In this document: piece after piece, positions 1 through 64,000 of the stretch
Position numbering within the stretch: the first letter of the stretch is position 1
Layout of the letters: the number at the start of each line of letters is the position of its first letter
Assembly: GCA_964035545.1 (NCBI GenBank)
Contig: OZ037770.1
Coordinates: 2,170,001-2,234,000, forward strand
Direction of reading: 5' to 3'
DNA length: 64,000 bases
From: Bugula neritina
Taxonomy: Eukaryota > Animalia > Bryozoa
The notes under the pieces: model-generated
Told to the model about the DNA's origin: nothing
Seen by the model: only the letters and a program-made list of their open reading frames with translations
Databases searched by the model: none
Made by a program: the position numbers and the translations under genes

Positions 1-226
1 ACAGAACAGAGTACCTAGGCCCACACCTTCGCAATAGTAGAAACTTATAGTTTTACTAAAGCATATTTAAAAGGTATGTAAACTCAAGCCAGAGTGCTCA
101 AGTGACTTTAGGGGTCACCTAGGAGTCACGAGCATTGCAAAATGCTAGCAGCTTGAGTGTGTGACCATGGTGAGAGTGCTCAATCATTTAAAGTCATTGC
201 TGAGCATTAAATGAGAGCGTAATATC

Positions 227-234
<8 letters not shown>

Positions 235-305
<71 letters not shown>
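235..305. repeat. (TA)n microsatellite
   Basis: Pure TA run; forms the left flank of the 301-580 foldback. Confidence 0.95.
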
Positions 306-308
<3 letters not shown>

Positions 309-358
309 GTACTAATACAATTTTGGATAGAAAAATAAACTTAGATCTTCATTCTATT

Positions 359-403
359 GACTACAATATTGTTTCACGTAGCGCGAGCTACGATCATCAG
401 GTC
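359..403 (-). ncRNA. Minimal type I hammerhead ribozyme (inverted copy)
   Basis: Reverse complement of 478-522 with one difference in loop II. Confidence 0.65.
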
Positions 404-477
404 GTTGTGTGTACGCTTAAGTGATTTTGTTTTGAAATACTAATTTCAAAACAAAATCACTCAAGCGTACACACAAC

Positions 478-522
478 GACCTGATGATCGTAGCTCGCAC
501 TACGTGAAACAATATTGTAGTC
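478..522 (+). ncRNA. Minimal type I hammerhead ribozyme
   Basis: GAC-CTGATGA-tCGTAG-ctcgca-CTACGt-GAAAC-aatatt-GTA-GTC: core CUGAUGA/GAAA, stem II CGTAG/CTACG, palindromic stem III region ACAATATTGT, GUA cleavage triplet (after 519), stem I GAC/GTC. Confidence 0.7.
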
Positions 523-638
523 AATAGAATGAAGATCTAAGTTTATTTTTCTATCCAAAATTGTATTAGTACCAAATATAAATACTCTATTTTTCGAAAT
601 ATTGAGTTCTTTTGATTCATTTTTAATTATAGAAACTA

Positions 639-768
<130 letters not shown>

Positions 769-827
769 TCAATAGATATTTTTCATTCATTTTTTCAATG
801 CTTACTTAAATAATATAAGCCACTCAC

Positions 828-13482
<12,655 letters not shown>

Positions 13483-13721
13483 GGTTAGCTGGAGGAGAGT
13501 TTGAATTCAGAGCTGATGGTTGTTGTCAAGTGCCGGTCAAAGCAGATATGAACTGACTCAGCATTAATTAAATATTCTTAGAACTTATCTCAATTCTTTT
13601 AAGTGTACAAAGATAAGAAAATGTAATTACTGTTCCTTGCAAGCTACAACATTATTTAATTTAATCATTAGTCAAACATCCTCAGCTCAATGCTTATCCA
13701 TTAAACTCCATGAAATTATAA

Positions 13722-13798
13722 AACCTTTGGCCTCACAGGGTTTCAATCTGTGACCTTTAGCTTACAAGCAGGCACACTTACAACTTACACCACCGGGC
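13722..13798 (-). mobile_element. Degenerate tRNA-derived SINE head
   Basis: Shares CCTGCTTGTAAGC.AAGGTC..TTGAAACCC with the other copies. Confidence 0.45.
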
Positions 13799-15818
13799 AA
13801 CTAGATACATTCCACACTACATCGCACTCAGTTCCCAAGATGTCTACTGGTCTCTTATAACTGCTCCTTCAGTCTCCAGGCTCCCCTGGCCTTTCAACTC
13901 TCTCAGAGTACTATTAAATTTCACTAAAACCTGAAATAGCTTATAAAATAACCCCCCCCCCACCCCCATGTGAACCACAGGCTTCTTGTTTGCAAGCAGG
14001 CGAGCTACCATTACACCACAGGAGCTACTGGGTAAACTTGAGACTACAAAGTTAAGATGACAACTAAGACTAAAACAACACTGCACTATTTTTAAAAGGA
14101 AGTTGATTTGGTTATTATTGATCATTTGTCAAATTAAGGACTGGGTGAAGGTGTTTTATTAGAGAAAGGGTTAATAATACTACAGCTACATTATATTATA
14201 TTGAAGTGCTGTTAATTGGGAGTTGAGCTTTTCTCTGGGAGGGGGGAACTTATAGGCTAGACATGCACTTACATGTTATGGTACTGCAAAAATAAAAATT
14301 GCTAGAAACTATTATCTATACTCTTCTATTGATGTTGCTAGCAATTATAGCCATTTGCATGTCATACTTGGAGCTTGGCCAACTTATAGCTGAGTAACAA
14401 AAGAATAAGTGTTGCAGGAGCTTTTTGGCAGCTTTCTAAAAACCAATGTGTAGCGAAAGCTATTTGTGAAAGCTTTCGCGATAGCTATTTGCTAGCTATT
14501 TTTATTCAATGATTCAGTGTGGCTCAATTTTCCTCCTGCTAAAGATGTAGGCAGCTTATACTTTATTGTCAAAATAATTGTAAGTATCAAGTATTATAAT
14601 ATTATCTTTTGTTTTGAACTTTATTAACTAAATGTTTTGTCAGCTGTGTAATTAATGTTAAGTTAACATGATGTTTGTAATTTTTATGGTTATAGGTTAC
14701 AGTATCAGTTCGAGTATGAGTGCGAGTGCTAGTGCGGGCGCGGGTATGGGTATGAGTATGAGTTCAAGTTTGAGTTCAAGTGTGAGTCTGAGTTCAAATA
14801 TACTGTTGGCAATAGACAAAAAATAAAGTTGTGGCCTGCTTCTGTGTCCTCCATCCATTCACCCTTCATTAAGTGAATCACAATACATAGGCATCCGTGC
14901 CAAACAGCAACCGTGCTGACACAATGAGTATTCCAAGTATATACGGCAGATTGTATTTTAATTTTAATCTGTGAAACTATATTGTTTGCTTAACTTTCTA
15001 GTTTCATTAAAAGCAGTCGATGTGATATTTTTAATTCTATAAAACTGTATTCGGCCTAAATGGGAATGTTTTGCGAATATTTATTAACTAATTATTATAT
15101 TTTAGTATTAACAAATGACCAGGTAATATTGCATACATATTAAGAGTACTGTATAGATCATGCATTGCCACTATAAAAATAGCACATCTTGGTTTAAATC
15201 AACTCAATGCAATACATGAGAAATCAAGTTAAATCAACTCCACTGAATAAATGGTAATTTATATTCCAAGACAATAATATTATGTAAATATCATTATATA
15301 ATATGATACATGGAATGACCTTATATTTTCTATAGAATAGTATAATACAGTGTATTGCTTATATATACTGATAATATTTAATATTTAAATCCATACAAAA
15401 CAAAAATCTGCAATGACTGTTGATGTCATGTATTGTTTCCTTTTCAGCAATTTTCCAACCTGCCCTGGACATATATGAAAGCCCCAGTATAATATGTATG
15501 TATATATATATATTTCCGAAGTATCTATATGTATAGGAACGTGGAAATTTGAAGCTACTTTTGGAGGTTAGGCTGGTGATGGAGTTATATATGTAAAATT
15601 TCAAGCTTATAAATGTGTGATAGCTTTTCCACAAACTCTGCAATGAACTAATCAAGCTTTAAATTGTGATTCCAAAAGAAAAATAAAAGTAAATTGGAAT
15701 TTTTCAACTCTCCACTCAAATTGTGTACTTCCTTCTGCTAACTTTGTTTTTCTGGTGACTCAAGAATTTCCCAAAACTCTCTAGAACATTCTGGATTATT
15801 AAGTAGAAACTGTGACCT

Positions 15819-15823
<5 letters not shown>

Positions 15824-15868
<45 letters not shown>
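15824..15868. repeat. (TA)n microsatellite
   Basis: TA run. Confidence 0.9.
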
Positions 15869-15876
<8 letters not shown>

Positions 15877-17426
15877 TAGGAAAATTTAGCTGATGAGTTA
15901 TATAGACACGGTATATATTGTAATTCCACTGATTAAGGTATATCAGGTTAATTTGCGAAAATATCATTAGAATATTCCGGAATATTAAGTATATAGAAAT
16001 ATTATCATATAATTTATCACTTAGACATTCAATGGATAAAAGCTTCACATTATACACCTATAAAACTATAATACACACTGTATATAACACTGTATAATAG
16101 TATATATACTTTGTATATATTTATAGTTTGTTTAATGGGACATGTTATTTTTATATATTATAGTCCCAATTTGTTAGACTCAGCTATAATGAGTATATAT
16201 AATCCTTATATACTTTTTTGACTGCGTTTCATGCAATTAAACTACGGCACTTTGGCAGCATGTAGTATATATTTACTTTAGGGTAGGTTGGGTCAGCATT
16301 CCACTTTTACAGAGCTAGGGCCAATGAAGTGGAATAATCTAGTACTGAGGGGCACATTGTAAAACTTAGAGGCCACAGCTTTAGCAAGTTTCAACTGCAT
16401 TTTTCTTATTCTAAATTTTGATGAAATCCGACCTTTAATCTGCAGGCTACACAAAATATGCATTTAAATCAGAAATTTAAAAAGTGGCTTTATTTTGCTC
16501 TAATTCATATATGTCTGAGGGAAACAATTTTATTGGTTATGACATTGAAAGTCACACAATTAATGTTGGTTGGGGGCAACACTCAGCCCTAGCTGGGTTC
16601 GCCTGTTGGGAAGCCCTGCATGCTTTACAACGTCATTTGGTATAAGAACTTTGTACAATTATAGATGTTGTTAAACTGTTTATTACTTATAGTTTTTACA
16701 TTACCATACCACGGAGCATGTTCAGTAATTATTTAATCTGTATGCTAGCAAGACTCACATCAAATAAATGTTCAAGCAACAATGTTGAGTTACTTTATTC
16801 AGCATTATCAACAAACCAAAGGAATCTATAAAGCAAATTTCTTAAAAGAGGAAAGATGTTACGTGATATAAACTAAATATAATATTAGGTGTTTAAACAG
16901 CATTTAATATAATATTATTATATATGCTACTAGAATATTATATATTTTCAAATAATTCAAAACAGAAAAAGCATGAGTTCGAGACAAATATATAGCCAGT
17001 TATCTATAGAGAAGACTGGAGGTACATGAAGAAAAACATGAAACAGCTAATAAGATGGATAACATTGAAAGAAAATAAATATTAAACTCAGTGCTTTCTG
17101 CAGTAGTATAAATACTAGTTTAGCTGTTCTACATAACTAGACTGCATGGAGCAGTACATGGGAGGAGAGTACAGAAGATTCATACACAGGTGTAACGAAT
17201 AGAACAGGTTTATGATGACAAAGGGCGTAGAGAAGAACAAGTTAGCAGTCTCATCATTCTGTCTTTGGCTGACTTTCTCCAGCTGATCTTATTTCTGTTT
17301 GCTGCGGGTTTCTTGATCACTCTCCACCAATGTTTCTGTGCATGGATTTCTATGTCTTCTGATAGTATGGTAGAAGCTAACGGTGGCCAAACATCTTGAG
17401 ATACTTCGGGCAGACGTTGATGCTGG

Positions 17427-18236
17427 CTAGAAGTACCTGGAGAAACATGAAACGGCTTCCATGCAATCCTCATCAAATCCAGATTTTATGTCAACCGAAG
17501 GAGTCAAGCTGTTATTCATTCCGGTAGATGTCATCTCATCTCTTATATCAATTTTATCTGTTGGTTGTCCTGAGTTTCCTGCAGTTTCTGAGCTTAACAA
17601 ACCAAAGTCATCTGTGAAGCCCTCCACCATCTCTTCATCATCTTTGTTAGATAAATTGTCCCAAGTATTGTCAAATAATTTCATATCATCTTCCAATTCT
17701 TTAAGTTTGTTCTCTGCTACTTTTAACTTCTCCTCTGAGTCATCTAACATCTCAGGGCTGATCTTATCCAACTTTTCCACTAAGTTTCTATGTATCTGTT
17801 TCGATGCGTATTTTTTCTTATCAAGTGAATTTTGTAGATATTCCGCTCCAGAGATGACAAAGCCTTCTAAAGTCTGAGCTGAGTATTCTACATTGAAGAT
17901 TTTTTTGAGACGTCTGCATCTTTGCTTTGGAAAGATAACCCTAAAAATGAAACACAACATTTTATCAAAAGTTAATGAAATATTTAAATAAATAATATTA
18001 TCCCATCCCTTAAATGCAGTCGTATATATGCATTTCTAGTTGAAATTTTCAAACTGTGAAGCAATCAGCAATGAAAAGTGTTATTTCAACACAATAAAAT
18101 TTAAAGCATATTAAAGAAGCTCATATAGCAAGTGTATGAAACCTTACCTGCACTGAATAATAAAGCTGAACACAACTAGTAAGATGTGCTCATCACTGAA
18201 TACTACAGAACTTTTCTCACAAAGTTCCAAAGACAT
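17427..18236 (-). CDS. Uncharacterised protein (about 200 aa, acidic, coiled-coil-like)
   Basis: Exon 18236-18148 (MSLELCEK..IQC, AG|gtaagg) joins 17940-17427 (tttag|G) in matching phase 2; no family recognised; ORF 17476-17210 may be a continuation. Confidence 0.5.
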
Positions 18237-18398
18237 GATAAATAATACATTTAACATGAGTGCTCTAAACACAGCCATTTTTAATTTCGAGTAGCAAATT
18301 TGTACTTCGGAATTCACTACATTGAGTTATTACATAACTTTTATTTTCAGCTCATTGTTGAATTTTCATTGTTTGAAAATAAATTTTACAATACTATC

Positions 18399-18412
18399 TA
18401 GTAGTAGTAGTT

Positions 18413-18466
<54 letters not shown>

Positions 18467-18509
18467 CTAGTAGTAGTAGTAGTAGTACTAGTAGTAGTAG
18501 TATAGTAGC

Positions 18510-18540
<31 letters not shown>

Positions 18541-18900
18541 ATAGTATAGTAGTACTAGTACTAGTAGTAGTGATAGTAGTAGTAGTGGTAGTAGTAGTAG
18601 TACTAGTAGTAGCAGTGGTAGTAGTACTAGTAGTAGTAGTAATAGTATAGCAGTACTAGTACTAGTACTAGTACTAGTAGTAGTAGTGGTAGTAGTAGTA
18701 TCAGTAGTAGTAATAGTAGTAGTAGCAGTAATAGTAGTAGTAGCAGTAGTAGTAGTAGTAGCAGTAGTAGTAGTAGTATCAGTAGTAGTAATAGTAGTAG
18801 TAGCAGTAATAGTAGTAGTAGCAGTAGTAGTAGTAGTAGCAGTAATACTAGTAGTAGTACTAGTAGTAGTAGTAGTAGTACTAGTAGTAGTAGTAGTAGC

Positions 18901-18941
<41 letters not shown>

Positions 18942-18976
18942 CAGTAGTAGTAGTAGTGGTAGTGGTAGTGGTAGTG

Positions 18977-19016
<40 letters not shown>

Positions 19017-19052
19017 TAGTAGTAATAGTAGTAGTATAGTAGTAGTAGTATA
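18399..19052. repeat. (TAG)n imperfect microsatellite
   Basis: About 650 bp of AGT/AGC/ACT triplets. Confidence 0.95.
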
Positions 19053-19579
19053 GTAAACAATGTGTGTCTGGTATGTATTCAAAGACTTGTTCAAAAGGCC
19101 AGATTTATAAACAGAAAAAGTTCATTAGTAAACAGTTGATTTTATTTTAGTAAACGATAATAAAATAACTAGTAATAAGTTTATATAAGAAATAAAACAA
19201 TTTAAAACCAAAAACTTCAGACTTTAGATTTAATAATCAACAAGGTTTTACAAATACAAATATTATATTCATTAAGTTGAAAAATTGTAGTTATATGTAC
19301 AAAATATATTATTATGCGCTAACATCTCAAAAGATGGGGTTTAACTGGAATGAAAGAACAAATGGCAATAGACTCACATCGCATTGATATCAAACAATTC
19401 TGAGCAAGAAAAATAAAATATTCAACTGGTATTCAGAGTTATCTCATCTTGACAAAAACATTAAATATTAACCATACAAATTTCTATCTACAAACGAATT
19501 TCAACAAAATGTTACAATGATGTCTAGAATACTGCGATAAGCCGGTAAGAGATTGGAGGTCAAGGCGGAGTTATAGAGG

Positions 19580-22500
19580 TCAACTTTTATATCCTAGTCT
19601 AGCCATGCTGATGGTCTTCCTAAGGTCCATAATTCTCCAGTATACGTCTGCATCTACAACAGGAAGTGGTTAAACTGTTACTTGATGTTGACTGAAACCA
19701 ATGCAGTGACACAGCTCAGTTATTAGCCAATAATATTCAGCTGCCAGTAAAATAGGGGTATAATTTTATGCGAAAAATGAACACAAAAAACTGGTGATAC
19801 AATCCGCAATTTACAGTAGAGTAACTTACATTAGAGTAACTTACATTAGAGTAACTTACATTAGAGTAACTTACAGTATAGTAACTTACAGTATAGTAAC
19901 TTACAGTAGAGTAACTTACAGTAGAGTAACTTACAGTAGAGTAACTTACAGTAGAGTAACATACAGTAGAGTAACTTACAGTAGAGTGATTTACAGTAGA
20001 GTAACTTACATTAGAGTAAAATACAGTAAAGTAGCTTACATTAGAGTACTTACAGTAGAATAACTTACAGTAGAGTAACTTACAGTAGAGTAACTTACAG
20101 TAGAGCAACTTACAGTAGAGCAACTTACAGTAGAGTAACTTAGAGTAGAGTAACTTACAGTAGAGTAACTTACAGTAGAGTAACTTACAGTACGGCTACT
20201 TACAGTACGGCTACTTACAGTAGAGTAACTTACAGTAGAGTGACTTAGAATAGAGTAACTTACAGTACAGTAACTTACAGTAGAGTAACTTACGGTAGAG
20301 TAACTTACAGTACGGCTACTTACAGTAGAGTAACTTACAGTAGAGTGACTTAGAATAGAGTAACTTACAGTAGAGTAACTTACAGTAGAGTAACTTACAG
20401 TAGAGTAACTTACAGTAGAGTAACTTACGGTAGAGTAACTTACGGTAGAGTAACTTACAGTAGTGACTTACAGTAGAGTAACTTACAGTAGAGTAACTTA
20501 CAGTAGAGTAACTTGCAGTAGAGTAACTTACAGTACAGTAACTTACAGTAGAGTAACTTACAGTAGAATAACTTACAGTAGAGTAACTTACAGTAGAGTA
20601 ACTTACAGTAGAATAACTTACAGTAGAGTAACTTACAGTAGAATAACTTACAGTAAAGTAACTTAGAGTAGAGTAACTTACAGTAGAGTAACTTGCAGTA
20701 GAGTAACTTACAGTAGAGTAACTTACAGTAGAGTAACATACAGTAGAGTAACTTACAGTAGAGTAACTTACAGTAGAGTAACTTCCAGTAGAGTAACTTA
20801 CATTAGAGTAACTTACCGGTGGTATTTTTTAACAGACCCGTCCTGATGTAGCCGAGGTAAGTGTACAATTCACAGACGGCTGTAATCTGCAAGTAAAGCA
20901 GTTCAAAATACTCTTATAATAAGAAGACAACTCTTGATACACGCAAAAATAGTATTTGTTATGAAAAGACAACTCCTGCATGCGGAGATATTATTTGTTA
21001 GTTTAAATTTCAAATTCGGTAAAGAGATAGTAGTTATTTTTTAGGACTGTAACGTGAAGATTATGCGAGAAAATATAAATCATTCAAAATAGATTTACAT
21101 GGGGAGTTGCTTCAACTTCGACATGGAATTATAGGAAAGGTTATGAGATAACTTTCAATTTACAAATCCACACAATATTCCAACAGTAAAAGGCCATGTA
21201 AATTTTCTCTTCAAAAATAAGTTACTCAATACCGGAATTAGCAAAGATGGCTGAAAATTATCTTAAACATTTAGAAAAGAAACGCGCAAGATCCAAGGAA
21301 AACGACTTACTCTATTACGGACGAGTTCACATATTTCCTGCCACGCCTCGTCCTCAGAGAATCTCAACTTGTAGGAACACACGCAATCTCTCACCATCAA
21401 TGAGCAATGTCTATATTATATAATCAGAGTACAGATGAAATTGTGATAGTTTATTGCACAATATAAATAGTTATATATTCCTAAGCTAAATTATTACGAC
21501 TATCTTTATATTATATACAGCAACTAAAATTTCTAACAGAAAAATATTGCGTGAAAAACACACAATTAACGGTTTAAAAGAAAATACAAATAACTTTACA
21601 CAAAACTATAAGTGTTGGAACCATTACGGTGATTGCTTTGAGAGTAGAATAGCAGTAATAAACATAGACAAGGTTCTATAAGCTCAACCATAGCATGAGT
21701 TCTTACCTTTTGGCCTGCGATGATGAGGGGATAGGCTCTATGAGTATATTATTGTTTTCACACTTGACTACCAACTGCTCACCCATCTACAACAGCAGAC
21801 GTGATGAGTCGTACATTTCAAATGGAAACCCCAAATAATTATCAGAGCAGACAACTTCAGTCCCTTTTTTATTAAAAATTAATTGAAATCAGACATTTTT
21901 TGCAATTAGAAAAGGCGCTAACTACTCACTTGCTTGTTAGCAAAGGAAACGCACGGAATGATGTCTTCGGTAAGAAGTCTAGAGATAAATGGAGAGTCGT
22001 GGGACAGAACTGGATTCTCCCTCCAACTCACAAAACAGTCGAAGGATTCGGAATCTGTCTGCAAAAATTGGAGAGAATTTTGATCAACAACAAACAAACA
22101 CAAAAAGCAGACAATACACGCAGAAGTGAAATGATTATTATCAAGTAAATATGCCAAGTACATCATAATTTCTTTTCAGCTGCCAATTAAAGTAAATCTC
22201 GAAAATAGTTGAAAGAAAAATTAATAATAGAGCCCTTACAGTTACACACAAGTCACAGAAGGAGCGAACAATTCTAATTCAGTTTAGTTATCCCACTATT
22301 CTAAAACTGCACATGATCAATTAGAGACTGCGTGTCTCAAAACTTTTAAATTGTTTACAAGTTGCTAAAAAAGGAGAGCATATAGTCATTATCATGAGAT
22401 GTAGTTGAAACCTACTAATTCTAAGCTAGGAACCAGTTAAGCTAAAGAAACCTACTATTTTAGTGACAGCAGGGGGCCCTGGTGCCGGGGTCGTAGGGTC

Positions 22501-25500
22501 AAACTCAAAGTCAGCACTGCTCTTAGTTATGTGATGACTGGTGGACCTCTTGTGTGTCTTCTTGAAACTCAGTTTTTTAGCGATTCCACTTTCTGCTGGG
22601 GCTACAAAGGAAAGGATAACTCCTAGTACTATTTTCACAGCGTGGGAGAATAATCCCCACAGGTAATTAGGAACTTTCAACAAGATCTGAAGGTTAATAA
22701 ACTGGTCAAATTCAAGTGCATTCAAAGCAAAACTATTCCAGCCATAACCAAAATATTATTTTCAGCTTTAAATGAAGTTTTCTCAAATGAGAAAACAACT
22801 CAGCGATACATAATTTTTTTTGACAAGAACAGATTATCACACACTGTTGCCGTGGTAACAATATAAATACCCAAAACTAGCTACACTTTCATCTACAGAT
22901 ACAAAATATGCACCAGATCCTCATCAACTCATGTTGCAATTCAAAACTAATAATCCGTAACAAAACACTTGTGTTTGAGTATCAACTTCCTCTCAACAAC
23001 AAACACACATGACTGGCTACAAGATGGTGAATACAAGAGATAGGATGCTGAGAGCATAACCTACTCCTAGTCACTATCTGGGGATAGTGTTTCAGTACCC
23101 AATAAACTTTCAACATAATAAAATAGAGAACTGAAAAGTAAACATTTTTAACTTGTACTTCCTATTAGAAAGATATGAAAAGCACCAATCAGAAAACATG
23201 TTATATATTCCTGTAGTTTAATACTTTTTTTTATCAATTTTAATAATTTTCCTCATACATCAACAGACTGGTGCCTGGTAAATTAACAATGGCATGTTTG
23301 CAAATAAATTACGTAATGCCTCACCTCAAACAAACACATACACCAACTAGTGCATCATAAACACAGTTGAACTAACAAATAAGATAATCAGTACATCACT
23401 ACACCTACAATGCTGGACTGGCACAGCACTAACTAATTAACTGGCATAGTTGCCATAGCAACAGTAGACTGTTTACTAAAACAATACCAAGCTAATTAGA
23501 GGGCCAATGACATTAGAGTGAGTTATGTCTCTCCCTGAGGAAAAGCTTATCTCTCTACAATGAGCTGCTCAGATGCTAATAGCAAGTCCAACCACTTTGG
23601 AAGGAAAACAACACCAGTTACATGCGTAAGCAAGTGACAAAAATAGCAAAAATTAAGTCCCATCACATCATAGCAGAAAGTTTTACATCTTCAACACAGA
23701 GTAGGGAGGGGAGATAGGGTACCCCCGTACCGGATGCTAAAGTCAGGTAAGATAAAACTGCATGACAGGTAAATTTCCTGATAAGATAAAACTAAATGGA
23801 ATAGTTTGTTTCCTCTAAAATAAACATTTATTTTCAGCCACTCGGCGAATAGTAAAACTACTTTCTTTACACTCTATATAGAGAGGGGGAAAGTTAGTCT
23901 ATAGTCAACAGGAAATCTTTAGTACTATCCCACAATCCTTGGCATCAGTTACTGAAGAGTGAAATTGTTCACCATTAGCAAAGAATGTGACAGTTTACAA
24001 TTACACAGCTCACCAAATAAGGCTCTAAAGGGGGGCATAGTGTACCCTGCATGACATATTACGCAACCGCTGAAGAACTCAGGCCCGGGAATAGCGAATC
24101 TATTCACTCACCTTCTTTAGACTTCCTGTCTATTTGGGGATGCAGGTGTCTGTTGGGCTCGCTGGGTGTGGAGGTAAGAACGAGGGCTTTGAGGGCTGAC
24201 ACTTCGGCGTTCAGCACGTCTATCTGTAAGGATGGTACAAGTGTGGCGTTACAAAGGCATGTCTACTACTAGTGTTGAAAGTTTTAACATCAAGTGTTGA
24301 TTTAAGCAACAGAACTTTATAGCGTTGAAGAAAACATTTTCAAGAGCTCAAAATTTTAATTCTAGTTTTGACAGAAAATGATCAAACGTAAAAGATTTCA
24401 TTATAATACAAAAGTTAAAGGAACTATAAATTTTATTAATTCAATAATAAATAATAATAATGAATTTTAAATAATTTTAGTAAACAGTTAACCTAACTAT
24501 GCTATATTTCAATATACAATAATACTGTAGGAATATATAATAATACTGTAGGAATATACAATCATACTGTAGGAATATACAATCATACTGTAGGAATATA
24601 CAATCATACTGTAGGAATATACAACTCACGCTGCTTTGTGCTTCATTGAGCAACTTCTCTGTATGCATTCGCTTCACATTGGCATCTTGTACCATCTTAT
24701 TGGCTTCCTGCAGACAGACAAACAGACAGAATAGTTACACATGAAATTTCCTAGACAAATAATATAATACATCCAGTTATGTAACAGACAATGTCTTTAG
24801 CAATGACTTCTACAGTATAACACAGCCAGACAGATGACTAGAGATCACTGTGTGTCACAGAAACCTGGCAGCATTTGACTATAAACAGTCAGAAGGCAGC
24901 AAACAAACACTCTAGTGAACATGATACTAGATCGTGATATGTTACTAAATATAGGCAGGTCATGTGGTATTTGGTAGACCACAGCAATTTATGTCAGCAG
25001 AGAAGTGCAGAAGTGAGCTACAAGATTCACATATTCAAAGTGATAGAGTTTGACTCACAAGAAATTCAAAATAACATGAAATAAGATCAGCGCGACACAC
25101 TTAGTGTTGATAATTTATAAACTTAGTTACTGAGTAAATAATGATCCATTTCAGTGGCTAGTAAAGAGAGCCAATGACAGAGTAGAGGATGCTGTGATGT
25201 CACATGGCGCCAAGAACTCTCAAAATATATTCAGCTTGCACTCTAAATCACTAGATGAATTACAGCATTTTTCCACAGAAAGTTTCACCATACTATCACT
25301 TTACTTGCATTTAGGAGTTCTTCCCACATATAGACTGAGTTCTTGCCTTACCTCAAATAGACTGGCTGTGAGTTCCTCCAACTCCTGCTCCATCTGCTCC
25401 CTCACCCTCTCCAACTTGCCACACTCCTGGTCCTTAAGCTGGAGCTCCTTCTGGGCCCTCATCAGCTCCTCCCTCAACTTCCTGTACGTCTGGTCCTTAG

Positions 25501-28500
25501 CTTCCACCATAGAGGTGCTGCGACGACGCAGGTCCCTGCAAGGAGAGATCAATGAGAATATTCCACACAAGAGACGACAATTTCTTTAAAAGACTCACAA
25601 AACTAGACTAGCAGTCAGTAGAGAAAAAATGACAGCAACTTGAAAATTTCTTTTTTATAACTTTCTATTCATAATTTTCTATGATATTACAATATATTGT
25701 AATTATAAATAGAAGCCTATGGATATTATAATATAGAATAGACACCTACATATTATATATTACAATTTATTATAATATAATTTACTATTATAACAATAAT
25801 ATATGGTAACATATTTTTTATAAATTATTTGTTGGAAGTATCATAATTTCAATAATAAACCGACATTTTATAAAAATATATTACTACAACATTGTAGAAA
25901 TTACAATTATTTCTTAATATTCATTTGGAACATGAAATCAATATCAAAGCTCCTCTAAACATACTTCAACCTAATCATCATGTTAATACACACAGAGTAG
26001 TATATATTCTTCTACTCATCTCCCAGTTGGAGTCGAGCTGGAGAGAGAGACAGCTAGACCTATCAGGAGGGCAGTACCCCCACCAGGAGGGCAGTACCCC
26101 CAGCAGAGGAGAGAGAGAGGATGTTCACCCTCTAAATTAATGTCTTCACAGATACTGATTACAGGGGCAGAGAGAGAGAGAAGATAAATGACCTGGAACT
26201 GACCAAAACTAACTTCACCTCAACAAAATAACACCAACAAACATGTAGATCTTATCTATAAATAGATTTTTTTTCTATAAATAGAATAGATGCTGCCTAG
26301 ACCACCAATGGTGTATTGGTTTAAAATACTGGATTTGCTACATTCTTAAATTGAGATTCATGTCCCTTGAATAAATTACTTTTGAAAACCCAGAAAAAGT
26401 GGCTTAATCATATTAGGCAAGTTTTTAAATCCAAAACATGCATATAAACTTTGCAAATAGCCAACAGATGCACAAGGGACAGATAGTAAAACAGATACGT
26501 GCAAGTTTCAGTAACTCACAACTATTTGTAGCCTGAGGATTATTTACTTTACAACCAAACCTAACCAACAGCTGATGAGGGGGGGGAACCTCAAGACCAC
26601 AAGCTAGACTGAGTTCTAGGCCCCCAGGAGTACTGTGAAGAAGCTGGTACCAGTACTACCCACACTGGACCTAGTAGTGTCCCTGGGAACACGTACTGTG
26701 TAAATAAATAGCATCAGCCACTGTTTACTGAGTGCTGTCACACAGTGTCAGCACTAGGCTGCTGCTGGTACCTTAGAATCAGGCAGCTTTACCTTTGACC
26801 CCAGCCTACTAGTGTATGCTCTAGCATGATGTAAATAATTGTGTCATTTCTCACAGCACAACCAGCACTTTCTAGTTGAAATACAAACAGAGAGAAATTC
26901 CAACTCAATGAAAACCAGCAGAAATACAGCCGACATAACTGAGTAGTAGTATTGCTAGGTGACAGCTGGGGAGAAAATAGCAGTTGGGTAAACTGGGGAA
27001 TATTTGGAAAGTCGCAGCTGAGTGACTGGAATTCCGAGAATAGCTGTAGTAGTAATAGTGATGGTATCCCTAGAAACAGTAACCCGCTACTACTGTCACT
27101 AATTTTGAGCTATAAGACACCTGCAGCTGCCTGTCATGTCTAGAGGCAGCAATAGTATACCAGACAAGATGTATTAATTGATATTAAACTTGTGCAGATT
27201 GTTTTTATACTAAACTCAGTATTCAATTAGTCAAGACACTAGACAGGTGTAGTAATTGAGAAATTTGGGAAAAGCCTCAGTTCTAGAGGTAAAATTCAGC
27301 AGAAGTTGTTATTTTCAACCTGCGTCCCAAACTAAAAACTTTCGAGATAACCAATGGATTTGGGCTATTGAGATTTCTCCTAAAGGAATGGAGAAAGTGG
27401 CAGGGAAAAACTAACCAGAATATACTCTCTCAGTTTCAAGTGACTGAACACTCAATGCTCAAGTCAAAGAGTCAAGTTGCAAAGATAAGCGTAGTTAGTT
27501 TTTTTATCAATGACTGTTTCCTTTCCAGAAAGCACCAAAATAAACTTTGCAGTGATGTTTGTTGGCAGAGGACAATCATACAGAGTACAATTACCAGCAC
27601 TGGATTCTGGGTAATTTCCTGTTAGTTGTGAATCAGTGAGTTGAAGTTTTGGCCATCAAGATATTGTGAGTAGATAATACAAGTGCAGAAACAGGGCATA
27701 CAGCTGGTAAAACAATTAGTGAATAACAATATTATTAATATTACAACCATCTAAATATAACAGGCTTGTGTTATCTAAAATAAACCCAAATAATAACAAC
27801 AAATATTACATAATCATAGGAAGTGTGGTAAATCCATTAACATTGTGTTGAGAGAACAGCTGATCTGATCAGTGTGAATAAATACAGCATGTTTATATGC
27901 TGTAAAAGCAGAGTGAAAACATACCCTATAAAATAATCCCAAAATCTAAAATATGTAAATAGAGCGTGCAAATGCAGTTAATGGACAAAATTAAACATAT
28001 ATGTAGAGATGGGGTCAACTACACGCAATAGACAACCTAGAGCACCATTACCCAGCTATTTGGCTAGTTCTACACACAATATTACTACCCAGTAGGGTGT
28101 GAAATGGCTGTATCCCTACTCTAAGGAATATATATTGTACTCGCTGATGCTAACTACATAAATACAGTAATAAAATGCGTTGTAGTATAATATCATGGCC
28201 ACGTTACAAAAATATCTCTACCTATGAAATCATGAAACCAAATATCTTAACAATAAATGTGAATATAACACCATAATAATACTATAATACACTTGAGTAG
28301 GCCAATGATGGACAAATATTATGAGATTTTTTACATAATAGGATGATTTACATTGTTGCAGTATAAAGTATATTATTTAGAGCCAGTTAAGTGGGTATTG
28401 TTCACCAAGATAATCTATTGGTTCTCCAGTGGTCAAAAATATTGCTATTTTCTGTTGAAAATATTCATAACTACAGTTTCTAATCCCTGTATTATGTATG

Positions 28501-31500
28501 CCAACCACAATGTTTATGCATGACTCATCCCAGCTAATTAATACTTTAATGTCATGAACACTTTTCCTCTTTGGAAAAAGTTCTTTTAAATGCCAACAAA
28601 CAAGGCAAAAAACTAGGATTTCAACTTCAGCCACAACCAGGACTTTCAGTATTGCATAAAACAATTATAACATCATTATATAAACATTATCTACCAGTTT
28701 AAACATTAGCAACGTGCAGTTGTGTATCTTGTAGAGTATATAGCAGCCAAAGTCCACTTAATGTGATAGTAATAGCCTACAAACTATATTCTATCTATGA
28801 AACTCTAATATATCATATAATATTATACTAATGGTATATAGAAGCTATAATGTAACATTAAGTTATACTAATATCATTTTATATTAGCAATAAAATAGCA
28901 CTATATTATATAATAGCTTTAACATAACGCTAATACTATATACCAGCTATGAAATACTACTACACTATATACTAGCTGTAGTGTAACACTATGTTATATA
29001 ATATACAATTTTATACTAGCTGTATCAGTAGTGCCTACTCTGGAAGGACCTAACATACAATTTAGTCAAAAACTCAGCTGGGTGCTTTCACTGTTACGCA
29101 ACCTTCGAGGAAACCGCAGCCATTTTGTCAACAATGGTTAGTGGCATATAGTCAACTCTAAATGTCCTATAAAATGTTGAAATACGAAAATTGAACAATC
29201 ACTACACGTTGTAGAGTAACATTGGCAACATTTCCACAGGAAATGCTCTCAGAACAAAACACAACAGCTAGTATAAAGTGATTCATGACACAAATTGATG
29301 TAACTGTTTGATTGAGAACCTGTTGAGAAAACAAGAAGGCGATTATTTCACTTCTACAGCCTAGGAAATAACTTTCAGTATACAATACAGTTGTAGCATA
29401 CTGTAACCAGTATGATGTCATAGTAGACTAATAATATAGACCCTCATGTTGTGGTCAGATGTGACCAATAGCCTATGGAATGTAGGGCAGTCATTTCTCT
29501 ACCAAACCAAACCCACTTCAGTTTACAACTTTCAGGACCAGAATTGTAAAGCCAATTTTTAACTAAATTTCTTTCAAAACATGTTTATTGGAGAAATGAG
29601 ATAATATTATTTCTAGACTAATTCCTTGGGTGGTCAACAAAAACTACACTGTTTGGCCACCCAAGTGGCCCACACACACATTGAGGACGTAAACTGACAA
29701 CCCTGTCTTGCAGGATTCAACAAGATAGTCATTAAAAGTTCACATGAAGCTATTGCCCTCTCACCTGTAGTCAATTAAATTTCTAAGGTGAAGATAAATA
29801 TTAGTTATACCTGTGACAAATCAAACTGCCTGTACATAGAGGGCAAAGTGCACATTGCTGACAGCTATTAATAGAATACCTCAGTCATCCCTATCTCTCC
29901 TTCAGTGGGAACTACTGTTGGTGTTACAAGGAAATATCTTTAGTATTTGCATAGCCCAACTTCTATTGGGCTGAAGACTAAAAGTTGTATGCTGAAACCG
30001 AAATATCCCAATTCTGTAATTTTTTGTAAGGTCTAAGGAGTATATCAGTGAACTTTTATCGACAGCTAAGCTATGCATTGCAGTAGTTAGAAACCATAGA
30101 AGTGAACTTAGAAAGAGCTATAGCTCTAAGTATAGGAATAACTATTACTGTGTTTATAACCATAAGCCAGATCAAGAATATTTGACCTGGAAACGTGACA
30201 TGAAAATATCTCCCAGAACAGCTTAAAATGAGAGACAAACAGACAGACGTACCAGTTATCAGAGGCGCTACTGCTGTCCCTATTGGCTGACCCACTGAAC
30301 CCGCTGTCAGAATCGGAAAGATCTGATTGGTCGTCAGAGAGGAAGGACACGGGCAGCTCGTCATCAAGATCAAGGCCGTCCTCGTGAAAGGCGCTGTCAG
30401 CTATAGACACGCTGGGTGTGACAGGGGTGTGCTGTGGTGGGGGTTCAAAGGAGCTGGTGTTCAAGGTCAATTCCAGGTCATCTCTGTGACAAGCCTGAGT
30501 TGAAGTCTGTTTCACTGTAGGTTTGGGAGTTGAGGTGGAGGCAGGCTGGCTGGACATTCTCTGAAGAGGTCTAGCAACGATCTCTTCGGGTATCGAAGAG
30601 AATTCCAGCTGAGAAGTCGTCCGTCTGCGCTGTAAACTCCGAGCAGGGTCCATGCTAACTGCTTCTAACTTTGCTGTAGATACTTCAGGCACGTGCTTCA
30701 CTGAGCGCGGTTTTGTAACGAATGCACTCTAACAGCATATCAACATTAGTGAATCATCCACACTATAATCATAATGCGATTATATCTCCAATCCTATTGG
30801 CTAATAGAAAGAACTACTTTGCTAACCGCATCTGCATTCACAACGCGATTACGAAGGATACTAGCTTCAGTGCGCATGCGCAGGTCTCATCACGTTTTCT
30901 AGCCCATACACCAAGTGACACAGAGATAGCAGATTTGACCTTTGTATTGACCTTGAATGGCAGCTAAGTGTAGAGATAACGTCATAATGAGCATCAGTGG
31001 CACTCTGTACCAACTGATAGGAAAAAGGGGTGGAACTAAACATAATATCGAAATGGTATTAGCTAAACAGCAGTTAGTGATGTCGGGTTGTTTGTAGGTA
31101 CACCACTGTGCCCACATGCATTTATTTATATACCATAAGCACGAGCCATGCAGACACTGTGGGTGGCCAGTGGGAATGCTAAAGGAAGTGGGTAAAATGT
31201 GTACAGCAGAATCACTGCTGCTACCCTTGATAGAATTATAATAGAAATTCATATTCTACAATTATTACGCAATCAAGCCCCAATATTTACTGCAGGCTGT
31301 ATGTTTTTAACATATGCATAAGTAAGACACCTAAAAGATGGCTTTTCCACTCTAATTCACATGTGTGTGCAAAATAGTTTCATCTGTTATGCCTCTGAAG
31401 ACCACATAAATGTAGGCTGGGGGTAGCATCAGGCCCTAGGGCCGCCTGTTGGACAGCCCTGGTATAGAGGTAGCAACATGAATATATTTCGAAAAGACAA

Positions 31501-34500
31501 CTCCTAGTCTAAAAACCAATTTGTAAAAGGCTCCATCAGCCATTTTTCCTACCAATTCCCAAGAAATCGAAAAGTTAACTCATCACAATGCCTGCACCTA
31601 TTTCATAGATAGAGTAGATAACTTTGAATTATACAAACATATAATTGAAACTATTATCAATTTGATAATAATGAAACACAATAGCCAACACCTGTGCTAA
31701 AAATAGAAACTTCCTTGAGTGGAGCAACTGTAATGATATTCAGAGAATTTACGTTCAGCTTATTAAACTTATTTCGGACAAAATAAATAATTCAACATGG
31801 CCACAGTGACTAAGTAAGGCCACCATCAAAGTGAGTAGTGTACTGCATATTGGATATGGAGGTACAATAGTGGAGAAATTTTAATGGTCAAAGTTCTTTA
31901 GGTTTTTCAATGAATTTTGGTTTGGGACACAGGTTGAATTTCTCAGGATAACACAACTTCTATTGCTAATATAAAAAACAGGCTTTTTCAATTTTTCCAT
32001 TACTGTATCTACCTTGTGCTAGATTTGTGCATTGTAGGTTCAAGAGAGGCATTGTATATACAACCTACAAGCTAGTTTTGTAAATATTCAACACATTTCA
32101 GTCATTTGATCAGTTTCCTAGAGAGCAATATGGAGTAAGCCTAGTGACTGGCACGGAATTGCTCTATGCTGGTATTTAAATTAAAACAAAGCAGAAATAT
32201 GTTAGAGGCATGAGACCAATTACCACATCCTTTCCATGGACAGTGCTGGAATGCTATAATATCATATTCTGATGCCACCATCATTAGTACACACACTTCA
32301 TGTTATATATCCAACTGCAATAATTACACTTCATGTAATTAACAATAGGCTCAATTATACTGGAATTTCCAGTTCTTTGAAAATCGGAACACAAAAGGCA
32401 AGAGACTAAATTAGAAGACATTGCATGGCATGGAAATTATGTAAATTTTTATTCAAGGAAAGAAAATTTGGGCAAGGAATCGGCCACAGTGGTAAATAGT
32501 AGCAGATAAATGACTTGCTCACTCTATCTGATTCAGAGCGATTCCTGTTTGTGGGTCAAACAATTTTAATTGAATACTGAATCACTCTTTTCCTAGTACT
32601 CCAAATATTTGATCTAGTAAACAGCAGTTAAAGAGAATAACCTAATAATCCATTGAGGGATCTATTGAGAGCAGTGAGTGAGTGAGTGAGTGAGTGAGTG
32701 AGTGAGTGAGTGAGTGAGTGAGTGATTGAGTGAGTGAGTGAGTGAGTGAGTGAGTGAGTGAGTGAGTGAGTGAGTGAGTGAGAAAGTTATTGCAAGACAT
32801 GCAGATTGAGAAAGTGAGCAAGAAAGTAAGTGATTGAGAAGAGAGTAAGTGATTGAGAGAGAGTAAATAACTGATGAGGGAATGAGACTGTGATAGAGAG
32901 AAAAGCTGCTAGTCATGGGTAAGTCAGTGATTTAGTAGATAAGCGAGTGATTCAGTGATTGAGTTTGAAAAAAGAGCAAGAGAAGAATCTAGACTTTCAG
33001 AAGCAACATTAAAAAACAATAATTTCAGAAAATACCATGTGGGTGAAATACTATCACAAACCCCATCAGCTGCTTTATTACTATCACTTAATGAGGTGTT
33101 GAGAAGTAGACAACTTCGAAAAACTTCTAAATTAACACCAAACTATGAATTTCTATTCCCGTGATCCTGTGCAGAAGACAACACCTAATCAGACCAGCGA
33201 CACACTTTTCTAAGAGAAGTTATCTTCTCCATAAACGCCATAGAGACTGAAGACAAAACAGACTATTATTGTTTGAACGTGATTGGTTTAAACAAGAAAC
33301 TGTTTTCCTAGCCTAAACTTGCAAAGCCCCATAGAATACCAGAACTTGACAGAACTCAGCCTAAACTGGATTATATATTATTACATCATTATTTTGTCTC
33401 CTTATCCACAAGGACACCAAAGATGAGTTAAAGCTGTGGGGACAACTTCATTTCACTCAAATATCATTACTAAAATATCGAGAAATCAAATAAAAATGTT
33501 GTAAGAATAACTTATTCCTGTTTTAGCATTAGCTTCATATTTCATTTACCAGTAATTAATCAAACTGAATACAAATTTATTACATGAGAACACAACTCAG
33601 AAAATAGTAAAATAACTGGTGCTCAATTCACATGACAAAAAATCGCGAACACTAACATCAGAATGTTACTTGTTTATGAACTACTAGTGTGATCTGATAC
33701 AGGCAACAGAGTAGTAGAGCAGACAATATCATATTATATTTTTCACACAATCTTATTCCAACCAACGTTATTCAAAAGGTTTTTCTTGACATAAAAACAT
33801 AGGAGAGTGAAAAGATAACTCCCAGGTGATAGGATATACTAATAGAATTCAGAGTAGCTAGTGATACGACCCAATTCCAGCAAACCTCTCAACACTGTCA
33901 CACAGACAACACAATAATGTAGAGCGAGATGTTACTGCCCTGCAAAATACTTGACAAGACGGAAAGACAGGAGGGAATACATAAACATATACCAGCGAGC
34001 CATGCGATAACCGCAGGAGTAAAAATAGACAACATGCTCAAAAAGATGATAACTCCAACACCACACCACCGCATATATAATAACCTTCTCAGCTACACTA
34101 TGGAACTTGTTAATATCATGTATTCATCAAGCATTGAATGTGAAAAGATAACTACTAAAATAACATATCTCACTGTCAGAAAGACAATTATAATTTTCAG
34201 GCTAATGCAATGTTAATTATATATAATATGCGATGATATATGATTAGAGTTAAATACCATGTAATATAACATGTACTACAACTAAGCTGTTAATATTCAT
34301 CGTTTTATAGCAGTAAATACTTCATAATATCAGGTCTGAAATTTGTGCATAAAAGTCACCATCTTTGTTATAATATCAGGTCTGAAATTCAGAGATAAAA
34401 GTCACCATCTTAGCTTCTACAAGTTTAAAAGACTTCTAAGAAGAGCAGCTGACAAAGACTACAGCAGTAAACATGGCTGCTGATCCCAAAGTAAACATCA

Positions 34501-34691
34501 CCAGAGTATAACAATGGTAGGCTACTAAAGGTGAAGGTCACTTACTCATCGCTGGCAGACTGAGCTTCTAACAGCTCGCGAGATCTCTGTCTACGATAGA
34601 GGCTGTGATCGACCTTGTCCTCCAGCTCGTCGGCCAACTCGGTGAGGTCGATATGATTCGTAGTGGAAGTGGCGGGCTGGACTTCCTCCAT
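19580..34691 (-). CDS. RAB3IP: Rab3A-interacting protein / Rabin8 (Sec2-domain Rab GEF)
   Basis: Exons 34691-34546, [30726-30253 cassette, acceptor uncertain], 25535-25352, 24707-24630, 24223-24112, 22601-22456, 22058-21930, 21786-21707, 21410-21311, 20886-20817, 19653-19580; phases consistent. Sec2 motif [52 protein letters not shown]-terminal MARLG. Confidence 0.92.
19810..20816 (-). repeat. 15-bp minisatellite (GTAAGTTACTCTACT), about 67 copies, seeded at a RAB3IP splice donor
   Basis: Array begins at the first intron base after exon 20886-20817. Confidence 0.95.
24505..24629 (-). repeat. 21-bp minisatellite (GTATGATTGTATATTCCTACA), 5-6 copies, starting at a RAB3IP donor
   Basis: First unit is the donor GTGAGTTGTATATTCCTACA. 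Confidence 0.85.
32674..32781. repeat. (GTGA)n microsatellite
   Basis: Tetranucleotide run. Confidence 0.95.
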
Positions 34692-35076
34692 CTGGACGGC
34701 TGAAAGTAGGACAGGAAATGAATATTCACAGGAAGTACCAGTAGATGCAGACCCTCAAAACATGGTCTCTAAACAAGCAAGAAAGCTGCAGGTTTAAAGT
34801 CAATAGCAAAAGTTTTTTGTTACTATTGAAAATTAAAATTTATAGAAGGAAACATCAAATAAAAATAAATATTACAATTAAATACTATTTAGAGTCTACA
34901 GAGTTGGACTGAGCCTTACACGGCAAAAGTTACAAAATTCTAAAGAATACTTGAATTAGAAATTTATAAACTGAAAATGACCACTTTTATATGATAAACT
35001 GCAAAATTAGTTGAATTGTCCTTAAACTATATCTGTAGAGAGCTATGGAGTACAGTATAGCTGAGAGAAAATGTGC

Positions 35077-35125
35077 TGCAGTGGTTGCAGTGGTTGCAGT
35101 GGTTGCAGTGGTTGCAGTGGCTGCA
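35077..35125. repeat. 9-bp tandem repeat (GCAGTGGTT) x5
   Basis: Direct reading. Confidence 0.9.
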
Positions 35126-35879
35126 GAGTGCAGTACAGAGCACACTTACACAAGAGTTGGTGGGAAGGGGAGGGAGGGGAGGGGGGTTGCAGAGCCTGTG
35201 GTGAGCCAGGAAGGGCACATAATCACGTCTGTACCTCAGCATATTATGCAAATTTGTACCAAACCATAATTTAAAAAGGAAATATTTATTGCTGCACAAT
35301 GATATCCACAGATTATATGATTTTAATCTAACAGGGTTAATATTATAAATATAACCATAAATATTAGTATCAATATTAATATTAATACAAAATAACTATA
35401 AGTATAACTGAATCTGTTACAACTAATACTATAAGTAACTTTAACAATACGTGTAAGATATAACTCTTTCAGATACAGCTACTACAATCTTTTAGAGTTC
35501 TACTAAAACTTAGTCTTATGCTATGCGATTAGGTATGACCATTATGATTTTGATAATGTTTATCATTATGATTATGATTATTACTAACATTACAATAATC
35601 ATTATGACCATGTTTTAAGTTATAACAATAATTACTATCACTATTAGTAGTAACCATGAAAATAAGTCAATAAAAGTTAGACTAACAGTAACTTTAATAG
35701 TGAAACTAAGAGTGACCGTGAAGACTAACTTAGTTTCTTGCACTTTTAGTTATACCAAGAGTAATACTTATACTTATAGTTAATCATAATCATAATGATA
35801 TTGAGTCTTATTCATTCATATAATAATAAATTGATACAGAACCAGAATGACTATGAGAATGAGAATAATAATGAATATT

Positions 35880-36425
35880 TAATTCAATAATTAATGATAA
35901 TACCAATACTTAATACTAATACTAATACTAATAGTATTACTCAATTATTATTAATACAATACTAGTATTAGTATTACTATTAGTATAACTATTACTATTA
36001 CTATTAGTATTAGTAATACATTTAGTTTTACTCTTACATTTATTGTATAAGTATTGCTTGTATTGGTGATTTACTTTTACTTTTACAGCATTGCTAAGCT
36101 TCACCATCATACTGACACTAATACTAATAGTAATACTAATGGTAATACTTATACTTAATACTAATACTATAGTAATACTATTAGTATTAATATTAGTATT
36201 ACTATTACTAATACTAATAGTATTAGTAACAGTAATACTAATACTTGTAGTAATAGTATTACTGAGTAATACTAAGTAATAGTAATAATTATACTAATTA
36301 CTAATACTAATACTAATAGTAATAGTAATACTAATACTAATAGTAATACTAATAGTAACACTAAATGACTAATACTAATACTAATAGTAATACTAATAGT
36401 AATACTAATAGTTATACTTATAGTA
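35880..36425. repeat. Low-complexity TAATAC/TAGTAA-type repeat
   Basis: Degenerate AT-rich tri/hexanucleotide tract. Confidence 0.8.
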
Positions 36426-38817
36426 ATGGCAATGCTGTTGCTTGAAGTTGCTAACAGTAACCTGTGTCCTATATCAATATGCCAAAGCTCTCATCAAGTG
36501 AATGACAAAGATTAGCCTCAAGTGTGCCTGTAGCCAAAAAAGGAGATTTGCAGCATAAAAAACTCAAAAGTTAGAGTAAAAGTTAAGATTGAGCATCCTC
36601 CTACAGTCTACACTACGACTGAACGAAAATTGCTAGGCGCAGCACGGAGTTAGTACCCAATTAGTGCATTAGTGCAAGGTCCTCATATTTGGTGTTTGGA
36701 TTTGGAAGCCGATCATGGACAAGTATAGTATACTGTTTGGAGTCACCCCCTATTTGGTGCTGCTTCAAGTCATATTTCAACTTGCACAGCAGAAGTTTGA
36801 CGATGCATGACGTTCTAACTACCTAAATAGACGTATCCTGTCGCCGAAATTAGATTTAACCAGAGCGTCTTAAAACAATACTACTACTACTACTACTACT
36901 GTCCCACTGAGCTGAAAAATCTTATTGAGTTCGATGTATCGTATCAAAAAATAACTCTCAAGTGTCATTATATCTAAGGCTATGGTCAAAGTCCACGGCA
37001 ATGATTGGTCGGTTATTGGAATCTACACACAATAGCAATATGCTGACAGATTCTTGGAGATACTCATATTGAGATTATAATAATTATTAGGTTGCTTGAG
37101 TCTCAGTGCACAGTTTTGGATTAGTTGTAGTTGCAACATCGTGCGAGTTAGAACAATGTTTTTGATGTTGGTATTTCAATATGTATAATTTAAATTATTA
37201 TCAAATTCTGTTGACACTGTTACTGTTAGTCATAGTCATACTGATACTCATAGTCATACTGCTAGTGCTAATAATATTGCTATTACTATTAGTATTACTA
37301 TTAGTATTACTATTAGTAATAGTGATGCAGTCAGTGTTATGAGTCGCACCTACTCCTAGTGATTATCCAACTCCTACTGTTACACTTACTGTTAGTGTTG
37401 CTATTGCTGTAAGTGTAACAGTAGCTCAGTCAGTGTTACTGCCTTATTCATATTGAGTTGGCAACTGTTAAACTAAGACTTACTCTTACTCTAAGCCTTT
37501 TTTAGTTACTCTTACTAGTAAATAAGAAGTACTATAGTGGTAATGCAACACTAACTCTAAGACTAAGAGTCTTAGTCTTAGAGTTAGTGTTGCATTACTA
37601 CTAGAGTACTACTTATTTTTATTACTATTACTATTAGTATTAGGTCTAGTACTACTGCTACTATTACACGTAGTGATGCACTTTCAACTAGTTATTACTT
37701 ATTACTAATACCTATGGTTATAAGATATATTTGTATTTGTACTAATAATAATATTTAGACTATTTACTTTTAAGTTACTGCAAGACAGGTATGTGTTATT
37801 CCTACAATTACTGAATTAGTATTACTGTTCGAGTTGCTACTTATTACTACTAATACTAACAGTAAGTGTAACTAACTAACTTAAACTTAGCAGTTGACAG
37901 TAACAGTGTTAGTATGATTATAAATATTTGAATCACTATGATTAAGTTAAAAACTTTCACATTTATTGTGACTATCACTATCATTATGAGTATATCTAAA
38001 ACTAAGACTTAGACCACTATTAAATTCACTTAAACTTAGATTTTGTGATAGTTAGAATCACTGTCAGTTATGAGTTGCACCTACACTTGGTTTCACAGTT
38101 ACACTTAACTGTTAAACCAAGTCATTAACTGTCACTTGATTCTTACTTTAATTTTTAAGCAGTTATATTTAAAGGCAGTTTTAAATTTTCAGTTCAAGGA
38201 TATTATGTTTTTAAACTTTTTGCTATTAGGCATTTTATTTTCAATAGTTGTGGTCTACAGATAGTATTAAATATTATAAAAAAGTTATTTGCAAAATATT
38301 GACTGGTCTTGTTATTGCATGCTTTGGGTATGATATTCACTTGATACTCGTTGTGAGTCACTGTGAGTCTTAATGAAATGTTATTATAGTCATGATTTTG
38401 ATCTTAGATATACATTAAATAAGTGTTTTGGTTGTCTAACTGTATTGTTTACAATACTGTAAAGTTTTCAGTTACACTTCAAATCAATCTTTACATAGCA
38501 TTGTTGCTATTAGTATTTGGTAGTCATGTTGATTGCCAATGAGTGATAGTTGGTCAGCTTATTATTATCATTGTTGATAGATATTATCAACTTGCTCATT
38601 TCTCACCCAGTCATACTGTAATTTCTCTTTCTGTTTCATGCAATTTTCTGGCTAAGTTTATATATAAACATGTTATAGTTTTCATTAAATTTATAAAAAA
38701 AACAAGCTTTCGTTTTGGGTATCGTGTAATTACCCTGATGTGAATAGCTGACATTGTTGCTAGAAATTGATGACTGAGTTTTCAAAGTTTGTAGTCAGCT
38801 CTGACCTTTGACCTGTG

Positions 38818-41800
38818 ATGGCGGAAGCTCACGCCGCTGTAGCCTTCTCTTTCAACGTGACTCCCGAGGGAGTGGACGTCAAGTATAACCATGAGGCTAT
38901 CAAGGCGGTGTGGTTCAGCGGGGTTCATTCCTGGAAACTCCGATTCATCAGGTTCAAAGTGAGTGACTTTATGATATTCCAGCTGGTGTTAACCTTTTCA
39001 AGGATCCTAATAAACCTTGACTCATAAATGAGGAGCTTGCTAGAAGCAGCACCGAGTTGGGGGTGACTGAGTACAGTATATGTACGCACATAGTTGTCCG
39101 AACCCCAGACCTTCTCCAATTCAGTGTAGCTTCTATCGTTTCCCCTGAATGAACTGTTGATTAGCTTTCATCTTTGCAAATCTTTATGTTATGGAAAGCC
39201 TCACTACCAACTCACATTTCTTACTCAGAATTTTTAGTTTTCTGTTACTAAGGCTGACAAGGAGGAAATCTTAGAATTCAAAAGTCATAGCCACCATGTC
39301 TTTATTTGTGTTGCACATTCTTCTGTTTTTATATACACATGGAATATTAGTCATTTACAAGCTGAGAGTTTTATGTATGTTTGTTGTAAAAGGATTGTTT
39401 TCCTTCGTAACCATTTAACCTTTAACCTTTTCATTTCATGTTGACGACTATTTTAATCTTATTCTGAAATGGTTTCAGTTTTCAAATATCGCTTTTTCTA
39501 GAATCGCTGCGTCAACATCCTGTATCCGGCTCCGCCCATGAGCCTCTTTCTCATCACAGCGCTGGTGATGGGCCTACAGCTGTACACGGAGCGAGATCTC
39601 TCGTGTGGAGCTGTTGATTATGCGGCCAGTTTCTTCCCAGAGTGAGTACACATAGTAGGCGGGTGGATTCATCCCCCTCCTTTACCCCTTATTACTAATT
39701 AGGGCCTCGGGTTATCATATTTTAGTAATCAACTTTCACAATATTCAAAGTCCTGCCTTACCAGCTGGTTCATTGCAGGAACTAAACTACACACCAGTTT
39801 CTATCACTGGAATTGTGTAATACTAATGCTATGTACGTACAACTATGTATAGTAGTGAAATATGTTACCTAACACGCAATTAGTACTAGCTGATGAACTT
39901 ATTACGTTTTGCTGCACTTGTTTACAATATCTCATGCTTCGTGTGACATCATTTTATGTTGATTGTAGTCCTATAATGTTTTTATTATGCAAGCTATTGG
40001 TCTTTTTGCATAATAAATACGTTGTTCGAAGTCGTTATCCCTGTGAGAGCCCCCCCCCCTCCCTGATAAGGGTTATATTAGCCTAAGAACTGTGATACAG
40101 GGACTTGTACGTAACTTCACTAAAGACTAAGATACAAACCCTCTTGCCCAGCTAGTACTCTATCTAACCACTGGACCATGCTAATATATTTCACATAAGG
40201 CTTACTTTAATTAGTTCCACATTCTATCACCCCAGCACTTCAACCTCAGCATGTCTTCTCTATATAAACTAAGTTTCTCTAACTTTCTTCATGACCTGAA
40301 AAGACATCCTTCTCTCTGGTCAACTCCTTTGTGTTATAAAAATGAAAAAACTGCCCTTTGTACCCTGTACTCAGTTCTCTACTCTCTTTAAGGGGGTCAG
40401 TCACCCCTCCCTTAACTGGTTCCTATACCTCCCAGGTGTTAAGTACTCTATATCAATGTACTTTGAACTTTCATTTAACCACATGCATGTCCCTTATCTC
40501 CTAGTTAGGTGTCTACGTAGTCTGTCTGTGTGTCCACAATCTTTCTGTGTGTGTATACAGTCTGTCTGTGTGTCCACAGTCTGTCTGTGTGTCCACAGTC
40601 TGTCTGTGTGTCCACAGTCTGTCTGTGTGTCCACAGTCTGTCTGTGTGTCCACAGTCTGTCTGTGTGTCCACAGTCTGTCTGTGTGTCCACAGTCTGTCT
40701 GTGTGTCCACAGTCTGTCTGTGTGTCTACAGCTTGTATTAATATACTTTAGACTTCAAAGGAATATATATCATTGAGTAGCACTGAAATAGGACATTGAC
40801 TGAAGTTTAAGATAATGAAGTTACAGTGCTGTAAGCTGTGGGGGACATTTCTAGTTGGTTTAGCAGAGTTTAATGATGTTGTATTACATACTGTTTGGGG
40901 TATTCTAGGGTTTCAACTCCCACCTCAAACCAACACGCATAGAGGAAGTTAGAGAAGTTAGGCTACATAAATTCGATATGTCATCCAGTATTTTGTATAC
41001 CCTTTGAAAACATAAGATTTTACTTAATCTACTTCAAACAAACATCTAGCATATATCAAACATGAGCTCTTTGGTAGAAGAGGGCACATCTGTCAGCATG
41101 GTGACTAACTGCTTCTATATGCTGGTCTGGCAGCACTTCCTTTGTGATGTCAGCAATAGTCTTGCTGGGGTTCAAACCCCTGATCCACTCTAACCCCTAG
41201 ACCAGATACCTTTTCATGTATGACTCTGTTATGTTACTTTGATTAGCCCTCTATACATTCACAGTGTAGGTAATATTTTCTTGATTTTAAAAACAAATAT
41301 TGGCAGGTTTTAAATTCTCCATTAATATAAATTAACTAACTTCTAGTTGCCTACTAGTCTATACTATAGAACATATATTCACAGTCTAGGTTTAGGAAGT
41401 AGTTTATTATTCTGAAACCAGTATTGGTAAATTTTAAATTTTAAACTACATATATAAACATGGCTGGAGATCCTCAATAACTGATGTTGGGGAAAGCATC
41501 CAGTCATAATTTCTCCTGTGCTATTACTGAAAAAGTCCTTAGCCCAATTTAACATAAAAAACCTTTCCATCAGGGTTTTTTCACAAGGATAATGACTATA
41601 AAATTGCTTGAATTGTTTCAACTTTTACTAATCTACTATCATCTTTTTGGGGATTTCCAACCTAACAGCTGTTAGGAATTCTTTACTCAATGAAGGGGTG
41701 GGCAAATTCATGTGGTTGCTGGAGGTAGGCGAAGTAATGGAGACATTCAGAAAAGCCTGTGTTCTAGATTAGAAATGTAGCATAAGAAATTATGTTCATC

Positions 41801-44800
41801 AAACCAAAATTTAATAATAAAATTAAACAACTTAGGTTATCTCAATTTCTCCACTACTGCCTCATGTTAAGATTCCTGTCTAACATTTGCTGCCGCTGTT
41901 GTAGGTGTGTCCATGAGCAGTGCGAGCTGTTTGCTGCCCTAGTGTTTGGTATAACAGTGTGGGTGGCCTACGTGCTGGTGTGGAGGTACACGCTAAAACT
42001 GCTCTTCCTCAACCACTCCTGGATGTACTCCCCTCACGGTAAAATGAGTCTCCCCAACAAGGTCTGGGTGGTGATTGTCAGCCTCATCAAGGGGAGGAAA
42101 CCCCTGCTCTTCAGCTTTCAGGCAGCGTTACCCAAGTTACCAGTTCCTAGCCTCAGGTCTACACAGAAAAGGGTGAGTTCTCAGGCTAAGTTGAGTTGAG
42201 CTGCTATTTACTTACTTGTTGGTTAATTTACTTACTTTTCTACTTACTTATTTGGTTACTTGCTTATTTACTTACTTTACTCTTTCACTTATTTACTTAC
42301 TTACTTCTTTACTTACTTACATCTTTACTCACTTACTCACTTACTTATTTACTTACTTACTTCTTTACTTACTTACTTACTGACTTATTCATTCACTCTG
42401 TCTCTTCATTTCTTGACTATGGTTGCCCTCTATAGTTTAATGTTTCTAATTTCATTTCCTTAATTGCAGGAAATTTAAAATATTGATTATTTAATTTTTC
42501 AATTCACTTCATAGGCTGAACGTGTCTCAACTAATATGTAAATACTGGTAGTTTATTCCACAAATAATCTAGGTTTGCTGGTAAAATATGATTTGCAAAA
42601 TTATTGGCTTTTTGTGTGAACATTTTATTTTGTGGTGGTTATGGCCTATCAACCAAAGTATATATAGAAAATTCCAAGATGTTCCCTGTGCAGCCTTTTA
42701 TGTCCCAACCCTAAATATATTAAGAGGTTTAAAGAACTCGAGCTATTAGAGTTTCTTCACTGCAGCAGCTAAATGCAATATTGCAGCTAGTAACTTGCGT
42801 GTCTGTTATTTTCATTCACTAATAATTAGTTTCTGCAGTTACATTGTGTGCAGATAAAGTGGAGAAAAATCTTATATTTTATTTTTAATTAAAATTTTTT
42901 CATTTCTTCCAAGTGTTTGCGGTGACAGAGTTGAGAGCATTTGTTTTAAGTATCCACTCCTGTGAGAACCCCTGATTGTAGGGGGCTAAGAGGTTGTTTT
43001 CACTTTGGTAAAGAAATTATGAGTTTAACTCAATTCAATTAACTTTGCATGTCATGGATTACAAGGATTACAAGTTACAGTGCAGTAAATTGAGTAAAGC
43101 TAGCTAACCAATAACCAAATCAATTGTACCGTTTGTATATAAATTAGTAAATATTCTAAGTATGCAGTTATTATGTAAGACTTGACCACTTTGCAGTTCA
43201 CTGACTTATAAATAGTAACAAATCCAGTTATTTATCTCAGCCGTTCAACTCGCCCTTCTGTATTTGGCTGAGTGCCAATACTAACTAATAATAGCTACTA
43301 ATTCAACTATTGAAACACGGTGTAATAATTACGCAGTGAATGTAAATAGTTTATTCAACTTTTAATAGACTTTATTCCATAAAGCATTAAGTTTAGTTTA
43401 GTTTAGTTGGTTTCCCTTCAACTAACCTGAATATACAGTTCACTGGACAGGCAATCTTAGCAAGTCTTATTAATTTGCTTGCAACTAAACTAGCGCAGCA
43501 CAGTTGTATGCAAAATGATATTTCTGTGCCTGTGAATTACCGCCTTTCAACTTGAAGTAGTGTTCTGTTTGATAAATAGAATCATTATAGATCAGGGGAA
43601 ATAATTTCTCAATGATTTCCGGTGGAATTCAAACCCTGTTGGCTCAATGTTAATCAGACCGGTTTCTCTTTGGGCTGTTTTATAGTTGGCCCAGTTTAAA
43701 AAAAGCATATTTATGGTTTTAGTTCCCCACTCTTGTACTCTACATTTCAAACCAGTTTAATACAAGAAATGAAGTATGGCCATATTTATGTTTAATATTT
43801 TATGATCGCCAGGCCAGTTGTTAGTCACTGTAATAACTTTTGTTGTTTTTCACTTCATTCAATACTATTCCAGATACTATACTTTACTTTTTAATTGATT
43901 ATCTTTCTTAACGCTCCTCAAAACTTGTTGAAAATTGATTAAATTTGTTGATTAATTAGATTACATCCTTAGGGAGCAGTTATCATCCATTCTTCTTAGC
44001 AGTAACCTGGCATTCTTGTATAAAAAAATGCAATTAATTCAGTTCCAGCTACTTTAGTATAGAGGTGCAGAACTTTGCTTAGCTTGTGCTCTTAGTATAG
44101 CTGTAATGGCCTTATTTCACAACTTCTTGAGTTACAAATATTAATCAAAACTAGGGCTATTGGGGGATAATGTAACTCTGCAACTGCCCTGTTACAGCTC
44201 AGTGCAGTGTCGACTGGTAACAATTAGTATGCTGCCTTTTTCACACAAATGCTCATTGGCAGCCATCCTTGGGGAAATCGCAGTGGGATTTAGTACATGT
44301 GTACTTGCACTGTGTACTTTAACACACAGGATGTGGTGGGGGGATAATTCTGAACCCTGAAATTAACGCCTAGTATTTCCTGTGAAGCACAGGCTGTGTT
44401 TGTTACCAGTTTGTGAACAGATGGACTTTGAATTCAAAGTTTTGCTTTTTGTTGGACATGAGCCAGAAGTTTCACGAGCTGAATGCCAAATAGAATTTTT
44501 CAACATTATTAGCATTTTCTCTCAATACTGCCATTTACTTGCCTTTAATTTCAGAAACTAGTACTCAAGTCTAGCTAAAACGATTTAGTTATTTTAACTT
44601 CTTTATATTTTAATTCTACTTGTTTTATTTATGATATTATTTTATCAACATGGGCAACCGATCTGCAGCAAGTTTGTTCTAACTAGTTAAAGATTTTGTC
44701 ACCTCTCATTTTATGTCATGATAAATTCCTCGTTTACCCATTTTTCTAAGTATAAAGATAATGAATGCAAATGAATTCTATAAAACAAGACGTGATATTA

Positions 44801-46816
44801 TCTAGATACCTTATATAAAGTTGAAGTATAACATTTAGGCTTCCTAGTGAGCTAGGCAACTATTTTACTTTGTATAATACACATGGCATGAGTCAGTATA
44901 TAGCGTGACTCCAGTGTTGTGGTATTTACTACATATATGATATAGAGCAGGGTTTATCTAGTCCCATAACTTTGTATATAGCCAGTATCTCCTGTATTGT
45001 TAGCTTTCTCGTGTATTTTGGTAACGTGCCACATGATAGCATCCAAGTATAAAGTTGGTTCAGTAAATTGGAAAATGTAGCATCAGAAGTTATGTTCTCT
45101 TTCGGATTCGAACCTTTGCCTAAACCGAAATTCATAAATCAAGTTATGATGAGTTGATAGTTGTTTCCAAACTACTAAAAATAAAGGTAAATGGTAGACA
45201 GGCAGCTTTTGTTCATTTAATTTAAATTTAATTTGGAGTTGTTGTCCTTTTTCCTGTAGTACTTGAAGTCAGTGCGACCATTACTCAGTGACATTGAGTA
45301 TGACAGGATGTCGAAGCTAGCAGACGACTTCTTTGGTGGTATTGGTAAGAAGTTACAGCGATATTTGATCCTCAAGTCATGGTGGTCCACCAACTACGTC
45401 ACTGATTGGTGGGAAGAGTATGTCTACCTTCGTGGGAGGTCTCCCATTATGGTCAACTCCAACTATTACGGCCTGGTGGGTGGTCTGATGATTATTCTTT
45501 ACCTATTTTACTGTTTCATGTTACGTGTGATGTTTTATAAAGTTTTAATATTCTTTATTAGTTTTATTTATAATTTCTCGGGTTGATTTACCTCCATTTT
45601 TGTGAAGTTTTTGTACTTTTTCAAAAAAGTAAATGTGAATTTTATACCTTCTTAACTATCACACTTTTGTTCTAACGGTTTCTATGTTACTTTATCATTA
45701 TTCTAGTTATATAAATTGCATTGACTTAAGTCCACTTCAAATGATGTGCATCTGTATTAATTTATTTTTAAATATTTCTATCAAATAACAATCGTGGATG
45801 TTTTTTCAATAGCTCATTGGTTGCATAGCATTATACTGAATATGAATTTATTTAGACATGAAAACCAGTTGCAGGCTGTTTGAAACTAATGGTTGGTCAT
45901 TTTTTTCTGTTATCAATACAAGATGATGAGAAAAAGTGTGGATAACTCTAAATTTATGTTTCATTTCAGGACGTCATCTTTGTCCACCCGACTCACATCC
46001 AAGCAGCCAGAGCTGGGAACATGGTCTATGCGTTCCTTAAGTTCAGGGAGCAGATAGAGCACGAGACTCTAGAGCCGGTATCAACTTACCTTTTGTCTTT
46101 ACTTACCTTTTGGTTTGACTTAAGTTGCGTTTATACCTCTGCTGAAAAAAGTACCGAGTTTAAGTTAATAATGCTTGTCCGGGTACCCCTTTATAGTCAA
46201 ACTGAAAATCGTTGAAATCATATTGATGCGGCTGCTCACTTTCTGAAATTGAAATTTGACTCGCATAATAGCTATTAGATGCCCTTTGTAATCGTCGTGA
46301 ATTAGTGAAGCGGAAAGCATAAAAGCGATAATTGAGAAGGCGTAGGCTATATAATTATAACCGTATAAGTACGTTGTCTAATTGCCAAAGTAATAACTAA
46401 ATAACGATGTTTACAAGGAGTTATTAGTCCTATTCTAAAATTGGCCTATTAAGTTATCACAGTACAAAAATTTCAACGAGTGGCTTTTACAATGCAATGC
46501 AATGCAAATTTCAACCCGGCCAAATTGAATTTTTGACCGAAAATCGTGAAGGTATAAACGCAACTTTACTTTTTACTTTACTTACCTTTTGGCTTGATTT
46601 ACTTATCAATTCGTACCTACTTCAGTCATGCATACATATATTGAGTAGGAAGTTATCTCCACTCTCTTAGTGAGTATAAAGTGACACATGTCAGTGTAAC
46701 ACAGCAAATCTTCTTTCACTGTAGTTGTTAGTCAACAGGACTGTACCACTTGACTCTGTGCAGTATGAGAGACTCTTCAACACAACTAGGATACCTGGTG
46801 TAGAGACGGGTGAGTG

Positions 46817-46862
<46 letters not shown>

Positions 46863-46884
46863 CAGTAGCAGTAGCAGTAGCAGT

Positions 46885-46945
<61 letters not shown>

Positions 46946-49900
46946 GCAGCCGCAGCCGCAGCCGCAGCCGCAGCCGCAGCCGCAGCCGCAGCCGCAGCCG
47001 CAGCCGCAGCCGCAGCCGCAGCCGCAGTAGCAGTAGTAGTAGCAGTAGTAGTCGTAGTAATAGTACTACTACTACTACTAGTAGTAGTAGTACCAGTAAT
47101 ATTAGTAGTAGTACTAGTAGTAGTAGTAGTACTACTACTAGTAGTAGTAGTACCAGTAGTATTAGTAGTAGTACTAGTAGTAGTTGCTCTCAAAGCTGTG
47201 CTAATCATTTTATATTTGACCTTCAGACATCCTTGAGCACATCAATGGCGTCACTCACATAGCAGTGCTCAGCAAGGGCCGCTACTACAAAGTCTACACA
47301 CACGATCACGGACGACTCCTTCAACCCAGAGACCTTGAAAGGTCAGTTCACACTACGTACTCAATTCCCGCTCAGATTTAATATGAAATGTTGATATCAG
47401 ATGATTTGATGTTGATTTTCCTGTAGGGTTTTCCAGCAGATCATAGATGACCCCAGTGAGCCACTGAAGGGGGAGGAGAGATTAGCCGCCCTCACTGCCG
47501 GAGAGAGAGTGCCCTGGGCTAAGGCTAGGAAGACGTATTTCGCTACCGGCGTCAACAGAGCCTCTCTCTCGACTATCGAGAAAGCCGCCTTCGTTTTGGT
47601 TTTAGACGACGTTGACTACAATTTCTCTGCGGTTCGTATTTCTATCATTCGTTAGTTCCAACTTGTTTATTCAGTATGAAGTTTAATAAAGGTTTTTGCA
47701 AGAATTGAATTCAGAAGTAAAATTCCAATATTAGATTTCACCATGTTTGTGCAAAGGAATTTCGTAGACTAAGATCTAGTTGATGCAGTCAGGGGAGACA
47801 AATCTTCCTGACTCAGTTTAATGAGTCGTTTCTCTCAAGGATAAGCTCTGCCTTTAAAGGCTTGATATTTTCTCTTAAGATCTTTCGTGTTTTTTACTAG
47901 ATACATGGTCACATGAAAGATGCTTACCCTTCTAGAATATTCCACCACCTTCTAGAATATTCCACTACCTTCTAGAATGCACCATAATGACAGTATGTTA
48001 TTCTAGGAAGATCAAGACGCTCTGAGTGATTTTGCCAAGGCCATGCTGCACGGGAACTGTTATAATAGATGGTTTGATAAGTCCTTCACCCTTGTCATCT
48101 CGGCCAATGGGAGAGTAGGTTTCAATGCAGAGCACTCCTGGTAAGTGTTATCATATATTAGTGATGTCATCAGTTTGTGCTCATGTGTCATAATTACTTG
48201 AATATTGACTCTATGAACCTCACAACAGCATTGTGTATTTGACTTTGATCATGTGACATGTCACATGATCAAAGTCAACTTTTTCCAATGGTAATGTCTT
48301 TTCGTCTATCGCTTGGAGACTGGTCAGTTGATCGTAATATATTTGTAATTAGTTTCATACATTTACTCTCCATCCAGCTGAAAACTCAACCAATCATTGT
48401 CTTGAAGTGAATCATTATTCAACCAATAATATAAGGAATGCTGCTTTGTTCAGCAAGTTGAAAGTTTCGGCCAATGGTGGTCATACCAATTCATTCAGCC
48501 AATAATATGTTAGCTTTCGTTAATCGGCCAATGATGTGTTAGCTTTCGTTAATCGGCCAATGAGATATCAATACGCTAGTATTCGTGCAGGGCTGATGCT
48601 CCAATCATGGCGCAGATCTGGGAGGAAGGATTCTCCCATGAGACGATTGACATGGGGTGAGAACAGGTGTTGAGTTTTTCCGGAAGCTTCTCTGCACTCA
48701 TCATTTCCTGTTTGTTCTGCTGTGTAAACACCACACTCTTTGGTTGTTTGGACCTTCGATATTCTCACAGCTTGCTGTCTAACCGTTGTTGTGAATAGTT
48801 GTGTGTTAGCGGCAGCCCTAGCAGCAACATCAGCGCTGCCTCTGTTGTCCTTTTCTGAACTACGTCCACTTTCTATTGAAATATATTCAATTTCCTTTAA
48901 AAAAAGTGTTCTAAATTTTAGTGATATGATATGAAATGTGGGCGGAGTTTAGTGACACTTGCGGGTACGATGGGTTAGCATGAGTTCTCGTATTACCTAC
49001 GTTATTTTAACAGGGCGGACGCTCCCGTTATAGCCCAGGCATGGGAGAGTAACATAGCCTTAGACCTGGAGTCAAAAGGGTATTATATGTTTATACACAT
49101 CAGGGGGTCAATCACTTGGGGCTTTGCTGCGTTTGACCTTGGTATGACCTTGTCAGCAGTAGTTCTGTGATTGGCCTCTTGCTCTGTGTGGTTCTCTGCT
49201 GGCTCCGTTTTCACCTTCTAAGGGTCAAGGTCTACCCCGGTCAAACATTTCTGCTGAAAAGCCGCTTTCCACAATAAAAGAAATTTCCAGCTTTTGGAAA
49301 AATTTATAACAAATGTCATGTTTCTATAAAAACCGGTGTGTAGACCTTGATCCTAGGTTAGGCATGTGTTAGGGTGTCCTCTGCATACCCCCTCTATCGC
49401 CATGTGAATGTATAGCCTTAAAACTGTCTGTGTCAAGCCTCTACTATCTTTGCTCCAGCTTCGACGCTCCCATCTACTCCCAACTCTGGGAGCAGTACAT
49501 TGCCCTTGACCTGGAGATATACGGGTAACCGCCCTTTTACCTCGCCCAAGCTTTAGTTCACCGCTAGTTTATTTAGTCGTATTGGCAAAATTTAAGCTCA
49601 GCTTTCTAATTGAATATAAACTTGTTTTTACTATATGTATGCAGGAAAATGTGTAAACTTCAGGAATTAAGCTTAACTCTGATTTGTATATCTGCAATAG
49701 AATAGAAATTCATTTTTACCTTCATGAAAAAAATGCCTATGTGAAACTCATTTTTCATTTTTGGCAATTGGCATCCCAAAAAATATAAGCAGAAAATTAT
49801 GAGAATGCATTTATAAATCTTTTAAGCGGAATTATTTCACTCAGTACTTCAATACAACATGTAATCAGAGGTGTGTAAATGGATACTTCTGTTGACTGTT

Positions 49901-52900
49901 TACATATACAGGTTGCTTGTTTGACACAAATTCCCATGAGACCAATAGCTAGCATCCATCACATTGCGCTGTAACACTATTATATGTTATATAAATATCG
50001 AATATGTCTAGTTAATACTCAGTATGTAATATAAAGTTATTATTGACGGACAGTTGGAAACTAAACCCTGGTGTAATGATTAGTATAATTGGAGTTGCCA
50101 TGGTAACTTGTCATTACAAGAAACCTGCATTTGTTAAACATCAATCTTTCACTCAAAGGCGTATAATATGCATCTTTATATGCTTATATGTCTTTATATG
50201 CTTATATGTTCGCTCTGCTTGCTTACTTCTCTTTCCTAGCTATACTTCTGTTTCTTGTAATACTAACTTTAAAACCCTACACTTACTATTGCTTTATTCT
50301 TTATCTACTAACACGTTTAACACAAAATTTTAATTAATTTCAAGTATTAGTTTTTTATCAGCTAAATTAAAAATCATGTCGGCTTGTTTACCTTGTTGCT
50401 TGGTAACCAGATGCTGTAGTCCTGCACAAATTCCCTGAAAGACAAGTATTTTTCGGTTTAAGGATTTGTCCTATCAATTTAAACATCTAAATAATGCGAC
50501 TATCACCCAATAAAATGCTAAATTTTCCAAAATTTATTCAAATTTCCTTACGTTTGTTTGAAATTTCTCTTTCACTCAACAGATATACTGAAGATGGCCA
50601 CTGCAAAGGGGAATTGTCATCCCGAAATATCCGTCCAATCAGATTACAGTGGGATATTCCCAGCGAGTGTGTAGACGTCATTGATTCTAGCCTCAGGACT
50701 GCCCAAGCTATCGCCAACGATGTCGACCTCTTTATTCAGGTTGGTGGAGCTCAGACTATCTACTACTTCATTTGTATTTGTTAGAACTCAGTCTTTCAAC
50801 TTATCCTATGCGAGCTCAGTTATGTAACACAGTTGGTTATAGTTTACTTGTTTGTATATTTACAGTCATCTTCATTTTAATCATTCATATTTTACTTTTT
50901 TGCCAATTGTTTACCTTTTATTGTTTCTTTCTTTTTATTTTATTTGACTTACTGTTTGATTGCTTTTTCTGCAGGTCCACAATCACTTTGGTAAAGGAAT
51001 CATCAAGAAATGTAAGATTAGTCCAGATGCGTTCATTCAGCTGGCTCTTCAGCTGGCCTATTACAGAGTAAGTTATATTACAGAGTAAGTTATACTACAG
51101 AGTAAGTTATACTACAGAGTAAGTTATATTACAGAGTAAGTTATACTACAGAGTAAGTTATACTACAGAGTAAGTTATAATACAGGGTAAGTTATATTAC
51201 AGAGTAAGTTATACTACAGAGTAAGTTATATTACAGAGTAAGTTATACTACAGAGTAAGTTTTACTACAGAGTAAGTTATACTACAGAGTAAGTTATACT
51301 ACAGAGTAAGTTATACTACAGAGTAAGTTATATTACAGAGTAAGTTATACTACCGAGTAAGTTATACTACAGAGTAAGTTATACTACAGAGTAAGTTATA
51401 TTACAGAGTAAGTTATACTACAGAGTAAGTTATAATACAGAGTAAGTTATACTACAGAGTAAGTTATACTACAGAGTAAGTTATACTACAAAGCATTTCT
51501 TTTTCTTTAAACTCCCCTTCACAAACCACACCCACTTGTTTTCACAAACTCCGCCCCTTGTTTCTGTAGGATGCCGGAAAGTTCTGCCTGACGTATGAGG
51601 CTTCCATGACTAGACTGTTCAGAGAGGGACGTACAGAGACGGTCAGGTCCTGCACAGTGGAGTCCAGCGCCTTCGCTAAGGCAGTGTGCGAGGGAGAAAA
51701 GTCTGACGAGGAGCTCAAGAAGCTGCTACTCAAGGCTTGCGAGGTTCACCAGACAGGATACAGGGACGCCATGACTGGCAAGGGTAGGTGTGGCCTGTTC
51801 CAGGAGTAGGCGGGGCTTGATAAATAAGTGAAGTTAGATGCTATCTGCTGCAGTAAGGCTTACAGCTAGATTGGTTTGAATACACAATGGGTGCGGCCTA
51901 ATACTAAGATAGGTGTGGCCTGATGTACTAAAGTGAGTGTGACCTAATTTCAAAGAGAGGGTGGTCTATTTTGTGCACCTTCTTCAGTAAAGATTTCAAC
52001 CTCAACTTATACATACATATTTTTGATATTTTATATAAGTAATATTTACATTTCATTCTAAATATTCAATTGTATCGACCTGTATTTACTTGTAAGTTAG
52101 TTCTTCGTTTGGTTTTTTTACTTACAGGTACCTTTAGGTACATGCCTACTTACATATACATGTAAATATTTACTTTTTGTCACACGCATGTGTAGATACT
52201 TGTGTATTTCACAGGCATAGACCGTCACATGTTCTGTCTGTACGTCGTCTCCAAGTACTTGGGAGTCGAGTCCCCCTTCCTCAGTGAAGTTCTGAGTGAA
52301 CCGTGGAGACTGAGCACCAGTCAGGTAGCCTCAAATCTCTAGATTAAGATTTCTAATTATATTAATTGATAAAAATGAATAAAATGGAAACACTTTTGTT
52401 TACTACTTTATTGTAACAGAGGTTTACCGAGATTTTACAAAAGATAGCAATTATTTGTAATTTAACAGTATTCCTCAGTTTAAATATATTCTTATGGGCT
52501 GGTAGCTTCATTAAAAATAAATAAACAAAAAGCATGTTTTTCTTTTACTCTATTTATCTTCATAAACAAAGTAAACTTACAGTTAGGCTACCACCGTATC
52601 CATCCTCAGAGTTACTTGAATAAAATTTTAAAGCTAAAACATGAAACTGTTTGCATGACAGAAGGTAAAAGAGTGGAGGGTATCTTATTACAGTTGAATA
52701 ACAAAACAACATTTCCTATATTTTTTTAGGTAAATAAAGTAATAAACAAATTTTGTTCCTGTTCGCTTATTTTTAATGAAATTTTTAGTCTGTAATGATA
52801 TGTTGAAAATAGTTAGGTTTTTTCTAACAATATGTATATTAGTTTCACACTGTGTTTCCTAGCATGCATTATGTAAATAGATTTTTCATTGATGTTTGGA

Positions 52901-53779
52901 ACCAGTTACATCAGTGAAACCACAACAGTAAATTCATGCAAACCGAAACCACAAATTCATCTATATGAGCATCCACTAACATAATGTGAAGTAATGGACA
53001 GCAGTTTTAGACAATATATATTCACACAACCTAATTGTATTTCTCTCACTTTCCACTCTGCTTGCAGACTCCCCACTCACAGATGAACAAAATCAACTTA
53101 ACCAAGTACCCTAACCACGTGTGTACTGGGGGTGGGTTCGGACCCGTCTCCAACGACGGATATGGAGTTTCGTATATTATCGCCGGAGAAGATATGATAT
53201 TCTTCCACATTTCCTCTAAGAGATCGTGTGCAGCCACTGTGAGTATTTGTCCTAGGCCTTCTATAGTCTATAATTATGTCTCTTTTCTTCGACCTTGACC
53301 CACATAGTATCTAATTGCTCTCGGCATGCATTAAATGTTAGCCCGAATGTCTTAATCTCCTAATTAAATGTTAAAGTTATGTGGCTATGAATATTCATTG
53401 GCTCTGTAGCTGGTAGCTCATCTCTCTGTGTTGTTGCAGCCTTCAGAGTAGCACTTAGTATACTCTGCTTGACTTTAACCATCAGCAATGTATTCTCTGA
53501 TCCTTCTGGAATATTCTAGAGATACTCCTCCATCTCTCGCTAAGCCGCAGGTCCTGAAACTAGATATAACTCACGGATCCGTTGTGTTTGTTCAGTTTGC
53601 CCATATAAGCCATAAAACGGGGGGGGGGGGATCAAAGCCTTTCTCGTGAATTCTTGTCAGAGCGCTGTACAGAGACTCAAATCTCACAATTGCTTGTCTT
53701 TCTGTTGCAGGACTCTAAAGGATTCGCCAAGAAGATTGTAGCAGCCATGGCTGATTTGAGGAAGATATGCGGACAGTAA
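38818..53779 (+). CDS. CPT1: Carnitine O-palmitoyltransferase 1 (763 aa per isoform)
   Basis: Exons 38818-38958, 39502-39641, 41905-42172, 45260-45475, 45970-46077, 46725-46809, 47227-47341, 47427-47631, 48007-48140, one of (48591-48656, 49014-49079, 49459-49524), 50583-50739, 50975-51067, 51570-51783, 52215-52324, 53068-53238, 53711-53779; all GT-AG, phases match, total 2292 nt. Motifs: [11 protein letters not shown]-terminus, [26 protein letters not shown], catalytic [41 protein letters not shown]. Confidence 0.97.
40517..40731. repeat. 19-bp minisatellite (CACAGTCTGTCTGTGTGTC), about 11 copies
   Basis: Direct reading; intronic. Confidence 0.92.
42205..42390. repeat. (TTAC)n imperfect microsatellite
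   Basis: Starts about 30 nt after the donor at 42173. Confidence 0.85.
46122..46566. mobile_element. MITE with 17-bp TIRs (possibly Kolobok-like)
   Basis: AAGTTGCGTTTATACCT at 46122-46138 and its exact reverse complement at 46550-46566; TTAA-like left flank. Confidence 0.65.
46810..47183. repeat. Compound (AGT)n(AGC)n(AGCCGC)n microsatellite filling a CPT1 intron
   Basis: Begins at the donor GTGAGT (46810) and occupies about 90% of intron 46810-47226. Confidence 0.95.
48591..48656 (+). CDS. CPT1: CPT1 alternative exon A: (W)[22 protein letters not shown]
   Basis: gtgcag| 66 nt |gtgaga, phase 2-2. Confidence 0.9.
49014..49079 (+). CDS. CPT1: CPT1 alternative exon B: (W)[22 protein letters not shown]
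   Basis: taacag| 66 nt |gtatta, phase 2-2. Confidence 0.88.
49459..49524 (+). CDS. CPT1: CPT1 alternative exon C: (C)[22 protein letters not shown]
   Basis: ctccag| 66 nt |gtaacc, phase 2-2. Confidence 0.88.
51059..51490 (+). repeat. 17-bp minisatellite (TAYTACAGA|GTAAGTTA), about 25 copies: amplified CPT1 exon-intron junction
   Basis: First copy is the last 9 nt of exon 50975-51067 plus the first 8 intron nt. Confidence 0.96.
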
Positions 53780-55019
53780 TCTACTTCCTGTCCTGACATA
53801 TGTGACACTTAGAGAGATTCTGTCCAATTATCTGATGTTTACGTAGACTGTGGTCACACCACCCTCAATACTCTGTAGCCAGTGATGACCCAGGCTATCC
53901 TTTACCTCATACCAATGCCTTGCCATTCACTTTATTCCAAATTATTAGTTAAATCAAATATAGTACTATATATTATTTTACCTTATTTCAGTTCTACACT
54001 AGTAATTGTAGCCGTGTTTGTCTTACTTAAGGCTATCAATGTTTGGGGGTGAGAAATGTGTCCCGTATTTAGGATTAAATAGGTTGGTCTGCGGCTCAGC
54101 ATATTATTTTCTATTAGTAAGATTTGCGGTGTGCACTTTGCGTGGAGTTGCAACAGACAAAATGCAGTTTTTATATTTTTTGCTTGAATTCCACTGTATT
54201 ATTAGCCATGCATGTTATATTAGCTTAATTATATGGATTTGATTTTTGATCTCTATTGTTTTATTCATTTACCTTAGTGCAAATTTATTTCTTGAAAATA
54301 AAATACTTAGAAAATAAACAAATACATTAGTAGTTATCTTTAAAAACATTTTGATAATCACAAGGGAGAAAGTTAGCTAACTATTTGTATAGTCAGTTTG
54401 TCACATTTAGCCATATAGGTGGCAGATGTTCTCTTCACTAAACTGCATTAATATTGTAACAAATAGCATGTTTGTTTGAGCTATGACTTTAGTTTACAAT
54501 ACTAATATTACAAATTGTTCTAATCATAAATGTTATGCCAACGTACATCAGTATTCAAAGTTGCCTCTAAATTTGGCCTGTTAGATCAATGTTGAACCTT
54601 AACAAGAGGAAATGTTTAACTAAATTTGATGTGTATGCAATTTTAGTTAGTTCGATGTTTACCACTTGGTATTATTGAAATCATGCATTTGCTAATAGTT
54701 TTGCTTACAATCAGTTGTAAAAATAAAAAGCAGCCTAGAAATTATATCTAACTGTACATGTAACTTATTTCTCCATCATCTCATTTTAATTTCTTTTATC
54801 AATTTCATCTCTTTCAGTCCATTGTTGGACAACATGGCAACTGTTACAGTTACTCAGCATGTTGGTAATAGCTCATTAAAGAAGAAAGAAAAGTCACTTA
54901 TGTAGGCACAAACTGAATTTAGACATTATTAATTGAAAATATTTGTGACTAAAACTTAAATTATAACTTATAATATTACTATAAACAGTTAACTATATAC
55001 ACTTTGTCTATTGGGACTC

Positions 55020-59093
<4,074 letters not shown>

Positions 59094-59983
59094 GGCAGTT
59101 GGCTAGTTGGTAATCCAGTTAAAATTAAAAGGTTCTATTGAGTTGAAACTTAATAATGGACCAGGGAATTGTTGCACTAATTTCAAAATTTCTTACTATA
59201 AAGTGCTCGTGCACTAAGAAAAATTTAAAGTTTAGATTTTAATTGGGTTAGCATAAATTAAGCTTTGTGCTAAAGTAATGCAGTAAATTGTTTAGAAAGC
59301 CAACAGTTCACTACGTGTATGTAAATTACAATATGAGGAATTATGGCTTAGTTTTTCCAAATTCGATATTATGTTGAGGTTAGCTGCTGTAAAGCATAAA
59401 CTGTTTTACTAATCAACTGTATAAGAACTGAACTATTTTAGCTTTTGTAATCTAAGTTTTTAAAATTTTGCAGCTTTTTTCTCTCTCTAATACAATTTTT
59501 CTCAAAAGTATAAAATTTTGTTTCGTGTCTCGTAAAAGGAAATATAAAAGAATCTTCTATTTATATTAAAAGAAGTTTGTTACGAAAATCCTCATCAACT
59601 TATAATAAGCTCAAAAAATAAATATGCGCAAACAAATTTAAAAGGCATTTATAAAGCAACACATTGGGCTTGTAGTTGGAAAACAAATTTCAACTGCATG
59701 CGAATGGCTTATAAAGCTTTAGCAAAAAGCTTCCAATGAAATATGTAGCATTAATATTTTAATCTTATTACATACTTTATTAAAAGCAACTGGGAATTGC
59801 CTTAGAAAAACTACCTTTATATTAACAGCTTCAGAACAATTGTGGTGTGTATCAAAAAATAATCTGCTTAAAAATATATTTAAAATATTAGTATATAGCA
59901 ATTATGGTTTTTGTGGTCTATCAATATTTTCACTTTAGATAAATTGTCTGTAGACACTTTTAACACCAAGCACTTGCTACAAC

Positions 59984-60135
59984 TACCTGACTATAGCAAG
60001 TCACCAACTATTTGACTATAACATGTCACCAACGACCTAACTAACATGTCACCAACCACCTAACTAGCATGTCACCAATACATGATTAGCATGTCACCAA
60101 TACCTGACTAACATGTCACCAACCACCTGACTATA
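59984..60135. repeat. About 21-bp degenerate minisatellite (CATGTCACCAACCACCTGACTA)
   Basis: About 7 imperfect copies. Confidence 0.8.
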
Positions 60136-61662
60136 ATATAGCATATCATATTGGTGATATGTCACTATTCCATTTTAATGCAAGACTTTGATATATACTA
60201 CAAAAAGCTAGAAGTAAATAATTTCTGGAAGGTAGTTCAATTTATTTAGTGATTTGGAGTATAGCTTTACTTTATATTTATAATATTTAAAAAACTCTCT
60301 TAATTTACCAACACCCAAAAACGCAGAAAATATAGCTTTATTATTATTAATATTATATTTACATATTTAAGATATATTAGTAATAAATTCTCCCGTGATA
60401 TAGTTTGAATAATATAATAAATTCTGATGAATGAAGTCAAAGTTAAAAATTAACATATAATATCTTCAAGAGGAATTCTTAAAAGTTTTGTTTTATTATT
60501 CTATAAAGCTATTGTGATATTATACTAATATTAATGCTTACTTTTAAAGTTATTAAGCGTTGTATGACCAGATAAAATAGTTATCTGTCCTTTTAGTATT
60601 TCACTTTATTTTCAACTTGTTTAAATTTTGTTTGAGAGAAGTATAACAACCGAAAAGCTCAAAATATTTATCAAACTTTTTTTTTAAAGAAAGCCTGTTT
60701 TTTCACTATTAAAAACGTATTTAATAACTGATTTCACTTTAAATCAATGACAAGAAACTTTTCTTATATAAAATTTGAATATCAAGTGGAAAACATGAAA
60801 GAGTTTTTTAAATGCAACCTGAAATTTAACCAGAATCAATAACAGAGTTTAAATTATTGAAGAACGTCTTCTTTTACAATAAAAACAAATGCAATTGTCG
60901 TATAACTGATAAAATAGATTTCTTACTTACCCTCTACTTTTCGCAAGTCTTTAAGAATGTATCAGCAAGCTGCCACCCAGTTGTGAATTCCTCACAAGAA
61001 TAACCCACTGCAAAGAATTCCAAAGGTAAGCTCTACAGACTGTAGACAAACAAAGAAAATGAGCTTATTTGTATCTTTAGAAACTAGTTTAATTATGTTT
61101 TGAAAGTGGGTAATGAATTCGAATACTTTTACATAATATACGCAAATATTGGTTTTAGCACGCCAGTTACACGTCTTGTTTGATGTTGGGATAACGTTTT
61201 CTCTGGTAGAGCCATTCCTTTCTTGTTAGTTATCAATTCCATCTGTGCAACTCTATTCATACTTGGGTGCAGACAGTAGTTGTGATATATTTTGCTTCTT
61301 CCACCTGGTGAATAATGTATTTAATTAAGTTCACCCTTTGTACTTGTATAAGTTAGTTTAGACAACAGTAGAAAACACTTTAATTTAATAGTATACCATA
61401 TAATAATAAAATGTATGATAAAATGTAGAATAAAATATAATGTGCTATTCAATAAATTGTAACACCCTATAATAATATAATTTAGTATATAATTATAACA
61501 TAATTTCATAATATATAAAGCATGATATAAAATAATATATTTTACAATTATATAGTGAAATATAACGTGGTGTCAGTCCAAATAGCCGACTTCCAATATA
61601 TTCAACTTAGATGACCAAAAAACTAACTACTCCCATTTAGATAAATTTATTTGAAAAACTAT

Positions 61663-62202
61663 GATGTCATCCCAAATAGACGCTTCTTGGTTAAAAGCTA
61701 GGCTAAATTTCCCACTTAGACACTTCCCAGTTAGACGATATTTATTTATATTGGTACAATGTATATTTTATGTACACATTATTTTTAAATATTATTTAAA
61801 TATAATATGTATATTTAAATAAAGCACGTATTGAGCATATAAATATTTGTTTTAGATTTGCAATAACATAATAATTTTACATATTTTTTTCGTTATGCTT
61901 GAACAGATATTTTGTTAATGAAAGTATTAAAGATAATGTTTATTAATAATGTATATTACTGTTTTTTGTCCCATACAAATCTATGAAAATTAAAATATTA
62001 TTCCAGATAATTCATGTTAGCTATTTTAACTATTAGCATTTTAGCTATTTAGCAATCAATGCAACAGTTATATAGATATATATAGGTGTATTGCTATATA
62101 ATTATATGGCACCAAAATAAAAAATAGTGCTTAACTGGGAAGCGGCTAAGTGGGAAGTTTAGCCTAACGTCTGCCAGGGAAGCATCTATCTGGGATGAAA
62201 CC
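61663..62202. mobile_element. MITE with about 75-bp TIRs
   Basis: TCATCCCAAATAGACGCTTC..TAGGCTAAATTTCCCACTTAG..CTTCCCAGTTA is matched in reverse at about 62128-62202; AT-rich interior. Confidence 0.75.
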
Positions 62203-63811
62203 AAAAAGCATTAGGAATTAAAAATAATAATAATATTTAATGAAAGTGTCTAGTTGAAGCCATGCATCATAGGTAAAGCCATATGCATAACATGACTCAT
62301 TGAAACCATTGCTCTAACATGTTACTGAAGCCATTATCCATAAGATGCCTGATTTTTTAGGATAATATAATATAATATAGTTCTTAAAACTATTTTTTTA
62401 CATTCTATTGATTCAATTTTAAATGTTAATATATTCAATTATATTTTACTATTTTATGCACATATATTTGATAGAAATATTTGGTTCGTCTAACTGAAAG
62501 TGGTCTATTTGAAACGAGACCCATAATATATCTTGCTCCACTACCATACAAAGTAATACAGCATAAAACTTTTTAGAATATAATATGATTAAGTATAATA
62601 ACTTCAATTTTTTTTCCAAAGTGCAATAAAACATAACACAGTATATAGTTTAACGTAGCATAATATAATTCAACAAATTGCAAAAGATATATTATACAGT
62701 TTAACGTAATATATAAAAAAACAATATAATTCTAAATAAAATAACATAGCCTAATATAAAATTTTTATAATGCATAATACTGAAATAAAAAATGTCACAT
62801 AATAATATAAAAGCATTTTATTTCATAATAATATAATATGCAGCATTATCGTTATCAGAGATTATTATTTTATAATTTATACAATATATTAGTATTTTAT
62901 TTCACATAAGAATACAGGTATAATAGTACATATATATGCACAAATTTAAAAAATTTATTTTAGAAGTTTTCTAATTGGAAGTTCCTACAACTATTATACA
63001 TTCAGCATAGATCAAACTTGACCACTAGCTGATTATTATAATGCAGTTGGCATAAAATCTATATCAATATAGTAGAAAAAGGAAAGCAAGTTGGAGTCAA
63101 GTTTTTTATTATAATTATATGACCGTTTGCAGCAAAAATCAACATTTTTTGCCTTTCTCTATAACAGTTTTTTTCCTCCTTATATTTATAGGTGATGGGT
63201 CAAAATATTCTTCCTTAACGTGTTAGAATCCTTCAAGACTGAGCTCAGCTAAAGTACTTAGAAGCTACTAGATGTTGTAATATACAGGTCATGTAATATG
63301 TTTGCTTAAAAGCTTAAAGCTGATGTAAGATTATTGTTGTTATATACTTGATAAATTATGGCTTTGTTTATAGTTTGGTATTGTAATTTGTGTTAGGGAA
63401 TTTTTGGTAAATGCTGTAAACAAGGTTTCACTCAAAAAGTTTAGCGAAATAGAAATATTAGCAGACATAGCTTACTTTGTCTATAATAGCTTAAGTTCTA
63501 GTTGCACCTGTAGATTGAGGAAATAAAATGAATACCCCCCAAACAAAGAATTCACAAAGCATTTTCTCTTTGCTAATCAAACCTCCAATACCAAAGTGCA
63601 GTTCCATCAATAGCTAATATGTTGTAGTAGCAATTTGAAGCATATATATGAGAAATTATCTATAAACTACTAAATTTAGGGCAGCCATGGTTTAAATGAA
63701 AACAGAAATGCCTGTCTCTGTTCTTCTAGCATAATAAATAAAAGAGCTGCAGGTAATTGTATTATTTGTAAGTTTAGATATCAGTTGCAATATAAAATCA
63801 TATATTACCTG

Positions 63812-63895
63812 TAAAAACCTCTGCTCTCTACTTGGATTCGAACCACAGACCTTCGGCTTGTAAGCAGGCGCCCTAACCACAGGGTCTGCTGAGTT
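63812..63895 (-). mobile_element. tRNA-derived SINE head (best-preserved copy)
   Basis: TGGTTAGGGCG A-box-like, CTTACAA anticodon-loop-like (Val TAC), perfect B-box GGTTCGAATCC; acceptor stem does not close. Confidence 0.6.
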
Positions 63896-64000
63896 AACTC
63901 GACACATTACTTCCATTTTTATTGTTTGAAATATTTTGCTGTATTTTGCAATAAACAAAATTTATTCAAAAATTCAACACTTGTATAAAGAAGTAAGCTA

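What the first reader, a model, noticed from the sequence alone, without database searches (positions are those of the whole stretch)
48007..50739. Three mutually exclusive exons rewrite the CPT1 active-site segment
Seen: after the exon ending ..AEHS-TG| come three paralogous 66-nt, phase 2-2 exons with intact splice sites and no stops. They give [28 protein letters not shown] or [14 protein letters not shown]. Exon C changes even the split codon (TGG to TGC) and puts Phe in the HxxxD motif, recalling carnitine octanoyltransferase (HAPFD). None is in the ORF track. Known: Drosophila's single CPT1 uses two mutually exclusive exons in this region, which change kinetics; vertebrates have three CPT1 genes instead. 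Inference: one gene makes three catalytically distinct enzymes. Since each exon keeps frame, exclusivity needs an active mechanism rather than NMD.
Basis: partly seen in the sequence, partly recalled or inferred. Interest (0 to 1): 0.85.

Follow-up and report, generated by a model that had tools for sequence, protein, structure and literature searches.

The report
Three alternative active-site exons in CPT1
A moss-animal gene for the enzyme that lets fatty acids into mitochondria carries three interchangeable copies of the small exon next to its catalytic histidine; this is a local expansion of an old two-copy switch that I found across protostome invertebrates, and no RNA data could be obtained to show how the copies are used.

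Summary
A complete CPT1 gene (window about 38818-53776, + strand) has three tandem 66-nt, phase 2-2, stop-free AG/GT exons directly after the exon that ends at the catalytic His: A 48591-48656, B 49014-49079, C 49459-49524. Exon C gives Cys-Phe where CPT1 normally has Trp-Ala.

All three look like real coding exons. An unnamed relative from metagenome contigs has the same A/B/C cluster, including the Cys-Phe exon. Its introns cannot be aligned with ours. Synonymous sites are saturated, while non-synonymous divergence of A, B and C (0.14-0.26) matches the constitutive neighbour exon.

The cluster is not peculiar to this animal or to Drosophila. Two copies sit at the same junction in a brachiopod, three annelids, a scallop and a crab. 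A clam has three candidates.

Double inclusion stays in frame. Skipping all copies makes TG+A = TGA, and that A is present in every cluster-bearing locus examined.

I found no docking/selector RNA pairing, no U12-type sites and no steric limit, so the selection mechanism is open.

Verdict: a new variant of a known kind, of moderate interest.

The parts
38818..53776 (+). CPT1 gene (ATG to stop), at least 17 coding exons recovered
   Evidence: PF00755 hits exon by exon. tblastn of crab CPT1 P0016 covers residues 1-46 and 117-768 at 58% identity.
48007..48140 (+). Constitutive exon ending in the catalytic His (..NAEHS) plus TG of a split codon
   Evidence: It aligns to CPT2 structures up to EHSW.
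48591..48656 (+). Alternative exon A (66 nt, phase 2-2; [12 protein letters not shown]..)
   Evidence: Orthologues in relatives sp2 (L017 274-339) and sp3 (L024 237-302), pN 0.14-0.26 against saturated pS.
49014..49079 (+). Alternative exon B (66 nt; [12 protein letters not shown]..)
   Evidence: Orthologues L017 913-981, L024 591-656 and L033 411-476; pN 0.16-0.22.
49459..49524 (+). Alternative exon C (66 nt; split codon TG+C = Cys, then [11 protein letters not shown]..)
   Evidence: Orthologues with the same Cys-Phe start in sp2 (L017 2139-2210, 72 nt) and in a sibling (L033 858-923, one residue different). Against sp2, pN is 0.21 and pS about 1.
50583..50739 (+). Constitutive downstream exon. 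Its first base A completes Gly after any alternative exon and makes TGA if all are skipped.
   Evidence: The A is present in all cluster-bearing loci read directly and is inferred for Daphnia from a CGA codon in a cDNA.
48657..48850 (+). Intronic block just downstream of exon A, almost invariant against the sibling species (candidate splicing control element)
   Evidence: Perfect runs of 57 (starting inside exon A), 39 and 87 nt. Intron A-B is 92.8% identical, while the other introns are 82-85%. There is no unusual fold (z 0.25).
49103..49177 (+). Stable hairpin 25-100 nt downstream of exon B, in a block conserved in the sibling species
   Evidence: MFE -39.5 kcal/mol, z -2.55, 6 of 200 shuffles fold as well. 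Conserved runs 49096-49162. Suggestive only.
49362..49366 (+). GCATG (Rbfox-type word) 97 nt upstream of exon C
   Evidence: sp2 has TGCATG 87-88 nt upstream of its exon C in an otherwise unalignable intron. The aligned blocks are CTGCAT and ACTGTCT. Weak evidence.

Best explanation
This is the CPT1 gene of a bryozoan. The organism is taken from earlier notes of this scan and was not checked by me.

The 22-residue stretch that follows the catalytic histidine is encoded three times. It includes the conserved Asp at His+4, the Pro at His+6 and the following xWE segment. I propose that the spliceosome includes exactly one of exons A, B or C in each mRNA, which gives three enzymes with the same scaffold but a different active-site wall.

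A resembles the usual protostome first exon. B and C are related to each other in their 3' halves. C replaces Trp-Ala after His-Ser by Cys-Phe.

The cluster is an expansion of an ancient two-exon switch found across protostomes. In Drosophila that switch yields isoforms of different activity and is steered by SR proteins and nutrition.

An mRNA that skips all copies is neutralised by the TGA created at the junction. An mRNA with two copies stays in frame, so it must be prevented by the splicing machinery. The most likely means are trans-acting factors acting on conserved intronic blocks, not base-paired docking and selector sites.

Shown here: exon anatomy, conservation, purifying selection on all three exons, phyletic spread, and the TGA rule.
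Inferred: one exon per mRNA, distinct kinetics, and the regulators.
For: - Anatomy and frames.
- CPT1 identity.
- Exon C conserved with its Cys-Phe start, AG/GT sites and phase in two other species.
- Introns not alignable with sp2.
- Over 19 codons, win-C against sp2-C has 3 identical, 9 synonymous and 7 non-synonymous codons.
- Nei-Gojobori pN is 0.21 for C, 0.14-0.26 for A, 0.16-0.22 for B and 0.18-0.26 for the constitutive exon, with pS 0.6-1.1.
- Crab proteins in one 90% cluster differ only in exactly this 22-residue segment.
- Two tandem exons at this junction in Lingula, Owenia, Paralvinella, Pecten, Scylla and Capitella; three candidates in Mercenaria.
- A as first base of the downstream exon in every cluster-bearing locus, G in the single-exon nemertean.
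- Drosophila 6A/6B differ in activity and respond to 9G8, Tnpo-SR, PKA and starvation: PMC10879661.
- Human variants P479L and L484P are reported to lower activity or stability (PMC10076611). By my count from the catalytic His473 they fall inside this segment.
Against: - No transcript-derived protein of this species turned up in three protein searches.
- 30 of 202 full-length protein models from other species contain both exons in tandem. Double inclusion may therefore occur in nature, or may be a gene-prediction artefact.
- No cis element explaining exclusivity was identified.
- A third relative (sp3) has only A and B, so C is not needed by all members of the group.
Confidence: 0.7

Rival explanations
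1. Exon C makes a catalytically weak or inactive isoform that acts as a regulator or sensor, in the manner proposed for vertebrate CPT1C. On this view it is not a third tuned transferase.
For: Trp-Ala at His+2/+3 is nearly universal. Among about 270 CPT1 sequences I saw only aromatic replacements of the Trp and one Leu-Cys, and never Cys-Phe. sp3 does without exon C.
Against: Asp at His+4, Pro at His+6 and the xWE motif are kept in C, and C is as constrained as A and B. Phe at His+3 is compatible with catalysis in choline acetyltransferase (HSPFD).
Confidence: 0.15
2. The exons are not strictly exclusive. Two or three are often co-included, giving longer in-frame proteins, or the choice is leaky and without function.
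For: Each exon is a multiple of 3 nt, and the GG+G and GG+C joins read Gly, so co-inclusion is in frame. Many annotated models in insects, molluscs, an annelid and a brachiopod hold both exons.
Against: The copies encode the same structural element next to the catalytic His, and a duplicated element has no place in the solved folds of the family. Curated crab and bee isoforms of normal length contain one or the other. Separate purifying selection on each copy is not expected if they were read only as a tandem insert.
Confidence: 0.1
3. One of the three copies, most likely C, is an unused pseudo-exon left by a recent duplication.
For: No expression data. The acceptor of A and the donor of C are not strong consensus sites.
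Against: C keeps its open frame, phase, AG/GT and Cys-Phe start in a species whose synonymous sites are saturated against ours, with pN 0.21 equal to the constitutive exon. In the sibling species exon C is 95.5% identical, against 82-84% for the introns on either side of it.
Confidence: 0.05

Closest known systems
Drosophila CPT1 (withered) exons 6A/6B (Price et al. 2010, as cited in PMC10879661 and PMC3793950)
   Same: Alternative homologous exons in the single-exon-sized segment by the active site of CPT1. The isoforms differ in activity and tissue use. The choice is steered by SR proteins and feeding state.
   Different: Two exons there and three here, and the third carries Cys-Phe after His-Ser. 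I could not read the 2010 paper or a fly locus. Positional identity is therefore shown through crab, bee and other arthropod proteins, not through Drosophila itself.
Two-exon CPT1 clusters of other protostomes (crab Scylla, Lingula, Owenia, Paralvinella, Capitella, Pecten), found here in genome loci
   Same: Same junction (HS + TG | exon | GG or equivalent + A), same phase, and lengths of 60-66 nt.
   Different: These have two copies. The second copy is usually 60-63 nt. None has Cys-Phe. The clam Mercenaria has three candidates, but all are of the W-A/G-D type.
Vertebrate CPT1A/B/C gene family
   Same: Several CPT1 enzymes with different kinetics from one ancestral gene.
   Different: Vertebrates use whole-gene duplicates, not exon duplicates. 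This genome uses both routes: it also has a second CPT1 gene on contig C3.
Docking-site/selector RNA pairing clusters (Dscam1 exon 6, 14-3-3 xi, Mhc; from general knowledge)
   Same: Tandem arrays of homologous exons, of which one is chosen.
   Different: No shared docking sequence was found. The best three-way complementarity equals the mean of shuffled controls, and no block pair reaches z below -2.7.
Choline acetyltransferase active-site motif HSPFD (PDB 2fy2, 1t1u, 1q6x)
   Same: Phe at His+3 and Asp at His+4, as in exon C.
   Different: His+2 is Pro there and Cys in exon C. The rest of exon C is CPT1-like (DAP..Q.WE). This is a resemblance in one position, not membership.

Membership tests
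CPT1 (carnitine O-palmitoyltransferase 1) | Carnitine/choline acyltransferase domain (PF00755) along the gene | tested here: met
   Exon-by-exon hits on contig C6 at 2215260-2223238 (window 45260-53238), best E 2.8e-22.
CPT1 (carnitine O-palmitoyltransferase 1) | CPT1-specific N-terminal regulatory segment and membrane-spanning region | tested here: met
   Window 38818-38955 matches crab CPT1 residues 1-46 at 54%, and 41960-42172 matches residues 117-191. The homologues carry PF16484. The first transmembrane exon was not located.
CPT1 (carnitine O-palmitoyltransferase 1) | Catalytic His in the E-H-S-W-A-D-A-P context | tested here: met
   The upstream exon ends AEHS, and exons A and B supply WADAP. 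Exon C supplies CFDAP, which is a departure at His+2/+3.
CPT1 (carnitine O-palmitoyltransferase 1) | Closest relatives are CPT1 and not CPT2, CrAT, COT or ChAT | tested here: met
   The best full-length match is crab CPT1 at 58%. The other family members of this genome show HSWGDG, HSPAEG and HSPSEG.
Mutually exclusive exon cluster | Tandem homologous exons of equal phase with their own splice sites | tested here: met
Mutually exclusive exon cluster | Each copy is maintained by selection | tested here: met
Mutually exclusive exon cluster | Exactly one copy in each mature mRNA | not testable with these tools
No transcript-derived protein of this species was found.
Mutually exclusive exon cluster | A known enforcing mechanism (frame/NMD, steric hindrance, U2/U12 incompatibility, or competing RNA pairing) | tested here: inconclusive
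   Skipping gives TGA. Double inclusion stays in frame. Introns A-B and B-C are 357 and 379 nt, so there is no steric limit. All donors are GT of U2 type. No pairing rises above shuffled controls.
Orthologue of the arthropod CPT1 6A/6B switch | Same exon junctions relative to the catalytic His | tested here: met
   Crab isoforms differ in exactly W..G after EHS. The Scylla locus has 66+66 nt exons between ..AGCTG|gt and ag|A.
Orthologue of the arthropod CPT1 6A/6B switch | One-to-one orthology of A, B and C with arthropod exon types | not tested
   22 residues are too few for a reliable exon tree. B and C share their 3' halves, but signs of concerted evolution in sp2 blur the order of events.

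The most novel reading that the evidence does not exclude
Exon C is a substrate-specificity switch and not merely a kinetic variant. By replacing Trp-Ala at His+2/+3 with Cys-Phe (Phe being the choline acetyltransferase state), one outer-membrane CPT1 gene would make an enzyme with a different acyl-chain or acceptor preference, or a redox-sensitive one through the new Cys beside the catalytic His. The ancient cluster as a whole would be guarded by a TGA fail-safe kept at a synonymous site since the protostome ancestor.
Probability: 0.2. Interest if true: 0.75.

Novelty: new variant of a known kind. Interest (0 to 1): 0.5.

Why it matters
CPT1 is the control point of mitochondrial fatty-acid oxidation. 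Vertebrates diversified it by gene duplication, and flies by a two-exon switch.

This locus shows three things:
- The exon switch is much older and wider than the Drosophila case. I found it in brachiopod, annelid, mollusc, crustacean and bryozoan-type genomes.
- The switch can expand.
- Selection has kept a copy that alters the two residues beside the catalytic His. I saw that change in none of about 270 CPT1 sequences.

This gives enzymologists a natural three-state series for the segment that I place around the human P479L and L484P variants.

For splicing research it offers a cluster in which frame cannot enforce exclusivity, while a conserved junctional TGA removes the all-skipped product.

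It also flags a recurrent annotation error: 30 of 202 full-length models fuse both exons.

Tried and rejected

2. Transcript-derived proteins of this species. Three searches found none: the crab query restricted to the region, the 52-residue downstream exon (which returned only a genomic ORF from a sibling species), and a two-row alignment of crab CPT1 plus one window exon (whose top 120 hits were all arthropods).

3. An 18-row alignment of all exons against crab CPT1 (A1) was badly misaligned and was not used for any search. The exons were never joined into a spliced model, and no search was run with a joined sequence.

4. Docking/selector pairing. Whole-intron duplexes gave z between -2.1 and +1.7. 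The best 16-mer able to pair with two or three other introns scored the same as shuffled controls. Conserved-block pairs gave z of -2.7 or weaker over 55 comparisons. I rejected this as unsupported; it is not disproved.

5. U12-type or AT-AC incompatibility and steric hindrance were rejected from the splice sites and intron lengths.

6. The eight CCAAT words in the intron before exon A are not present in relatives. They come from a local tandem repeat, so they are probably not a conserved signal.

7. The Price 2010 paper is not held. Literature searches found no description of this cluster outside Drosophila.

8. The alignments shown covered CPT2, ChAT and CrAT only.
Full report
**1. What is there**

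The window holds a complete CPT1 gene on the + strand.
- Pfam PF00755 matches it exon by exon at window 45260-53238.
- tblastn with the closest full-length relative, crab CPT1 P0016 at 58% identity, recovers 17 coding segments. They run from the start codon at 38818 to the last residues near 53767, and the open frame ends at 53776.

The exon 48007-48140 ends with the codons for AEHS plus TG. The His is the catalytic residue of the family and aligns to EHSW of the CPT2 structures.

Three 66-nt exons follow: A at 48591-48656, B at 49014-49079 and C at 49459-49524.
- Each has AG before it and GT after it, and each is open in phase 2-2.
- Joined singly between the constant exons, each gives an uninterrupted frame.
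- A and B begin W-ADAP.
- C begins with C, so the split codon reads Cys, and it continues FDAP.
- A scan for further AG/66 nt/GT windows and for the motif in all six frames found no fourth copy.

**2. Are all three real exons?**

A scan of metagenome contigs with the 52-residue downstream exon returned eight loci from unnamed relatives.

*sp2 (L017, L018, L020; downstream exon 77% identical)*
- It has the same three-exon array, with lengths 66, 69 and 72 nt.
- Its third exon again starts with C and reads Cys-Phe-Asp-Ala-Pro.
- Outside the exons the two species cannot be aligned.
- Over the first 19 full codons, our C and sp2 C have 3 identical codons, 9 codons that differ synonymously and 7 that change the residue.

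| Exon | pN (Nei-Gojobori) |
|---|---|
| C | 0.21 |
| A | 0.14-0.26 |
| B | 0.16-0.22 |
| Constitutive downstream exon | 0.18-0.26 |

Synonymous sites are saturated (pS 0.6-1.1). Exon C is therefore as constrained as an exon that is certainly used.

*Sibling species (L033; 88% nucleotide identity over 2.5 kb)*
- It has B and C intact, with one residue change each.
- Its exons are 92-96% identical to ours, against 82-85% for most introns.

*sp3 (L023, L024)*
- It has only A and B, with no C in the 1-kb intron that follows.
- Exon C is therefore younger than, or was lost from, part of the group.

**3. How old is the switch?**

- The 90% cluster of crab CPT1 proteins contains two forms that differ only in the 22 residues after EHS.
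- Among 120 relatives retrieved with names, many models are about 22 residues longer because both exons were fused in tandem. These include bees, ants, thrips, a stick insect, a springtail, amphipods and a mantis shrimp. They also include Lingula, Paralvinella, Lymnaea, Biomphalaria and Mercenaria.
- In total, 30 of 202 full-length models show this fusion.

I read the genomic loci directly:

| Species | Alternative exons (nt) |
|---|---|
| Lingula | 66 + 63 |
| Owenia | 66 + 60 (second copy unannotated) |
| Paralvinella | 66 + 63 |
| Pecten | 66 + 63 |
| Scylla | 66 + 66 |
| Capitella | 63 + 63 (first copy unannotated) |
| Mercenaria | three candidates: 63, 66, 60 |
| Tubulanus (nemertean) | one exon only |

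The two-exon cluster is thus a protostome-wide feature, and the present locus is an expansion of it.

The library holds the Drosophila work only through citing papers. [quoted passage not shown] I found no paper describing the cluster outside flies.

**4. A second CPT1 gene**

The genome (216 Mb; earlier notes of this scan call it a bryozoan, which I did not check) has seven loci of the acyltransferase family.
- One, on contig C3, is a second CPT1. It has the same HS+TG junction and a 66-nt exon of the usual kind.
- It also has a 63-nt AG/GT candidate that has lost the Trp of the xWE motif.

**5. What polices the splice choice?**

- Double inclusion stays in frame, because each exon is a multiple of three and the GG+G and GG+C joins read Gly.
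- Skipping all copies joins TG to the A at 50583 and creates TGA.
- That first base is A in every locus read directly that has a cluster:
  - our gene, the C3 paralog and the eight related contigs;
  - Lingula, Owenia, Paralvinella, Pecten, Mercenaria, Scylla and Capitella.
- It is also inferred for Daphnia from a CGA codon in a cDNA contig.
- The single-exon nemertean has G.
- Amphipod proteins imply a pyrimidine, because their first exon ends in TG.
- The position is a synonymous third base of Gly, and A is not the usual first exon base. I read this as selection for a stop in the all-skipped mRNA. The sample of independent lineages is small.
- Introns A-B and B-C are 357 and 379 nt, so there is no steric limit. 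All donors are ordinary GT sites.
- Tests for a docking site shared by several introns gave scores equal to shuffled controls. Duplex energies between introns or between conserved blocks were unremarkable.

What does stand out:
- About 190 nt directly after exon A are almost invariant against the sibling species. This block has no special fold.
- A stable hairpin lies after exon B (z -2.55).
- A GCATG word lies about 90 nt before exon C in both our species and sp2.

These are candidates for factor-driven control, as in the fly, but nothing more can be said.

**6. What the variants may do**

- The segment holds Asp at His+4, Pro at His+6 and the xWE motif. All three are kept in A, B and C.
- A review lists human CPT1A P479L (about 22% residual activity) and L484P (reduced stability) (PMC10076611). 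Counting from the catalytic His473 named in that review, I place both inside this segment.
- Solved-structure sequences show HSWGD in CPT2, HSPFD in choline acetyltransferase and HAAAE in carnitine acetyltransferase. Phe at His+3 is therefore compatible with catalysis in this fold.
- Among about 270 CPT1 sequences inspected, I saw Phe, Tyr or Leu in place of the Trp and one Leu-Cys pair. I never saw Cys-Phe.
- Distinct kinetics for A, B and C are thus plausible but remain inferred.

**7. Limits**

- No RNA data could be obtained.
- The exons were searched one by one by reference and were never joined. The joined-model search was left out.
- The relatives come from unnamed metagenome contigs.
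- Exon orthology across phyla rests on position, phase and short motifs.

**8. Verdict**

The locus is a lineage-specific three-copy variant of an ancient, widely conserved CPT1 exon switch, with an unusual and selectively maintained Cys-Phe copy. It is of moderate interest.

Noticed in passing
G000 contig C3, locus L011 6900-8900: A second CPT1 paralog with the same HS+TG junction. It has one normal 66-nt exon (7562-7627) and a 63-nt AG/GT candidate (8126-8188) that has Gly instead of the Trp of the xWE motif and ends in AA, not GG. This candidate may be decaying, or it may be a radical variant.
   Followed up: partly
window 48380-48570: Eight CCAAT words where 0.4 are expected, in the intron before exon A. 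They arise from a 29-nt tandem repeat whose core (TCGGCCAATG) copies a piece of the upstream exon (48100-48112). They are absent from the relatives' partial introns.
   Followed up: partly
window 48239-48278: A perfect 20+20 nt palindrome with no loop in the intron between the constant exon and exon A.
   Followed up: no
window 46804-47259: A long trinucleotide-type microsatellite inside a CPT1 intron, which reads as poly-Ser, poly-Ala or poly-Val in different frames.
   Followed up: no
window 50020-50140 and 50772-50854: Further intronic blocks that are nearly invariant against the sibling species (L033), while the surrounding intron is about 84% identical.
   Followed up: no
L032 59367-59426 (Mercenaria mercenaria CPT1 locus): A third, unannotated 60-nt candidate exon (W-GDAPIMAHMWE..) behind the two exons that the NCBI model fuses in tandem. 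The clam may also have a three-copy cluster.
   Followed up: partly
proteins P0181, P0194, P0199-P0200, P0204-P0205, P0216, P0225, P0243, P0270 and others: 30 of 202 full-length public CPT1 models from protostomes contain both alternative exons in tandem (about 22 extra residues). This is probably a recurrent gene-prediction error at this cluster.
   Followed up: partly
L026 25364-25423 (Owenia) and L034 3550-3612 (Capitella): Unannotated second or first copies of the alternative exon lie in the introns of the public gene models.
   Followed up: partly
window 51059-51490: Short repeats of an exon-edge fragment downstream of the exon at 50963-51067. The end of L033 matches five places here. This is the subject of another note on this window.
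   Followed up: no
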